Position numbers and translations under genes: made by a program. Shown here one piece after another: positions 1 to 64,000 of a DNA stretch of 64,000 bases. Within the stretch, counting starts at the first letter, position 1; each line of letters starts with the position of its first letter. Below the pieces are notes generated by a model. That model saw only the letters and a program-made list of their open reading frames with translations. It made no database searches and was not told the DNA's origin. Source of the stretch: a virus; the IMG/VR virus record IMGVR_UViG_3300037557_000128, positions 1 through 64,000 of that record. The stretch is one strand, 5' to 3'.

Positions 1-848
1 TTTCCATATTCAGAATAGTCAATCTTTTGTTTATTTAATTCAATATGTGAAATGTGGTCAAGAGAATAAGATTCCTGATTAACAAATGTTCTTTGTTTGT
101 ATAGTGCCATGTAATCGATTACATTGATTCCGTACAGATTGAACACCATGACTTTATTACCATAATTGTTTGTGTAATCTCTTACGTCTGACATATTCCA
201 AGGCGAAAACTTTTTATGTGAACCCTCTCCAAATAACTTATCAACACGATTACAAAGATAAGTCATATCGAATGCATCAACATTCCAACCAGTGATTACG
301 TCAAAACTTTCTTTACGCCAGTATTTGATAAATGCTTCAAGTAGGAATGCCTCGTTCTGACATTCATGGTAGATAACATCTGCAGGACAATCATGCCATG
401 GGCCGATACCAAAGGTATGTGCGTTATGTCTAAATGGTTTGATTGTGATTGCGTTGACTTTCTCTTCTGCGAGAGTTGGTTCGGGGAATCCGTTTTCTGA
501 CTCACACTCAATGTCGAGTGTTGCGATTTTGATTTGATTATAGTTCCATTCAATATCACCTTGAAACTTTTCTGCGATATAGGTGTAGATATACTTGTCG
601 TATCCATGTATTTCAAATCCATCGACTTGGTTATATTGTTCACGGAATTTTCTTGCACCACCCATAGTGTCAAGATTAACTGGTTCTAGAGGTCTTCCGT
701 CAAGAGAACGGAATGCTGTGTCACCCTTTTTGGAAAGAACATAATGATTAGGTCTGTATGCGACCTTCATCATATGTTGTTTTTTACCTTGATAACCCTT
801 TACGAGTATTTTGTCACGAGTACGACATACATTAGTATAGAAATCCAT
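1..848 (-). CDS. gp43: DNA polymerase family B, N-terminal/exonuclease part (runs off the window)
   Basis: Not in the ORF track. Manual translation from ATG at 848 gives MDFYTNVCRTRDKILVKGY...TLDIECESENGFP...VITGWNVDAFDMTYL...SYSLDHI, which contains T4 gp43 Exo motifs. Confidence 0.95.
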   Translation of the reverse strand, partial: MDFYTNVCRTRDKILVKGYQGKKQHMMKVAYRPNHYVLSKKGDTAFRSLDGRPLEPVNLDTMGGARKFREQYNQVDGFEIHGYDKYIYTYIAEKFQGDIEWNYNQIKIATLDIECESENGFPEPTLAEEKVNAITIKPFRHNAHTFGIGPWHDCPADVIYHECQNEAFLLEAFIKYWRKESFDVITGWNVDAFDMTYLCNRVDKLFGEGSHKKFSPWNMSDVRDYTNNYGNKVMVFNLYGINVIDYMALYKQRTFVNQESYSLDHISHIELNKQKIDYSEYG

Positions 849-854
849 AATATA

Positions 855-883
855 ATTATATCAAATGAAGTCTATTCTGTCAA
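855..883 (-). promoter_or_regulatory. sigma70-type promoter for gp43
   Basis: TTGACA-N17-TATAAT, then 6 nt, then the ATG. Confidence 0.75.
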
Positions 884-1093
884 TGTGCTTCTTGTTGGGT
901 GTAGTAATCCTTTTACTGCGTTCAGTTTGTCTTGTGCATCTGCTAGTTTTGCAACTTCCATATCCATTGCACCAACTACATCAGGGTGTTCCCCTATACC
1001 AGCTGGTTTCTCGTTATAAACTTGAATGTTTGCAGTGTGAACTGCAATATCGCCTTCATATTTTTTTTGTAATGCTCTTAGTAAATCTGCCAT
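872..1093 (-). CDS. conserved hypothetical protein of marine T4-like phages
   Basis: GIGEHPD motif; likely start MADLL at 1093. Confidence 0.7.
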   Translation of the reverse strand: MADLLRALQKKYEGDIAVHTANIQVYNEKPAGIGEHPDVVGAMDMEVAKLADAQDKLNAVKGLLHPTRSTLTE

Positions 1094-1094
1094 A

Positions 1095-1370
1095 TTAATT
1101 TCCTGTTGCGACTTTATAATTAGTTTCAAGATTTGGTCTGACCTTGAAAATGGTCACTATTTGTTTTTTTGGTATCTTGTAGTTATATTCTCTTGCGAAC
1201 GGTAACCAAGGCGCAAGATTAATTTCCATTCTATCTTCAATTACTTGTTGCACACATAATTGTGCATCTTGTATTAGAACGGTATTACTAAAAAGGGTTT
1301 CAGTTACATATCCCATGATAACTTCACCACCTAAAAGTTTTATTGCCTTTATGTCTGTAGTACTAAACAC
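1095..1370 (-). CDS. hypothetical Sm-like-fold protein, similar to 29137..29586
   Basis: IKLLGGEVIMG...LAPWLP pattern. Confidence 0.6.
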   Translation of the reverse strand: MFSTTDIKAIKLLGGEVIMGYVTETLFSNTVLIQDAQLCVQQVIEDRMEINLAPWLPFAREYNYKIPKKQIVTIFKVRPNLETNYKVATGN

Positions 1371-1818
1371 TTAATACTGATTCTTGTAATTCGATAGAAC
1401 GTCTACCAACTTGTTTAAACCAACGTGAGTCTTCCATTTCAACTGCCATTCTTTTCCAATCACCTTCAACAACTGCACTCCACATATTGTTGAATTTTCC
1501 GAAACGAGTTCCACCTAGATTGAATGTCATATTGACTAAACAATGTTGAATTTCTTCGGGTAGGTCATAAAAGTCTGAACCACCTTTTGATTCAAACACA
1601 TGAATTGTTTCTTCAACGTGTTTGTCAAAATCATATTCATAGACAGCGTCTACTCTTTCTTGTGAGACTGGTGTACCTACTGGTAATCCATGTTCGTCAT
1701 CACTATCTTTAATTAGATGTCCAACTCCAAAGGTTAAATATCCTAGTGAGTCTTCGTAGACCTCAAGGACTTCTCCTTCATGTCTCTTTATCTGTTCCTT
1801 TAATATCTCTTTGTTCAT
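1363..1818 (-). CDS. phage lysozyme (GH24, T4 e/gp5-like)
   Basis: HEG..L.VY.DSLGYLTFGVGHL, NMTFNLG, SRWFKQVGRR. Confidence 0.92.
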   Translation of the reverse strand: MNKEILKEQIKRHEGEVLEVYEDSLGYLTFGVGHLIKDSDDEHGLPVGTPVSQERVDAVYEYDFDKHVEETIHVFESKGGSDFYDLPEEIQHCLVNMTFNLGGTRFGKFNNMWSAVVEGDWKRMAVEMEDSRWFKQVGRRSIELQESVLSV

Positions 1819-2116
1819 TTTTTTCCTTTTCCACTTGATGTTCGATGAGTTCGACCAAAATGTCTCCCATCAGTTTGTTTAATTCCTCATTATTTAGTAA
1901 TTCTTCTAGGTATTCTTCACTAGGTTCTACTCCATTAGGAACTCTTCTAATTGTTCTTTGGAAGTTAAGATGAGGTTTGTCGTCTTCCATTTGCACTTCG
2001 CCGTACTGATACACTAGACCATCCCATTCACCACCCTGCAATTCTATACCTGCAGTTTTATCATCGGGGTTCTCTACTACTCTGTAGACCCCGTCATTAA
2101 ATAGTTCATCCGTCAT
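1778..2116 (-). CDS. hypothetical protein
   Basis: ORF packed in operon; GLVYQYGEV...GDILVELI resembles conserved T4-like hypotheticals. Confidence 0.65.
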   Translation of the reverse strand: MTDELFNDGVYRVVENPDDKTAGIELQGGEWDGLVYQYGEVQMEDDKPHLNFQRTIRRVPNGVEPSEEYLEELLNNEELNKLMGDILVELIEHQVEKEKNEQRDIKGTDKET

Positions 2117-2756
2117 GGCAAAATGCGATATGGTTTTTACTATATCGTCCTAATCTCTTATATTGTTCAAATACATTACTGAATGAATGTTTTAATCCTT
2201 TAATGTAATGTTCATAATTTCTTTGGGTTACAAATGCATTGAAGGCAATATGACCCTTGTTAATCTTATTTAGGTTATCATAAAATTCTGTTGACCTGAA
2301 CTGTTCAGGTGTTCCACTTGGCCCAAATATATCAACAAAAATGTAATCGTACTGCGTGGTGCAGGTTTCTACGAACTCAAATGCATCACCAACAACACAA
2401 GTAATTCTATCGTCATTAGGCATATGGAAATAAGTTTCACCTATATGTCTCAGGTCAAATATATCAACACTAGTGATATTCATTTGTGTATTTCTATGTA
2501 AGTAAGACGGGATAACTCCACCACCAGTTCCTAAAACTAATGCACGTTGCGAAACTGTAGGTGTACTAGGAAGGTCATTGTAATTTAACACTTGAACTAT
2601 TTCTTTAGCGTAAGTCTTTTGTAGTTCATGAGGATATTTCTTCTTCAGTGAAGTTTGATTCAACTCACCGTTGAACTCTAAAATTACACACTGTTGAGTT
2701 TCTCTAACTGCAATCTCAACACCATTTACTATTTCTTTATATATTACTTCACTCAT
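2106..2756 (-). CDS. spermidine synthase-like SAM-dependent transferase
   Basis: ALVLGTGGG, VDI, VGDAFEFV, YDYIFVDIF class I SAM-binding motifs. Confidence 0.8.
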   Translation of the reverse strand: MSEVIYKEIVNGVEIAVRETQQCVILEFNGELNQTSLKKKYPHELQKTYAKEIVQVLNYNDLPSTPTVSQRALVLGTGGGVIPSYLHRNTQMNITSVDIFDLRHIGETYFHMPNDDRITCVVGDAFEFVETCTTQYDYIFVDIFGPSGTPEQFRSTEFYDNLNKINKGHIAFNAFVTQRNYEHYIKGLKHSFSNVFEQYKRLGRYSKNHIAFCHDG

Positions 2757-3795
2757 AAATTCTAACTCCAAATGAACTATCGTTCATAATTGCTTTGTGG
2801 ATTCCTAAAGACGCTTTTCTAGTCCCCATAGCTCCACCTGCAAATGTATCCACGACTTCTCGTTCCTGTAAATCTTTCATTGTTACATAGTGCATATACG
2901 CACCAATTCTTTTTCTAACCTCTTCAGGTACATCAACTTCTTCTTCATATACCATATGGTCAATAGACTTGTTTACTAATTGATACCCAATTTTCTCATT
3001 TACTAAAAGGTACACAATCAATCCTACAGGTACAGAACCATATTCAAACAAATAGTATTCAACTGAAGGGTCATTCCAATATTCATATTTGGTAATTGCA
3101 TCTGCCATTCCTTTGGATAACCACTTAGTTTTTTCAACGTCCCTCTTCCATTTTAAGAATGCATTGTTTATTTGTTCTACTGCAATATCAGGTTTGTTTA
3201 ATTTTCTATAAGCGACTTCAGGATTTTTTAGTAATCTATTAACACCCTTTTTGGTTCTCCACCTGTTATTCATTTTTTCCATGTTAGTATCAACATGAGA
3301 ATAATAGTTATAGGTTTCAAATTCAGTATCTAATTCTAATCCTTTCTTTTCTAACCATAATGATTCTTCTTCATTACCCAAGAATTTTTTACATACATTC
3401 TCTCTCAATGCATCGAATACTAATTCTTCATTTGCTAATGAACCACTTGCACTAATTGGTAATCCTTCAAGTCGTTTGTAAATGTGTTGGAACATTTGAA
3501 CGTGTTTCAATACTATGACGACTAAGTCTTCTCCAACACTTACTGTTGCAACTTTCCTTTGCCATTCATTTTTAATCTTGTGGTATTCATGAACGTATTC
3601 GGAAGGAAGTAATCCTTCGTGTCCATATCTCATACACCTTGTCTCTTGATAGAAGTCTATAAACTTTTTACTGGAAGGTTGTTTGAGATAGAAACACATA
3701 TCATTAAAGAATAATGAAGGGTCTACTGTTTTTAATGCCTCTATATCGATGCAGGGAATTGCCTCGAAAGGACTCAACTCATTCAAAAAATCCAT
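2749..3795 (-). CDS. hypothetical protein, possible GNAT/DUF2156 aminoacyl-transferase-like fold
   Basis: C-terminal VGLIVY...NKS...GAYMHY...GGAMG...LGIHK pattern recalls MprF-C/DUF2156; weak. Confidence 0.4.
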   Translation of the reverse strand: MDFLNELSPFEAIPCIDIEALKTVDPSLFFNDMCFYLKQPSSKKFIDFYQETRCMRYGHEGLLPSEYVHEYHKIKNEWQRKVATVSVGEDLVVIVLKHVQMFQHIYKRLEGLPISASGSLANEELVFDALRENVCKKFLGNEEESLWLEKKGLELDTEFETYNYYSHVDTNMEKMNNRWRTKKGVNRLLKNPEVAYRKLNKPDIAVEQINNAFLKWKRDVEKTKWLSKGMADAITKYEYWNDPSVEYYLFEYGSVPVGLIVYLLVNEKIGYQLVNKSIDHMVYEEEVDVPEEVRKRIGAYMHYVTMKDLQEREVVDTFAGGAMGTRKASLGIHKAIMNDSSFGVRIYE

Positions 3796-5143
3796 CTAGT
3801 GTACTCACTCTTGCATCTTTAAAAAAATCACGAGCAACACCTTTTGAGAAACACCAAATATTTTCAATATAGTATTTCTTCATGAACTCGTCCATTGCAG
3901 CTTTATCAAAGTCTCCATTCTCATCTTTGAATACAGATTTACCTTGAGGTCTTTGCATGATTCTCATTCCTATTTGACCGTCAAAGTATTCTTCACCAAC
4001 GTGTCTGATAACTTCGTCTCCCGACCTGTATCTAACTCCATGTATTTTTGGGTCAAGAATGTTAATGTACAAGACTCCACTATTTGCAAGTGATTCAAAT
4101 GATTTCTTTGCTACTGGTAAATAGAACTCGTCTCTCCACGCATTATACTCGTTAAACTTTGCCCAAGATTGGTCTTGTTCATGTTCACCACCTTCGTTGT
4201 ATCTCTCTGTTGAAAAATAAGGTGGAGAAGTGAATGCACAATCGATTGGTGGAAGTTGATGGTATTTCATATCCTCTGCACCACAACGATGTATCTCAAC
4301 TTTCTTTGACCCAATACATGAGAAGTAATCTTCCTGTTCAATTATGTCGGGTTCTTCACCTGTAAGAATTCGTTCATAAAATATACATTGTTTCTTATAA
4401 CGTTCAAATGTTGCAGGGTTTGGGTCACAACCTATGTACTCTTTAGTGTAATTCCCTGCATAAAAACCACATAGTCTGTCACCCCAACCACAAGAAGTAT
4501 CAAGTATTGTTTCACTCCTAGTGTTGTCATAGATAGATTTTGCAACAAGTGGTTTGAACTGCGTTGCAATGTATGTTCCCAATCTGAATGCAGAAATGTA
4601 AGACTTTTCATCCAACTTTCCACCCATGAGTTCTTCCTTTCCTTCAACCTGTACTTTTTGTACACCATTGATTCCTCTCCAAATAGGCCCTAAACATCTC
4701 CAAATTTCTTTAGAGGTTCCTTCTTCCCAAACTTTTACTGGTGGTTGGAAACCATAACTTCCACACGCAAGTCTTAAATCTTGGTGAAAGAAGTTTGATG
4801 CATCAGAATGATTAGATGCACAATCTATTAAACCTAATCCCCAAGAATGAAAGTCAAAAGTATAATCGTCATACTTTTCCATGACTTCTTGTTGTAGGTT
4901 ATCGGTAGGTGTGATACAGTTTGAAGTATCATAATCTTTTAATGCAAGAAACATTTCACGCATTCTTTCATATGATATTTCTTTGAAAGGAAATGGTGGT
5001 CTGGTTTCTGCAATAAAATCTGCTACTGCAAGACGAAATTCTTCCTTACCATATTCTTTGGTAGTCTTATCAAAAAGGTTGCCGTCTAATATAGGTAACC
5101 CATTTGAATTGACATTATCGGATAGAATTTGTTTTAGGGACAT
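3779..5143 (-). CDS. amino-type (N6A/N4C) DNA methyltransferase-like protein
   Basis: LDTSCGWGDRL SAM motif, IGCDPN, FTSPPYF catalytic motif. Confidence 0.85.
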   Translation of the reverse strand: MSLKQILSDNVNSNGLPILDGNLFDKTTKEYGKEEFRLAVADFIAETRPPFPFKEISYERMREMFLALKDYDTSNCITPTDNLQQEVMEKYDDYTFDFHSWGLGLIDCASNHSDASNFFHQDLRLACGSYGFQPPVKVWEEGTSKEIWRCLGPIWRGINGVQKVQVEGKEELMGGKLDEKSYISAFRLGTYIATQFKPLVAKSIYDNTRSETILDTSCGWGDRLCGFYAGNYTKEYIGCDPNPATFERYKKQCIFYERILTGEEPDIIEQEDYFSCIGSKKVEIHRCGAEDMKYHQLPPIDCAFTSPPYFSTERYNEGGEHEQDQSWAKFNEYNAWRDEFYLPVAKKSFESLANSGVLYINILDPKIHGVRYRSGDEVIRHVGEEYFDGQIGMRIMQRPQGKSVFKDENGDFDKAAMDEFMKKYYIENIWCFSKGVARDFFKDARVSTLDGFFE

Positions 5144-5688
5144 TATTGAGGATTGTTTCCAAGATATTCCATTACAGTTTCTGCGTTAGATACTAAAAAT
5201 GGGTCTGATTCAATGTTGTCTTGAAATCCTTCTTCAATAAACATTTTCTCAACTTTACCATCATTAATTATAGCTGCGTATCTCCAAGACCTCATACCAA
5301 ATCCTAGATTTGATTTTTTGACTTCTGCACCAAACTTATGTGTGAACTCTCCATTTCCATCGGGAAGGAAAGTTATATCTGTTTCTCCAAAAGACTCTTT
5401 CCACTCATTCATAACAAAAGTGTCATTCACTGAAATACAGTAAATTCCGTCAATCTGTAATGATTGGAATTTTTTAAAATTTTCCTGAAAACCAGGCACT
5501 TGTTGGGTACTGCAAGTTGGTGTAAATGCACCAGGCAATCCAAATATGATTACTCTCTTACCTGCAAATTCTTCTGTAGTGTTGATATTACCCCACTCTC
5601 CGTCTACACGAACTGGGAAATCAACATTAGGAACTTCTTGACCTACGTCAATAGGCAGTCCCATAATTGCGTTATTGTCACTCGACAT
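5143..5688 (-). CDS. peroxiredoxin (Prx5/Redoxin family)
   Basis: GLPGAFTPTCS, SVNDTFVM, DGNGEF, GMRSWRYA. Confidence 0.95.
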   Translation of the reverse strand: MSSDNNAIMGLPIDVGQEVPNVDFPVRVDGEWGNINTTEEFAGKRVIIFGLPGAFTPTCSTQQVPGFQENFKKFQSLQIDGIYCISVNDTFVMNEWKESFGETDITFLPDGNGEFTHKFGAEVKKSNLGFGMRSWRYAAIINDGKVEKMFIEEGFQDNIESDPFLVSNAETVMEYLGNNPQ

Positions 5689-5705
5689 ATCTTACTCCAT
5701 AATAT

Positions 5706-5744
5706 AAAAAGATACACCTATTATACAACATAACAGGTGTATCT
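5706..5744 (-). terminator. hairpin plus U-tract after hsp20, overlapping the peroxiredoxin promoter
   Basis: AGATACACCT...AGGTGTATCT inverted repeat followed by TTTT on the minus strand. Confidence 0.6.
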
Positions 5745-5756
5745 GTAAGGGGTTTT
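5720..5756 (-). promoter_or_regulatory. putative middle-type promoter
   Basis: AAAACCCCTTACA-N18-TATAAT; same pattern before gp55 and uvsY. Confidence 0.6.
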
Positions 5757-6182
5757 TTAAGAAATTTTGATTTCTTGAGGTTTATCTTCTTCGGGTACAA
5801 TCCTTTCCAAAGACACACTCAAAATCCCATTCTTCATATCTGCACCTTTAACGACTATATCGTCTGCAAGTGTGAATGTTCTTTTGAATGAACGTGATGC
5901 AAGTCCTTTATGGACATACTCAAGTTCCTCTCCATCCTCTTGTTTACCTTCAATTGCAAGAATCTCTTTCTCTTTTGAGATTGAAATATCTTTCTTGGTA
6001 AATCCAGCTACTGCAAGTTCGATTGCAAAGTTTTCTGCATCGTGTTTTACAATATTGTAAGGTGGATAATTTACATTAGAGTGCGTGTCTGCACGTTCTA
6101 ATAGTTTTAGGTGTCGGTCAAAACCGATTGCGAATGGAAAATCCGTTGTGAATCTTCCGAAGACATCATCGAAGTGTGTCAT
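5757..6182 (-). CDS. hsp20: small heat shock protein (Hsp20/IbpA-like)
   Basis: YPPYNI, IELAVAGF, HKGLASRSF, A.MKNGIL.V.L. Confidence 0.96.
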   Translation of the reverse strand: MTHFDDVFGRFTTDFPFAIGFDRHLKLLERADTHSNVNYPPYNIVKHDAENFAIELAVAGFTKKDISISKEKEILAIEGKQEDGEELEYVHKGLASRSFKRTFTLADDIVVKGADMKNGILSVSLERIVPEEDKPQEIKIS

Positions 6183-6210
6183 AGTTTTCTCCTTATTTAA
6201 GCAAGTTAAT
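6183..6210 (-). promoter_or_regulatory. ROSE-like RNA thermometer over the hsp20 ribosome-binding site
   Basis: CUUGCUU-AAAU-AAGGAG: the UUGCU motif can pair with the Shine-Dalgarno, with a bulged G. Confidence 0.6.
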
Positions 6211-6487
6211 GTTCTAGTCCTCTTATGAGCAACTAGGCGTATGCCCTCTTTAATCCGAGTTATCAGTCCAGTCTCTTATTCAGATTCTTTCCCGAAGCTC
6301 TTTTGAAGATTAAAGAGTTCATACTAAAGTGGAAACTCAGCACGACCTGTTAGTCTCCTAGTTTGACCTGCCCTAACTCAAACATGGAAAGGGGTTGGGT
6401 CAAGTTGTGGGTTTCTTTTCCGTACGGTAAATTAATACTAGTACTTCTTATCTACCCTTGCGAATCAAATAAATGATTCGCAAATAG

Positions 6488-6495
6488 TATTTATA
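6488..6495 (-). promoter_or_regulatory. T4-type late promoter
   Basis: TATAAATA. Confidence 0.7.
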
Positions 6496-6533
6496 CCATT
6501 TATAAGCCTATTATAAGGTTTTTTTTAAATATT

Positions 6534-8420
6534 TCAAGGGGTTTTCTTTAATTTTCTTAATTCTTTATTAATTAGTGGTGCATATATCTTAACTGGAATC
6601 TCTTTTCCTTTAACATTTATCTCGTCAAGATACTGCCATTCACAATCAACCTGTTTCTTTGTGAACTCTGACATTAGAATAGGTGTATCATATGTTCTAG
6701 TTTGCACTTCAAGTCGAGCTGCAAGGTTAACTGCATCTCCGACAACTGAATAATCGAATCGTTCTTCTGACCCCATATTGCCCACGATACACTGACCAGT
6801 GTTAATTCCAGTGCCTATGACTACTGGTGGTAAATCTAATCCTTCTCTTTCTAACTCTACATTCATTTGTTCTGTTAACAGTTCTATTTCTATTGCAGAA
6901 TCTAAAGCCCTTTGTGCGTGGTCAGGACAATCTAAAGGAGCTCCCCACCATGCCATCAAACAGTCGCCCATATACTTATCAATGGTTCCACCATTTGCGA
7001 GTACTATTTTTGACATACCGTCTAGGAATCTATTGATTAATAACACTAGACCTTCAGGGTCGTCATTCTTCATATAAGCTTCGCTTATAGGGGTGAACCC
7101 AACTATATCTGCAAATAAGAATGAAAGTTCCTTTCTATCTCCACCTAATTTCAATTTTTCGGGGTGTTTTTGCAGTTCTTCAATCATGTCAGGCGATAAA
7201 TATTTTTGGAACTGCTTCTTTATTTGTTGCTTTTCTTGAAAGGTAACATAGTATTTGTTGAAAGATGCATGACCAAACACAATCAAGGAGGCCAAAGATG
7301 AAAAGAAGGTATCGAAAAGAACGAGACTTGAAGACCAAATATAGAAACTCCCACCCACCTGAAGTACTACGAGTCCTAGAGAAAATGTCCCCGAAAGAGC
7401 TGTGGGAAGCTTATAAACCATTACCAACACAATTAATAGAACTGACAGAAGAAGAACAATTTCTACGAATTCAAGAAAGTAGGATTGCTTTATTTGAATT
7501 CCTGTCAAGGCGGTTTGTATCAGATTCGCTTGTACTTCGTGAGGATACATTGTACCCATTGGGGTTGAAACTGGATTGTTCCATCCTTCAGCGGTTACCC
7601 CAAACACAAGAATAGCGTTTTCAGGTAATTCATCAGTGAAGGAATAACGTTTAAACTTGTTCCAATAACTTATCATTAAATCACCTTGAGGTGTTGTGGA
7701 TATGGGTTGTTGTCTTCCGACTCTGACCCATTCTACTCCAACCTCTTCAGTGACTTTCATTTGGTAAGATTTTTCGTCATTAAAAGCACGTAACACTTCA
7801 ATTGCAAGTGAGGGATATATTTGTCCGTTCGCTTGCATGAGTAATGGTGCAGAACGTATGGTTCCATCGAAGTTTGGAGTACCCGAAATACTAGGAGTTG
7901 CAGTAGTTACCCCTACTCCATAGGTGTTTCCCTCTAGTACAGGAATGGGGCTGAGCACCCCTGGCGTCCCCCACACTGCGTTTTTAGCGTCTCCTGACCC
8001 CAAAGTACTAGTTCCGACAAAGGGAGATGACCCTTTTTGGGTCTGAATTGTGGGTGCTGACGATAAAATGGACAATCTATTGACCAAAGCAGTCGCAAAT
8101 TCCTCGTCTCCACCGAATCTATCGACCTCTGAGAACACTTGCGTGAACACATAAGTGTTAGACCAGTGTGATTCCAGTAGTTTATCTGCGTATATTTTGC
8201 GTGGGAATGGTAATTGTCCGAACTCTTCTACTGACTTTTCGTCAATATCGACCAAAACAATTTCGGGAAGTCCTGATTCGGAATCGTACTCTTGAACACT
8301 ATGTGTGCTATGTAAGTAGTCAAACCACGACCATGAGATGTTCTCTATGAAGTATGGGTTCCAAATTTTAAGTCCAAATAATAACCCTATCGTGACTAAT
8401 ACGGTTTTCCAAGAGTACAT
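6534..8420 (-). CDS. CHASE2-domain membrane adenylate cyclase (class III)
   Basis: IVLVDIDEKS..FGQLPFPR (CHASE2), hydrophobic helices, FADIVGFT, DKYMGDC, RFDYSVVGDAVNLAARLE. Confidence 0.93.
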   Translation of the reverse strand: MYSWKTVLVTIGLLFGLKIWNPYFIENISWSWFDYLHSTHSVQEYDSESGLPEIVLVDIDEKSVEEFGQLPFPRKIYADKLLESHWSNTYVFTQVFSEVDRFGGDEEFATALVNRLSILSSAPTIQTQKGSSPFVGTSTLGSGDAKNAVWGTPGVLSPIPVLEGNTYGVGVTTATPSISGTPNFDGTIRSAPLLMQANGQIYPSLAIEVLRAFNDEKSYQMKVTEEVGVEWVRVGRQQPISTTPQGDLMISYWNKFKRYSFTDELPENAILVFGVTAEGWNNPVSTPMGTMYPHEVQANLIQTALTGIQIKQSYFLEFVEIVLLLSVLLIVLVMVYKLPTALSGTFSLGLVVLQVGGSFYIWSSSLVLFDTFFSSLASLIVFGHASFNKYYVTFQEKQQIKKQFQKYLSPDMIEELQKHPEKLKLGGDRKELSFLFADIVGFTPISEAYMKNDDPEGLVLLINRFLDGMSKIVLANGGTIDKYMGDCLMAWWGAPLDCPDHAQRALDSAIEIELLTEQMNVELEREGLDLPPVVIGTGINTGQCIVGNMGSEERFDYSVVGDAVNLAARLEVQTRTYDTPILMSEFTKKQVDCEWQYLDEINVKGKEIPVKIYAPLINKELRKLKKTP

Positions 8421-8575
8421 TATTCAATAGTTGGCCATGCAAAGAAAAATATGTATAAACATATTCCTATCAATGCAAGTGCTAGCAATCCTGAAGTTAC
8501 CCCTGACCAAAACTTTTTCTTTTCTGACTTACGGTAATCTTGGATAAAATCGTCTATCCTTTCTTTACTACTCAT
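8420..8575 (-). CDS. small single-pass membrane protein
   Basis: Likely start MSSKERID, coupled by ATGA to the upstream gene; C-terminal hydrophobic segment. Confidence 0.6.
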   Translation of the reverse strand: MSSKERIDDFIQDYRKSEKKKFWSGVTSGLLALALIGICLYIFFFAWPTIE

Positions 8576-8841
8576 GAAAATTTCTTCTGTATTTTTTTGT
8601 ACATATAGTATATAGATAGTCCATAGAATGCAAGTACGGACATTGAGATTCCGATATAGAACAATTCTACTGGGGATAAGAAAAGGACATTCCAAACAAA
8701 GTTAGCTGCAGCTTCACCGTCACCTAATGGTGCAAGTGATTCAGGCATTTCTAATTCATTATCTTCTAGAAGTGTGACCCACTCTTCATATTCGGTTTCA
8801 CTGAGACAATGATAATACTCTTCGGGACAGTCTACTTCCAT
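8572..8841 (-). CDS. small membrane protein
   Basis: Acidic N-terminus and a C-terminal hydrophobic helix. Confidence 0.65.
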   Translation of the reverse strand: MEVDCPEEYYHCLSETEYEEWVTLLEDNELEMPESLAPLGDGEAAANFVWNVLFLSPVELFYIGISMSVLAFYGLSIYYMYKKIQKKFS

Positions 8842-8899
8842 TTGATTACCCTACCTAGACACCATTCTAAGAATCGTATTGCTTTCGCTTTTATGCTCA

Positions 8900-9736
8900 T
8901 TAGTTTTGCGTGACACTTACTGTACAGCCACCTGATGTTTGACAATTTTGAGACAACGTATAATTTTGAGTTGTATTGGAATGTTGTGAAATATTAAGTG
9001 TGGTTGGATAATTTCCGTTTATGGTAATGTTTGAGTTGTGTTCACCATTTCCGTCTTGTAAGTAATCAACGGTATTACCATCGTTATTAATGGTTAAATA
9101 AAATTCTTTTGTACCATCTGCTTTTTGTTTACCGAAAACAGAATTGTTATCACCATAAAGATAGATTTTTGCTTTATGACCATCACAAGCACCAGTTGCA
9201 CAATTTCTTTGTTGTCCTACAACTGTATTATTATTACCGTGAATATCTACAGTAACCCAATGACCACCACCTTCAGTGTTATCCTTTGCCCAAGATGTAT
9301 CAGTTCTACTTGAAATTTCAAATCCTTGAGCCCACCAAAGCTTATTATTTGTTCCATATGAAATATGAAACTGAATATCATTAGTGTTACAATCATCACC
9401 TTTTGTACAGTTCTGCCAAAGTTTTACATCTTGGTCATCGTGGTCTATATCACCACCCCAACCTGCACCTGATCCCCATGTAACAATATCATCTGCCCAA
9501 CCTATTTCTTGATTGTTTCCAACTTGATATATATCTATTGAAGAATCATCAATATCACCTATAGAAAAGAATACACGATTATCATAACCTTCCTGCGTGA
9601 TACTGAGGTCAAGATTAGTTGAGGCTGTGACTTGATTTATGGCAATAGTGTTATCATCACCACCAAATGCCTTAAATGATAATCCTAGACAAAGGAGTGC
9701 CACTGCACCTGTTAATAACTTCGCACCTAAATCCAT
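8900..9736 (-). CDS. secreted curlin-like repeat protein (CsgA/CsgB-like)
   Basis: Sec signal; repeated Q-x-G-x-x-N-type units; ends CQTSGGCTVSVTQN. Confidence 0.75.
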   Translation of the reverse strand: MDLGAKLLTGAVALLCLGLSFKAFGGDDNTIAINQVTASTNLDLSITQEGYDNRVFFSIGDIDDSSIDIYQVGNNQEIGWADDIVTWGSGAGWGGDIDHDDQDVKLWQNCTKGDDCNTNDIQFHISYGTNNKLWWAQGFEISSRTDTSWAKDNTEGGGHWVTVDIHGNNNTVVGQQRNCATGACDGHKAKIYLYGDNNSVFGKQKADGTKEFYLTINNDGNTVDYLQDGNGEHNSNITINGNYPTTLNISQHSNTTQNYTLSQNCQTSGGCTVSVTQN

Positions 9737-9737
9737 A

Positions 9738-9887
9738 TTAACCACACAACCATACAAATAATAGAGTAAGGACTACTCCTTCTGCGAATGAAATCCACAT
9801 CATCCAATAATCGTCTAGTCTCAGAGCTTTTTGAAATCCAAAGATTTGAGTTTCATGCCATGAGCGGAACTTTTCTAGTATATTCAT
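9738..9887 (-). CDS. 49-aa membrane protein missing from the ORF track
   Basis: AGGAG Shine-Dalgarno; MNILEKFRSWHETQIFGFQKALRLDDYWMMWISFAEGVVLTLLFVWLCG. Confidence 0.7.
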   Translation of the reverse strand: MNILEKFRSWHETQIFGFQKALRLDDYWMMWISFAEGVVLTLLFVWLCG

Positions 9888-9895
9888 ATATTCTC

Positions 9896-11029
9896 CTAGT
9901 TTGTTTGTGTAATGGTAATATTTATAGACGAACCATCACCCACCACGATATGTGACTCTTTTTCGTCTGTTATAGTTCTAATATCTGCTTGTGCAAACAT
10001 GGGAATCCTGATTGAAATAATTCCATTCACTTCCCTGTATAACCATATTTGACCAAGACCCTTATCTATAATTGTATTATATTGAGAGTCTTTGTCGAAA
10101 CCTGCAGAAGTACCCGATAATCGAACACTTCCGAATTTTGCACGTTCTCTATCTATACCCACTTTTTTGTCAATGTCTAATACAATATCGAGTAAATCTT
10201 GTAAAAAATCAATGTCGAGTAAATCTCTATCTAGCTCTGTATATTCCAGCTCATCATCTTCAAAGTAGTCCGTTTCCAAATCATTGAACTCTAAGAAGTC
10301 TACATCTAGAATATTATTCGCATCATTTTCTCCACCACCTGATTCTTCTGAAACTTGGTCAGAAACCTCATCAGGTGGACTGACAATGAACATATTATCA
10401 ATCATTCCAATGTTTACACCATTAACCGTTACTGGTTTTGTTGGTGAATCATCATAAGTCGACACCATAGTTGCTTGGTATGCTTCATTCATAGTTACTG
10501 AACCACCTGCATTTGATACTATAATGATTCCTGAAGGTGAACCCCATTTATCTGGCAAAAGCATAACAAGTGAGCGTCCTAATTCATCAATACTTGTGGT
10601 GAAATCTGTGCCTCTGACTGCAATTGTGGCAGTAGGTGTCCTAATTTCAATATTTGCTTTTTTAATTTTTCCACCAAATCCCGAAGCAAATCGAGCGGTG
10701 CCTTGTGCCATTCTTAATGACATTTTTGATAGACTTGGGTCGGGGTCATAATAAACCTCGTCTATCCAAACTTTAGAATGTTCTGTTAATGAAAGTTCTT
10801 CTTCGCCTTCGAACTTTATTTTCATTCTCCCATTCTGAGTTTGTGCAGTATCGTACATTAATACATCAGGATTTTCTGATGCCAATAGGACGGTGTTATC
10901 ACCGTCTCTTGTAAGACCTGCGTAACCTTTTTCCTCAATGATTTCACCAATCGAGTCAGCATTAACCAACCCGACTGATAAAATACTAAGAATCGTTATC
11001 GTCTTTTTGAACGATGTCAATATTTCCAT
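9896..11029 (-). CDS. FecR-domain periplasmic protein with an acidic linker
   Basis: Signal peptide; D...TQNGRM.I.F, LTEHSKV, GTARF, IRTPTATIAVRGTDF. Confidence 0.88.
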   Translation of the reverse strand: MEILTSFKKTITILSILSVGLVNADSIGEIIEEKGYAGLTRDGDNTVLLASENPDVLMYDTAQTQNGRMKIKFEGEEELSLTEHSKVWIDEVYYDPDPSLSKMSLRMAQGTARFASGFGGKIKKANIEIRTPTATIAVRGTDFTTSIDELGRSLVMLLPDKWGSPSGIIIVSNAGGSVTMNEAYQATMVSTYDDSPTKPVTVNGVNIGMIDNMFIVSPPDEVSDQVSEESGGGENDANNILDVDFLEFNDLETDYFEDDELEYTELDRDLLDIDFLQDLLDIVLDIDKKVGIDRERAKFGSVRLSGTSAGFDKDSQYNTIIDKGLGQIWLYREVNGIISIRIPMFAQADIRTITDEKESHIVVGDGSSINITITQTN

Positions 11030-11720
11030 TAGTAGTCACGAAAGTTACGTCAATAATACCACTACAAGATTGACCACTTGGACAACCTGTATCTGAACCT
11101 GATTTCTGAATGATGTCTATATCATTTCCTGAACCAGTTAAGACTGCAGTAATACTATTATCGGTTGCATCTAATTGATTGGTGTTAATGTCGTTTGTTG
11201 AACCTGTAACAGTCCAGTTCCAAACAGCATTATCTGAGTTAACTTTAGTTGTAAATATATTACTTGAACCACCAACTACTAAATCGTAGTTTAAGTATTC
11301 AGCTGAAGCTGCGTCACCAATATCAATATTCCATGTATTAGAATCACCAGTAACAGCACTTAACATATTTAAACTGTCAGCACTATTTTGACCAATGTTC
11401 CAGTCCATTGAGTTTGAATTTCCAGTGAAGGTAAGGTTTATCGTTGCTGAGTCAGCAATCATAGGCCCAAATAATTTGTTAGTGTCTCCATATTGGATAA
11501 GTGTAAAATTATTCGATGCACCAGTCAAAACCATGTCTATGGAAGTGCCTGCGAAGTTATCGCCGCCAACTTTGTTTCCATAACCTTTCTGCGTGAAATT
11601 CAATACAAGTGCTGTACCTGATTGATTTAACCAAATTTCGTTATCGTCTGCTCCTGCGAATACTGTGGCAGGTAGTAGACCTAATGTTAACATAATGAGT
11701 GAAATAAATTTATTCTTCAT
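10986..11720 (-). CDS. secreted curlin-like beta-solenoid protein
   Basis: Signal peptide; DNEIWLNQSG; repeated (T/V)G.SN units about 23 aa apart. Confidence 0.75.
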   Translation of the reverse strand: MKNKFISLIMLTLGLLPATVFAGADDNEIWLNQSGTALVLNFTQKGYGNKVGGDNFAGTSIDMVLTGASNNFTLIQYGDTNKLFGPMIADSATINLTFTGNSNSMDWNIGQNSADSLNMLSAVTGDSNTWNIDIGDAASAEYLNYDLVVGGSSNIFTTKVNSDNAVWNWTVTGSTNDINTNQLDATDNSITAVLTGSGNDIDIIQKSGSDTGCPSGQSCSGIIDVTFVTTNGNIDIVQKDDNDS

Positions 11721-12642
11721 TTGTTTTTTCCTCTGTAACTAAGACGATTTCATTTTCATCTAAAAAGTCTGACACTTCCTCTTTTATTTTTGATTCAGTT
11801 ATCGGCCATTTTATTTTCCAAAATCCTCTTTCATCACCTTGATAGATTAATTCTAGGACGGCAAGTTCGATTGCAGAACGAGTCGCTTTCGTAACCCCTT
11901 CATTAGTTGCTACGCCATCCTCAATTTCCACTAATTTTGTGTCCATGTCCACAAAACGGAATACATCGTACCCACCACCAGTCGATAAAATAGTCTTGGT
12001 AGTTTGTACATTAAGTAAAATTTCACCAGTAAGTGTTGATATTCCTCTCAAACTTACCGTGACCACATCTCTTCTATATTGGCTTGAAGCACCGATACCT
12101 AAGTATCTTGCGCCTCGGCCACCCGATTCAATGTTAGTATCATAACCAACAATCCCACCGTCAAGTAGGATTCCTGCGAACAAGAGAGGTTGGATACCCG
12201 TAGGTGAATCCTCATTACCTTCTTGATTCGCAAAATCTTCTCTCGCAGAACGAACAATTTGCCTTTCTCTTACAAGTGCATCTAAACTTGTACGTTCTAC
12301 TACTCTAAACCATTTTCCTTGTCCTGCAGTTTTAAGTGCATCAATAAGAAATGATTCACCACCCTGTGTCACTGCAGTTGAGAAAGATGCAATTCCATCT
12401 TTGCTCTTACGTTGTCCTGTTTTATCTAGGAAACCGTAAACTGCAACAATAGGCATATTTTCTGCAGGTGGTAATTCCAACAATTCCATATGTGTAGGAA
12501 GTTTAACTGATTCTGCAGGTTCGATACAAGTTCCTATCTTGTTCATAATTGCAGTACTGCAAGTGTCATTGACACTTGGTACGCTTGCACACCCAGTCGT
12601 GAGCAAGACCACTATCAGTCCTACAAACCCTAACGTCTTCAT
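11710..12642 (-). CDS. csgG: curli secretion outer-membrane lipoprotein
   Basis: Lipobox LTTGC; VAVYGFLDKTGQRK, STAVTQG, WFRVVER..LD.L.RERQI, GGIVGYDTN. Confidence 0.95.
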   Translation of the reverse strand: MKTLGFVGLIVVLLTTGCASVPSVNDTCSTAIMNKIGTCIEPAESVKLPTHMELLELPPAENMPIVAVYGFLDKTGQRKSKDGIASFSTAVTQGGESFLIDALKTAGQGKWFRVVERTSLDALVRERQIVRSAREDFANQEGNEDSPTGIQPLLFAGILLDGGIVGYDTNIESGGRGARYLGIGASSQYRRDVVTVSLRGISTLTGEILLNVQTTKTILSTGGGYDVFRFVDMDTKLVEIEDGVATNEGVTKATRSAIELAVLELIYQGDERGFWKIKWPITESKIKEEVSDFLDENEIVLVTEEKTNEE

Positions 12643-13128
12643 TTAAAAACTACCAGTACCTACAGGTATATCTAATGTTGTTGTTGTTCCATCTGAAGAA
12701 ACTATGGTCAAACGAATAAATTCTACTCCGTCCTCTCCAACTAGTTTTTCATATGTAACCGTATTTCCTTCAATGGTGAACACTCCAAAATCAGAAGCTT
12801 CACCGTTAGAGAACATATTCTCTACTAACTGTTTTGCAATTTGGGCATAAATTCTACTCTCAACATTTCTTAAAAATTTTGCTAGCGTTGTATTCGAAGC
12901 TTCTCTTTCTGCCTTTGAGAGTGCATCTTTTACGTCTTGTTCAATTTTATCACGTCTTGATTTCTGTTGATTCTCGATTGTCAAATAATGCGAACTTTGT
13001 CCAACTCCACTGAAACTTGGACTCTTAAATTTATGCACTATTTCATCTGCTTCGACTTGCGATGCAAAAAATGTAATCAGTATTACCCAACTGACAAATA
13101 ATAATTCTCTATCTTTTTTTAGTTTCAT
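12643..13128 (-). CDS. csgF: curli assembly protein
   Basis: Signal peptide then EIVHKFKSPSFSG; C-terminal TTTLDIP; adjacent to csgG. Confidence 0.85.
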   Translation of the reverse strand: MKLKKDRELLFVSWVILITFFASQVEADEIVHKFKSPSFSGVGQSSHYLTIENQQKSRRDKIEQDVKDALSKAEREASNTTLAKFLRNVESRIYAQIAKQLVENMFSNGEASDFGVFTIEGNTVTYEKLVGEDGVEFIRLTIVSSDGTTTTLDIPVGTGSF

Positions 13129-13378
13129 TTCCGCCCTTCTTCTTATCATTCTCTTTCATTTCGAGGACTACGTTTACCTTTTGCTGTAAACGAATTAAAT
13201 CTTGGTCTAACATTCTCACTTGATCGATAAGTTTTATCAGTGCAAAATGTTGTTTCTCCACTTCGGGTTCGAGGTTTTCACCAACAAACCACCAAACATA
13301 ATATACAAAATAACCCAGTCCTACCATCATTACAATAGGGAACCCATAGTCGTTTATAAGTTGTGCCACTCCTTCCAT
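13109..13378 (-). CDS. small membrane protein, YvrJ/BhlA holin-like
   Basis: LINDYGFPIV, a hydrophobic helix, then a coiled coil. Confidence 0.55.
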   Translation of the reverse strand: MEGVAQLINDYGFPIVMMVGLGYFVYYVWWFVGENLEPEVEKQHFALIKLIDQVRMLDQDLIRLQQKVNVVLEMKENDKKKGGNETKKR

Positions 13379-13379
13379 A

Positions 13380-13676
13380 TTAATCTCTTCTTACATCTAG
13401 TGTTCCATCTTCTATGAAATTCTCGGCTCTTGCGACTCTATCGATGTCGGGTCTAAGTTCTAATGCACTAGATACTAGTAAATCTATCTTAATCATTTCG
13501 TTAGACATGGTTCTCGCACGATTTTCTAATGACGTACAGAACATTGTAAGTGTTTTAATGTCACCAACAACACCCTCTAGTATTTGCTTAATTACAGTAA
13601 ATATGAAAAACCCCATTACAAGACTACCTGCAATAGGAGCTCCCACTTCACTTATCAATCCGAATATTTCACTCAT
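13380..13676 (-). CDS. small membrane protein, paralog of 13109..13378
   Basis: LISEVGAPIA, a hydrophobic helix, then a coiled coil; start at 13676 follows a late promoter. Confidence 0.6.
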   Translation of the reverse strand: MSEIFGLISEVGAPIAGSLVMGFFIFTVIKQILEGVVGDIKTLTMFCTSLENRARTMSNEMIKIDLLVSSALELRPDIDRVARAENFIEDGTLDVRRD

Positions 13677-13710
13677 ACCACTATTTATCGAATTAACCCT
13701 TTCATATGAC

Positions 13711-13740
13711 AAAAAAAAGGGGTCTAAAAGACCCCTCTTA
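13711..13740 (-). terminator. Rho-independent terminator
   Basis: AGGGGTCT-TTT-AGACCCCT followed by a T run. Confidence 0.85.
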
Positions 13741-13760
13741 AGATTGTTTCCTCAAATCAA

Positions 13761-14039
13761 CTATTTGTGCGATGCAATAGCCTTAACAACTTCTGCTTTT
13801 GAACCACTTCGTTTTACTTTGATGTTGTTCTTGTCAGCGTGTTCCAGTAATTGAACCTTAGTGAGTTTTTTCAACTCAGTGACACTAGGTGTATTAGCCC
13901 TTTTTGATGGGCCCAACTCTCGTCTACTTTTAACCTTTGAAGGTTTTGTTTTCTTTACTGGTGCAGATTTTTCTTTATTCTCTGAGAATAAAGCATAAAC
14001 AACTGCTAATCCAACTAATGCAATTATAATATATTCCAT
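13761..14039 (-). CDS. membrane-anchored protein with a C-terminal SAP/Rho-N-like domain
   Basis: N-terminal hydrophobic helix; LKKLTKVQL...KAEVVKAI. Confidence 0.65.
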   Translation of the reverse strand: MEYIIIALVGLAVVYALFSENKEKSAPVKKTKPSKVKSRRELGPSKRANTPSVTELKKLTKVQLLEHADKNNIKVKRSGSKAEVVKAIASHK

Positions 14040-14064
14040 AATTTTCTCCGTATTTATTCTTTAT

Positions 14065-14238
14065 TTAGTCTTTCGCTTTTAATACATTTAAAGCACACCA
14101 GTCTATGACTTTGTAGCACTTTTTCACTATACCATCATCTATAGGTGTAGGCGTAATAGCTGCAATTAAAGATGCACCCATTACTATAAAAGGAATCACT
14201 TGTACCCATGCTATAACCCATTGTAGAAATTCTAACAT
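14065..14238 (-). CDS. 57-aa holin-like membrane protein missing from the ORF track
   Basis: AGGAG Shine-Dalgarno; MLEFLQWVIAWVQVIPFIVMGASLIAAITPTPIDDGIVKK..., with a TPTPxDD motif. Confidence 0.6.
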   Translation of the reverse strand: MLEFLQWVIAWVQVIPFIVMGASLIAAITPTPIDDGIVKKCYKVIDWCALNVLKAKD

Positions 14239-14272
14239 AAAATTCTCCTAGTTAAGTTATTTTCAGGAGTAT

Positions 14273-14695
14273 TTAGGTTTTATTGGTGCCGATAGTGTAT
14301 TTTGTAGTCAATTTCCACTCGGATTTATCTTTAAATGGAATGATTTTGATTTGCGATAAAGGTGCAACAGGTTCTTCGATTTTACTCTTATCGAGTACTG
14401 ATAGAAGCTTCCATTGTTCTAGAAGTGTCACGATAGTGTTTCTGCGACCTATGTCTCCTTCGTCTATGGATGTTGGTTTACCGTCTAGTTTGAATAATTC
14501 TTTGAAGTGTACGATATAGTACTTCCCACGTTTGTGTAGGATATGACATGACTGGAACAGTTCATTGTCTTTACGAGACGCTACACCAATTCTAGATAGT
14601 GTTTCTCTTATCTTTAGGAAATCGTCTTTTTCGGGGAAGGTAATTTCTACCAATTCCGATACTAAAGCCTCATTGTCAATCATTACTTTGTCCAC
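14273..14695 (-). CDS. regA: translational repressor RegA
   Basis: DDFLKIRETLSRIGVAS, QSCHILHKRGKYYIVHFKELF. Confidence 0.97.
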   Translation of the reverse strand: MDKVMIDNEALVSELVEITFPEKDDFLKIRETLSRIGVASRKDNELFQSCHILHKRGKYYIVHFKELFKLDGKPTSIDEGDIGRRNTIVTLLEQWKLLSVLDKSKIEEPVAPLSQIKIIPFKDKSEWKLTTKYTIGTNKT

Positions 14696-15068
14696 CAGTT
14701 TTCATTCTGTTTTTCAGTTCACGATACTGCTTATCTGTTAACACTTCCATATACTCTTTTGCTTTCAGTGTTGATATTTGATAATACTTTTTTATTGTAT
14801 CGAGTTTTTTACTAACATATGGTTTTTCCCATTTGGAAAACCTTTGTCTTCTTCTAAGTGTATTTAGTAAAAAGACGTATTGAAGACGGTTATCAAGGTG
14901 ATGCCGATTATTCAATTCGTTAATAAAGAAAACAGAATCTTGGTGGTAAGACAAAGATTTGTTTGCGAGGAATGGTTGATATGCTTTTTCTTCGACCTCA
15001 TCAACCATGAGGTCTTTTTTATCATAGGATACGGACTTGACAAAGTCAAATGGACTACGTTTAGTCAT
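14676..15068 (-). CDS. gp62: clamp loader small subunit
   Basis: PFDFV.S, Y.PFL.N.SLS, RFSKW; synteny. Confidence 0.93.
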   Translation of the reverse strand: MTKRSPFDFVKSVSYDKKDLMVDEVEEKAYQPFLANKSLSYHQDSVFFINELNNRHHLDNRLQYVFLLNTLRRRQRFSKWEKPYVSKKLDTIKKYYQISTLKAKEYMEVLTDKQYRELKNRMKTGGQSND

Positions 15069-15343
15069 TATGATTGGTGGCGTATAAATGAACGTACTAG
15101 TTCTTCACCAGTAAGTCGTTCACCAAAGGTGTGTATGTGTTTACCCTTTCGTGTTCTAACAACGAGACCACTATTGTATATAGTATCAGTCACAGCGCCC
15201 TTGCCCTTCTTGGTGTCTTGGGGTCTATTGTCATACCACATTGTATCAGTTGAATGAACATGGATTGAGGCAGAAGTTTTTGCCCACTCTTCTGCTTTTA
15301 ATAAGTCTCTTTGATATTGTACTCTATCGTCATATTGTGTCAT
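15068..15343 (-). CDS. hypothetical protein
   Basis: ORF translationally coupled between gp44 and gp62. Confidence 0.65.
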   Translation of the reverse strand: MTQYDDRVQYQRDLLKAEEWAKTSASIHVHSTDTMWYDNRPQDTKKGKGAVTDTIYNSGLVVRTRKGKHIHTFGERLTGEELVRSFIRHQS

Positions 15344-16281
15344 TTGAATTTACACTCCGACATTATTTCAGTCAAACAGGCGACAAAGTTAATTTCATCG
15401 TCCATAGAAAATGCAGCTTTATATTGATAGTCTGCAATAATCAAAACACACGCAGGAACTGAAGATGGTTCTAGTTCTGTTTCAAGTGCATTGAATAATT
15501 TTCTGAATAGTGTAGTAAAATCGTTATCAGAATTCTGACCGACCCACTTTCTCATACCTTTCCAGTTCTTTTCTCTAATCATATTTATGAGAGGTCTAAG
15601 TTTCTCTTCATTCAAAGAAGAAAGTAACCCCGAATCAATAACACCACTGACCCCATACCTTTGCATTTCATTTAGAACACGTCTAAAGTCGGGGAAGAAT
15701 CTCATAATCAATTCTGCAAGGACTGGTTCGTCTGCAGTTATGTTTTCTAGTTCACATATGTTTCTAGTTCTTGCCAACATTTGTTGTGCGAGAACAGGTT
15801 TCTCTGAGGGGTTGATTTTGAAATCAATTACAGTTGTTCTAGAGTGTAATGCAGGAATGATTCTATTCTTATAGTTACAAGTGAATATGAATCTACAATT
15901 AGAAGAGAACTCTTCTATGAATCCTCTCAATGCAGGTTGAACACTCTCTGCATTAATATAATCTGCCTCGTCAAGGATAACCACTTTCGGGCCACCACCC
16001 AACGACATAGTACTAGCAAAGTTTTTGATTTTGGTTCTGAGTGTATCAATCAATCGTCCTTCATCAGAACCGTTAATAATAATATAATCTGCACCAAGTT
16101 CATTACACAATGCTCTTGCGATTGTAGTTTTACCACAACCTGCTGACCCACTTAAAAGTAAATTAGGGATTTCACCCTGTTTTACAAATTCTTTAAATTG
16201 GTCTTTGAAACTTTTAGGTAATATAGTATCGTCAATTGTTTGTGGTCGATACTTTTCCACATATAAAAATTCTTCAGTCAT
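15340..16281 (-). CDS. gp44: clamp loader large subunit
   Basis: VEKYRP, GSAGCGKTT, ILDEAD, PDFRR. Confidence 0.97.
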   Translation of the reverse strand: MTEEFLYVEKYRPQTIDDTILPKSFKDQFKEFVKQGEIPNLLLSGSAGCGKTTIARALCNELGADYIIINGSDEGRLIDTLRTKIKNFASTMSLGGGPKVVILDEADYINAESVQPALRGFIEEFSSNCRFIFTCNYKNRIIPALHSRTTVIDFKINPSEKPVLAQQMLARTRNICELENITADEPVLAELIMRFFPDFRRVLNEMQRYGVSGVIDSGLLSSLNEEKLRPLINMIREKNWKGMRKWVGQNSDNDFTTLFRKLFNALETELEPSSVPACVLIIADYQYKAAFSMDDEINFVACLTEIMSECKFK

Positions 16282-16407
16282 TCATTCCGTCCATAATAAA
16301 AAGTCAAAAATCCCCACCTATTTTTGTGTGTGTATCGCCTGTGTAGAATGATGAGAAGGATACACTCCCATGACAAAGTCGAGATAGAACAATTGCCATT
16401 TCATTAT

Positions 16408-16415
16408 TATTTATA
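16408..16415 (-). promoter_or_regulatory. late promoter
   Basis: TATAAATA. Confidence 0.65.
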
Positions 16416-17081
16416 CTAGGAACCGTATTTTGAATCGGGTTCTAGTGCAATAAAATACTCTAAATCTATATCTGCATTTTTGAAGTGCGAGATACCTTTA
16501 GAGGATACTGATACATCATAATTACCAGTTAGTATTTTAAGATTTTCAATCTTAAAGTTCATAGAATACTTAGTTCCATCACCTTCACCCACTACTCGTG
16601 AGAAGGTATTAGAAGCTGCATTCTTTTTATCACTTACAGTTAGAGATACGGTTGTGCCGTCTGACTCTAACACTAGGTCATTCACACCTAGAACACTTGA
16701 CGCTTTTTGCAGGTCTCCCAACAATGTTGAGGTAACCTTAAAACTAATCTCTGCATCAGGCATTGTTATCATTTTATCGGGTGCAACAACCATTCCTTCA
16801 GATGCATAATAGTATGCAAGTTTAGAATTGTTATCTGCAATCGACAACGAGGATTCACCAAAGTCAAAATCGGGGTCTTCCATTAAGGAAGTTGCACCCA
16901 AGAATTCAGGCAAATTGTATATAGAAAAATTAGTTGGGAACGATTCACTTACAGTTGCTACTGCAAGAATATTTTTCATATTGGAAATCGTCTCTAACTT
17001 ATTTCCTTCTTTAACTCGGATTCCCGAATTAATTGTTGAGAAGTTCTTTAGAACATCTTTTGTATTATCACTTATTTTCAT
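16416..17081 (-). CDS. gp45: sliding clamp
   Basis: MKIS..T..VLKNFSTIN, YFIALE. Confidence 0.96.
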   Translation of the reverse strand: MKISDNTKDVLKNFSTINSGIRVKEGNKLETISNMKNILAVATVSESFPTNFSIYNLPEFLGATSLMEDPDFDFGESSLSIADNNSKLAYYYASEGMVVAPDKMITMPDAEISFKVTSTLLGDLQKASSVLGVNDLVLESDGTTVSLTVSDKKNAASNTFSRVVGEGDGTKYSMNFKIENLKILTGNYDVSVSSKGISHFKNADIDLEYFIALEPDSKYGS

Positions 17082-17085
17082 CACG

Positions 17086-17358
17086 TTAATTCTCCAAATC
17101 ATGAATATATAATTGTATGATAGCATAGTGTAAGACTTTCAATAAATCTTTTCTATTCTTACCACCCTTTTTTCCATATCGTTGTGCATATTTCAATACA
17201 TTTCCGAGACAGAATCCTTCACCATGACCAGCGTCGATGATAAATTCAGTTGCTTGATACTGGTTCAAACTATAATGTTGGTCATAGGTTGAGTCAATAT
17301 ACGATTGGAGCTCCTTAATTAGAGCTCCTTCGTTATATTTGTATTCAGTTTCAGACAT
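17086..17358 (-). CDS. DUF3310-like protein
   Basis: QHY, GFCLGNVLKYAQRYGKKGG..RKDLLK. Confidence 0.8.
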   Translation of the reverse strand: MSETEYKYNEGALIKELQSYIDSTYDQHYSLNQYQATEFIIDAGHGEGFCLGNVLKYAQRYGKKGGKNRKDLLKVLHYAIIQLYIHDLEN

Positions 17359-17359
17359 A

Positions 17360-18628
17360 CTATCCATTATACTCTTCAGACTCTGATTCGTCAATAGGGT
17401 TTTCAGTCACAGTATTTTCCTCAAGGTCTATACCGTCATCAACCTTAGTGTAGAGGTCAAGAATGGACGCTCTAGTCTCAGAATCGAATCTTGAAATGCA
17501 CATTTCAATGGACTTCATTTTATCACCAAACATTCTGAATGCATTCACAATGTGAACCAATCTTCTAGTGGTAACAACATCATCAATCGCACCTTCATAG
17601 TAGGATTTTCTGATTATATCTGCCCAGTCCACTAACTTCTCAACGAAGTCTGAGTCAACCGAACCAGTCAATTCCATTTCTTTCGAAAGAATTGATTTCT
17701 CAGTTTTCACTGGTGGATATTCTTGTTGCATTGTAATCGCAAATCTTTCCAACATGGCTTCGTTCATGATTTGAGTTCCTATGAACTTTCCATCGTCTGA
17801 ACCTTGACCTTTGGTATTTGCAGTCGCAAGGATTGTAAACCCAGCAGTAGGTGAAACCCACTCACCAGTTTTCTTGATTAAGTATCCTTTACCCTCAAGA
17901 ACTGATTGTAAACACATCAATTTGTTTGAACCCAAGTCAACCTCATCAAGAAGAAGGACAGCGCCTTTCCTCATTGCTTTGATAACTGGGCCTTCTCTAA
18001 ACATGATGTCGCCACCTTGTAAAGTGTGTCCACCCATTAAATCATCTTCATCAGTCTCAATGGTAATGTTCACTCTGAACAATTCTCTTTTTAATTGAGC
18101 ACAAACTTGTTCAACCATTAGGGTTTTACCGTTACCACTCAAACCAGTTACGAAAACTGGGAAAAAGATTTTGGATTTAATGATTCCTTTAACGTCTTTG
18201 AAATGTCCAAAAGGAACATAGTTTGACATTTTTTCAGGAATGATTTTCACATTATCCAGTATGTTAAAACTTGAAGTCTTAGCTGCGACTGGCATTTGTG
18301 CAGGATTATTCACTGCAGGAACAGGTGCAGGTGCAACTGGCGTTACAGGAACAATCGGAGTTACGTTTTGTGGTTCATAACCACCGTTGTAACCACTGAT
18401 TACTGCTTCAAGATTGAAGGTATTCGCACCAACTTTGAAATCATATCTAGATGATTTACACCAGTAAGGCATTCCACCAATTTTGTCAAAATCTTCCTTA
18501 GTGAAGGAAGTTTGATTGGGGAAAGCACCAGTAAGCGCCCCTAGAAATTCTTTTCTATCGGGCGTGAAATTGAAATCCTTGTCGCAAATGACAACGGACT
18601 CAGACCTATCATAACTTCTATCAGTCAT
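17360..18628 (-). CDS. cobS: CobS/MoxR-like AAA+ ATPase
   Basis: GLSGNGKT, LLLDEVD, ATANTKG, AMLERF. Confidence 0.9.
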   Translation of the reverse strand: MTDRSYDRSESVVICDKDFNFTPDRKEFLGALTGAFPNQTSFTKEDFDKIGGMPYWCKSSRYDFKVGANTFNLEAVISGYNGGYEPQNVTPIVPVTPVAPAPVPAVNNPAQMPVAAKTSSFNILDNVKIIPEKMSNYVPFGHFKDVKGIIKSKIFFPVFVTGLSGNGKTLMVEQVCAQLKRELFRVNITIETDEDDLMGGHTLQGGDIMFREGPVIKAMRKGAVLLLDEVDLGSNKLMCLQSVLEGKGYLIKKTGEWVSPTAGFTILATANTKGQGSDDGKFIGTQIMNEAMLERFAITMQQEYPPVKTEKSILSKEMELTGSVDSDFVEKLVDWADIIRKSYYEGAIDDVVTTRRLVHIVNAFRMFGDKMKSIEMCISRFDSETRASILDLYTKVDDGIDLEENTVTENPIDESESEEYNG

Positions 18629-18915
18629 TACGCTGCCTCCAACATTCCAAGAGGAACCGAATATCTTCCATTCGGAAGTTCGACAGTCGCCCTTTTGATT
18701 TTCACTTTGATAACAGTACCAAGTGTTTTCTTGGTTTTCTGTACCACATAAACCTTAGAACCAGCAACTATGGTAGATTTACCAAGTTCGGTTTTAAGGG
18801 AATTTACCAAAGAACTAACGGCATTCAATTCCGCTAGAGAACTGAGGGATTTCAGTTCTTTTGTCAATTTTGCATTTATCATATTATCTCCTAATTGCAA
18901 TTTATTTCTCATCAT
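18628..18915 (-). CDS. early hypothetical protein with an SH3-like C-terminus
   Basis: G.KV...GTVIKV..KRATV; has its own early promoter. Confidence 0.65.
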   Translation of the reverse strand: MMRNKLQLGDNMINAKLTKELKSLSSLAELNAVSSLVNSLKTELGKSTIVAGSKVYVVQKTKKTLGTVIKVKIKRATVELPNGRYSVPLGMLEAA

Positions 18916-18921
18916 GTTTAT

Positions 18922-18953
18922 AGCTTAACAAAAAAGTGTAGTCATTGTCAAGC
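18922..18953 (-). promoter_or_regulatory. early promoter, copy 1
   Basis: GCTTGACA-N18-TAAGCT with TG extension. Confidence 0.85.
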
Positions 18954-18954
18954 T

Positions 18955-19245
18955 TTATTTTATCGGTTGTAGTAAAATTTTGGTGGATTCAATAATAGGT
19001 TTGGGATAATTACCCTTCCTATTCTGAAACTTATGTCTTCCATAAACGTCTTCACCTTCATTAGTCCAAACTCTAAATGCCTTACATTCTACCATTTGTT
19101 CAGCACATATTTTCCTATTACTACATTCGAACTTTTCGCATGGTGACGGCCCAACGTCCGTGATTGCATCAGCAAATGCACTATAGTTTGGGTCATGGTT
19201 CTCGTAATACGCTTGGTCTACTCTTAATGGGTCTCTCGTTCTCAT
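18955..19245 (-). CDS. hypothetical Cys-cluster protein
   Basis: PCEKFEC...C.....C, possible metal-binding motif. Confidence 0.6.
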   Translation of the reverse strand: MRTRDPLRVDQAYYENHDPNYSAFADAITDVGPSPCEKFECSNRKICAEQMVECKAFRVWTNEGEDVYGRHKFQNRKGNYPKPIIESTKILLQPIK

Positions 19246-19451
19246 GATGTTATCCTATCTAATTCGTCCATAGTTTTAGTTTTATCCAGTAGTGTTACTT
19301 CGAAGGTATCCAATACTGTATCATATTCTACTAGGTGTGGAATTTCTACACCTTTAGAAGATGCAATATCCACCTTTTGAGTAAATGTCCTGTAGTCTTC
19401 ACTGGACAATACTGCAGTTATATTTGTCATATTATTATATTCAATTTCCAT
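19242..19451 (-). CDS. hypothetical protein
   Basis: ORF in operon. Confidence 0.55.
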   Translation of the reverse strand: MEIEYNNMTNITAVLSSEDYRTFTQKVDIASSKGVEIPHLVEYDTVLDTFEVTLLDKTKTMDELDRITS

Positions 19452-19452
19452 T

Positions 19453-21891
19453 TTACGCTATCTCCTTTATAAATTCGTTAGTCAAGAACCTTGAAGTGGT
19501 TTTTGACTTTTGGTTTCTTTTGAACGCACCCAAAAGTTTTCTTTTGCTTGCACCTACTAAGTCATCGTCTAACTCTGAATCACCTGCAACACTAAGTGCA
19601 GTAGATGAAGTTAGGAACAACTTGTTATATCCTAGACAATTTACTGCAACACCTTCTTTTCTGATTGCTCTCCAAGTGGAGTCAATGTCCATTGTAGGTA
19701 AGTTGTATTTCATGTCCCAAAGGTCTTGTTTTCTACCCAAGACAAAGTATCCAGTAACAATACAATTAGTCTCTGCAGAAATCCACTCTAGGATATTCTG
19801 AGTTTGATTAAATGAACTATTACCACTACAGTCTGAATCGTAGTAAATGTAAGACTTGTTATGATATGGGTCAATCAAGTATCTTTTCTTTCTGCTTCTC
19901 CAATAACCATCATCACCATCTTGTTGTTCTCTAATTTCTTCATACTCTGTATCTGATTCTCTAAAACATTGAGACCTATGTGAATACCCGTCCGTGATTA
20001 CAGTCAAGATTGATTTCTCGATACCGTACTCTGCTGTAAATTCGGGGATTAAAACTCTCATTGCAGCTAGTGTATGGTCAAGAGGTGTACCGCCTAAGTG
20101 GTATCCTCTAGGTTCCCAGTATCTAGGCATATCATACCAATGACCAGTATCGGGGTCGTATTCTAAGTGGTCTATATCACCATACCATTCGTTATGTGCC
20201 TCAACTACCTTTTCAAAACTTCTGTACCTTCTACTTTCCCAGTAGTGGTGACTCCACAAGTGTGAAAAGTTAACGTGTGCTTTTATAAAATCTTTTGAAG
20301 ACTGTTTATCACTAAACATTTCGACCAATCTAGTTTCACCACTTTTCCATTCATCGGGGTCTTCATTGCCAGTCTGATATGCATCAGTAAACAAGTAAAC
20401 TCTATGTGGTATTTGAACCTTCCTGCAGAAGTCAACAAGAATCATGCATTGTTCGATAAGGTCTGAAGCCTCTCTGCAGATTGAACCACTCCAATCCAAC
20501 ATGATTTGTATCCCATGATTTTTACCATCAGGAATCATTGTAACTTTTCTGAAAATGTCATCAACGATTTGGTATTTTGCAAGTTTGTTCATATCTAACT
20601 TACCAGTTTTACCTTCAAACGCTTTAACACTTCTCATTGCAGTTTGTTTCATTTCAAATTCTTTTGCCATGTGAGCGACAACTTTTTTATTTTTATCTCT
20701 TAATTTTCTAGAAGTATGTTGTGCTTTTGCTAACATTGTATCATATTCTTCTTGGTTTCTATAAGAGTTTTCTAAATTAGGATTCCAATGTAAATCCCAG
20801 TCTTTATTAACACTTTTGTAACCAACGACTATGCCTTTAAAATGGTTTTCTTTTTCAAATTGTTCTTTTAAAAGAAGTGTTGAAGAGTAAATGTTGTCTT
20901 CTGAAAGGAATTGTTCTTCGTTGTTATGTGCATGATGTTCAGTGATTGATTCTCTCGCACCCTCTTCATCATCATAAGAACCTTCCCATTCCTGAGAATT
21001 TCCACCCTCTCTTCCAGTAGTTTTCCTATTTTTATTTGAAGAGTCTTCACCTTCTCCACCTTCTGAATCAGCGTCTGATTCTGCTTCATCTTCTGCATTA
21101 TCATCTTCTGCAGGGTCTCCAGCAGAAGAATCGGTAGGTGGAGTATCGGGAAGACTATCGTCCTCATCATCATCTTCTATAGGATTATCACCTTCACCAA
21201 AATCATCATTATCAGAAGAATCCTCTCCGAAGTCTCCATCATCAGAATCCATTTCTTCACCATCTTCATCTTCCATGTCAGGCATATCTAAAGTCTGAGG
21301 AATAATTGACTTGTCCATTTCGTCTCTAGTCTCATTTTCTTTAGACCATTCGTAAATCGCATTTGCACACTCTTCAACCTCGTCCCAAGTTTTACAGTCT
21401 TCTGCCATTTGAAGAAAACTTGCCTCTTCTGAGTTAAGTGTGATTTTTACTCTTGAACCAACTTTAGTAATCAAGTTGATTTTATCAATAAGTGATAGAC
21501 CGTTAACGTCTTTAGATTTAATTCCAAAGAAGTCCAGTCCCATTAATTCGTTATATGCCTTGAAGAATGACTTCCTAAGGCCAGGATATTTGTTTTTAAT
21601 TGCTTTCTCAATCCTTACGTCTTCAACAACGTTAAGGTATCCTTTAAGTGTTCTATTTTTAGTCAATGCAGAATGAACACCTTCATATGGCGTATTCAAT
21701 GCATGACCAACCTCATGACCCATAAACAAGTCATAAAGTTCATCTGATAAATCGTCCTTAAATATAGGGCAACAAAGAATCCTATTTTTCATATCAAAAT
21801 ATGCAGTAGGAACCTTCTTATGAACTATAGTAAGGTTTTCGGTTGCCATTAACTTGGCAAGTTGGTCTTTTTGAGTCTTTTTATTTGTCAT
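19453..21891 (-). CDS. CobT-like protein: HEXXH peptidase domain, acidic linker, VWA domain
   Basis: GHEVGHAL, NVVEDVRIE, D/E-rich linker, MIDAS LDWSGS, GGTPL, ITDG. Confidence 0.88.
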   Translation of the reverse strand: MTNKKTQKDQLAKLMATENLTIVHKKVPTAYFDMKNRILCCPIFKDDLSDELYDLFMGHEVGHALNTPYEGVHSALTKNRTLKGYLNVVEDVRIEKAIKNKYPGLRKSFFKAYNELMGLDFFGIKSKDVNGLSLIDKINLITKVGSRVKITLNSEEASFLQMAEDCKTWDEVEECANAIYEWSKENETRDEMDKSIIPQTLDMPDMEDEDGEEMDSDDGDFGEDSSDNDDFGEGDNPIEDDDEDDSLPDTPPTDSSAGDPAEDDNAEDEAESDADSEGGEGEDSSNKNRKTTGREGGNSQEWEGSYDDEEGARESITEHHAHNNEEQFLSEDNIYSSTLLLKEQFEKENHFKGIVVGYKSVNKDWDLHWNPNLENSYRNQEEYDTMLAKAQHTSRKLRDKNKKVVAHMAKEFEMKQTAMRSVKAFEGKTGKLDMNKLAKYQIVDDIFRKVTMIPDGKNHGIQIMLDWSGSICREASDLIEQCMILVDFCRKVQIPHRVYLFTDAYQTGNEDPDEWKSGETRLVEMFSDKQSSKDFIKAHVNFSHLWSHHYWESRRYRSFEKVVEAHNEWYGDIDHLEYDPDTGHWYDMPRYWEPRGYHLGGTPLDHTLAAMRVLIPEFTAEYGIEKSILTVITDGYSHRSQCFRESDTEYEEIREQQDGDDGYWRSRKKRYLIDPYHNKSYIYYDSDCSGNSSFNQTQNILEWISAETNCIVTGYFVLGRKQDLWDMKYNLPTMDIDSTWRAIRKEGVAVNCLGYNKLFLTSSTALSVAGDSELDDDLVGASKRKLLGAFKRNQKSKTTSRFLTNEFIKEIA

Positions 21892-21897
21892 GGTTAT

Positions 21898-21929
21898 AGC
21901 TTAACAAAAAAGCGTATGCATTGTCAAGC
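21898..21929 (-). promoter_or_regulatory. early promoter, copy 2
   Basis: GCTTGACA-N18-TAAGCT. Confidence 0.85.
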
Positions 21930-21930
21930 A

Positions 21931-22134
21931 TCACCTTTTTAATGTTATGAATTTTCTCCTTGATTTTGAGAATAGTGTGGACGGTTTGGAATAGAATATC
22001 TCTTCCTTAGTCCCTGTTTTGATATATCCAATATTCTGTTTTTTCTCATTGAATATGTAAGTGTGATTGGGTACTTTGTGTTCACCCCAATCCGTGATTT
22101 CTTTAAGATAACTATACATTAAATTGCGAACCAA
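21931..22134 (-). CDS. early hypothetical protein
   Basis: KEITDW...PNHTY...FSKSRRKF. Confidence 0.7.
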   Translation of the reverse strand: MVRNLMYSYLKEITDWGEHKVPNHTYIFNEKKQNIGYIKTGTKEEIFYSKPSTLFSKSRRKFITLKR

Positions 22135-22337
22135 TCGTCAAAATTGTTGTAGATTTGGTCGGTTAGAATCGTTCTTGCATAATCCACGATGTTTGCACCG
22201 TGAGCTGAATCACCAGTGAATTTTGACACTTTGGTCAAGTTTGCTGGATTTAGTTTGGATACTACGTCCACATCGGACATAGCTGCGACATCATCAATGA
22301 TTCCATCTATTATCGCATCGTTTATTGGGTTTGACAT
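22119..22337 (-). CDS. early hypothetical protein
   Basis: AGGAG Shine-Dalgarno; downstream of an early promoter. Confidence 0.7.
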   Translation of the reverse strand: MSNPINDAIIDGIIDDVAAMSDVDVVSKLNPANLTKVSKFTGDSAHGANIVDYARTILTDQIYNNFDDWFAI

Positions 22338-22368
22338 ATTTTCTCCTATTTCTTTACTTTATGTTAAT

Positions 22369-22400
22369 AGCTTAACATAAAACAGGAGTCGTTGTCAAGC
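22369..22400 (-). promoter_or_regulatory. early promoter, copy 3
   Basis: GCTTGACA-N18-TAAGCT. Confidence 0.85.
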
Positions 22401-22401
22401 T

Positions 22402-23004
22402 TTAATTTTCGTTGCGAATTGAGATTTTGTCTATTTCTAGGTTGTTGGTGCGTTGATCTGAAGAAATCATATCAGGGTTTTCAGTGAACCACATTGCGAT
22501 TGTGTGTCTGGCACATCTTCGAACTGGATATACTCCATGAGAATGATATAATCCTTGAAATAGGATTCCTTCACACGCAGTAGGTTTGTGTATATAATCT
22601 TGGTCGGGAAAATAGGTCTCTCCACTACCATAATTAGAATTAAGTGTTAATATAAGTGTCCATTCACGACTTGGTTTCTCTTCTTTTTGGTCGTGGTTTA
22701 TTTCTGCATTTGAGTAAGTGTCTAAGTGTGGCTCTTGAAGACCACCAATATCCCACTCATTGAGTGCTGACATTTCGGGATATACTACTTGGTCTGTTTC
22801 TTTATAAATTTCTGCGACACTTCGATATGCAATTCTATTGAATATATCTCTAACCCATTGGGTTTGAATGTGTATTAGGTCTATTGCACGGTAATCTGAA
22901 CCGTCTCCAATACTACGCTTGTGCTTGTGTGTCTGATGATAATACATCAGATTGTTCGCTTCCTGACTCGACACTAAGTTCTGAATCGGAATTAGATTGA
23001 ACAT
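22402..23004 (-). CDS. 2OG-Fe(II) oxygenase (prolyl-hydroxylase-like)
   Basis: HLD...LN.NY..GE..F...HGV......R. Confidence 0.85.
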   Translation of the reverse strand: MFNLIPIQNLVSSQEANNLMYYHQTHKHKRSIGDGSDYRAIDLIHIQTQWVRDIFNRIAYRSVAEIYKETDQVVYPEMSALNEWDIGGLQEPHLDTYSNAEINHDQKEEKPSREWTLILTLNSNYGSGETYFPDQDYIHKPTACEGILFQGLYHSHGVYPVRRCARHTIAMWFTENPDMISSDQRTNNLEIDKISIRNEN

Positions 23005-23539
23005 TTTGGATGTATTTTGCAAGTGCTTGTCTTTTTTCATACTCTATTCGTTTCCGTCTTTCTTTTGGACGTGATTTCAATGCACGTTCTAATTTCATTT
23101 TTGATGCACGTTGGAGAAATACTATTCCATTCAAATGGTCTATTTCATGTTGAACACATCTTGCACCTAATCCGTCAAGTGAAGTTATGTGTTCTTTTCC
23201 GTCTGCATCGAAGTATTTCATTTCTACTACTTTACTTCTCTTTATCATAAGGTATATATCGGGGAATGATAAACACCCTTCTTTGAGTAGGTCTGTTTCT
23301 TGTGAAATTCTAGTGAGTTCAGGATTGAAAAATCCTTGTATGCCGTCTTGGGTTCTCATTACAAACATTCTGACATCTACCCCAACTTGATTTGCACTTA
23401 GTCCAAGACCACCAAATTTTTTCATCGCTTCTGAGAGGTCTTTTTCTACTTCTTTTGGGTCGTGAGTTGGGTTTTCAAAATCAAACTCCAACGGTGGGGT
23501 TCTTAAAACCTTAGCGGCTTCTTTTACTAATTGATACAT
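22913..23539 (-). CDS. def: peptide deformylase
   Basis: GLGLSANQVG, EGCLSFP, QHEIDHLNG. Confidence 0.95.
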   Translation of the reverse strand: MYQLVKEAAKVLRTPPLEFDFENPTHDPKEVEKDLSEAMKKFGGLGLSANQVGVDVRMFVMRTQDGIQGFFNPELTRISQETDLLKEGCLSFPDIYLMIKRSKVVEMKYFDADGKEHITSLDGLGARCVQHEIDHLNGIVFLQRASKMKLERALKSRPKERRKRIEYEKRQALAKYIQNVQSNSDSELSVESGSEQSDVLSSDTQAQA

Positions 23540-23541
23540 TA

Positions 23542-24684
23542 TTATCTATTTACTACTCCACTATATTGTAATTTTAACATACTAAACTGTGCTAATCTTC
23601 CTAGTTTTGCGAGTGCTTTTCCTTCTCTAACTCCTGCATCACTTCTGATTGTCATTTTTAATTTTTTCATTTCATCAGGCGTATCTAAATCTATAAACCA
23701 TTCTTGAACAGAACTTTTATTTAGATATGCTTTAAAACTTGTTACTAGTGGTAATAGTGATGCAAGGTCATCACCTTTTTGTTCTGCAGTTGACCCAACT
23801 GCTTTTACTAATATTAGTGGAACTTTTGCAGGTTTTTGTAGATTAAAGTTTTCATAAACCCACTTTTTAAACTCTTCTAACTTTAAACTGTTTATTGCTT
23901 TACAAACGTGTTCTCTCTGTATTCTTACCATAGCCGCATACAAATTATTTGCTTCTGTTTCATTTTGAATATGCAAATCTAAATATAATTGTCTAACATT
24001 TGCAGTTATTTTTCGGTCTCCTGATGCATAATTACCTTTGTTTGCAACAGTTTCTATGTTTGGTATTTTAGAATAAACTCCGTCCCACAAATCATTCATC
24101 ATTCCTTTTAGTGCATCTCCCTTTCCCATGTTATTAAGTTGAGTTCTAACATAAGAGTTCAATAAAGGTTCTTTAGATGATTTTGTTCCTGCTTTTAATG
24201 AGATACCTAATATCTCATTGCCTTTAAAGAATACAAAAATATCTCCTGCATGACCACTAGGAACTCCACTTGGTTTTGCACGATAACCCCACACAACTTT
24301 TGATATTGGTTTTGTTGAACTTAGGTCATAAAGATAGTTTGTAATTCCTATTGCATTTTCTAGTTTTGTTTTTACAAACCTTTGTTCCATACTAGGAAGT
24401 CTTTCTATGAGAGATTCAGCCGCAGGTACATCTGCTGGAGCACAAGCTTTAGAATACGAACCCTTTTTCAGTTTATAAATGAATTTTTTAAAATCCTCTA
24501 CACTACTGGGTCTAAATCCTTTGTTAAATGCTATTGCAGGAAATAACTCTGTTATAGATGCGTTATCTGTAGTCGCACCCATACCCTCAACAAGTTCATT
24601 AATTACTTCTTTAGTAGATGTTGTAACATACTCCAACTTGGGTTTGTTAATTAGGTTGTCTCTGTGTTCTAAAAATGATTTCAT
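23542..24684 (-). CDS. hypothetical protein, possible PD-(D/E)xK nuclease with a capsid-targeting-like N-terminus
   Basis: AGDIFV...GISLK; starts MKSFLEH. Confidence 0.5.
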   Translation of the reverse strand: MKSFLEHRDNLINKPKLEYVTTSTKEVINELVEGMGATTDNASITELFPAIAFNKGFRPSSVEDFKKFIYKLKKGSYSKACAPADVPAAESLIERLPSMEQRFVKTKLENAIGITNYLYDLSSTKPISKVVWGYRAKPSGVPSGHAGDIFVFFKGNEILGISLKAGTKSSKEPLLNSYVRTQLNNMGKGDALKGMMNDLWDGVYSKIPNIETVANKGNYASGDRKITANVRQLYLDLHIQNETEANNLYAAMVRIQREHVCKAINSLKLEEFKKWVYENFNLQKPAKVPLILVKAVGSTAEQKGDDLASLLPLVTSFKAYLNKSSVQEWFIDLDTPDEMKKLKMTIRSDAGVREGKALAKLGRLAQFSMLKLQYSGVVNR

Positions 24685-25226
24685 TAGTTCATAAAGACTG
24701 CTAGCATTAATCCGCTATCATTTTTGTCTGTTCCAAATGTTGCTGGTTTTACTCTGTGTGCGTGAACATGGTCAAATAGAACTAAATCGTTTTGAGATAA
24801 AGTAACCTCTTCGATTATTGATGCTCCATCTAGGTCATCATCATAAAATTCTAATATATTATTTGTTGGACACAACCATAAAATAGCTACATGAGTTGGT
24901 TTAAAGTCTGGCTCAAATCCTGTATGAATATCATAATGAACTGCTGGTTCAGTGGTACTTTTTAGATAGAATTGACAATATGCCACATGATTAGTTACTG
25001 TATGACCTTGACCTTCTGTAATAGAAATTACTTCATCTATTGCATCTTTTATTTCTCCTGAAGAAGGAGTTAAATTTGTTGTTCCAAGATATGTATTAGG
25101 AGCTGCCCACTCTAAATCTTCCTTTGTTTCAGGGTGTCCAGTTCTCTCGTTATAGTCTAAAGCCAACGCTTCAGTTCTTAATGCTGTTGGATTTGAATGT
25201 GTATTTGATTTGGTATGTAGTTTCAT
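24684..25226 (-). CDS. 2OG-Fe(II) oxygenase-like protein
   Basis: VHYD...AILWL...NDLVLFD...AHR. Confidence 0.65.
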   Translation of the reverse strand: MKLHTKSNTHSNPTALRTEALALDYNERTGHPETKEDLEWAAPNTYLGTTNLTPSSGEIKDAIDEVISITEGQGHTVTNHVAYCQFYLKSTTEPAVHYDIHTGFEPDFKPTHVAILWLCPTNNILEFYDDDLDGASIIEEVTLSQNDLVLFDHVHAHRVKPATFGTDKNDSGLMLAVFMN

Positions 25227-25238
25227 AATACTATTTAT

Positions 25239-26954
25239 CTATTCTGCGAGCCTTGAGAAGTTTTTATATTTCTCGAATCGTAATACATTGTTAAATTTGT
25301 CATAGAGTGCTTCTCCTTTATGGCTTATAATAAATGCATTAGTCCTTTCCGTCAAGGTGTTAAGTAATTTTAAGAAATCGTCTGTTCCTGCAACGTCCAG
25401 TGAAGAATCGAACACTTCGTCCAGTATCAGTAGGTTAGTGTTAACTGAGTTCTTCATTCTTGCGATTGCTCTCCATGTAAACAATAGTGATAAATCAATT
25501 CTCATTTTCTCACCTTGCGAGAAGTTATCGTATTTAAATACGTCTCTGAATCTTGACTTGATTGTTTCTTCGAATGATTCATTCAATTCAAATCCGACAT
25601 AAAACTCTAATTGTGCGAGATACTTGTTAATCATGTTATTCATGACTGGAACGTATTGTTTAATAATCTTTTGCTTCACGCCTTGGTCTCGTAGGAGTGT
25701 ACCTGCAATGTCAAAGTAATGTGCTTGGTCTATCAACGATTCCTTTTTAGATAATAAAATATTTAACTTCTCTTCATTATCAATCATTTTCTCTGAAGTA
25801 TCACCGTTATCCGTACCTTCTATTTGAAGGTCTTCAATCTCACTCTGAAGTTTAGTAATATATTTTTGGTTGGATACAACCTCTGTTTGGATTACTCCGA
25901 TTTGTTTTTGGAGACTTTCGATTGCAGTGGAGACCTCATTGATTCTGGCAATGCGTTCCTCAGATTTTCCGATTGTGGTAAGTAGTTGTTCGAGTCCTGC
26001 AACCAGTTCACCCTTCTTCGCCTGCTTCTCTGCAACATGATTCTTTTTGTGTGCTTCATCTATACCCTGCTTACAAGTTGGACAATTGTCATGATTTTCG
26101 TAGAATTTTATTTCTTCTAAAACTGTTTTCTTTTTACTTTCTAACTGTTTGTATAAATCTTTTGCTTCTTTGAAACGATTCTCAATCGTGTCTTGGTCTG
26201 ATATAGTAGACCGTCTTTCTTCTATATCATTGGTCTTTTCATCGACCTTTCCTATCAATTCTTCTATGTTTGTCTGAGTTTCTTGTATAGATTCTTCGAA
26301 TTTCTTAATCTTCTTTTCACGGTTTTCTTGAAGTGCAACCATCTGATTAGACAATCCACTGATTCTCTCTTCCATAATATTTATCTCATGGTTGGTCTCA
26401 CGGACTTGTTCTTGATGTGTCGATACTCTCTGTCTTAATATATCCTGCATGGTGGAAAAGATACTAATATCCAATAAGTCTTCAACCAGTTTCCTTCTGT
26501 CTGTAGCTTTTAACTGCATGAATGGAGTAAAGTTTGCACTTCCTAAAATCGCAACCTGCGTGAATGAACGATAGTTCATTTTAAGAATATGTTTCTCTAG
26601 GTTTTCTTGGTAGTCTCTGACCGTTGCATTCTGATTAAGTAAATCACCGTCAAGATAGATTTCAAAAATGTTTGGTTTTGCACCACGAATAACTTTGTAG
26701 TTTTTTTGACCAACAGAAAATTCTATTTCTACTAATAATGCTTTCTCGTTTACACTATTAATAAGTAAATCTTTTTTTAGATTCCTAAATCCACGTCCAT
26801 ACAATCCGAAACATAATGCATCGAGTAGTGTGGATTTACCTGCACCATTCTCTCCTAGAATCAATGTGGTTTGGTGCGAGTTTAGTTCTATTTCGGTAAA
26901 ATTATTTCCCGATGATAGTAAGTTTTTCCATCTAATCTTTTCAAAATTTATCAT
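25239..26954 (-). CDS. gp46: recombination ATPase (Rad50/SbcC-like)
   Basis: GENGAGKST, CPTC hook, FSQGEK, LDEVFD. Confidence 0.97.
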   Translation of the reverse strand: MINFEKIRWKNLLSSGNNFTEIELNSHQTTLILGENGAGKSTLLDALCFGLYGRGFRNLKKDLLINSVNEKALLVEIEFSVGQKNYKVIRGAKPNIFEIYLDGDLLNQNATVRDYQENLEKHILKMNYRSFTQVAILGSANFTPFMQLKATDRRKLVEDLLDISIFSTMQDILRQRVSTHQEQVRETNHEINIMEERISGLSNQMVALQENREKKIKKFEESIQETQTNIEELIGKVDEKTNDIEERRSTISDQDTIENRFKEAKDLYKQLESKKKTVLEEIKFYENHDNCPTCKQGIDEAHKKNHVAEKQAKKGELVAGLEQLLTTIGKSEERIARINEVSTAIESLQKQIGVIQTEVVSNQKYITKLQSEIEDLQIEGTDNGDTSEKMIDNEEKLNILLSKKESLIDQAHYFDIAGTLLRDQGVKQKIIKQYVPVMNNMINKYLAQLEFYVGFELNESFEETIKSRFRDVFKYDNFSQGEKMRIDLSLLFTWRAIARMKNSVNTNLLILDEVFDSSLDVAGTDDFLKLLNTLTERTNAFIISHKGEALYDKFNNVLRFEKYKNFSRLAE

Positions 26955-28018
26955 AAAAAGGAATGTTCTTCTAATGCTTCATGATATAACGAAGTCATTA
27001 AATCGTCTAGGGGCTTTTTCTTACCCTGTATTTCTAATCCCTCAACGTATTTGGATAGAATAGTTAACGTGTCTTCAATGTCCTCAATATCATCGTCTCC
27101 AAAGAAGTCCATATGTTTGTTGTCGTCTACTACTTGTAAATGTAATGGATTTTGTGCGTGTACCTTGTCTAGGTATGCATCAAACCAATAAGGGTTGTCC
27201 TTATTAATAACAATAACTTTTACAAATTTACCTGCAATTGCAGAATAGTCTGCCTTCTGTATTTCTTCAAAAGAAGACTCTGTATCGTCATAAAATGCTT
27301 TATGAAACATTGTAATTGGATTATGTACTGGTGTAAGTTCTCTTGTCTCTGTATCAAAGATATGGAAGTATTTGTTGTCTCCAAAATCACCCCAAGTAAA
27401 TTCCATTTGACTTCCTAAGTATCTAATGTTTCCTAGTTCTGATTTATGGTGGAAGTGTCCACTTAGAACTTGCTCAAATCGTTTTACATAAGTGTAATCT
27501 AATCCATGTGGACAATTAAATCCAGGCATCATCATTGCACCTTCAAATTCAAAATGGCCCCAACATTGAGTAGCTTTAGAATTTAGAATAAATTCAACTG
27601 AGTCTGCGTAGTTTTCGGGATTAATCCAAGGCACTAGTGTAATTTCACAACCGTCATATTCCTTAGTAATAGGTTCTCCAATCACGTTAATATTGTTATC
27701 ACCAAATAAAAGAAGTTCGGGTGAGTTAACGTCATTTGTATTCTTATAATAAGTATCGTGATTACCCAAGATTAAATCCATTTCAATTCCTCTTTCAATC
27801 ATAGGGTCAATGAAATGTCTCTTGTTTGCTTGTAGTGATGCAAAATTAATAAACTTACGTCTATCAAAATAATCACCTAAGTGAACAATTTGTTTTATGT
27901 TGTGTTCGTCAAGATATGGAAAAAATACTTCTTCATAAAAACGTCCCATGTAATTAGACATTTCCACCATATCGGCACGGACTCCACAATGTGTGTCGTT
28001 TAGTATCGCAATCTTCAA
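26951..28018 (-). CDS. gp47: recombination nuclease (Mre11/SbcD-like)
   Basis: DTH, GDYFDRR, GNHD, SGHFH. Confidence 0.97.
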   Translation of the reverse strand: MKIAILNDTHCGVRADMVEMSNYMGRFYEEVFFPYLDEHNIKQIVHLGDYFDRRKFINFASLQANKRHFIDPMIERGIEMDLILGNHDTYYKNTNDVNSPELLLFGDNNINVIGEPITKEYDGCEITLVPWINPENYADSVEFILNSKATQCWGHFEFEGAMMMPGFNCPHGLDYTYVKRFEQVLSGHFHHKSELGNIRYLGSQMEFTWGDFGDNKYFHIFDTETRELTPVHNPITMFHKAFYDDTESSFEEIQKADYSAIAGKFVKVIVINKDNPYWFDAYLDKVHAQNPLHLQVVDDNKHMDFFGDDDIEDIEDTLTILSKYVEGLEIQGKKKPLDDLMTSLYHEALEEHSFL

Positions 28019-28020
28019 AA

Positions 28021-28602
28021 TTAAGTTTCTTTTGTTGGTTTAGAAGTCATTTGAGCTTCTAAAGTTCCAGTTTTTTTCTTAGTTGTTTTGGGTTTCTTTT
28101 TGGTTTTACGGGGTTCGTAATTGACGTGGTTCATATTCTCCTTTAACCATTCTACATTAGTATTGGTTAATGCAGGGTCATATTGACCATCAATGGTTTG
28201 GAACGATTCTAAGGAAACGTCCGATTCCATTATTGACTTTTGTTTAATGAAAACTTGTTTCTTTTCTTTCTGTATCCTTCTTAAGAAAGCATAGTAACAT
28301 ATCTGAGTCACATATGCGAATGCATTTGATGACTTTTCGATATTGAAGTTTCCAAGATACTGAATGCAGTTTTCAATTGCATCACAAATCATTTCATCTC
28401 TATAAGTGTAGTTGATGAAGTTGGGTCTTGTAGATAATCGAGTCGCAATTTTATATACGCACTCTCCTATGTACTCTGACATTCTAGGTGGAGAGTTATC
28501 TGCTTCTTTTGCCGCTTTAATTTTGTCTACATACTCGGCAACTGCAGCTGTGAATTCCTTATTATTAACGTAATGTTCAGGTTTCTTCTTTTCTATTTTC
28601 AT
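28021..28602 (-). CDS. gp55: late transcription sigma factor
   Basis: HYVNNKEF, RPNFINYTYRDEMI.DA.ENC, AFAY.TQI. Confidence 0.97.
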   Translation of the reverse strand: MKIEKKKPEHYVNNKEFTAAVAEYVDKIKAAKEADNSPPRMSEYIGECVYKIATRLSTRPNFINYTYRDEMICDAIENCIQYLGNFNIEKSSNAFAYVTQICYYAFLRRIQKEKKQVFIKQKSIMESDVSLESFQTIDGQYDPALTNTNVEWLKENMNHVNYEPRKTKKKPKTTKKKTGTLEAQMTSKPTKET

Positions 28603-28608
28603 GTCTCT

Positions 28609-28645
28609 ATTATACAGGGAATAGGTTGATTCTGTAAGGTGTTTT
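28609..28645 (-). promoter_or_regulatory. putative middle-type promoter for gp55
   Basis: AAAACACCTTACA-N18-TATAAT, then 6 nt, then the ATG. Confidence 0.65.
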
Positions 28646-28736
28646 ATAAATAAAAATAAATTTAATTATTTTCAAAAAACCCCTTTTAAAAATTAAAAAA
28701 GTATGAGATAATGCTTATGTCCCAAAGGGATAGAGC

Positions 28737-28874
28737 TTATAAAGGGATTGATACTACAATATTAGAATCAACATCTCTTCCCCTCGACAACTTGTCTATC
28801 ATACCAAATAAGAGCAACCCCATACTAATTGTAAGGGTTACTCCTATTATATAGTGTTGCTTTTTTAGGGGCAC
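28737..28874 (-). CDS. 45-aa membrane peptide (GTG start), missing from the ORF track
   Basis: MPLKKQHYIIGVTLTISMGLLLFGMIDKLSRGRDVDSNIVVSIPL; abuts the upstream stop. Confidence 0.45.
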   Translation of the reverse strand: MPLKKQHYIIGVTLTISMGLLLFGMIDKLSRGRDVDSNIVVSIPL

Positions 28875-29054
28875 CTAGAATCCTTGATAGGACAGGTACA
28901 TCACTAAGAATGGTAAGGCAAAAGGAAGAGTCAAGAGTACTAGAAATTCGATAATGTCGCATATCTTACAAAGGGAATCTTTCTTTGCAATTGAGTCTAC
29001 GACTTCTCTAGTTTTTCGCACCATGCTCTTCGCAACTAAGATTGCTGTGGTCAT
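28875..29054 (-). CDS. 59-aa membrane protein, missing from the ORF track
   Basis: AGGA Shine-Dalgarno; MTTAILVAKSMVRKTREVVDSIAKKDSLCKICDIIEFLVLLTLPFALPFLVMYLSYQGF. Confidence 0.7.
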   Translation of the reverse strand: MTTAILVAKSMVRKTREVVDSIAKKDSLCKICDIIEFLVLLTLPFALPFLVMYLSYQGF

Positions 29055-29136
29055 GGTTTTCCTATAAACGTAATTTATGTTATATCATTCACAATATCAA
29101 TGAATGATTTCGCATTTATTTAGACAAGTATAAAGT

Positions 29137-29586
29137 CTAGTGAATTATTTTTTTCTCGTCATCTTCGACTGAGAGATAGTCAGGGCCAAGACTGTCTTCT
29201 TCTAACATTTCAAATTCCTCTTGACTGAGATTGTCCATCATATCATTGATTCGTTCTCTAAGAAACTCTTTTGTACCAGGCAGGGTATTGGTAAGAGGAA
29301 TGTTTCCTTGTTCAACCATACTCAACCACTTTGAAGAAGCCTCATCATAAAAAGGGATAAACTGCTCATTCATATTACTGGTGTGCATAACACTTTCCAT
29401 TCCAATAGTAAGAATGGGGTCTAGTGAGAGTGGCGCATAAGGAATGAACGTTGCAAGGGTATTTGTCGCAGTTACTTTAGTTAACTGACATATCATAGGT
29501 AAAGTTATTTCAACAGTGTCATTTGAGTATGATACCATTCCACAAAGTTCTTGACCTGTTTTAAGTTTAATTACTTCGTATTTCAT
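29137..29586 (-). CDS. conserved T4-like hypothetical protein (Sm-like), between uvsW and gp55
   Basis: VIKLKTGQELCG; position conserved in marine T4-like phages. Confidence 0.75.
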   Translation of the reverse strand: MKYEVIKLKTGQELCGMVSYSNDTVEITLPMICQLTKVTATNTLATFIPYAPLSLDPILTIGMESVMHTSNMNEQFIPFYDEASSKWLSMVEQGNIPLTNTLPGTKEFLRERINDMMDNLSQEEFEMLEEDSLGPDYLSVEDDEKKIIH

Positions 29587-30995
29587 TTTAGTTCGAATTG
29601 CTTAATTTCATATGTAAAACCTTCTTCGTTGTATATATTTATACGGTCTTTACAGTGGTTGAGAGTATAATTCTTACCCCCTATGTCATCAGCAATATCG
29701 AACAGTCTCATACTGTCTTTATCTTTCCCCTTTCTAAGTCCTCTACCAATAGATTGTAGATTTCTTATTCTAGATTTGGAAGGAGATGCGAAAATAATGT
29801 TATCTATTTTCTTAATGTTTACTCCTGTAGAAAAAGTTCCGTATGACGCTAGTATGACATTATCATTACTCTTTTCTACAATTGTTCTTACATCTTCTCT
29901 GTCGGTCACATCAGTACCACCGAAAACGTAGTGTAGTTTGTCTCCTAGTCTTTTAAACATTTTACCATGCAATACTTCACCATGTTTCTGAACATACTGG
30001 AATAGTACAAGTGTGTTTCCTTTTAGACTATACACTAGGTTACATATAAACTCATTTCTTGCTTCATTACCTACAAGGTAATCCATTTCCTCTTGGTAAG
30101 TAGGTAGTTTAATTTTGGGGTGTTTAAGTATTACTATGTCGATATTCAAGTTTGCAATGGTTCCCTCTTCCATTAACTCTGCAGTTGTGGTAACTTTCTT
30201 AACTGGGCCAAACAATCCTTCTAATTGTAATCTATGAACCTCTGTTCCGTCCAGTGTACCAGTCGTTCCAAATCGCAATGCAGTGTTCTTCATTTTTTCT
30301 AGAATACCTTTCAATACATTTGCTTTAAATAAATGTGCTTCATCACCCACAACCATGTCGAATGACTCTAATGTTTTCTTAGGTGCTTTTGCAAATGACT
30401 GCCATGTTGTAATTGTAATGGGTGCATCGAATACTGGTTGACCATGATAGATTTTACAGATAGGTTCTTTGTATCCATAGTCCACAAAATCTTTACTCAA
30501 CTGTTCTACCAGTGAAGTTGTCGGAACAATGATTACAGTTTTTTTGTTGTAGTATCTTGCGAGTAGGTATATGATTAATGATTTGCCACTTGCAGTTGGT
30601 GAGAGTAATAGTTGTCTCCCATATTGAATCGCAGTATTAAATGCATCTATCTGATATTCTCTAGGTTCAAAGGGAAGGTTCAAATCTGCCAACCATGATT
30701 GACTGACCTTCTCTCTTTGTTTAGTTCCAAGAATATCTTCGACACCCTCAAATTCATAACCCCTCTCCCTGCAGAACTCGTCAACATATGGAAGTAATCC
30801 AATATAGATTTTGTGTGTTTTAATAGAGAATAGGTATACCTTACCGTCCCACATTCTATTCTTATAGGAAGGCATAAATTTTGCGTTGGGTACTTTAAAG
30901 GAAAAAAACTCAAACAGTTCTTTTGCGAGTCCATCGTCACAATCAACTTTAAGAAATACTTCGTTTACCTTAGAAACCTTAACAACATCAGACAT
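29583..30995 (-). CDS. uvsW: DNA helicase
   Basis: SPTASGKS, DEAH, QSIGRGLR. Confidence 0.96.
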   Translation of the reverse strand: MSDVVKVSKVNEVFLKVDCDDGLAKELFEFFSFKVPNAKFMPSYKNRMWDGKVYLFSIKTHKIYIGLLPYVDEFCRERGYEFEGVEDILGTKQREKVSQSWLADLNLPFEPREYQIDAFNTAIQYGRQLLLSPTASGKSLIIYLLARYYNKKTVIIVPTTSLVEQLSKDFVDYGYKEPICKIYHGQPVFDAPITITTWQSFAKAPKKTLESFDMVVGDEAHLFKANVLKGILEKMKNTALRFGTTGTLDGTEVHRLQLEGLFGPVKKVTTTAELMEEGTIANLNIDIVILKHPKIKLPTYQEEMDYLVGNEARNEFICNLVYSLKGNTLVLFQYVQKHGEVLHGKMFKRLGDKLHYVFGGTDVTDREDVRTIVEKSNDNVILASYGTFSTGVNIKKIDNIIFASPSKSRIRNLQSIGRGLRKGKDKDSMRLFDIADDIGGKNYTLNHCKDRINIYNEEGFTYEIKQFELK

Positions 30996-31665
30996 AAGGT
31001 TTTCCAGTGAACCAGCATACTAAAGATTTTCTTTGTCCTTTCAATACTGGTGTAACTTGGTGATATAGAAATGAAGGGAATACCACAACACTTCCGATAC
31101 TTTTTGAAGAAAAGGATAATGTCTGAATTGCATCTTGCATACTAACTTGTGGATTTGTTCCATGCATTCTATCAAATTGTTGGTTGGGTTCTAACCACTG
31201 AAAGTGTCCACCCTCGTAATCGTCTTGGTCTGATAATTGAACCGTCATACTTAATTTTCTATGCATTCCGTTTCCATAAGGAATTGGCCCTGCATCAGTA
31301 TGCCATGTATAGAAATCTCCTTTCCTATCAGGTTGTTCATTGTAAACAGTATATTGAGGATTCTCCATATATTCCCATGTATGATTCCACCTACAATCTT
31401 GATTTGCCATGTTTATCGCATCATGTAGTTTATTAGTAAGGTGTGCAGGCATATCTGAGTCAGTAAACCATTTTATTTTAGAAGAACGAATCGACCAATC
31501 TTCCGTACCTTCCTCGTTAGGATTAGGACGGTCTGCATCTTGATTATTGGGAGCTCCAATCTGCCCAGGCATTTCTTGAATTTTATCAGCTGCGTGTATT
31601 AAATCGCCTATTTCTTTAACTGAAAAGAAGTTTGGAGCTTGCCAAACGTAGTTCTCTAATATCAT
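30988..31665 (-). CDS. 2OG-Fe(II) oxygenase
   Basis: WHTD, RKLS, YEGG, FPSF..HQVTPV..G.RKSLV.W. Confidence 0.93.
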   Translation of the reverse strand: MILENYVWQAPNFFSVKEIGDLIHAADKIQEMPGQIGAPNNQDADRPNPNEEGTEDWSIRSSKIKWFTDSDMPAHLTNKLHDAINMANQDCRWNHTWEYMENPQYTVYNEQPDRKGDFYTWHTDAGPIPYGNGMHRKLSMTVQLSDQDDYEGGHFQWLEPNQQFDRMHGTNPQVSMQDAIQTLSFSSKSIGSVVVFPSFLYHQVTPVLKGQRKSLVCWFTGKPYV

Positions 31666-31666
31666 T

Positions 31667-32110
31667 TTAGTTACCCGCCATGAACTTTCTCCAATCGATT
31701 GTGTTTCTAATCGTTTGGTGTCTCCATGTAATATTTTGCATACATTCCTTAAGGAAGTCTACTGTTATCTTCAAGTATTCCATTTTTGCGTTTAATTCCT
31801 GAAGGTCTTCATCTGCATTAAAGAAATGGTGCATTTCATTCTTCATAACCCTTACACCGTCCAGTGCATCAGGTTTCCAACCATATTCTTTTATAGTGTC
31901 ATCGTCCATTTTACCATTATACCATAACCACTTATCTCTAAGTAGAGTATCGTATTTGAGTTGGTATTGTTTTTGAACCATTAACTTACTGGTTAGTAAG
32001 TCTAGGTATTTTGCGTGGAGTTTGGGGACTTCAAGTGATGCAGAATCTAACTCAATATCATCTATTTCACAATCTTTTGCCCATTCAATTTTCAATTCAT
32101 CTAAGTTCAT
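31667..32110 (-). CDS. uvsY: recombination mediator
   Basis: W..D..ID, PKLHAKY, IRNTIDWRKF. Confidence 0.93.
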   Translation of the reverse strand: MNLDELKIEWAKDCEIDDIELDSASLEVPKLHAKYLDLLTSKLMVQKQYQLKYDTLLRDKWLWYNGKMDDDTIKEYGWKPDALDGVRVMKNEMHHFFNADEDLQELNAKMEYLKITVDFLKECMQNITWRHQTIRNTIDWRKFMAGN

Positions 32111-32118
32111 AATATACC

Positions 32119-32154
32119 ATTATACCACAATATAGTAGTATTTATAAGGGGTTT
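32119..32154 (-). promoter_or_regulatory. overlapping late promoter and middle-type promoter for uvsY
   Basis: TATAAATA at 32139-32146; AAAACCCCTTATA-N18-TATAAT. Confidence 0.6.
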
Positions 32155-32690
32155 TAGGACTTGGTTTGTATCTCGTAGAAGTTGAATCTGAACTGAACTT
32201 CGCAAGTTACAGGTGCAGTTTCTGCCCCTGATTGCAACTCTAAGGAACCAAGTGAAATTGGAAATGCATCATAGAATCTGAAGTATCTATTGGGTATATT
32301 CTTGTTAGTATTGGTAACAAGTGTAATCTGAGACGTAGTTTTTAGGTCATCTCCGTCCATTGCTGACACACCTAGTGTATTCTTTTTACCGCCAGTTAGT
32401 CTTTCATAATCAGATGGACTTGCAACTGGAACAATCTGAGTTATCCAATCATACATTTCTTGATAGTTTTTTAAGTCTTCGTCCACTAAAAATGATACAT
32501 TTAGTGTTTCAAACTCTACTTTATCACCATGAAAATATGCATCAACCCCAATTCCTGCAGGTTGAACCAGTTCCTGAAACGATAAGCCTGGAATGGATAC
32601 CGTTTGAACGTAGTATTCAACTGTAGGAACCTTGTCTACTAAAAGACGAAAATTGTTCTTATTGAGTATTGATTTGTTTATTTCAGCCAT
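32154..32690 (-). CDS. gp3: tail completion/tube terminator protein
   Basis: FLVDEDLKNY.E..DW, F.DAFPISL. Confidence 0.88.
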   Translation of the reverse strand: MAEINKSILNKNNFRLLVDKVPTVEYYVQTVSIPGLSFQELVQPAGIGVDAYFHGDKVEFETLNVSFLVDEDLKNYQEMYDWITQIVPVASPSDYERLTGGKKNTLGVSAMDGDDLKTTSQITLVTNTNKNIPNRYFRFYDAFPISLGSLELQSGAETAPVTCEVQFRFNFYEIQTKS

Positions 32691-32892
32691 TTAGTTTAAC
32701 AATCCTTTTAGAAGAAGAGGTATCGAAGTAATCATCACCTCGATACTCTCTCGTAGATGTTTTTTCACAAAGATAACCGTCCATTTCGTATACAGTAATA
32801 GTTGTTCTACTAATTACATTAGTTGTTTCTTCACCATTAGGAAAAGTATTCTTTTCCCAAGGCCCCTCTAATACTCTAACATTTTTTTCCAT
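32683..32892 (-). CDS. hypothetical protein
   Basis: EGPWEK...TREY..DDY.D, conserved-looking ORF upstream of gp3. Confidence 0.7.
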   Translation of the reverse strand: MEKNVRVLEGPWEKNTFPNGEETTNVISRTTITVYEMDGYLCEKTSTREYRGDDYFDTSSSKRIVKLNG

Positions 32893-32918
32893 GATATCCT
32901 CGTGTACTACTATTTAGG

Positions 32919-33134
32919 TTACTTCTCTGTTACAAACTCATTTAACTGTCTTGCAGTTCTGATAACCTCTTCACCAGTAATTTCTCTTAGTGGTAAAGCT
33001 TTCTTATCATTAGGGAAGGTATCGTTGTGTGCGAAGATAGCATCAACTTCTCTTTGGAAGTTTCCTTCAATTATTCCTTGTGCTTGTGAAAGTAAGTCGG
33101 CTCTGATTTCGAACCCTGATTTATTATTTGACAT
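32919..33134 (-). CDS. conserved hypothetical protein
   Basis: GFEIRADLL..A...EEVI..A..LNEFV; AGGAG Shine-Dalgarno. Confidence 0.8.
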   Translation of the reverse strand: MSNNKSGFEIRADLLSQAQGIIEGNFQREVDAIFAHNDTFPNDKKALPLREITGEEVIRTARQLNEFVTEK

Positions 33135-33207
33135 ATTTTTCTCCTGTGTGTATGTGTCATGTACTGTATTGTACCTTGTATTTAGTGCAAAAAAAAGTTG
33201 AAAAACC

Positions 33208-33239
33208 GCTTGACAGTGGGGTACGTTTTATGTTAAGCT
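33208..33239 (+). promoter_or_regulatory. early promoter, copy 4
   Basis: GCTTGACA-N18-TAAGCT, then 6 nt, then the ATG. Confidence 0.85.
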
Positions 33240-33245
33240 ATAAAC

Positions 33246-33692
33246 ATGGAAAAACAAACAATAATCTTTGACGTTGATGGAACTATCGCAGATTGCGAAC
33301 ATAGGAGACATTTCGTTGAAACTCAACCAGCAGACTGGAAGTCATTTAAAGAACATACTGATATGGATACCCCTGTTCAGTGGGTTTGTGACATTGCAAA
33401 AAGACACATTGCCATTGGGGATGATGTTGCATTCTTCTCTGCGAGAAACGAATCTCAAAGAGAGATTACCGAATCTCAGATTTCTGCGTGGATTGGTGAT
33501 GGTCACAAAGGTCTTTTTCTTAGACCCGATGGTGATTTCAGACCTGATGAAGAGTTTAAATCCGACCTTGCAGAAAAATTCGAAGAGTTCGGTGGAAAAA
33601 TCGACATTGTCTTTGACGATAGAAACAAGGTTGTTGATATGTGGAGAGCGAGAGGAACTACTGTTGTTCAAGTCGCTGATGGAGATTTTTAA
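33246..33692 (+). CDS. HAD phosphatase, stand-alone PseT-like 3'-phosphatase domain
   Basis: FDVDGT, SAR, LRP.GD.RPD...K, FDDR..VV.MWR..G. Confidence 0.88.
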   Translation: MEKQTIIFDVDGTIADCEHRRHFVETQPADWKSFKEHTDMDTPVQWVCDIAKRHIAIGDDVAFFSARNESQREITESQISAWIGDGHKGLFLRPDGDFRPDEEFKSDLAEKFEEFGGKIDIVFDDRNKVVDMWRARGTTVVQVADGDF

Positions 33693-33841
33693 AGTTACGT
33701 TGAGAGAAACCGAGGCTCGTTACCTTGCCTGAAAAATGGAGTCAAAAACAAATAACGATTGTGAGATAGAAGACCTCAACTAGAGACCCCAGTTAACCTG
33801 CTGAAGAGTGAGAAGTGACTGGGGTTTCGCTTATCTGAGAC

Positions 33842-33870
33842 AAAAAAAAAGGTCTCCGAAGAGACCCTTT
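33842..33870 (-). terminator. Rho-independent terminator after gp23 (possibly bidirectional)
   Basis: GGTCTC-TTCG-GAGACC with a UUCG tetraloop and a T9 tail. Confidence 0.92.
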
Positions 33871-33893
33871 TAAAGTTAGTTAAAACTTTTGAT

Positions 33894-35189
33894 TTACAGA
33901 ATGTTAGAAACTGCAAATTTTCTGTAGTATTGGTTTGTTGCCGCTGTAGCAAGTCCATCAGCTGGTGTAGTACCAACGAAAGGATTTGAAACCATTCCAT
34001 ATCTAGTTTTGAAACCGATTTTTGGTTGGAATGTGTTTTCGCCAACTGCACGAACCATTTGTAATGGAACGTATGGGCAATAAAACATACCTGCATCATA
34101 AGGATTTGTTCCTCTGTAACCAACAGTTAAGTAATCAACACCAGCATATGGGTCGATGTATACTTTAACTCTTCCGTTAAGAACACCAGCAAATGTATTG
34201 CCTGTGTCATCAACGTTTAGGTTAGTAGAAAGAGCAGGAGCGTAATCTAATACACCTGCCATTGACAATGCAGAAGCTACGTCTGAAGAACATAGGATAA
34301 AGTTACCTTTTCCTCGTCTTGTTTCTTTAGCGATTGCGTTGCTTTCTCTTTCGATTTGGAATAACAAACCTTTGAATTTCTCAACTGACCAACGTCCGTT
34401 AGCGTCAACGTCTAAATTGAACGTACCTGCAACTGCTGCTGCTGATGCACCAACTTTTGCTTGTATGTTAACGTTTCTGACAACTTCTCTGTTGATTTCA
34501 GCAAGAATTTCTGATGAAAGAATATTTGCTAATTCTGATTCTGCATCAAGGCCGTGAATTGCTTTAAGGTCTTGTGCAAGTTCGAGTGTGTACTCTGCTT
34601 TTAATGCTCTTGACTTAGCAGTAACTGTAGCTTTCTCTATTGAGAAACCCATTTGAGCAAAACCGTTGGATGCTTCTACATCACCAAGTGCTTCTGCACT
34701 TGCTGTAGACATACCGTCCCCAGTGTCAGATGCATAAGAACCGTTAAACGGGTCTTGGTTCTGAGCAGCTAAAGGGCCTGCAGCTGTAGGGTTAACTCCG
34801 CCAGAGTAATCACTCTGTACTTCGTCTATTCCCATAGCTTCGGATTTTGTCAATCTAGTTCCTGATGGATAATCGTTATATCTTGCTTTCATAGCAAAGA
34901 TTAATCCAGTAGGGCCAGTCATTGGTTGAACTCCACAAATGTCGTATGCAACGAGATTTGGCATAGCACGTCTTACTAGGGAGATTAAAATCGGATCCCA
35001 GTTAGATATGCCTGTTCCAGTAGCATTTAAAGGTGCTGCTTCTTGCAAGTTCTGCTCTTGTAGAGCTTTCTCTTGGTTTTCTAAGATTACAGCAGTAACA
35101 GCTCTCTTGTAGTTATCCTCGATTTTTGGTAAATCGGAATGTTCTAGAATAGGTTGCCACTTTTCTTGTAAGTTTTCTGATAAAAACAT
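33894..35189 (-). CDS. gp23: major capsid protein
   Basis: LISLVRR.MPNL.AYDICGVQPM.GPTGLIFAM, SRALKAEYT.ELAQDLKAIHGLDAE. Confidence 0.99.
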   Translation of the reverse strand: MFLSENLQEKWQPILEHSDLPKIEDNYKRAVTAVILENQEKALQEQNLQEAAPLNATGTGISNWDPILISLVRRAMPNLVAYDICGVQPMTGPTGLIFAMKARYNDYPSGTRLTKSEAMGIDEVQSDYSGGVNPTAAGPLAAQNQDPFNGSYASDTGDGMSTASAEALGDVEASNGFAQMGFSIEKATVTAKSRALKAEYTLELAQDLKAIHGLDAESELANILSSEILAEINREVVRNVNIQAKVGASAAAVAGTFNLDVDANGRWSVEKFKGLLFQIERESNAIAKETRRGKGNFILCSSDVASALSMAGVLDYAPALSTNLNVDDTGNTFAGVLNGRVKVYIDPYAGVDYLTVGYRGTNPYDAGMFYCPYVPLQMVRAVGENTFQPKIGFKTRYGMVSNPFVGTTPADGLATAATNQYYRKFAVSNIL

Positions 35190-35218
35190 TTTATTTTCCT
35201 TTAAATTAAAACCTAACC

Positions 35219-36538
35219 TTATAAGGGGTTAAGTTTGGTTATTGCAGACGAATACTTATTCATAGTAGGGTCTAATTTCTTCTCAGTTTCTTCAACTTGA
35301 AATTCATTTTCACCTTCTTGAACATTAGTTTCCGCCTCAACTTTCTCTCCGTCTACTTTGAAGTATGCTTCTTTGATTTCAGAAATCTTCTCAGCGAAGT
35401 CTTCACCATCTTTGAAATCTACTCCTTCAGCAAGTGAAGAAAGTTTCTCTTTTTGTGTATCTGTTAAATCTTTCGATGCTTCTGATACAACATTTTGTCT
35501 CTTGAGTTGGTCTAACTCTTCAGTGATTGCCATGTTATTAGACACTTCACCGTCAAGTTTAGCTTCCATCTCTTCAAGACGATTTGCGAGTTCATCGATA
35601 ACATCGTACTTATCTTCAGGAACATCAACGTAGTGTTCTACGAATAATGTTTTTAAACCTTCGATAAAGTTCTCAGTCATTTCTGACCTCAAACCACGTT
35701 CTATTGCTAGTTCGTTTTCTTTCGTCCACTCTTCTGCACAATATGTTAAGTACTTGTCAACTGCTTCCGAAAGGTCGCCTTTAACTGACTCAACTGTGGT
35801 TTTTAACTCTTCTTGATATTTACTATCAAGTTGTTCTTTAACTTCCTGTACTTTTGATTGTACAGCAGCTTTAAAGATTGTCTTTGCCTTTTCTGAATTT
35901 TCTTCAGAAAGGTCTAATGCTTCGGAAATTGCTGATAGGTCGTCATCTATCTCAATTTCAACTAGTGAGGATTCAACATCTGCAGAAACTTCTTCTGCAA
36001 CTGCATCTTCTTCTGCATTTTCTGTAATTTCTTCAGACATAGACTCAAGGATTTCTCCTACTTTGTCTTCGTCCATAGTCTTCAAAGATTCAACAACTGC
36101 TCTCGCAACTTCTGCTTTAGTCAAACTCTCGTCCTCTTCAGATTCAGATATTGTAGACAATACTGTTTGAAGTTCTTCCTTAGTCATTTCCTTCATGTTG
36201 TTGACGATAGCTTTTATTGATTCCATCTTCGAAGGTTTTGTCTCTTCTTTGACTTTCTCTTGCTTTTCAGCTTTACCAGCACCTTTCTTCTGAGGGTCGC
36301 CTTCATTTGAAGGGACTTTCTTCTCAGCGTCTTTTACTGCTTTAACTGCTTTGTCAACAGGATTGGTTTCAACTGGGACGACTTCCGCTTTGCCTGCTTC
36401 TATTGATTCAGCATCGGATGAACCTTGTTTGACTGGTTTTTTATCACCTTTCTCAGACTTAGCGTCAGGTTGAGTACCTTCCTCTACAGTCTCAACTACT
36501 TCCTCAGTAGTCTCTAGGTTATTTTCTAACTCTGCCAT
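35219..36538 (-). CDS. gp22: prohead core/scaffold protein
   Basis: Acidic coiled coil; VDKYL.Y..EEW..EN.LAIERG. Confidence 0.93.
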   Translation of the reverse strand: MAELENNLETTEEVVETVEEGTQPDAKSEKGDKKPVKQGSSDAESIEAGKAEVVPVETNPVDKAVKAVKDAEKKVPSNEGDPQKKGAGKAEKQEKVKEETKPSKMESIKAIVNNMKEMTKEELQTVLSTISESEEDESLTKAEVARAVVESLKTMDEDKVGEILESMSEEITENAEEDAVAEEVSADVESSLVEIEIDDDLSAISEALDLSEENSEKAKTIFKAAVQSKVQEVKEQLDSKYQEELKTTVESVKGDLSEAVDKYLTYCAEEWTKENELAIERGLRSEMTENFIEGLKTLFVEHYVDVPEDKYDVIDELANRLEEMEAKLDGEVSNNMAITEELDQLKRQNVVSEASKDLTDTQKEKLSSLAEGVDFKDGEDFAEKISEIKEAYFKVDGEKVEAETNVQEGENEFQVEETEKKLDPTMNKYSSAITKLNPL

Positions 36539-36579
36539 TTTTTTCTCCTGTTTTAATACTAATTTGTATTACTTTATTT

Positions 36580-36587
36580 TATTTATA
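36580..36587 (-). promoter_or_regulatory. late promoter
   Basis: TATAAATA. Confidence 0.7.
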
Positions 36588-36589
36588 TG

Positions 36590-37237
36590 TTATAGACTCT
36601 CAACGAACCTTTTCCATAGATTTAACTTAGTTTCTTCAAGTTGATTTTTCTTAGCAGAACGTAATTCTTGCCTCATAGTCTCAACTTGAACTCTTGTAAG
36701 AATACCATTTTCCATTACCCACTCAACACCTTCCATAATTCCTTCGACAAATGCCTCAGGGGCAGAAGGGTCTGCGACTATATCACCTGCAGTTGCAAGT
36801 TGAAAATCATTCTTAACATATTGTGCATCTCCCTTTTGTTCTAGTGAACCAAGTCCCCTAGAAGATACTCCGAGTTTTGCACCATCGTTTATGAGAGCTT
36901 TTACAATCTCTCCGTTTGGAGTACTTAAAACCTTTGCTTTACCCAAATAGTTTTTACCTTCCAATTCTAATGATTGGATTAAGTGGGATACTTTATCGAG
37001 GTTAATAGTTGGGCCATCAGGGTGTCCGAGCTCACCGAATGCACGGTCTTTTTCTACGAACTCCTTCTTATATCGGTTAACTTCCTTCTCCATAATTGCT
37101 TTAGGATAGACTCTACCGTTACGATTTTTAATATCGGCCTGCATAAAGACGCCTTCTATGAAGTAATCTTTTTTACCATTCGCACCCTCTGTAATGATGG
37201 GCGATATAGTTTCGTTAAACTCTGCTATTAATTTCAT
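36590..37237 (-). CDS. gp21: prohead protease
   Basis: NRNGRVYP, GELGHP, GVSSRGLGS, DPSAP. Confidence 0.97.
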   Translation of the reverse strand: MKLIAEFNETISPIITEGANGKKDYFIEGVFMQADIKNRNGRVYPKAIMEKEVNRYKKEFVEKDRAFGELGHPDGPTINLDKVSHLIQSLELEGKNYLGKAKVLSTPNGEIVKALINDGAKLGVSSRGLGSLEQKGDAQYVKNDFQLATAGDIVADPSAPEAFVEGIMEGVEWVMENGILTRVQVETMRQELRSAKKNQLEETKLNLWKRFVESL

Positions 37238-37523
37238 TTACTATTTCCTCTATATTTACACCAAATTCTTCACCCATATTTTTCATAATTTGTTTGATGT
37301 CTTTAAACTCTTTCTTCGCAGTCTTTAGGTCTTTATACGGAGCATCTCCTGTAAAGTTTTCCCCATTAACAAATGCGTGTACTTTTCCTTCGTACATTGC
37401 GTATACTATGTCGACATTCTTACCACTTACATTGACACTGTCTCTATTGACCTCTTTATGTCCTGTAGGAAGTTTAAACTTTGCCTCGTTTAATTCCTTT
37501 ACCATAGTGGTAAAACTCTTCAT
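37215..37523 (-). CDS. putative prohead core protein (gp68 position)
   Basis: Synteny; N-terminus MKSF...LNEA. Confidence 0.55.
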   Translation of the reverse strand: MKSFTTMVKELNEAKFKLPTGHKEVNRDSVNVSGKNVDIVYAMYEGKVHAFVNGENFTGDAPYKDLKTAKKEFKDIKQIMKNMGEEFGVNIEEIVNEINSRV

Positions 37524-37524
37524 A

Positions 37525-37701
37525 TTAACCTTCTGCTACTTCTTCTTTCTCAACGGTTGACCATGTAGTCGAAGTTTCAACTCTTTTGAAGTCTACTGCT
37601 TGTGCAGCCTTTTCCTTGACACCTTGACCGATTAGGTCTTTTGCACTCTGCAATTCACCCTTCTCTATCGTATCAACTATTTCTCTCGCAATTTTACTCA
37701 T
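37525..37701 (-). CDS. 58-aa prohead core protein (gp67-like), missing from the ORF track
   Basis: MSKIAREIVDTIEKGELQSAKDLIGQGVKEKAAQAVDFKRVE...; directly after gp20. Confidence 0.75.
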   Translation of the reverse strand: MSKIAREIVDTIEKGELQSAKDLIGQGVKEKAAQAVDFKRVETSTTWSTVEKEEVAEG

Positions 37702-39254
37702 TATTTGTCTCCAATTTCGTTTGAGTCGTAAAACCCGTCTCCGCCACCAGTGTCTGCACCGTCAGCCTTTTCTTGTTCGATTTGGGAATCAATTTCCTTG
37801 ATTTCCTCTTCTGTTTGTCGCAAAATATACTTTCTAACGTACTCTTGACTGAAGTATTTTCCAACATATTCACTAGCAGTTTGAAGTGCATCTAATCTTT
37901 CTCTAAGAATCTCTTGTTCTTTCAATTCTGTAAAGTGGTTGTCTGCAGTATAGTCATATTGTAAAAAGTCTTTAAACTTGTCAAACTCTTCTGCACTTAC
38001 AACCTCTTTAAGAACTAACTGAGTTCTTAATAAATCTGTAAAACACCTCGCAAACTTCTTCTGAAGTCTGTTAGTGAACTTATTAAACTTAAGTTCGTCT
38101 CTAGAAATCTCCGAAGAACGACCCATATTGAATCCGTTATCCGACTCCATTCTAGAACTTGGAACATTTAATGACTGATATAACTTCTTCTTGAAGTATT
38201 CTACATCGTCAATTTCTGCGAGGTTTTGTCCACCAGGCAAGGTTGTAATTTCCGTTCCTCTACCACCTTCTCTTCTTGGCAACCAAAAATCTTCCAACAT
38301 ACTCATATGTTTTCTATCATCTTTGATTTCACCAGTATCTGCATTGTAAACAAGTTTATTTCTATACTTGTTCATTACATCTGCAAGATATTGTTCTGCT
38401 TTTGCCTTTGGAAGGTTACCTACGTCAATGTAGAAAATCCTTCTTTCAGGTGCTCTAGACAATCTATAGATTACTAGTGCATCTTCCATCATTGATAACT
38501 GATTTGCAGTCTTCAATGCTTTGTGCAAATACCCAATAACTGCATTCTTGTTAAAATCTAACAATCCTGAAGTAGTATAAGTCACTGCCTCAGGTGCAAT
38601 TCTGACTGTTGTACCTTCATTAGTACCAGTCTTGTCGAAACCTTTATCGTTGAAAATGTAAAATTCTTCCGTCTTCGTGACAATGTCTACACCTTCTTTC
38701 TTATCTTTCTTAGTCTCAACATTTCTGACCTTCTTAATCTTAAGAGGGTCAACCTGTCTGATGTCAACAATACCAGCTTTGGTTCTGTTGCTATCAACTA
38801 CCTTATGGAAGTAAATCCTTCCATCGATGTACCATTTTCGGAATATTTCATGAGAGTTCTGATTGAACTTCATCATTGCTAGGATGCTGTAAAACTCGTC
38901 TTGCATCTTATTTTTGATGCTATCAGAGAGCTTCACATCTCTGAGGTCGAGTGTTACTATCCTATCGGCACTATCCGAAGTGATACACTCATTCACTATA
39001 TCTTCAATAGCCGCATCGCATTCGGGTACTAGGGAAGTTTCTCTGTATCTTCGAATAAGTTCAACCTCATTCTTGATACCACCTTCCATATCTACATAGG
39101 CACCATAAGCACCACCTGCAATATACCCTGCTTGTTGTGCGACAATGGGTGTACCATCATCGTCAACTTGAGGAACAAAACTCTTCTGAGAACTGACCTC
39201 TGAGGCTCTTAACTCGTCTTTTTTACGAGTGATTTCAAATCCAAATATATCCAT
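37701..39254 (-). CDS. gp20: portal protein
   Basis: RAPERRIFYIDVGNLPK.KAEQY, EDFWLPRREGGRGTEI. Confidence 0.99.
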   Translation of the reverse strand: MDIFGFEITRKKDELRASEVSSQKSFVPQVDDDGTPIVAQQAGYIAGGAYGAYVDMEGGIKNEVELIRRYRETSLVPECDAAIEDIVNECITSDSADRIVTLDLRDVKLSDSIKNKMQDEFYSILAMMKFNQNSHEIFRKWYIDGRIYFHKVVDSNRTKAGIVDIRQVDPLKIKKVRNVETKKDKKEGVDIVTKTEEFYIFNDKGFDKTGTNEGTTVRIAPEAVTYTTSGLLDFNKNAVIGYLHKALKTANQLSMMEDALVIYRLSRAPERRIFYIDVGNLPKAKAEQYLADVMNKYRNKLVYNADTGEIKDDRKHMSMLEDFWLPRREGGRGTEITTLPGGQNLAEIDDVEYFKKKLYQSLNVPSSRMESDNGFNMGRSSEISRDELKFNKFTNRLQKKFARCFTDLLRTQLVLKEVVSAEEFDKFKDFLQYDYTADNHFTELKEQEILRERLDALQTASEYVGKYFSQEYVRKYILRQTEEEIKEIDSQIEQEKADGADTGGGDGFYDSNEIGDK

Positions 39255-39259
39255 ACTAT

Positions 39260-39267
39260 TATTTATA
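39260..39267 (-). promoter_or_regulatory. late promoter (leaderless gp20)
   Basis: TATAAATA, then 5 nt, then the ATG. Confidence 0.8.
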
Positions 39268-39306
39268 CCACCTAAACATAGTGATATTCACTGTACTGTA
39301 TCGTAC

Positions 39307-39804
39307 TTAAATTACTCTTTCCCAGTGAGAATATGTAAATGTAACTGCAAATTCTTCTAAAGCGTTTTCGGTTTCGTAACTTAATGCGATTGAACCGATT
39401 TCTTTAGGGAAGCAGTTAAAAAATTCATATCTCGCAAGGACTGAGTCGTCTTTACCTAACTGTTCGACAAAGGCTCTACTTAATAAGTAGTCTGTTGTCG
39501 CCAAACCTGTTGATGTTCCGTGACCTTGTATTTCTTGTTGCCACTGTTCTAATGCAGTTCTAGCGGAGAATTCATTATCATTGATAATTGTCACTTCCCA
39601 ATCTGCATAAGTTCTGTCACCAGCAAGTTTAAGTGTAGTTCCTTTAAACGGTACTAACACTTCACCGAGTGTAGCAGCAGGTATTGTTGCACCTTTTGCT
39701 AGAAACTCGATTTTGTTTCCTGCACGAGGAAGAAAGACTCGGAATCTGTTTGCCCTTGGGCCACCACCGATTAATTGTGCTTTAAATTGGTCTATTGTTG
39801 ACAT
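39307..39804 (-). CDS. gp19: tail tube protein
   Basis: GG.RANRF, AGDRT..DW.VT..ND, EEF.VTF.Y. Confidence 0.95.
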   Translation of the reverse strand: MSTIDQFKAQLIGGGPRANRFRVFLPRAGNKIEFLAKGATIPAATLGEVLVPFKGTTLKLAGDRTYADWEVTIINDNEFSARTALEQWQQEIQGHGTSTGLATTDYLLSRAFVEQLGKDDSVLARYEFFNCFPKEIGSIALSYETENALEEFAVTFTYSHWERVI

Positions 39805-39818
39805 TTATCTTACTCCTG

Positions 39819-41810
39819 TTAAACTGCTGAATAGATTTCTTCAAACTGAACACCACTTCTAGCAGCGACAAAGTTCAAAGTTATATAGTTGATTGAACGA
39901 GCAGGTTTAACGAAGATAGAACATACAAATTCGTTTCTATCCATAACTGAATCAGTGTTGTTTGTTTCATCACAAACTACTGAGAAGTCAATCAAACCTC
40001 TTCTGTTCTTCACATCTCTTAAGAAAGGTTCTATCGCAGCTCTGAACTGTGCTCTTGTGAATGCATCGTTGTATTCAAAGAGTTGTGCTTGTGCAGCTGT
40101 TGATATTGCTTTCTCTAGGACTATGAATAACCTTCTTACATTAATTCTATCAAATGCAGAAGGACTTGTTAATGCAGTCTTATCCCCAAATAGGACTGTG
40201 CCTTGGCCTGGGAATGTTGTGACTGGGTTAATTCTTGCACGATAAAGGTCATCTCTTGAACCCTGTTTAGGGTTGTATGCAACCTTAGTGATTCCAAGAT
40301 ATTGTCCTCTTGAGAAACCTGCAGGGGAAACCCACGCATCTCTCATAAGGTCAGCTCTTGCCATAATACCTGCTGTGTGTCCGTTTGCAGGAATCCAACA
40401 GTACCTATCGTTAAATCTATCGTATTGGTAGACCCAAGTTGAGTCTAGTACTGCAAATGAACTTGAAGTTGCAGTGTTGCAGTCTGCTAATACGTTTGTT
40501 GTTTGTGTTGATTCATTAGAAACATTAACCACTGATGCACGTCTTGGACTTGCGATTACCATACAATCTTTTCTCTTTTCTGCAATTAAGATTGCTTGGT
40601 TAACTTGTGTTGTCCAATCTGCAAGAATATCTTGGTCTGTTCCTGAACCGTTATCAGTTCTTGTTGAACCAACGATTAGGAAACTTATATCGACTGAATT
40701 TGCATCTTCGAAATGGTCTGCCCATGCAGTTTGTTTTTCTCCTGCAGTAGCACTTCTTCCGTCAACTCCACCACTTAGTGTTGAATTTTCAGGGCCTGAA
40801 GGTCTACCGAAGGCTGCTCCTGCAGAACCAGCGTGTGTTTTCTCACCAGTTGCACTTGCGTGTGTTCCTGTTGAGTGACTTGCCCAGTATACATAGTCTG
40901 ATTTTACTTCTAATACGTCTTTGTAGTAGTTTGAAGCACCGTGAGCGTCTTTACCGTCTGAAGCACATGATAAGAAACCAAATGTTTCTAATACAGTGTT
41001 TGCAGTACCTGTAAATGTTCCGTCTTCGTCTATAACTACAACGTGAATTTCGTCATCGGAACCACCAGCAGCTGTTGATGTTCCTGATTTGCCTGGAGCT
41101 TTACTGAATAAACCGTAGTGTTCCCAATATCTATCGATATTAGCACCGTTTGCAACTGCAGTTGTTAATCCAACTCCAGCAGGTTGATCCAATGCTTCGA
41201 TAGTGATTGTTGTTGCTGAAGGAAGAGCTAACACTCTATATTGAGTGGTGTGCGTTTGTGGAAACGTGATTATATCTCTTAATGTGAATACGTTCGAGGC
41301 TGTAACTGTAATTAAAGTTTGTCCAACTGCTTCTGCACCACCTGTAGTGGTTACTGTATTGTTGAAGTATGCATCACTAGATGCACAAGTCGAAACTTTT
41401 AATGAATTACCTTTAGTCCCTGCGTATTTTGAAATGAATTTTCCAACAGTTCCTGCCTGTCCACCTGCTTTATATGTGTTAACATAGTCATCATGATGTT
41501 TAAGTAAAGATGCCCCACCACTTGCGTTAGCAGATTTTAAACCATTTGAGTTTATTCTTACTACTCTGAGTGATGAACCGTACTTTAGGAAAGATTCCGC
41601 TGTGTAAAAATTCTCTGCACCTGCATCTGTATTTACAGGTTGACCAAATGTGTCTACTAAGCCCTTTGAATCTGAAACTGTTATTACTTCATCAACAGGG
41701 CCCCATTGAAATGAACCAGCGAATGCACCCGTAGTTGTAGAAACTGCTGGTACAACATTCGTTAAGTCAATCTCGTTGACCTGTACGCCTGGTGATACTT
41801 GAAATGCCAT
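39819..41810 (-). CDS. gp18: tail sheath protein
   Basis: SPGV...EIDLT, FQWGP, WVSPAG..RG, FDRINVRRLF. Confidence 0.98.
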   Translation of the reverse strand: MAFQVSPGVQVNEIDLTNVVPAVSTTTGAFAGSFQWGPVDEVITVSDSKGLVDTFGQPVNTDAGAENFYTAESFLKYGSSLRVVRINSNGLKSANASGGASLLKHHDDYVNTYKAGGQAGTVGKFISKYAGTKGNSLKVSTCASSDAYFNNTVTTTGGAEAVGQTLITVTASNVFTLRDIITFPQTHTTQYRVLALPSATTITIEALDQPAGVGLTTAVANGANIDRYWEHYGLFSKAPGKSGTSTAAGGSDDEIHVVVIDEDGTFTGTANTVLETFGFLSCASDGKDAHGASNYYKDVLEVKSDYVYWASHSTGTHASATGEKTHAGSAGAAFGRPSGPENSTLSGGVDGRSATAGEKQTAWADHFEDANSVDISFLIVGSTRTDNGSGTDQDILADWTTQVNQAILIAEKRKDCMVIASPRRASVVNVSNESTQTTNVLADCNTATSSSFAVLDSTWVYQYDRFNDRYCWIPANGHTAGIMARADLMRDAWVSPAGFSRGQYLGITKVAYNPKQGSRDDLYRARINPVTTFPGQGTVLFGDKTALTSPSAFDRINVRRLFIVLEKAISTAAQAQLFEYNDAFTRAQFRAAIEPFLRDVKNRRGLIDFSVVCDETNNTDSVMDRNEFVCSIFVKPARSINYITLNFVAARSGVQFEEIYSAV

Positions 41811-41851
41811 ACTTTTCTCCTGTTAATGTAAAAAGTTATTGTTTACTGTTT

Positions 41852-41859
41852 TATTTATA
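41852..41859 (-). promoter_or_regulatory. late promoter
   Basis: TATAAATA. Confidence 0.75.
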
Positions 41860-41900
41860 ACAATACAGTATCTAACACACCGATTTACATTCTCTATTAT

Positions 41901-43493
41901 TTATGTTCCTTTAACATACCACCTATCTCCTTCGTCATCAACGAATGATGTGGCTTCGGGTGTCTGATTTCCAGCTCCAAAGATACCTGCAGGTAGTAGG
42001 TCGTTTTCTATTAATTTTTGCTGTTCTGCGTACAAAAGGTCTTTAATTTGATGGTTGGTTAGGTGGTGAAAATATTCAGTGGTAACAAACCAACTGAATA
42101 GTACACAATTCATTACTAAATCATCATGATACCCTTTTGCCGCTTCAAACGACATACCTTTATTTATGAATGTCATAAGTTCAGTAATGGTGTTTCTATC
42201 GCATAATGAGAGTCTATTTTCTTCTAACAACTCTTTTAACGTAGAACACCCTATTCTTTTAATTTTCTTGTTCATGGTTACACCAATATCTTCAGTTTTG
42301 GTCATACCTTGAACAAAAACATTATCATATTCTATATCGAAGTGTAGTTGTGTTGCCACCATACCACCTTCTGCATTGTTCTCAATAATTACTAATGCAT
42401 TGTTATACGCACTTGCATACTTATTTATAATATCAGGTAACAGCATGGGACTTATCATACTGTTTCTATACGTTGCAACCTGTTCAAAAGGTTGTGTTGA
42501 AATGTCAAATATTGTAAAGGTAGAATAGTCCATACCCCTTCCCTTTGCAACGTCAACCGTACAGACGTATGTGTGGTCTTCTGCAGGTTGTTTATACATG
42601 GAGAAGTCTTCCTTACCCCATTCTGCATCTAATGCTCTCATACCCAACAAACAATTAGAACTAATAAGTGTATTACCCGTTCCTAAGAATGAGTTCCCAT
42701 ACTCTTGTTCGAACTGAGTTTCCGAAGTGTTTGCAATAGTTTGTTTCTTCCACTTTGCATCTCGGCCTGGAACATCGTCCCAATTAATTGTAAATTGTTT
42801 ATATTCTGATTGTTCATGGACGGCACTTTCGTATATCTTATAGAACATATTACCCACACCATTCGCAGTAGAAGTAATAATAACCTTTGATTCTTTACCT
42901 GATGTTACCACTGGATATGTCGCAGTATAGAATTCCTCTGCATTTTCTACGAATGCAAACTCATCGAGGTATAGTAAGTTAATTGAAAGACCACGAATCG
43001 AACTTGAAGACGTGGCGGCTGCAACCAGTTTACTATCATTCGCAAACTCTATGTTACCTTTGTTTAGAATCTTAACCCCAGGCTGTAAAAAGAATGGAAC
43101 AGACTCTAACATCGTTACGATACGAGCAACCATTTCTCTTGCGATTGCACCTTTGTTCGCAAGGATAGCAACAGTAACTTCAGGGTGAAACAGTAAGTAC
43201 CATATTAGATATGCACAAGAAGTGATTGATTTACCCGACTGTCTACTCGCAAGAACTACATTGAATCTATTATCATTAAAGTGTTGTATTAGTTTATCTT
43301 GATACCCACGAAGTTTAAAAGGAATCATACCTTCGTCAAGAGATATGATTTGGGTGTAGTTCTCAATAAAGTGTACTGGGTCTTTGGAACACTTAATGTA
43401 TTCACTCAACTCTTCTTCTGTATACTGAATATCTACTCCAGCCTTTTTAATTAAGGTATTACCAAGATACCCCTCATTTTTCGCATCAGTCAT
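41901..43493 (-). CDS. gp17: terminase large subunit
   Basis: SRQSGKS, LDEFAF, DVAKG.G.DYS, HDDLVM. Confidence 0.98.
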   Translation of the reverse strand: MTDAKNEGYLGNTLIKKAGVDIQYTEEELSEYIKCSKDPVHFIENYTQIISLDEGMIPFKLRGYQDKLIQHFNDNRFNVVLASRQSGKSITSCAYLIWYLLFHPEVTVAILANKGAIAREMVARIVTMLESVPFFLQPGVKILNKGNIEFANDSKLVAAATSSSSIRGLSINLLYLDEFAFVENAEEFYTATYPVVTSGKESKVIITSTANGVGNMFYKIYESAVHEQSEYKQFTINWDDVPGRDAKWKKQTIANTSETQFEQEYGNSFLGTGNTLISSNCLLGMRALDAEWGKEDFSMYKQPAEDHTYVCTVDVAKGRGMDYSTFTIFDISTQPFEQVATYRNSMISPMLLPDIINKYASAYNNALVIIENNAEGGMVATQLHFDIEYDNVFVQGMTKTEDIGVTMNKKIKRIGCSTLKELLEENRLSLCDRNTITELMTFINKGMSFEAAKGYHDDLVMNCVLFSWFVTTEYFHHLTNHQIKDLLYAEQQKLIENDLLPAGIFGAGNQTPEATSFVDDEGDRWYVKGT

Positions 43494-43894
43494 TATTCTT
43501 TATTTTTCTTCAAGTATTTTTGCAAGTCCGAAGTACTTCCCACATATAGGTGATTGTGTTGTGTTTTTAGATTTGGGTTTTCGTTTTCTAGTTCTTTTAC
43601 TTTCTTTTGTAAGTCTAGAAGTTTCTCTGCAGTATCACCAACTGTCTTTATAAGTTGTCCTGCGACCTCATATGCACGAGGGTGTTCTGTTTCCTTACAT
43701 AGGTCTAATATACCGTCTATTGCATCTTGTCCCCGTTCTACGAGGTTATAGAGGGTCTCACGACCATATTTGTAGTCGTTATCAACCGACTCTGCACGTT
43801 GAAGTGCAGGTAGTTTAACTACTTTAGCTTCTTTTTGTATATCGGTAGAAATATCTAGGATTTCATCCAATTTAGAATCAATATCTTTTGCCAT
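43493..43894 (-). CDS. gp16: terminase small subunit
   Basis: DY...R..L, HPRAYEV, VGSTSDLQ. Confidence 0.93.
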   Translation of the reverse strand: MAKDIDSKLDEILDISTDIQKEAKVVKLPALQRAESVDNDYKYGRETLYNLVERGQDAIDGILDLCKETEHPRAYEVAGQLIKTVGDTAEKLLDLQKKVKELENENPNLKTQHNHLYVGSTSDLQKYLKKNKE

Positions 43895-43897
43895 AAT

Positions 43898-44947
43898 TTA
43901 ACTCGCATCTTCTGTCTGATTGTCTGAGTATGTTTTACCCGTTCCGTCATCATAGAAATTCACTGTTTCTGCAACTACGAAAGTATCTTCAGGGTCAACA
44001 GACCCAACAAACTTAAGTGTAGTTGGTCTTGTAAGTGTTATTGCACTTGACAATACAATTGTCAATTTATTATTTGCAATACTACTAACTGTAGGATTCG
44101 TTGCATTACCTGTATCGAACACTTCGTCTCCAACACTTATAGAACTATTTATTGCACTAGCAAAAGTAACTGTTGTACTTGAACTTTGTGCGCTTGCAAC
44201 TTCTCCGAATGCAGGTTCATAGTGTTTAACTTCTTTCACTAGTCCTGATTCTGTTATCTGCGTGGTTGAGAAACCTTTAGTTACATCAGGATTAATGTAT
44301 GTTCTTTCGATAACGTTCTTAATAATCTTACCGTTGTAGATTGGCCCGAAGAAGTATAGTTTCATATCAAAGGTAAGTGTATGTTCTATAACCCTTCTTT
44401 CTGTAAAGTCTCCCTCATAGGTATCTGTCATTTCTACACCTGTAAGTGTAATTGGTACATCTCTAACCTCACTCATGTCGTCTATTATCTTCATAGACAC
44501 TGTATATTCAGGCTGGAAATAAGGAAGTATCTGTTCTACAATTTGAAGTCCGTCATTAGCTTGTTTTGCAAGAACACTAAGTGTAAAACTTATTGTATAA
44601 GGCGCTGGTGCGTATTGAAATCCCCGATTAGATTTATCTGCGTTTAGTCCACCTTTTTCTGTTCGGATTAGTTTATTTTGTTGTCTATCTGCATCATACT
44701 GGAATCCAGTGATTTCAAATGCAAGTCTAGGTAGACTGATTGCACTTCTATTGTTATCACTTAGATTTGCTTCTTCATTAAGTCTCGCTAACCATTTTGC
44801 TTTTGGCCCATATGATATAGGAACTATCTGTTGTGCAAGAACCGTACCGTCTGCTTTAGTCTTTTTAATCGTAATATTATTAAAGAGTGTACCAAAAATA
44901 GATACACTTCTCTTAATAGTTTCATGATAGAAATGCGTTCCAAACAT
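43898..44947 (-). CDS. gp15: tail sheath stabilizer/completion protein
   Basis: FGTLFN, VPI.YGPK, LQIVEQILPYFQP. Confidence 0.95.
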   Translation of the reverse strand: MFGTHFYHETIKRSVSIFGTLFNNITIKKTKADGTVLAQQIVPISYGPKAKWLARLNEEANLSDNNRSAISLPRLAFEITGFQYDADRQQNKLIRTEKGGLNADKSNRGFQYAPAPYTISFTLSVLAKQANDGLQIVEQILPYFQPEYTVSMKIIDDMSEVRDVPITLTGVEMTDTYEGDFTERRVIEHTLTFDMKLYFFGPIYNGKIIKNVIERTYINPDVTKGFSTTQITESGLVKEVKHYEPAFGEVASAQSSSTTVTFASAINSSISVGDEVFDTGNATNPTVSSIANNKLTIVLSSAITLTRPTTLKFVGSVDPEDTFVVAETVNFYDDGTGKTYSDNQTEDAS

Positions 44948-45162
44948 TATGCATTCGCCTCTATGTAATCTTTTACTTGTTTAACTGTATGAAGTTGTTC
45001 TGCATCTTCGTCATAGATTTCTATACCATACTCCTCTTCTAATTGCATAACAATTTCAACAATGTTAAGTGAGTCTGCACCCAAGTCTTTAACCAAGTTT
45101 GAATTGTCTTGAACTAAGCCTTGGTCGCAACCAAGTACTTCTGAAATTATTTTTTCTACCAT
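44947..45162 (-). CDS. acpP: acyl carrier protein
   Basis: DLGADSL.IVEIVMQLEEEYGIEI.DE.A..L.TV, with the phosphopantetheine-accepting Ser. Confidence 0.93.
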   Translation of the reverse strand: MVEKIISEVLGCDQGLVQDNSNLVKDLGADSLNIVEIVMQLEEEYGIEIYDEDAEQLHTVKQVKDYIEANA

Positions 45163-46019
45163 TATGTTACCTCACCGAATGGGTTTGTCTCTGAGAAATC
45201 TAAATAATTGTCTGCCTTAGTCTCAAAGTCTAAGTTATCTGCAGCTCCGTCATTACTCATAGTCATTACATCTACAATACTTGAGATTGTATGTGATGCA
45301 CTTCCGTCTGCACCGACAAGTACATCTCCGACAACAAGTGTCTTAGTGTTATCTCTAATTTTAAGTTGTCTAGTTGTTGGGTTCCAAGAAATAACTTCTC
45401 CTACTACAACTGAACTCAATTTAACATTCTCGTTTGCGACATAGTTACCTGAACCACCACCAGCCATTGTCATATCAATATGATATGCTTGTTCGTCTTC
45501 GATAAGGTCAATATCTGTAACATTAGTATCAAAGTCTTCTCCACTGTACTCAAACAATTCGCATTGTAATTTAAATACAAATAGTTTACCGACTTGATAG
45601 AATGGATTCTCGTGTTCTACAAATTTAATTTCAAACATTGAACCTGACATAGGGAAGTGTATTAAATCCCCTTCGTTTGGTCTTAATGATGTTGCGAGGT
45701 TAGAATCCAAAGATATAAACCTTTCCCAACTTCTTAATGAGATTACAAAGGTTGCAGTATCCCTAACTGAGACACCAAACTTAGACATTAAGTCTCCTTC
45801 ACCTTCAAACCCCTCAGAATTTTCAATATACATTTCAACCGAATATGCATCACCAAATTTTGACTGAACGTCTTCATTTAATATGGTGTCTTCTTCTATT
45901 ATTTGTCTAGGTAGATAATGTGTTTCATGTCCATACATTCGTAAAGACTCGACAACCAAATCTTCATAAAGATGTTGTTCGGTGTTAACTGCATGGTTGA
46001 AAAATACGTTAGTCGGCAT
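45162..46019 (-). CDS. gp14: neck protein
   Basis: EQ.L.EDL..ES, RPNEGDLI, FSE.NPFG. Confidence 0.95.
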   Translation of the reverse strand: MPTNVFFNHAVNTEQHLYEDLVVESLRMYGHETHYLPRQIIEEDTILNEDVQSKFGDAYSVEMYIENSEGFEGEGDLMSKFGVSVRDTATFVISLRSWERFISLDSNLATSLRPNEGDLIHFPMSGSMFEIKFVEHENPFYQVGKLFVFKLQCELFEYSGEDFDTNVTDIDLIEDEQAYHIDMTMAGGGSGNYVANENVKLSSVVVGEVISWNPTTRQLKIRDNTKTLVVGDVLVGADGSASHTISSIVDVMTMSNDGAADNLDFETKADNYLDFSETNPFGEVT

Positions 46020-46023
46020 GACT

Positions 46024-46839
46024 CTATCCCATCATGTCCATAACAGGCATTTCGTAATTTAACCTTGACTCTTCCTCTAGTTTTGTGATTTCTTCTTGTG
46101 CTTCAGTCATCATACGTTCTGCATCTAGAGTTACACCGCCTGGTAGTGCAATACCACCAAACTTAGAAAGGTTTTGACCCCATTGATATTTAACTTTTTG
46201 GGTTGCATATTTCTTTAACCACATATCGTTATAGACATCAGTCATATCATTTGGGTCTATCTTTCTGTAACATTCTATGATAATCCACTCATCTGCAGTC
46301 AATTTTGATGCATTATAGTCAATATACAATCTATTAGAATGCATATTATATCTTATTGGTATTTGACCTACCAACATTTGATTTAATAATGCAAGGTGTG
46401 ATTGTACTTGTGAGTAGTACATTACACTTGTAGAAGTTAAATCCCACAAGTCATTTAGTCTAAGTTGATACTGAATATCAAACATATTAGATTGTGTTCC
46501 CGAACTAAATGGGAATAGGTTAATTACTGAAAGAACGTGTTCGGGTAGTGTTAAATAGTTCTTACCTTCTCCGTAAGTTTGGTTTGCGATTGCTTGAGTT
46601 CCAGTTGTTGCAGCTGCGTGTGATTCATTAGTTTTAAATGAATCAATTTCTGCTTGAGTAATTTGGTGTTTTAGATAGGTTTTGATACTCCCATCGTAAT
46701 GAAATTCACGAAAATACTGCAGTGCTTCATCGACTCTATCGTCTAATTGGTCGTCATCGATGTTAATTTCAACAACAGGAGCTCCTAATGCTCTCTTGAT
46801 GTAATCTTTAAATGTTGCCTTTGAATTAGGTGCTGCCAT
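46024..46839 (-). CDS. gp13: neck protein
   Basis: LGAPVVEIN, QWGQNLSKF.G..LPGGV. Confidence 0.96.
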   Translation of the reverse strand: MAAPNSKATFKDYIKRALGAPVVEINIDDDQLDDRVDEALQYFREFHYDGSIKTYLKHQITQAEIDSFKTNESHAAATTGTQAIANQTYGEGKNYLTLPEHVLSVINLFPFSSGTQSNMFDIQYQLRLNDLWDLTSTSVMYYSQVQSHLALLNQMLVGQIPIRYNMHSNRLYIDYNASKLTADEWIIIECYRKIDPNDMTDVYNDMWLKKYATQKVKYQWGQNLSKFGGIALPGGVTLDAERMMTEAQEEITKLEEESRLNYEMPVMDMMG

Positions 46840-46873
46840 AATAGTTTCCAGTAGTAATAATCTTAACTATTAC

Positions 46874-46881
46874 TATTTATA
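46874..46881 (-). promoter_or_regulatory. late promoter
   Basis: TATAAATA. Confidence 0.75.
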
Positions 46882-46893
46882 ACGTTTGGGAAC

Positions 46894-47154
46894 CTATTCT
46901 TGGAAGTATGTCTTAGATTGTAGTCTATCTATCTTTTCGTCTATTCTTTCCATAGAATCAATTAAACGTTGGAAGTCTTTCTCAATTTGGTCTCTAGTAA
47001 CATAATCTTTGGCAACTTCTTCTCTTGTCCTATTGATTAATATAGATATTCTTTGTTGTTCAGCTACAATATTCCTCACCAAAAAACCGATGGGGGCTAG
47101 AATAAGCGTTAAGATTACATTCCAAATAATGTGAGCGTCTATGATGATTTCCAT
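46894..47154 (-). CDS. small membrane/coiled-coil protein
   Basis: N-terminal hydrophobic helix; LINRTREEVAKDYVT. Confidence 0.7.
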   Translation of the reverse strand: MEIIIDAHIIWNVILTLILAPIGFLVRNIVAEQQRISILINRTREEVAKDYVTRDQIEKDFQRLIDSMERIDEKIDRLQSKTYFQE

Positions 47155-47175
47155 AGTACTATTTAGATAATCAAA

Positions 47176-47886
47176 CTATCTAATTGCGTTCCCTTTATCA
47201 TCTATATCAAATAAAAACTCATCGGGGTTATAGTTATCAGCTTCAAGACCTTTACAAAATATTGCATCATCGTTTAGATATTTTAAGGTACAATTAAAAG
47301 ATATACTATATCTCTCTTTGTTTGTTGGGTTGGGTTCTACCATGTGCATGAGACCACTTGGGAATAATATACACTCACCAGTATAGGGTTCAAAATATGA
47401 AGAAGTTGGTGTTCTAAGACTATGTGGAAAATCTGCAGCCACCTTTTGATGCGTATCAATCATTGATATACGACCCTCGTCACCGTCTCCATGAATATAG
47501 AATACACCACTATACCAACAACCATTATGTAAATGTGGTGCGTTCCAAGCACCATTATTGTTAATGTTTGCCCATGAATTGTTTATATCTAACTTACACT
47601 CTGAAGGTTTAAGTCCATGAAAAGGCATTACTTCGTCAATAAAAAATTGTTCTATTCTATTCATGCATTTCTGAAAAGTTGGGCTTCTTTCGCACCCATC
47701 TTTTGATTGCCAACCTGTATATTGATTAGAGAGTTGTCTTCCTTTTGGGTCTCTTCTTCTCATGGCGTCCATTTCGTTTCGCAACATTAGACAATATTCT
47801 TTTGAAAATCCCTTATCTTCAGGTAAGCCTTCTTGCGTGAAGTTCCTATGGAATACATAAGTTGGGAATAGTAATCTAACTGCCAT
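47176..47886 (-). CDS. 2OG-Fe(II) oxygenase, TIGR02466-like
   Basis: LFPT, SWANIN, HLH..WYSGVFY, FPS.L.H.V.PN....RYSISFN. Confidence 0.9.
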   Translation of the reverse strand: MAVRLLFPTYVFHRNFTQEGLPEDKGFSKEYCLMLRNEMDAMRRRDPKGRQLSNQYTGWQSKDGCERSPTFQKCMNRIEQFFIDEVMPFHGLKPSECKLDINNSWANINNNGAWNAPHLHNGCWYSGVFYIHGDGDEGRISMIDTHQKVAADFPHSLRTPTSSYFEPYTGECILFPSGLMHMVEPNPTNKERYSISFNCTLKYLNDDAIFCKGLEADNYNPDEFLFDIDDKGNAIR

Positions 47887-49168
47887 TTGGGTCTCTGTTG
47901 AACTTCCATACAGTTGTTTCTTCAACTTCTTTTAGAAATTCTATTGGAATATTGTGGTCTGATATAACCGTTCCTCTATCACTGATGTTTCCTACACCAT
48001 ACTCACTAATATAATATTTGTTGTCTTTTATAGACAAATTATTAGGATAAGCAACATTATACTTATCATGCAGATATATAGGGTACTCATTTTTATCACT
48101 ATCACTTGTAATTAAATACTTTCTACAATCTTTGTTTTCCCAAGCCTTTTCAAACAGTGATACATCTTCAAACATACCTTTTAGATATTCATCACCAGTC
48201 ATAAATGTAGGTGTACTATTAAATATATCAGGTCTTACATTCAGTTCTAAGAAATACCATTCTCCTTTAGAAGTGTAGGCACCACAAAAACTTCCTTCCC
48301 AACTTCCACCCATTTTAGCGATATGTTCTAAATATTTTTCAGACTCTTTTCTGACTATCTTATCTACGGAAGGACTTAATGGTTTCACATATGTGTCGAA
48401 ATACCATACTTGTGGGATTACACCTTTATTCAACCCCTCACCTATTATCTCTTGGGTATGAGTTATAGAATATTCTCCATTTGAAACTACAAAGAATACA
48501 TTTGTTTCTATCATATCATGCAAATATTCTTCTATGAAATAATCTGCATTTATACATCTCGGCCATTCAGGGTTGGTATTCAAATCTTTAAGGGGTTTTA
48601 TGTCTTCCTCACTATTAATCACTATTGCAGGATACCAAATATGAGAGGCTTTCTCTACACATGGAAAGGAAAGTCCCTCACAATAATCTTCATCTAAATA
48701 TTTTCCGTGTTTAACAATATTAGGAACCCTTACCCCAAGTTGCTTAGCTGTATCTTTTGCAAATAACTTGTCTGTTTCTAGACGACCTGATTTTTCTGTT
48801 GGGCCTATGTACTTAACTTTATCTTTAAAATAGGTATGTAAAAAAGATATATCAGGAATACAGACTTGAAGAATATCAATGTTGTACTTATCAATAAGTC
48901 CTTCTATAAATGCACATGATTCTATCTTTCTTTTTTCACTTATTTGAATGGGTATATCTTCCACTCTTTCTGGCGAATACTTACCAAGACCAGTTACCCT
49001 ACGATTTTCTTCTTCAGTTAAAGGGGTTATACCAAGAGAAGATTCGTATTCATTTACATACGTCCAATTACTGTAAACTGTATGGCCAGAATTTACTAAT
49101 TCTATCAAAGTATGAAAATGACAACGAGGAAGATTTAAATTTAGTATATTCACTCTTGTCCGTCCCAA
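47876..49168 (-). CDS. ATP-grasp ligase, PurD-like (divergent)
   Basis: IGPT....RLE.DK.FAK, FIEEYL, FLELNVRP. Confidence 0.75.
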   Translation of the reverse strand: MGRTRVNILNLNLPRCHFHTLIELVNSGHTVYSNWTYVNEYESSLGITPLTEEENRRVTGLGKYSPERVEDIPIQISEKRKIESCAFIEGLIDKYNIDILQVCIPDISFLHTYFKDKVKYIGPTEKSGRLETDKLFAKDTAKQLGVRVPNIVKHGKYLDEDYCEGLSFPCVEKASHIWYPAIVINSEEDIKPLKDLNTNPEWPRCINADYFIEEYLHDMIETNVFFVVSNGEYSITHTQEIIGEGLNKGVIPQVWYFDTYVKPLSPSVDKIVRKESEKYLEHIAKMGGSWEGSFCGAYTSKGEWYFLELNVRPDIFNSTPTFMTGDEYLKGMFEDVSLFEKAWENKDCRKYLITSDSDKNEYPIYLHDKYNVAYPNNLSIKDNKYYISEYGVGNISDRGTVISDHNIPIEFLKEVEETTVWKFNRDPNGS

Positions 49169-50061
49169 TTTAAATCCGTTCTTTTTAGTTGTTCTTCTTT
49201 AAAGTCTTTCTTCATTTCACCAGTATTAGGGTCAAAAGGACATTCTGTTAAATCTTCTTTGAAATCCTTATGTTTTGGTTCCCAAACTTTCCCTCTTTTA
49301 TAAGGGCCTGCCATATGAGTGGATTCATCTCCAAAACCTATCCTAGATAACTCAGTCACCGTCATACGTTTATCAGGGTGTTCTGTAGTGTATTTTGATT
49401 GATTAGTTACATAAGACTCATGGTCTTTAACAGTATATGTCGCAACCCATTCTTCTCTTTTGTATGGAATGATTTGACAAATAGGTGTACCCTTTGTTAT
49501 AACAAATGAATGGTCTACTTTGGGGTATAGAATAATTTGTGAATTGTCTTTATTTGTATTAAACTTATCAGTATCAATAATACCTTGCCATGTCGCAAAG
49601 TAATCATTCTGAAATAAGAAAGGGTCTAAGTAGAAACAAGAATAGCCTGGTGGTGTAGTTATACACCATGCATTAGACATTTTGAATGCATCTTTGACTG
49701 GTGCATCCATAGTAGACATATAGTTAAATGCATCATGCATTTGTATACTAGGGTGTGTTGCAGATGAATATTTCTCCATTTCAACATGGACTGTATCTTC
49801 AGTGTGATAAGATTTAGAATCAGAATCTTCATTTGTTACACCGTTTCTTATTAATATATCTCTATTTGCAAGAATAAGATACCCTGAAGATAACCAATCT
49901 TGCATTGCAGGACAAGACCTTATAGTCTTATTAACTACACCGTTTACAACTTCTGCGACCTTTCCTTTTTTCCACCAATCAGGTGTAACAGACTTTGCAA
50001 GAACTGGTTTAAAATTCTTTAAAGTTTCTTTATCGTATGTATGAAAGTCTATCATCGGCAT
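49150..50061 (-). CDS. hypothetical beta-rich protein of the type found in phage oxygenase clusters
   Basis: TIRSCPAMQDWLSSGY, W.I.TPPGYS, GIIDTD, KGTPICQIIP..RE.W. Confidence 0.7.
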   Translation of the reverse strand: MPMIDFHTYDKETLKNFKPVLAKSVTPDWWKKGKVAEVVNGVVNKTIRSCPAMQDWLSSGYLILANRDILIRNGVTNEDSDSKSYHTEDTVHVEMEKYSSATHPSIQMHDAFNYMSTMDAPVKDAFKMSNAWCITTPPGYSCFYLDPFLFQNDYFATWQGIIDTDKFNTNKDNSQIILYPKVDHSFVITKGTPICQIIPYKREEWVATYTVKDHESYVTNQSKYTTEHPDKRMTVTELSRIGFGDESTHMAGPYKRGKVWEPKHKDFKEDLTECPFDPNTGEMKKDFKEEQLKRTDLNWDGQE

Positions 50062-50740
50062 GATAATTTTCCCCCTCTTCTTCTAATCTGACCTCGTCTC
50101 CACGAACCACTAATGAACGTCTATCCATGTACCTCGAACTTGGGTCGGGTGCATCTGCACCATGTGGTATTCTTCCGTCAAACATAATAAGTCTATTTGG
50201 TTTAAAATCAATCTCACCTATTTGGTGATTCTTAATATGTTCATCTCTACCGTCTAAACCCTGTTGAGGTTTATCATATAATCTTAATGTTCCACCCCAC
50301 GCAGGATTCCAATATCTATTTGGGTAATATAGAAATGAAAGATTCCAACTGTCTTCTTCTGCACAATCTTGATGTGTAGTTCCCTGTAATCCTTGAGTCT
50401 GACTATTTAGGCCTGCGTATTGAAACCTTACCCATTTAAAACCAAACTCAGTTTGAAGTCTTCTATCTAAGTAATTTGTAAACCAAGTGTCTTCGATTCT
50501 GACATCTTTATCGATTTTATGAAAGTTTCTAAAAAATGTTGCACCCCAAAAACTATGGTGTGGTAAACCAGTTGAAGAACCACTACTGACTTGATTTGTC
50601 TTACTCCATATGTTATCAAGAGAGATTCTTTCATCATAATGATGATGTAATGGTTGAGCCAACCAATCATCTAATACATAAACTTTTGTTAAGGGTAAAG
50701 TCTGTATTTTGAAAGGTTCATCTAAATGAACAATCTCCAT
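50030..50740 (-). CDS. 2OG-Fe(II) oxygenase
   Basis: HQD, LYYPN..W...WGG, PNRL..FDGRIPH...R. Confidence 0.88.
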   Translation of the reverse strand: MEIVHLDEPFKIQTLPLTKVYVLDDWLAQPLHHHYDERISLDNIWSKTNQVSSGSSTGLPHHSFWGATFFRNFHKIDKDVRIEDTWFTNYLDRRLQTEFGFKWVRFQYAGLNSQTQGLQGTTHQDCAEEDSWNLSFLYYPNRYWNPAWGGTLRLYDKPQQGLDGRDEHIKNHQIGEIDFKPNRLIMFDGRIPHGADAPDPSSRYMDRRSLVVRGDEVRLEEEGENYHADDRLSYIR

Positions 50741-50741
50741 A

Positions 50742-51311
50742 CTAACTCTGTTGGTGGTCTGGCAGTTTAGTTGGTGCTGGTATATGCATTGAATACTCGT
50801 CCAATTCCTTTAAAGTATCTTCACGAGTTGCTTTAATTTCTGCACATATTTGGTCTAATACACTGTATAGTGCATCACCATATTCCATAACCCTTCTTGC
50901 ATTAGACCTAAATGGGTGGTTAGAACCCTCTCTACCTGCAAAAGTAACCTCACCTAAATCACTAAAACCATGCATATCAATAGTTTCTTTTAGATAATCT
51001 CCAACCTGTTCATTTAACCTTGACATAAGTTGATTGTTTAAATTAGTTCCCAAAGGTGGTTCTGAATTTGCAATATACTGTTCAACCATTTCTTTTTCTG
51101 CATCAGATAGGTCTAGTTTTTCTTGCATATCAAAATTTTGTTCTCTGTCCCACTTCATGATTTTGATTTCTATATCATCATACACCAACATATCATATTC
51201 AAACCCTAATTCAGGTTTGTCGACATTTTGAAATTCGTATTCCAATCCGTTAGGTTTTCTGACAAAGAGGTTGCTATCTTCCGTGAATATTAAAGCGTTT
51301 TTTACATTCAT
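50742..51311 (-). CDS. hypothetical protein, possible tail-fibre-assembly-like
   Basis: Position in cluster; acidic helical C-terminus; weak. Confidence 0.5.
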   Translation of the reverse strand: MNVKNALIFTEDSNLFVRKPNGLEYEFQNVDKPELGFEYDMLVYDDIEIKIMKWDREQNFDMQEKLDLSDAEKEMVEQYIANSEPPLGTNLNNQLMSRLNEQVGDYLKETIDMHGFSDLGEVTFAGREGSNHPFRSNARRVMEYGDALYSVLDQICAEIKATREDTLKELDEYSMHIPAPTKLPDHQQS

Positions 51312-51345
51312 AATAATTTTCCTATAATCTCTCTATTATACCATA

Positions 51346-52866
51346 TTATTGCGTGGAGTCATAGAGGTTTTTGTACTTGTTGTATACTTCAAGATTATTT
51401 ATAGAGTCAAAATTCATATCATTTATCCAAGGCCCGCCCCTAGTGTAATGAATCCCAGTGTAATCCCACTTCTCTTCAGGGTTGTCATAACCTTCGACAA
51501 ATATATATTTTTGAGGTATTTCAGATATTGCATTAGTCCATTCGAACTGATGTAGTTGTTTTCCTGTCCAAGTGTTCACAACTTCAGGTGTTAACTTCTT
51601 ACAGTCCTCATGACTGTTGTTGAAAAACATCATTGAAGACCACAATTTACATGGATAATCTATGTTTACTTCTCCATTGAACTTAGACTCGTCATGTTTA
51701 TATTGTGGGTATTTGATACACGCAACTGCATCATCAGGATTTAGATAATAGAACATAGGTAGTAATGACTTCTTAAATATAAAATCGTTATCCACAAATA
51801 GACTAAACCCTTCATAGTTCTCTAAGTGTGGTATAAGAAATCTACTGTATGTAAATTCAGTACTTTGATTTGCGTACTCCCTATTATAATCGGGAAGTTT
51901 AGAAATGTCAAGCAATTTAATGGTTGGACTAAATCTAGTGTACTCTTGAAACTCACCCAGTGAATGTGCATCTGAGATTGTTTGTGTGATTGACTTTTCA
52001 CACACTTTCTCTAAATCATTCATTGTACTATCATAACCGATATAAACGGTTAGTGGTTTACCTGCAGAAAGTTTATGAACCTTTTTATTAAACTTAAAGA
52101 CATCATCTCTAAATCCAAGTTCTGCTAAATCTGTTTGCCATTCTATCACACCCCGACATAGTTGGAATGCAATATTTTTATGTCTTCCTCTTTTGTCTAG
52201 TTTATCGCCCCAATACTCTAATACTTCATCAAGTGTTGTACTTGGAAAATCTGAGAGTTGTCCAGTCTTATCCCATATCATACACTCCATATCGTCATTT
52301 TCCATTTCTTCAAATACGCAAGAACGAACAGAGCCTGGGTGGATTGTTAATTGAATTAGGTCATCAACTGGATTTGTTGTATAACCTTGAATTGGTGCCC
52401 AAAGTCCTTCTTCTTGAATACTTTGAGTTAACCAGTGTGCTTTTGCACTATGGTAATAACAAGAACCTACTACTTCTTTTACTCTTGGGTCTTCTTTATG
52501 AGACGGTCTAACATTTACAACAGTATCTAAAATGTTAACTTCTTCATCTTCTTTTTGGAATCCGAATCCTGCGTGATTTCCCACCATGTTTAAACTAGAA
52601 TAACCATGAGGAAGATACCTATGATAATAATTAGACTTATCTAATAGACCATTAAAACTCATGAATCTTTTTTCTTTTCTTAATTGAAGTGTATCACCCC
52701 ATTTAAAGATTTTAAGTGGTGGAAGAATTTCTTCAAACAACCACTGTATGATTTTATATGATTCTTTATCTGTTTCACCAATATTAAGGGAACCTAAATG
52801 TAAGGCGTCCATAGTTTCTTTGGTGATAAGAGATTGAGCTTGCTCTAGTGTAGTAATTTTTTCCAT
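51346..52866 (-). CDS. fusion: ParB/Srx-like N-terminal domain plus C-terminal GT-A glycosyltransferase
   Basis: VYIGYD, STEFTYSRFLIP, DND (DxD), WSS, IHYT.GGPW; N-terminal part SIQEEGLWAPI...HPGSVR. Confidence 0.75.
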   Translation of the reverse strand: MEKITTLEQAQSLITKETMDALHLGSLNIGETDKESYKIIQWLFEEILPPLKIFKWGDTLQLRKEKRFMSFNGLLDKSNYYHRYLPHGYSSLNMVGNHAGFGFQKEDEEVNILDTVVNVRPSHKEDPRVKEVVGSCYYHSAKAHWLTQSIQEEGLWAPIQGYTTNPVDDLIQLTIHPGSVRSCVFEEMENDDMECMIWDKTGQLSDFPSTTLDEVLEYWGDKLDKRGRHKNIAFQLCRGVIEWQTDLAELGFRDDVFKFNKKVHKLSAGKPLTVYIGYDSTMNDLEKVCEKSITQTISDAHSLGEFQEYTRFSPTIKLLDISKLPDYNREYANQSTEFTYSRFLIPHLENYEGFSLFVDNDFIFKKSLLPMFYYLNPDDAVACIKYPQYKHDESKFNGEVNIDYPCKLWSSMMFFNNSHEDCKKLTPEVVNTWTGKQLHQFEWTNAISEIPQKYIFVEGYDNPEEKWDYTGIHYTRGGPWINDMNFDSINNLEVYNKYKNLYDSTQ

Positions 52867-52899
52867 AATATAATCCTTTTCAATATTTAGTTACAAGAA

Positions 52900-53760
52900 T
52901 TAACTTGTAACTGGTGTAGCAGGCCATTGTTGAGATAGTGTACTATCCCACCTAATGACTGGTGTTCTACCTTGTCGGGCATAAGTTCCAGGCGTCCTAT
53001 GTTGATATGTGAACGGTGTCTGACCTTGTCTTGCATATGTGCCAGGCGTTCTATGTTGATAAGTCGTTGGTGTTTGACCTTGTCTAGCATATGTACTTGG
53101 TGTTCTATGTTGATAGGTAAATGGTGTTTGACCTTGTCTCGCATATGTGCCAGGCGTTCTATGTTGATATGTAGTAGGTGTTTGACCTTGTCTAGCATAT
53201 GTGCCAGGCTGTCTGTTTTGATATGTAGTAGGTGTCTGACCTTGTCTAGCATACGTTCCTGGCTGCCTATTACTATATGTAAATGGAGTCTGTCCTTGTC
53301 TCGCATATGTTGTAGGTTGACTAGCAATATATGGATATGGATTTTGTCTATTCGCAATATAAGGTTGTTGTCCAGCTACAGGATTCCTATAGGTAAATGG
53401 ACTCCTATTATTATATGTGAACGGACTCTGACTATTACTAGGTTGTCTTGCGTTCGCAGGATACCTTGCGTTATATGTGAATGGACTCTGACTATTACTA
53501 GGAGACTGTCCATTAGCAGGATACCTTGCGTTATATGTGAACGGTTGTCTCGCATTACTAGGAGACTGAGCATTCGCAGGATACCTTGCGTTATAGGTAT
53601 ACGGAGTCCTTGCGTTATAGGTAAATGGACTCTGACTATTACTAGGAGACTGTCCATTAGCAGGATACCTTGCGTTATAAGTTCCAGGCTGCCTAGCTGA
53701 AGCAATGGCAGGTTGCTGGGTATTAGCGATTACTGGTTGTTGTGCTTGTCCGATTGCCAT
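52900..53760 (-). CDS. Pro/Tyr/Gln/Arg repeat protein B
   Basis: Tandem units such as PGTYARQGQTPTTYQHRT; coupled by TAATG to the upstream gene. Confidence 0.85.
   Translation of the reverse strand: MAIGQAQQPVIANTQQPAIASARQPGTYNARYPANGQSPSNSQSPFTYNARTPYTYNARYPANAQSPSNARQPFTYNARYPANGQSPSNSQSPFTYNARYPANARQPSNSQSPFTYNNRSPFTYRNPVAGQQPYIANRQNPYPYIASQPTTYARQGQTPFTYSNRQPGTYARQGQTPTTYQNRQPGTYARQGQTPTTYQHRTPGTYARQGQTPFTYQHRTPSTYARQGQTPTTYQHRTPGTYARQGQTPFTYQHRTPGTYARQGRTPVIRWDSTLSQQWPATPVTS
52960..53720. repeat. coding tandem repeats (a 54-bp unit about 6 times, plus 18/24-bp modules)
   Basis: Recurring tgaccttgtc...gcatatgt and gcaggataccttgcgttata. Confidence 0.9.
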
Positions 53761-55211
53761 TATCTTTTATTCCCCCCGCCGTTATGAACTAACACACCTT
53801 CTGTAAAGTATGTTTTAGTGTGTTCAACGGAAGTTAAATGATAGACTGTAGCAGTTCCATTTTCTGTTATGGAGTTAACTGTTACCCCTGATTGACCAAC
53901 TGTAAAGACTTCGTCTCCTACTGCGAGTTCTCCACTTAGTTCTATTCCCCAATCAACGTCTTTTAACTCAATATCACACTCTTCCTGATTCGCATATTTC
54001 CAACCTGAATCAGTGTGTATTGGGTGTCCACCTGTTACACCTAGTGTTTTTCCATTTGATAATTCTACGTTCCAAACTTTTATGTTTTCTCTTGGAACCA
54101 TGACCTCAGTAACATTCTGAGGCATAAGTTTACCATGACTAAAGTCAAATGTCATTACTGCATCTCCAACATTAACGTTTTCTATGTTCATATGATTGTT
54201 ATCAGCCATCAAAATTTGTGTTCCAGCAATGAAACACCCACCACCACCGCCACCATACGGATAAGTGTATGGATTACGATATGCATACGAAACTGGTGTC
54301 CTCTGTTGAAAGGTAAATGGATTCTGACTGTTTGCTATATAAGGAACTCTGTATGTAAATGGGTTTCTATATGTTCCAGGCTGTCTTGCATTAGCAATGT
54401 ATGGTTGTCTTGCGTTTGCGATATAAGGAACCCTGTATGTAAATGGGTTTCTATATGTGAATGGATTTCTTGCATTAGCAATATAAGGAACCCTATATGT
54501 AAATGGGTTTCTGTATGTTCCAGGCTGTCTTGCGTTTGCGATATAAGGAACTCTGTATGTAAATGGGTGTCTGTATGTTCCAGGCTGTCTTGCGTTTGCG
54601 ATATAAGGTTGCTGTGCGCTTACAGGACTTCTATAGGTAAATGGATTCCTGTTTTGATATGTACTAGGTGTCTGACCTTGTCTTGCATATGTTGTAGGTT
54701 GACTAGCAATATACGGATAAGGTTGTTGTGCATTAGCAATATATGGTGTTTGATTGCTCGCAATATACGGATAAGGATTTTGTCTATTCGCAATATATGG
54801 AGTCTGATTACTTGCTATATACGGGTAAGGGTTTTGTCTATTCGCAATACTTGGGGTCTGATTGCTTGCTATATACGGGTAAGGTTGTTGAGCGTTCGCA
54901 ATACTTGGAGCTTGAGCATTTGCTATATAAGGGTACGGATTTTGTCTATTCGCAATACTTGGGGTCTGACTATTAGCAATGTATGGATAAGGTTGTTGTG
55001 CGTTCGCAATACTTGGAGTCTGACTATTAGCAATGTATGGATAAGGTTGTTGAACTGAAGTCTGACCCGAAGCGTTATTCCAAGTGGAAGGCCCAGTCTT
55101 TACATAAACCTGTTCTGCAGCTTTCCAAGTCGTTCCACCCGTCTTTACCCACGCACCTTGTGTGGCATTCCAACCTGTAGGTGTTTTGACGTGTTGTTTT
55201 CCTGTTGCCAT
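53760..55211 (-). CDS. repeat adhesin-like protein A with a C-terminal Hint domain
   Basis: Trp/Lys fibre-tip motif, then QPYPYIAN repeats, then G6-CFIAGT...TGGHP...LVHN-GGGNKR. Confidence 0.88.
   Translation of the reverse strand: MATGKQHVKTPTGWNATQGAWVKTGGTTWKAAEQVYVKTGPSTWNNASGQTSVQQPYPYIANSQTPSIANAQQPYPYIANSQTPSIANRQNPYPYIANAQAPSIANAQQPYPYIASNQTPSIANRQNPYPYIASNQTPYIANRQNPYPYIASNQTPYIANAQQPYPYIASQPTTYARQGQTPSTYQNRNPFTYRSPVSAQQPYIANARQPGTYRHPFTYRVPYIANARQPGTYRNPFTYRVPYIANARNPFTYRNPFTYRVPYIANARQPYIANARQPGTYRNPFTYRVPYIANSQNPFTFQQRTPVSYAYRNPYTYPYGGGGGGCFIAGTQILMADNNHMNIENVNVGDAVMTFDFSHGKLMPQNVTEVMVPRENIKVWNVELSNGKTLGVTGGHPIHTDSGWKYANQEECDIELKDVDWGIELSGELAVGDEVFTVGQSGVTVNSITENGTATVYHLTSVEHTKTYFTEGVLVHNGGGNKR
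53781..54236 (-). other. Hint (intein-like) autoprocessing domain
   Basis: Cys1 (CFIAGT), block B TxxH, terminal HN; no homing endonuclease; C+1 residue is Gly. Confidence 0.9.
54270..55055. repeat. coding tandem repeats of protein A
   Basis: Recurring gcgtttgcgatataagg and ttcgcaatacttgg. Confidence 0.9.
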
Positions 55212-55248
55212 CTATACTGCCTTATAAGTTTTTAAATTATTAATATGG

Positions 55249-55256
55249 TATTTATA
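55249..55256 (-). promoter_or_regulatory. late promoter for the repeat-protein genes
   Basis: TATAAATA. Confidence 0.75.
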
Positions 55257-55264
55257 CCCCACTA

Positions 55265-57223
55265 TTAGGAGTATAATACCCACAAATCACCAACTGCACC
55301 TGCACCACCTGTAGGAGCAGAAGTAGATTGATGAATATTTCTTGCAGTTCCACCAGCATTTGTTGCGTTAGTGATTGTAATCGCACCTGAAGCGATTGTA
55401 CCTACTGAAATATTTGGAGAACCACTTAATCCAGCAGCTGTTCCTGAAGTATTCTGAGTACCTGATGCATTAACACCTGGCAAGTTGATATTTGCACTAC
55501 CATTAAATGATACACCACCAATTGTTCTTGCACTAGCAAGAATAGTCGCTGTAGCAGCATTACCTGTTGTTGAACCTGAACTACCTGAAGTATTTCCTGT
55601 TACGTTACCAGTTACATTACCAACGAGGTTTCCTTCAAATGTTCCTGCAACTATTTTTTCTGAACCAACTGACCATTCGTCTTCTGATTCATCCCATATA
55701 AAGGATTTAGTTGCACTTCCACCTCTTAATACTGAGAAACCAGTATCTTCTGAAGGTGAACCTGAAGTGAAGTTTGAGTTAAGAACAATAATGTTATCTG
55801 CAAGGTTAATTGTTTCTGAATTAACTGTAGTTGTTGTTCCTGAAACTGTTAGCGTTCCTGCAATTGTTACATTATCGTTAAGTGCAACAACACCAGTTCC
55901 GTTTGCAGTCAAAGTTAAGTTAGTATTTGCACTTCTTGATTCGATTGCATCTACGTCAATTGAGTTTGAGAATGCAATTGCGTTTCCGTCTGAAGATGAA
56001 ATGTTAGAACCTGCAGTAACTTGTACTGGGCCTTTCAATTCAATCTGACCAGTTCCTGTTGGGTCTAATTCAACATCACCTGAACCTGAAGTTGATACTT
56101 TTACGTTTTGGTTAGAGTCTGCAGAAATTGTAATTGTTCCTGAATCGTCTTCAACCACTTTCTGACCGTTAACATATAATGAACCTGGCCCAACAAAGAC
56201 ATCTCTCCACTGTTTACTTGCAGAACCTAAATCGTAAGTATCGTCTGTGGTCGGTAGGATATGACCACCGATTGTAGAAGCCGCAGTTGTTGTAACACCT
56301 GCGAATGAGGGTTTAGCTGAAGTTGCAATGTCCTGACCAATGGATAGTGAATGTGTTGTACCTTCTCCACTTGTTGCAGCTGATGAAGTAACACCAGTTC
56401 CACCAGTTATTGTTCCTACATAATTTCCTGTTGTGTCTGTTCCTAATGCAACACTATTGGCTGCTATAGTTAATGCAGTTGATAAGTTAGCAGAACCATC
56501 AAAACTACCTGTACCTGTTACATCTCCTGTAAATGCTAAAGTTCTTGCAGTTGTTAAAGTAGCTGCAGAACCTGTAGTACTTTGGTTAAGTGTTCCGACT
56601 GTAAAATCAAGCGTTCCGTCTCCGTCCTGATATGCAACTGTAACTCCGCTCTCTGTATTTGACGATACCATTGCACCGACAATGTCTTGAACTCTCTCTG
56701 CGTTTACTGTGACATCACCACTTGAGACTGTAAAGTCTGTTCCGTCAAATGTTGCGATACCAGCATTAGTTTCTGTCGCAAGTTCTCCTGCGATTGTTAG
56801 TGTAGTTCCAGTTGCAGAAGTGTCAATACCTGCACCACCAGCAATAGTAAACGATTCAGTATCTAAATCAACATCAATACTTCCACTATCTGATGCAATA
56901 TCTAAATCTTGTGCGTTAAGTGATGTTGTAACTGCATCTACATATGCTTTAATTGATTGTTGAGAGGCGAGTGCCGTTGCACTGTTTGACGCCATATTGT
57001 CTTCATCGGTAATTGGTACATCAATAACGATTGTATCTGCACCGTCATTGTATGTTGCAGTTGCACCACCTGTTGCACTGATTATTCCACCAATCTTATC
57101 TGCGATTGCTTCGTTTACTGCAGTTCCAACTCCACCAGCGACCAAGTCACCTGATGAGTTAATTACCTCTACACCACCAACGGATAGACCGTTCTTTACG
57201 TTAAAATTCTTTTCTCCTGCCAT
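55265..57223 (-). CDS. tail fibre protein
   Basis: G/S/T-rich; ARTIGGVSFNGSANINLPGVN; LTVSGTTTTVNS; ends APTGGAGAVGDLWVLYS. Confidence 0.85.
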   Translation of the reverse strand: MAGEKNFNVKNGLSVGGVEVINSSGDLVAGGVGTAVNEAIADKIGGIISATGGATATYNDGADTIVIDVPITDEDNMASNSATALASQQSIKAYVDAVTTSLNAQDLDIASDSGSIDVDLDTESFTIAGGAGIDTSATGTTLTIAGELATETNAGIATFDGTDFTVSSGDVTVNAERVQDIVGAMVSSNTESGVTVAYQDGDGTLDFTVGTLNQSTTGSAATLTTARTLAFTGDVTGTGSFDGSANLSTALTIAANSVALGTDTTGNYVGTITGGTGVTSSAATSGEGTTHSLSIGQDIATSAKPSFAGVTTTAASTIGGHILPTTDDTYDLGSASKQWRDVFVGPGSLYVNGQKVVEDDSGTITISADSNQNVKVSTSGSGDVELDPTGTGQIELKGPVQVTAGSNISSSDGNAIAFSNSIDVDAIESRSANTNLTLTANGTGVVALNDNVTIAGTLTVSGTTTTVNSETINLADNIIVLNSNFTSGSPSEDTGFSVLRGGSATKSFIWDESEDEWSVGSEKIVAGTFEGNLVGNVTGNVTGNTSGSSGSTTGNAATATILASARTIGGVSFNGSANINLPGVNASGTQNTSGTAAGLSGSPNISVGTIASGAITITNATNAGGTARNIHQSTSAPTGGAGAVGDLWVLYS

Positions 57224-57456
57224 TAGATTGTGCCTCCGTCAATTGCCACATTATTGATAGTCTTTGCGGCCGAAGCATTTGCTAAATGGGTATCGACTTT
57301 TCCAGTCGTGAAGTATAAATTTGTGGAACCTTCTGATAAGTCATCTGAGTCTAGTGTTGATAAAGCGGCAGCTGCTAACTTACCTGAACTATCAATTACA
57401 TCAGCTGTTCCTACTTTTAGCCCGTATTCTATAACGAATTTGTTTTGAGTTGCCAT
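57223..57456 (-). CDS. small virion/fibre protein
   Basis: DDLSEGSTNLYFT motif; ends DGGTI. Confidence 0.75.
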   Translation of the reverse strand: MATQNKFVIEYGLKVGTADVIDSSGKLAAAALSTLDSDDLSEGSTNLYFTTGKVDTHLANASAAKTINNVAIDGGTI

Positions 57457-57556
57457 GAAATTTTCCTATTATATGTGGGTTTATTATAAAACTATACCAT
57501 TATTTAGTTAAATATTGTCTTGCCAAACCATGATTAATAAAACTTTCTTAATTATT

Positions 57557-58390
57557 TTATACTGCAATCTCTATTTTCTTAAATTTGAACACTGTAGAAT
57601 TAGTACTTGCAGGTGTTACCCTGAGTCTAAGTGTCCCAATGTTAATATCTACAGTAAATGTTGCAAGAGGAGAAGAACCTGTATGCATTTCTCCGTATTG
57701 AACATGGTATCCTGTAGTTCCATTATGTAAAGTTTGTATTTCGATAACGTGGTATTCACCCGAAGTCGAATCACTTGCTTGAATTTGGTATTTTGTGCTT
57801 CTGTAACTTGCGATTGCCCATGAATCCAAAGTTGCTTGAGACGTTGATGTTGTTGTTAGTGTTCCTTCTGTAAGACCACCTGCATCTCCAAATGATAATG
57901 CACCACTACCATTTGTTTTTATAAATTGTCCATTTGTTCCATCACTGGTTGGAAAGGTTATGGAATTACCTGTAAGACCATTTGTTGCAGTTATTGTTGT
58001 TGCAGTTAAATCACCAACAAGTAAATCTGCAAGAGCATAATTACTTCCACTTAAATCAACTGTAGTTGTGGGTTCTACTTCTAACCCGTCAAATAACTTC
58101 CATGTTGAATCTGTTGCATCTCTGAATAAACCCGTGTATTCAGAAACACCACTTTCACCACTTAAGCCGTCATTATAGTTTCCATAAAAACCAATATCAA
58201 TTAAATCTGCAGAAGTGTTTCCACTCGCAAGTTCCATCATGGAATCCACAACTGAACTTGTTGTAGAATCGATTATTGTTTGTGTACCTTGTACCGTTAG
58301 ATTCCCACCAATTGTAAGATTACCATCAATCTCAGTGTGGGTTAACGATTTAATACCTAAGTCTGCGTAAAATTTGGATTGAGTAGCCAT
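57557..58390 (-). CDS. fibre/virion structural protein
   Basis: DIGFYG.Y, FPTSDGTNGQ..TNGSG; C-terminal YRS.KY...YG...LRL..TPAS domain. Confidence 0.8.
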   Translation of the reverse strand: MATQSKFYADLGIKSLTHTEIDGNLTIGGNLTVQGTQTIIDSTTSSVVDSMMELASGNTSADLIDIGFYGNYNDGLSGESGVSEYTGLFRDATDSTWKLFDGLEVEPTTTVDLSGSNYALADLLVGDLTATTITATNGLTGNSITFPTSDGTNGQFIKTNGSGALSFGDAGGLTEGTLTTTSTSQATLDSWAIASYRSTKYQIQASDSTSGEYHVIEIQTLHNGTTGYHVQYGEMHTGSSPLATFTVDINIGTLRLRVTPASTNSTVFKFKKIEIAV

Positions 58391-58395
58391 AGTAC

Positions 58396-58403
58396 TATTT
58401 ATA
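58396..58403 (-). promoter_or_regulatory. late promoter (leaderless)
   Basis: TATAAATA, then 5 nt, then the ATG. Confidence 0.8.
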
Positions 58404-58418
58404 CTTTAAAAGTATGCA

Positions 58419-58449
58419 GAAAAGAAAAGGGACTCCGAAGAGCCCCTTT
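58419..58449 (-). terminator. Rho-independent terminator
   Basis: GGGGCTC-TTCG-GAGTCCC followed by TTTTCTTTT. Confidence 0.88.
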
Positions 58450-58469
58450 AAATCATGATTTATTGAAGA

Positions 58470-58880
58470 TTAAGCATCTACCAATGTTCTATCAAATTTG
58501 ATGACCGTTGAGGTATTACTCGCAGGCGTGACCAATAAACGAACATTTGAACCACTAATATCAGCATCAATTGTTGCAAGGTTGGTATCTTTTAAAGTAC
58601 CATATGCAGTTAATGTGACTACTGAACCGTCTTGCACCAACATTATTTCAGTTGAGTGAAAGTTTGTACCTTGACTCATTGCAATAATGTATCTTGCAGC
58701 TCGATAATCTGTTTTCGAAAATGTATCTAAACTGAATTGTGCTGTTGACGTTTTAGTTTGGTTACCAACCTTCTTACTTTTAGAGTTAATATGTTTAGTA
58801 GTAGTTATAACATCTGTTGCGACATCAAACTGAATACCACGAATTAACTCAGCGATTTTAAAACTATTTGTCTTAGCCAT
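58470..58880 (-). CDS. virion structural protein (shared C-terminal beta domain)
   Basis: YRAARY...YG...VRLLVTPAS. Confidence 0.75.
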   Translation of the reverse strand: MAKTNSFKIAELIRGIQFDVATDVITTTKHINSKSKKVGNQTKTSTAQFSLDTFSKTDYRAARYIIAMSQGTNFHSTEIMLVQDGSVVTLTAYGTLKDTNLATIDADISGSNVRLLVTPASNTSTVIKFDRTLVDA

Positions 58881-58892
58881 TTGTTAATTCTC

Positions 58893-59714
58893 CTATGTTA
58901 ATCTAATTTGGAAGGTTTTGAATGTTGTATTTGTATTCGCAGGTGTTGTTAGCAATCTCATGTTTCCACTATTGATATCCGAAGATAAAGTAAATAGTGA
59001 AGACGCTGAGTATGCATCACCGTATTGAGTGAAATACGCATTCGTACCGTTGTTTATTAATAATACTTCAGCAGCGTGTGTTCCTGTTGAATGGGTTGCA
59101 GATATGACATATTTAATTGACTTATTTGCTACTCCGTTCGAACTTAACACTTGATTTGCAGTTGTCGCTGTTAGAGCAGAAGTAGTATAATACCCCTGAA
59201 CTAAGTTTGAAACTGAAGTCTGCGCTACAACCTGTACGATGTCTCCTGACACAGCATTTGCTTGTAGTGTAATTACACTAGTTGAAGTTGTGACATAGTC
59301 ACTTCCTGCTACTAGTTTTACACCATTTAAGTAAACTCCTTCCAGTCCAACAGTGTATGCTAAAGTAGCACTGTTGTCATCGGCACCTGAGAACACTGTT
59401 TGTGTCCCAGTACAAGTATAGATAAAGGTTGTTAATCCTGATGAAGCTGCATCAGTAAAACCTATAGTACCTGAACCGTTTGTTGAAAGGATTTGTCCAC
59501 TTGTTCCATCTGCTGTCGGAAACGTTAAGGCATCATTGATAGTAAAAGTTTTAGGATTACTCCCAACTTCCACAATGGCTGCTGAACCGTCATTTTTTTC
59601 AGTGTAAAACCTACCGTGATAGGTATTTACTGCTAACTCACCAAGTGATAAATCACTCGTAGTTGGCAGGGCGTTCTGTGTAGAACTCCTTTTGAATTGA
59701 ATAACTGTTGCCAT
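58893..59714 (-). CDS. fibre protein with an Mtd-N-like N-terminus
   Basis: MATVIQFKRS...LGELAVN, VYLNGVKL..DY, shared C-terminal domain. Confidence 0.8.
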   Translation of the reverse strand: MATVIQFKRSSTQNALPTTSDLSLGELAVNTYHGRFYTEKNDGSAAIVEVGSNPKTFTINDALTFPTADGTSGQILSTNGSGTIGFTDAASSGLTTFIYTCTGTQTVFSGADDNSATLAYTVGLEGVYLNGVKLVAGSDYVTTSTSVITLQANAVSGDIVQVVAQTSVSNLVQGYYTTSALTATTANQVLSSNGVANKSIKYVISATHSTGTHAAEVLLINNGTNAYFTQYGDAYSASSLFTLSSDINSGNMRLLTTPANTNTTFKTFQIRLT

Positions 59715-59738
59715 TTTTGACTCCTATTAATGAGTACC

Positions 59739-61379
59739 TTAGAAAGTACCGCCGTCTAAAGCTGTTATTGCGACTGCACCTGAAGTTACCGTGAAGTTTG
59801 CAGAAGCAAAACTTGCGATACCTTTATTAGCAGTAGTTGCATCCTCTCCTGAAAGAGTAGCAGTACCACCTGAGTACGCAACGTCCATACCTTCTCCAAC
59901 TGCGATAATTACAGAACCTAGATTTGAAGCACTGGATACTTCAGTTGCAATTGTAATTGCACCTGCACCGTTAGTGATGTCGATTCCGTCACCAGCAGTA
60001 AGTGTTGCTTTATCAAAAACTCCACCCGATGTATCACCAATTAGTACCTGTCCGTCTGTAGGAGCTCCACCTGCATAAGATGAGATAGAACCCGTGATTG
60101 CAGCTGAACTGATTTCTAATGCACCAAATACAGCAGGCATCGCTGTTCCTGAGAACACTGATGAAGTATCTGTTGCACTTGTAAGAGCGACAAATTTACC
60201 TGTTGAATCGTCCATACCAAAGAAACCAATTTTAGCACCACTAGAGTTGTACTTAAATTTGATACCTCTGTCTAAGTTATCATCACTTGAATCAGAACCG
60301 ATTTCGAATACTGGGTCTGCGATATTAACTGTAGTAGAGTTAACTGTTGTTGTAGTTCCATTAACTGCCAAGTTACCTGTAACTGTTAAGTTTCCTGAAG
60401 TAGTCAACGTTGCCGTTGTAATATCATCAGTTACCATGTTTCCACTTACTGTTAAGTTTCCACCAACTGTTACGTTGTTAGGTAGACCTACTGTAATAGT
60501 TTGTCCACTTGCACTTGTTTCAATTTCGTTCGCTGTACCAGCGATTGTTAATGATTGAGAGTCTAAATCTACTGCACCTGTTCCTGAATCACCAGCGACA
60601 TCTAAGTCTTCTAGTGTTGCAGTTGCTTGGATTTTGTCCAAGATAGCTGCAGAAGTCATAACGGTTGTATCGTTATCTGCGAATGCTTCACCTGAAGTCT
60701 GAACTAAAGCGCCTGCTAAAGAACCGAATACAACTGCAGAAGCTGCTAATTCGTCAGCACCGACAGCGTCGTCTGCTAACATAGCATTCTCTACTGCACC
60801 AGCAGCGATTGTTAGAACACCAGTGTCTGCCATAGTAGCATCACCTGACATTATATTATCTATCCATTTAGACGTTCCTGTATCGTATAACATCATTGAA
60901 CCGTCAGCTGGTGTTGTTAGATTAGTATCTGTTGCACCTGCGACTGTTGATGTTGTTGATAGGAATGAAAGGGTTCCTGAGCCGTTGGTTCCGATAACTT
61001 GGTTAGCTGAACCATCAGCAGAAGGCAATGTCCAAGTTACACTTGAACCTAAAGTATCAGCAGCTTTTAACGCAACAAAATTTGTTCCGTTATCTGAATC
61101 TTCTAAAAGTTGAAGACTCGCACCTGCAGTTGCACTATTACCAACTTTAAAGTTGGCAGGAGTTGCACTTGAACCAGCAAGCATATCTGTATAATACTTA
61201 CCACCAATCGCTTGGATTAATGGAGTAGAGTTATCAGAATCTACTGACTCAATGTATAGTTTTGCCCCAGCACCACTATTCGACCTATCCTGTACATATG
61301 CTAATTCGCCTTCTGCTAGATTACTCGTAGCTGGCGCACTAGAACCTGTACTTCGTTTGATTTGAATTACTGTTGCCAT
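59739..61379 (-). CDS. tail fibre protein with an Mtd-N-like N-terminus
   Basis: MATVIQIKRS...LAEGELAY, DRGIKF.Y, ends DGGTF. Confidence 0.85.
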   Translation of the reverse strand: MATVIQIKRSTGSSAPATSNLAEGELAYVQDRSNSGAGAKLYIESVDSDNSTPLIQAIGGKYYTDMLAGSSATPANFKVGNSATAGASLQLLEDSDNGTNFVALKAADTLGSSVTWTLPSADGSANQVIGTNGSGTLSFLSTTSTVAGATDTNLTTPADGSMMLYDTGTSKWIDNIMSGDATMADTGVLTIAAGAVENAMLADDAVGADELAASAVVFGSLAGALVQTSGEAFADNDTTVMTSAAILDKIQATATLEDLDVAGDSGTGAVDLDSQSLTIAGTANEIETSASGQTITVGLPNNVTVGGNLTVSGNMVTDDITTATLTTSGNLTVTGNLAVNGTTTTVNSTTVNIADPVFEIGSDSSDDNLDRGIKFKYNSSGAKIGFFGMDDSTGKFVALTSATDTSSVFSGTAMPAVFGALEISSAAITGSISSYAGGAPTDGQVLIGDTSGGVFDKATLTAGDGIDITNGAGAITIATEVSSASNLGSVIIAVGEGMDVAYSGGTATLSGEDATTANKGIASFASANFTVTSGAVAITALDGGTF

Positions 61380-61539
61380 TTTTATATTTCCTATAAAATT
61401 AAATTATTGTTGTGACCTTGCACTATTCAGGTCGTGATTACATTATAAATTTAACAGTCCACTCACTATGTGGGTCGATACCTCACTGGTTGGTATCCTT
61501 GATGTTTGTACTAGTATTTAGACAATTGAAATGCCTACA

Positions 61540-61923
61540 TTAGAATCTTTTGTACCATGCGAAGCCATTATGTGTTACCACAAATGCCTGAGTACCATTC
61601 AACCACTTGAGAGCTTTCTCTCTATCAACATCATCTCTATCTAACAGATTGTAGATAATTGCATTGCCCACGAGTTTAAGAGCAATTAGATCATGCTTCT
61701 CAGGTCTTTTACCTAATATTGGATTCTTTTCTACGAGTGGACAGTGTGGTCGTTTCTGACAATCTATCATTCTTATTGTCTGAATTGTGTCGATTGTAGA
61801 TAAGGCTATATAAGAATGCCAAAGCTTTCTTTCTTTTTCAGTCCAGTCTTTTGATTTTGCGTTTAAAGGTTCGCAGCTACCAGCTGCAGACACAAGAAGC
61901 AATATTGTAAATATCCATTTCAC
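61540..61923 (-). CDS. secreted/membrane hypothetical protein
   Basis: Signal peptide; D..QT...E.NPILG..P. Confidence 0.7.
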   Translation of the reverse strand: MKWIFTILLLVSAAGSCEPLNAKSKDWTEKERKLWHSYIALSTIDTIQTIRMIDCQKRPHCPLVEKNPILGKRPEKHDLIALKLVGNAIIYNLLDRDDVDREKALKWLNGTQAFVVTHNGFAWYKRF

Positions 61924-61939
61924 TCATTTTCTTCCTATC

Positions 61940-62182
61940 TTAAAAAGTACCGCCGTCAAGGTTAGTAGTGGTTTCCCACTTATCAGTTGTTGCATTATAT
62001 GTCAAAAGTCCGTCATCTGTTTCAGAAGCGTTTACATCTGCTAACTCCTGAATAGATTTCGCAGCTAAACTAACAGTCGTATTTGCGTTACCAATTGCGA
62101 CTTGTTTTGCACGAACATTTCCTGCCCCAACAACGTTTCCGCCTATAGTTGCGACTCTACTTAATGTTCCTTTAATTGCCAT
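61940..62182 (-). CDS. small virion protein
   Basis: LADV...DG..L.YN...KW; ends DGGTF. Confidence 0.75.
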   Translation of the reverse strand: MAIKGTLSRVATIGGNVVGAGNVRAKQVAIGNANTTVSLAAKSIQELADVNASETDDGLLTYNATTDKWETTTNLDGGTF

Positions 62183-62186
62183 AATA

Positions 62187-62525
62187 TTACCTCGTTACGC
62201 CTGGTGTTACAATTGCTTGTCCCTCTACTACTCTAGTAGATATACTTGAAGCGTCTGTTACTATCAAGTCATATACATATCTGCCTGGCGATAATGCCTT
62301 AGTTATTGTATCTGTTAAGGACAAAGTTACCTGACCATCTGTTGTTGGATTTGATATAGCTGTGGTGAAAGTTGCACTAAGTGTTGAAGACTCATAGGTC
62401 TTTCTTATTTGTGCAGCCGCAGTATATCCCGCTAAATTTAACTGATTACCATTTACATCAGATACATCTACAGTTATTGAGAAATCTGCGCCTTGGTCTA
62501 TAAAAATATTTGCAATAATGGCCAT
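62187..62525 (-). CDS. virion structural protein (BppU-N-like)
   Basis: IDQGADF, L.GYT..AQIRK, GRYVYD, RVVEG...VTPGVT. Confidence 0.85.
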   Translation of the reverse strand: MAIIANIFIDQGADFSITVDVSDVNGNQLNLAGYTAAAQIRKTYESSTLSATFTTAISNPTTDGQVTLSLTDTITKALSPGRYVYDLIVTDASSISTRVVEGQAIVTPGVTR

Positions 62526-62543
62526 ATTACTATTTAGTCCAAA

Positions 62544-63260
62544 TTATGTTTGATACTGTGCCGAAGGAACAGATTGGTGAATTTGTTTTACAGTAGGTGT
62601 TCCATCGTTCACATAAACTTTATCCAACTTCCTTAAAGTTCCACCATCATTCACGAATACCCCTTTAACTTTTGCAAGAGGCCCAATAGTTCTAGTTGTT
62701 GGATAAGTTACCTGATATGCATACGGTTGTTGGAATGTGTACTGTGTCGTATAGGGAACCTGATAAATGTTTGGTTGTCTTGCTTGTGCGATATAAGGTT
62801 GTTGTCCACTTACAGGACTTCTATAAGTTGCAGGCTGTCTGTTTTGATATGTAAACGGAGTCTGACTATTTACAGGACTTCTATAAGTTCCAGGCTGTCT
62901 TGACTGATATGTTCCAGGCTGTCTTGCCTGTGCAATATATGGATACGTTACTTGCCCTTGTCTAGAATATGTAAATGGTAATCGTCCCTGTCTTACATAT
63001 ATGCCTGGCTGTCTCGCTTGACCAATAGACGGTTGTTGTCCAGCTACAGGACTTCTATAAGTTCCAGGCTGCCTTGCTTGTGCGATATAAGGTGTCTGAC
63101 TATTTACAGGACTTCTATAAGTTCCAGGCTGTCTCGCATTACCAATAGACGGTTGTTGACCACTTACAGGGTTTCTGTAAGTGTTAGGTTGTCTCGCATT
63201 ACCAATAGAAGGTTGCTGTCCAATTGCAGGGTATGGATATGGTTGTTGTCCTATAGGCAT
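62544..63260 (-). CDS. Pro/Tyr/Gln/Arg repeat protein C
   Basis: ARQPGTYRSPV..QQP repeats; C-terminal VFVNDGG.LRK...VYVND motif. Confidence 0.85.
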   Translation of the reverse strand: MPIGQQPYPYPAIGQQPSIGNARQPNTYRNPVSGQQPSIGNARQPGTYRSPVNSQTPYIAQARQPGTYRSPVAGQQPSIGQARQPGIYVRQGRLPFTYSRQGQVTYPYIAQARQPGTYQSRQPGTYRSPVNSQTPFTYQNRQPATYRSPVSGQQPYIAQARQPNIYQVPYTTQYTFQQPYAYQVTYPTTRTIGPLAKVKGVFVNDGGTLRKLDKVYVNDGTPTVKQIHQSVPSAQYQT

Positions 63261-64000
63261 TACGCTACCCCCAAATAGTCTACTTGTTTTGCTTGTTTGA
63301 CTTCATATTTATAGTTATTACTCCAATTATTTGGGTGCGACTCTTTTAAACTCTTAATATGATTTTTCGGGAATACATAACATACGTCCATGTTCCAAGC
63401 TATAATACTTTTACGTTCATTCGTTTCCATTTTAGGGGCACGGTGTAATAACCAAGAAGGGAATATAAGCATATCTCCTTCCTCAGCTTTAGGTTGTATA
63501 ATTTCTTGCGTTTCAGGATTCAAAAATTCTGTAATATACTTTTGATTTGGTACTTCTATAAAATATACTGCTGACCATTGACACCATTGATGATTATCCC
63601 AACTGATATAATCTGATTGAAACATTTGGTGATACCACATATGCATAATATTAAATTTATATTCTAAACCAGTAATTTCTGGCTGTATATGAAACCTTGC
63701 GTGGTCATGAAATTTATTCTCTACAGCATCTAAGAACATTTTCTTATATTCTATATGAGGATACCCCTTTACATTCATATCCCATTCATCAATATCTCCA
63801 CTACCACCAGTATAATCATTAATTGAGTCTTGGTATTGCCAACCTGTTGGTAAGATAGGGGAAGAAGGGTGGTTATGCCCATCAAATTTAGTAATTCCTA
63901 AATTATAATCTTGATTACCAATTTGAGTAGGTAAAGCGTCAAAGAAATCTAAAAGACTCTTATTAAGTTCTTTATGATTATCAATCGTATATTTGTATAT
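63260..64000 (-). CDS. 2OG-Fe(II) oxygenase-like protein (5' end beyond the window)
   Basis: Frame stays open from 63778 to 64000; W...WDNH..WSAVYF...EGD.LIFPSWL.HR...RKSIIAWN. Confidence 0.8.
   Translation of the reverse strand: MYKYTIDNHKELNKSLLDFFDALPTQIGNQDYNLGITKFDGHNHPSSPILPTGWQYQDSINDYTGGSGDIDEWDMNVKGYPHIEYKKMFLDAVENKFHDHARFHIQPEITGLEYKFNIMHMWYHQMFQSDYISWDNHQWCQWSAVYFIEVPNQKYITEFLNPETQEIIQPKAEEGDMLIFPSWLLHRAPKMETNERKSIIAWNMDVCYVFPKNHIKSLKESHPNNWSNNYKYEVKQAKQVDYLGVA

Follow-up and report, generated by a model that had tools for sequence, protein, structure and literature searches.

A probable self-excising, type A BIL-like Hint domain, optionally inserted close to the C-terminus of a tail-fibre-region repeat protein of a marine, uncultured T4-like myophage

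The window analyzed here is a stretch of 64,000 nucleotides (positions 1 to 64,000 of the IMG/VR virus record IMGVR_UViG_3300037557_000128). Two adjacent genes on its minus strand, denoted A and B, encode paralogous repeat proteins, of which only protein A contains a Hint domain. The relevant features are the following.

53760..55211, minus strand: gene A, an open reading frame of 483 aa with its translation
55062..55211, minus strand: N-terminal head of protein A, about 50 aa, with three VKT..GW-type motifs
54255..55061, minus strand: variable Pro/Tyr/Asn/Gln repeat region of protein A (PYPYIAN.., NPFTYRVPYIANARQPGTY), from the translation
54237..54254, minus strand: six-glycine run, residues 320-325, the N-flank of the Hint domain with Gly at -1
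53781..54236, minus strand: Hint domain, residues 326-477, 152 aa, type A BIL/PT-HINT-like, without an endonuclease insert
54234..54236, minus strand: Cys326, the first residue of the Hint domain and the predicted thioester nucleophile (codon read directly; role assigned from established intein/BIL chemistry)
54024..54035, minus strand: block B motif T393-G-G-H396 (codons read directly)
53781..53786, minus strand: H476-N477, the C-terminal His-Asn of the Hint domain (codons read directly), the Asn being predicted to cyclize and so to cut the C-junction
53763..53780, minus strand: C-extein GGGNKR, residues 478-483, whose homolog in orthologs lacking the Hint domain is the C-terminal tail
53760-53762, minus strand: stop codon of gene A (codon read by hand)
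52900..53760, minus strand: gene B, whose start overlaps the gene A stop (TAATG) and whose product is a repeat protein paralogous to protein A but lacking the Hint domain

The product of gene A begins with a conserved head and continues through Pro/Tyr/Asn repeats and a Gly run into the Hint domain and a 6-aa tail; with the codons of the minus strand read by hand, its translation runs ...YTYPY-GGGGGG(320-325)-C326 FIAGT...T393 GG H396 P...V H476 N477-GGGNKR(478-483)-stop. This reading bears out the preliminary description of positions 53760-54256 as poly-Gly, Hint domain, tail and stop. The head is the best-conserved part of the protein, with 66-93% identity over all ortholog classes, and the length of the repeat region differs between close homologs. 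No family match to the head was found in Pfam, PHROG or NCBIfam; searches with the N-part as a whole likewise returned no family in Pfam, PHROGs or NCBIfam and only uncharacterized viral clusters in the protein atlas, and tblastn against 50,697 phage records found no cultured-phage relatives of the whole protein at E <= 1e-5. Given that the N-part matches no known family, the label 'adhesin' attached to protein A in the preliminary description was a guess.

The assignment of the Hint domain is well above chance. The Vint profile of Pfam scores 30.3 bits on protein A against a cut-off of 27, and Hom_end_hint, Hint, Intein_splicing and PT-HINT also match the domain, the last of these (PF07591) at 23.2 bits, which is under the Pfam gathering cut-off of 27.7, in an alignment that spans positions 8-136 of the 137 in the profile. 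A phmmer search of the PDB matches Tetrahymena BIL2 at E 2.6e-4 over the full Hint domain. The Hint fold is predicted with confidence by an AlphaFold2 model (pLDDT 89.7, pTM 0.85), with which Foldseek retrieves BIL2 at E 8e-10, a Clostridium thermocellum BIL domain at 6.5e-9 and mini-inteins next. Codons, Pfam matches and the predicted fold agree with the earlier reading of a Hint domain that has a catalytic Cys1, TxxH and a terminal His-Asn and lacks a nucleophile at C+1. Across variants the domain is 151-162 aa long, with no homing-endonuclease insert. At E <= 1e-3, the Hint homologs comprise 4775 cluster representatives. More distant homologs carry PF07591, one being named a polymorphic toxin-type HINT protein.

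Conservation was assessed on 28 unique phage-A Hint variants and 238 sampled related domains, TxxH being judged on 262 aligned domains. Cys1, His-Asn and Gly at -1 are each present in 28/28 phage-A variants, with identity down to ~36-45%; His-Asn occurs in 230 of the 238 related domains, and TxxH in nearly all of the 262. Over the whole Hint domain, dN/dS is 0.13-0.25 (about 0.2), that is, the domain is under purifying selection. The C+1 residue, in contrast to these invariant positions, is Gly within the clade of the window and M, F, Y, I, R or L in more distant orthologs; it is never Cys, Ser or Thr in the 28 variants, so that a route through a branched intermediate is impossible in protein A Hints. 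Among the 238 related domains, Lys occupies C+1 in 62%, and Cys, Ser or Thr in 9%. The missing C+1 nucleophile, earlier considered unusual, is by this survey of flanks no anomaly: its absence is what defines BIL domains, and in this subfamily such absence is the rule. The tail after His-Asn is 4-7 aa long in 25/28 variants, and nearly all tails have Lys as their final or penultimate residue. In the wider subfamily, 27/238 domains have tails of at most 7 residues, some with 0-2 residues past His-Asn.

A separate observation concerns a protein with an unrelated N-part (P0163), which ends in a similar tail, LEQQKR, and for which viral contigs gave only weak partial matches.

Orthologs of protein A, encoded immediately after a tail-fibre gene, occur at about 80 loci of IMG/VR, and only some of them include the Hint domain. 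Because relatives without it exist, the domain is optional: it is an insert at one fixed site, 4-7 residues before the natural C-terminus of protein A. Hint-less orthologs end in a Gly-rich stretch followed by a short tail (..GHQQK, ..GGEKE, ..PQIK), which together match the N-flank and C-tail of the Hint-bearing ones, and the flanks of the insert are contiguous in the insert-free alleles. For example, ..PGGGSPGLPTGHG-Hint-MQKR at locus L021 (PGGGSPG..GHG flank) compares with Hint-less ..PGGGSPGHQQK at L059, ..GGGRGGG-Hint-RQQK at L015 with ..SGGGPGHQQK at L026, and ..IPGGGGG-Hint-GEKK at L014 with ..GQPPGGEKE at L028, the tail matches being only 3-5 residues long. The gene order, with the fibre gene followed by A, B and a glycosyltransferase-like gene, is identical with or without the Hint domain. 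On the tree of a neighbour gene, the domain is patchily distributed, with five changes among the Hint-labelled rows and the Hint-bearing L027/L069 as a sixth lineage; supports in this marker tree and in the Hint tree are FastTree local SH-like values only. In some orthologs, an unrelated globular C-terminal domain takes the place of the Gly-rich tail.

Gene B accompanies A at every locus where A has a Gly-rich tail, and the conserved C-end of its product (..RWD..QQWP.TP..S) is found at Hint-plus and Hint-less loci alike and is absent where A has the globular C-domain. This distribution bears on a reading in which the Hint domain is a remnant that no longer cuts and serves as a globular distal fibre domain, like the unrelated C-domains of some orthologs. 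The existence of the latter indicates that a folded C-domain is tolerated, but the orthologs that have one lack gene B, whereas Hint-bearing orthologs keep it in the same way as the Hint-less tail class; given, in addition, that the catalytic residues are invariant in 28/28 variants down to ~36-45% identity, as is Gly at -1, such a loss of processing appears scarcely probable.

The junction of the two genes deserves a separate comment. The TAATG overlap of A and B is ordinary translational coupling, and the start of gene B lies, depending on the lineage, between -1 and +51 nt relative to the gene A stop. Programmed frameshifting from A into B is ruled out by a B-frame TAA nine bases upstream of the ATG and by the absence of any slippery heptamer among the final codons of A. 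No inverted DNA repeats of at least 30 nt were found between the two genes. The possibility that the Lys and Gly codons of the tail act as the ribosome-binding site of gene B, and that this is the sole cause of their presence, was rejected, the Lys tail being kept together with a separate GGAG/GAGG site after the stop; because the tail Lys is retained where the start of B, preceded by a Shine-Dalgarno sequence of its own, is located 10-18 nt downstream, this residue does not merely reflect a ribosome-site constraint.

We consider it probable, at roughly 0.6, that the Hint domain of protein A is a type A BIL-like autoprocessing domain of the pretoxin-HINT clade that excises itself by intein/BIL chemistry. 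In type A BIL splicing, as outlined in PMC4031507 (citing Dassa 2004 and Aranko 2013), a thioester is formed, Asn cyclizes, and the freed alpha-amine attacks the thioester. By analogy, we infer every chemical step for protein A as well as the ratio of ligation to hydrolysis. Cys326 would attack the carbonyl of Gly325 in an N-S acyl shift aided by T393/H396, yielding a Gly-thioester; cyclization of Asn477, aided by His476, would free the hexapeptide GGGNKR; and the Hint domain would thereby leave protein A. Attack of the Gly478 alpha-amine on the thioester, that is, nucleophile-free ligation of the type A BIL kind, would produce a mature protein A ending in ...GGGGGG-GGGNKR, with the junction peptide ...GGGGGGGGGNKR, and if water reached the thioester first, mature A would end in ...GGGGGG.

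That ligation of the N-part to the tail is the main outcome we propose tentatively, at somewhat less than even odds. The ligated form would be the end that Hint-less orthologs encode directly, and for this reason we take ligated A to be the likely selected product; retention of the Asn and of a 4-7 aa tail in old lineages would be expected if cutting the C-junction and keeping the tail are necessary. The preliminary description listed four fates for the thioester. One of these, joining to the freed GGGNKR, corresponds to the published type A BIL route and would recreate the normal C-terminus of A, and the other three, in which the N-part would pass to a different virion protein, a host amine or a small molecule made by adjacent genes, are unsupported. 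A purely parasitic insert so close to the C-terminus could be removed by a nonsense mutation, so the long retention of the Hint domain may mean that it has a positive function.

Self-cleaving C-terminal chaperone domains are common in phage fibres, which counts in favour of a reading that does not involve ligation: N-terminal cleavage, in the manner of Hedgehog or pretoxin-HINT proteins, would be the sole selected event, the tail would be a by-product, and the C-terminal Hint domain would be a transient part, for example, a solubility cap or an assembly chaperone for aggregation-prone repeats. In the same direction point the interpretation of PT-HINT domains as releasing peptidases (PMC3482391), the dominance of cleavage products over ligation in characterized BILs (PMC7664689), and the presence in the wider family of C-terminal Hints with tails of 0-2 residues, which cannot serve to ligate a meaningful tail. 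For protein A itself, we nevertheless regard release as the only selected event as unlikely, because the terminal Asn and a tail of 4-7 aa persist in 25/28 variants, neither being required for N-cleavage, the tail matches the end that orthologs lacking the Hint domain have naturally, and these orthologs manage without any such cap.

The abundance of Lys in the tails raises another possibility, namely, that the Gly-thioester is resolved by a Lys side chain of the tail, of protein B or of another virion protein, with the formation of an isopeptide, so that the Hint domain would be an ATP-free, single-use ligase fixing the fibre. BIL2 is both the closest solved structure and the best sequence match in the PDB, and PMC8616854 (citing Chiarini 2021) describes an isopeptide between a Lys epsilon-amine and the C-terminus, with the N-flank of BIL2 conjugated to other proteins. 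The N-flank of the Hint domain in protein A ends in Gly-Gly, as in ubiquitin-type donors; Lys stands at the last or second to last position of almost every tail; and it is the commonest C+1 residue of the wider family (62%). Still, we consider conjugation very unlikely. In many A orthologs the Hint domain is missing while partner B and the neighbours are unchanged, so that thioester-based covalent attachment cannot be needed for the basic role of A; the performance of this role by many Hint-less orthologs speaks against conjugation as an essential step; and tails ending in Lys are also found on orthologs that lack the Hint domain, where they are unable to accept a thioester.

BIL domains are usually described as static elements of unclear biological purpose in variable bacterial surface and toxin proteins. 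Hint-plus and Hint-less alleles of A, patchily distributed and under purifying selection, offer a natural comparison for splicing in vivo without a C+1 nucleophile. If Gly-Gly ligation is efficient, the 152-aa domain would offer a compact, natural means of joining proteins almost tracelessly; with inefficient ligation, protein A would be a clean case for asking why a removable self-cleaving domain persists; either outcome leaves established Hint chemistry unchanged. It appears quite unlikely that the domain is a nucleophile-free splicer which efficiently rejoins Gly to Gly and moves between fibre-region alleles without an endonuclease, or else one that forms an isopeptide to a tail Lys or a partner virion protein; the isopeptide use, if true, would be the first example of a phage fibre with a covalent assembly step based on a thioester.

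The kind of element described here is largely known and its setting in the tail-fibre region of this myophage is new; literature searches for Hint or BIL domains in phage fibre or virion proteins yielded terminase and helicase inteins only. Like the Hog domain of Hedgehog proteins, the protein A Hint is C-terminal and would activate the final N-part residue as a Gly-Cys thioester, and its Foldseek hits include 1AT0 and 6TYY with E about 1e-5. However, this structural similarity is lower than that to BILs and inteins, and Hog lacks a terminal His-Asn and has a sterol-recognition region, whereas the protein A Hint ends in an invariant His-Asn six residues ahead of the stop and has no extra region. 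Mini-inteins such as Ssp DnaB, gp41-1 and Npu DnaE share the fold, Cys1, TxxH and His-Asn, and the alleles with and without an insert at one precise site of gene A, patchy among relatives, are likewise intein-like. The protein A domain differs from them in lying within a Gly-rich tail near the C-terminus rather than at a conserved catalytic site, in lacking a homing endonuclease and, compared with class 1 inteins, in having Gly478 at C+1, with Cys, Ser or Thr in 0/28 variants.

With pretoxin HINT domains (PF07591), the Hint of protein A shares an alignment over the whole profile and a place towards the C-terminal end of a repeat or filamentous protein, but it is followed by GGGNKR alone, with no toxin domain and no immunity gene, and is surrounded by phage virion genes, not a secretion system. 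BIL2, from the BUBL1 locus of Tetrahymena thermophila (PDB 6TMM, 6Y75), is the best sequence match (E 2.6e-4), with a structural match at E 8e-10 and TM 0.80-0.83, and also has an N-flank ending in Gly-Gly and no C+1 nucleophile. Sequence identity is, however, only ~21%, and BIL2 lies between ubiquitin-like domains, with a Lys isopeptide reported (PMC8616854), whereas the flanks in protein A are Pro/Tyr repeats and a hexapeptide. The only Hint homolog with a true BUBL architecture is a distant one, the BUBL-type protein P0096 from a foraminifer.

The closest likeness is to type A BIL domains (Amitai 2003; Dassa 2004). The protein A domain is, as these are, a Hint of ~150 aa without an endonuclease, with Cys1, TxxH and His-Asn and without Cys, Ser or Thr at C+1, and it resides in a variable, non-essential-looking protein, the repeat protein A differing between orthologs in length and C-terminal class. 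Foldseek matches it to 2LWY, the structure of C. thermocellum BIL4, at E 6.5e-9 and TM 0.86. The published mechanism (PMC4031507) fits every conserved residue of the domain. Unlike type A BIL domains, the protein A Hint is hosted by a protein from a phage structural region and has a C-extein of only 4-7 residues, with Gly on both sides of the junction in its clade, and its presence/absence polymorphism at one site in A orthologs is of a kind usually described for inteins, not BILs.

Gene A lies in the tail-fibre region of a T4-like marine myovirus (a 79 kb IMG/VR virus record). In its tail sheath this phage shares 47-49% identity with Pelagibacter phages Mosig and HTVC008M and with Methylophilales phage Melnitz. 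Gene A encodes a five-part protein and directly precedes gene B, which encodes a paralogous repeat protein without the Hint domain.

53760-55211, minus strand: gene A, 483 aa
 conserved head, about 50 aa
 repeats of Pro/Tyr/Asn/Gln, about 270 residues
 residues 320-325: run of six glycines
 Cys326 to Asn477: Hint domain, 152 residues, with T393-G-G-H396 and H476-N477
 after the Hint: tail, GGGNKR
52900-53760, minus strand: gene B
51346-52866, minus strand: 506-aa protein, weakly matching glycosyltransferase family 8
50030-50740, minus strand: 2OG-Fe(II) oxygenase, prolyl-hydroxylase type

Translation of gene A bears out the reading and coordinates of the Hint stretch in the preliminary description; the label "adhesin" used there is unproven because the N-terminal part matches no known family in Pfam, PHROGs or NCBIfam and, in the protein atlas, only uncharacterised viral clusters. 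No counterpart of the whole protein was found in cultured phages (tblastn against 50,697 phage records, E <= 1e-5). Antisense open frames over the repeats of B (52972-53700, plus strand, 242 aa) and A (54135-55058, plus strand, 307 aa) are most likely a by-product of biased repeat codons. Neither a frameshift route from A into B nor an inverted DNA repeat of at least 30 nt between the two genes was found in the sequence. The 506-aa gene and the oxygenase lie within 47176-52866 (minus strand), directly downstream of A and B, and an obvious idea is that the Pro-rich repeat proteins could be substrates for hydroxylation or glycosylation.

By sequence and predicted structure, the C-terminal domain of A is a Hint domain. 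Pfam matches comprise Vint, above the cut-off, as well as Hom_end_hint, Hint and Intein_splicing, and the PT-HINT profile aligns full length. Among solved structures, the best sequence matches are a Hint in an umbrella-toxin-type protein (8W20) and BIL2 from the Tetrahymena BUBL1 locus. AlphaFold2 models residues 306-483 with confidence (pLDDT 89.7, pTM 0.85). In Foldseek, BIL2 (6Y75/6TMM) comes first, ahead of a DnaB mini-intein; the C. thermocellum BIL domain (2LWY) is next, then other mini-inteins, with Hedgehog below these. Close homologs, with Hints 68-84% identical, all have the poly-Gly, Cys1, TGGHP and VHN-Gly, and tails of 5-6 residues whose penultimate residue is Lys. All 28 unique Hint variants from A orthologs keep Cys1, His-Asn and Gly-1 unchanged, and dN/dS of the Hint is 0.13-0.25 in the clade of the window; by these measures, selection acts on the whole domain and on both junction chemistries. 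A non-processing Hint is unlikely because the catalytic residues are invariant.

A viral-contig scan with a 45%-identical A ortholog as query yielded 79 loci in which this head and these repeats are encoded immediately downstream of a tail-fibre gene, with three classes of C-termini.

Class 1: Hint and short tail
Class 2: no Hint; Gly-rich stretch and short tail, either Lys-type (..GHQQK, ..PQIK, ..GGEKE) or ..EEP-type
Class 3: unrelated globular domain ending ..SLALF, ..SLAIL or ..FIK (loci L061-L064, L068, L071-L082, L084, L086, L087)

Hint-less ends match the flanks on both sides of the Hint; the matches are short strings, and the pattern is seen in three lineages.

With Hint ..PGGGSPGLPTGHG-Hint-MQKR; without ..PGGGSPGHQQK
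With Hint ..GGGRGGG-Hint-RQQK; without ..SGGGPGHQQK
With Hint ..IPGGGGG-Hint-GEKK; without ..GQPPGGEKE

The C-extein therefore corresponds to the ancestral C-terminal tail, and the Hint, on this comparison, is an insert about four residues before the C-terminus of A; excision with ligation would regenerate normal A. The ribosome site of gene B is insufficient on its own to explain the tail. A 331-aa metagenomic protein (P0163) with a different, non-repeat N-terminal domain ends GGGGGG-Hint-LEQQKR, the same flank style, so that similar Hint-plus-tail cassettes may occur on other host proteins.

Gene B always follows A in the Hint and Hint-less tail classes and is missing where A ends in the globular domain; together, A and B may therefore correspond to one longer fibre protein in split form. 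The repeats of B vary freely, and its C-terminal motif, ..P.(I/P/A)RWD....QQWP.TP..S, which matched no family, is highly conserved across all lineages and is probably a docking or tip element. The glycosyltransferase-like gene (about 500 aa; 506 aa here) comes next in all A classes, being kept in all of the approximately 80 related loci even where A has the globular C-domain and B is absent.

In the tree of this marker gene, rows labelled Hint require five changes, and L027/L069, labelled Hint-less by mistake in that run, add a sixth Hint lineage; in places a Hint-bearing row is the sister of a Hint-less one. In a tree of 264 Hint domains, those of A orthologs form three supported subclades; no other sequence falls between them in the binary tree, and support for their union is weak (35); all supports are FastTree local values. 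The subclades span both sides of the marker tree's deepest split (L014 with L065 at 98; L016 with L015/L021/L091 at 95). In its head and N-flank, however, L014 is nearest to Hint-less L025 and L026. This pattern points to repeated loss, to phages swapping the 3' part of the gene, or to a combination of the two.

The lack of a C+1 nucleophile, to which the preliminary description drew attention, is the family norm and already known. An exhaustive HMMER search yielded 4775 cluster representatives (E <= 1e-3), and junctions were mapped for domains of the best 150 of these proteins and close homologs. Among the 238 mapped domains outside the phage family, 230 end with His-Asn. The C+1 residue is Lys in 147 of them and Arg in 21; just 21 have Cys/Ser/Thr there. 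The residue before Cys1 is usually Gly or Ser, and poly-Gly flanks are common. For 86 mapped domains the next Hint lies at most 6 residues downstream, in arrays of up to seven or eight copies. In P0035, P0039, P0042, P0044 and P0050, complete Hints are separated by 1-5 residues (..VHN-K-GG-C..); a 4119-aa Mucilaginibacter protein among the arrays is named "Hint domain-containing homing endonuclease" at NCBI. With every Hint active, such an array would cleave itself into single free domains. One hit, the foraminiferal protein P0096, has the BUBL layout, ubiquitin-like domains ending in Gly and then the Hint.

For A, Cys326 would form a thioester with Gly325, cyclisation of Asn477 would free the hexapeptide, and attack by the alpha-amine of Gly478 (ligation) or by water (cleavage) would resolve the thioester. 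Steric hindrance is lowest with Gly on both sides of a junction, and succinimide forms most readily at Asn-Gly; in more distant A orthologs, however, the +1 residue is M, F, Y, I, R or L. Resolution by lysine, that is, BUBL-like conjugation, is attractive given the conserved tail Lys and the precedent of BIL2, for which Lys isopeptide formation and conjugation of the N-flank to other proteins are reported (PMC8616854); the many Hint-less orthologs in identical genomic context make it less likely. Ligation is favoured as the selected outcome because both the Asn and a tail mirroring the Hint-less C-terminus are retained and because the insert could otherwise be lost by a simple truncation. Against it, characterised BILs mostly cleave, and tails have 7 residues or fewer in 27 of the 238 related domains, some just 0-2; a Hint serving as a release-only cap or chaperone is plausible.

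BIL domains are described as lacking a +1 nucleophile and mostly cleaving, and type A BILs, with His-Asn, as still able to ligate their own flanks: Asn cyclisation releases an amine, which then attacks the N-terminal thioester (PMC4031507; PMC7664689). The self-ligation proposed in the preliminary description therefore follows a known route and is not a new mechanism. The Hint of A is a genuine type A BIL-like domain and is well conserved; what is new is its setting in a phage fibre-region repeat protein and the fact that, like an intein, it is present in some orthologs and absent from others, at a site only a few residues before the C-terminus.
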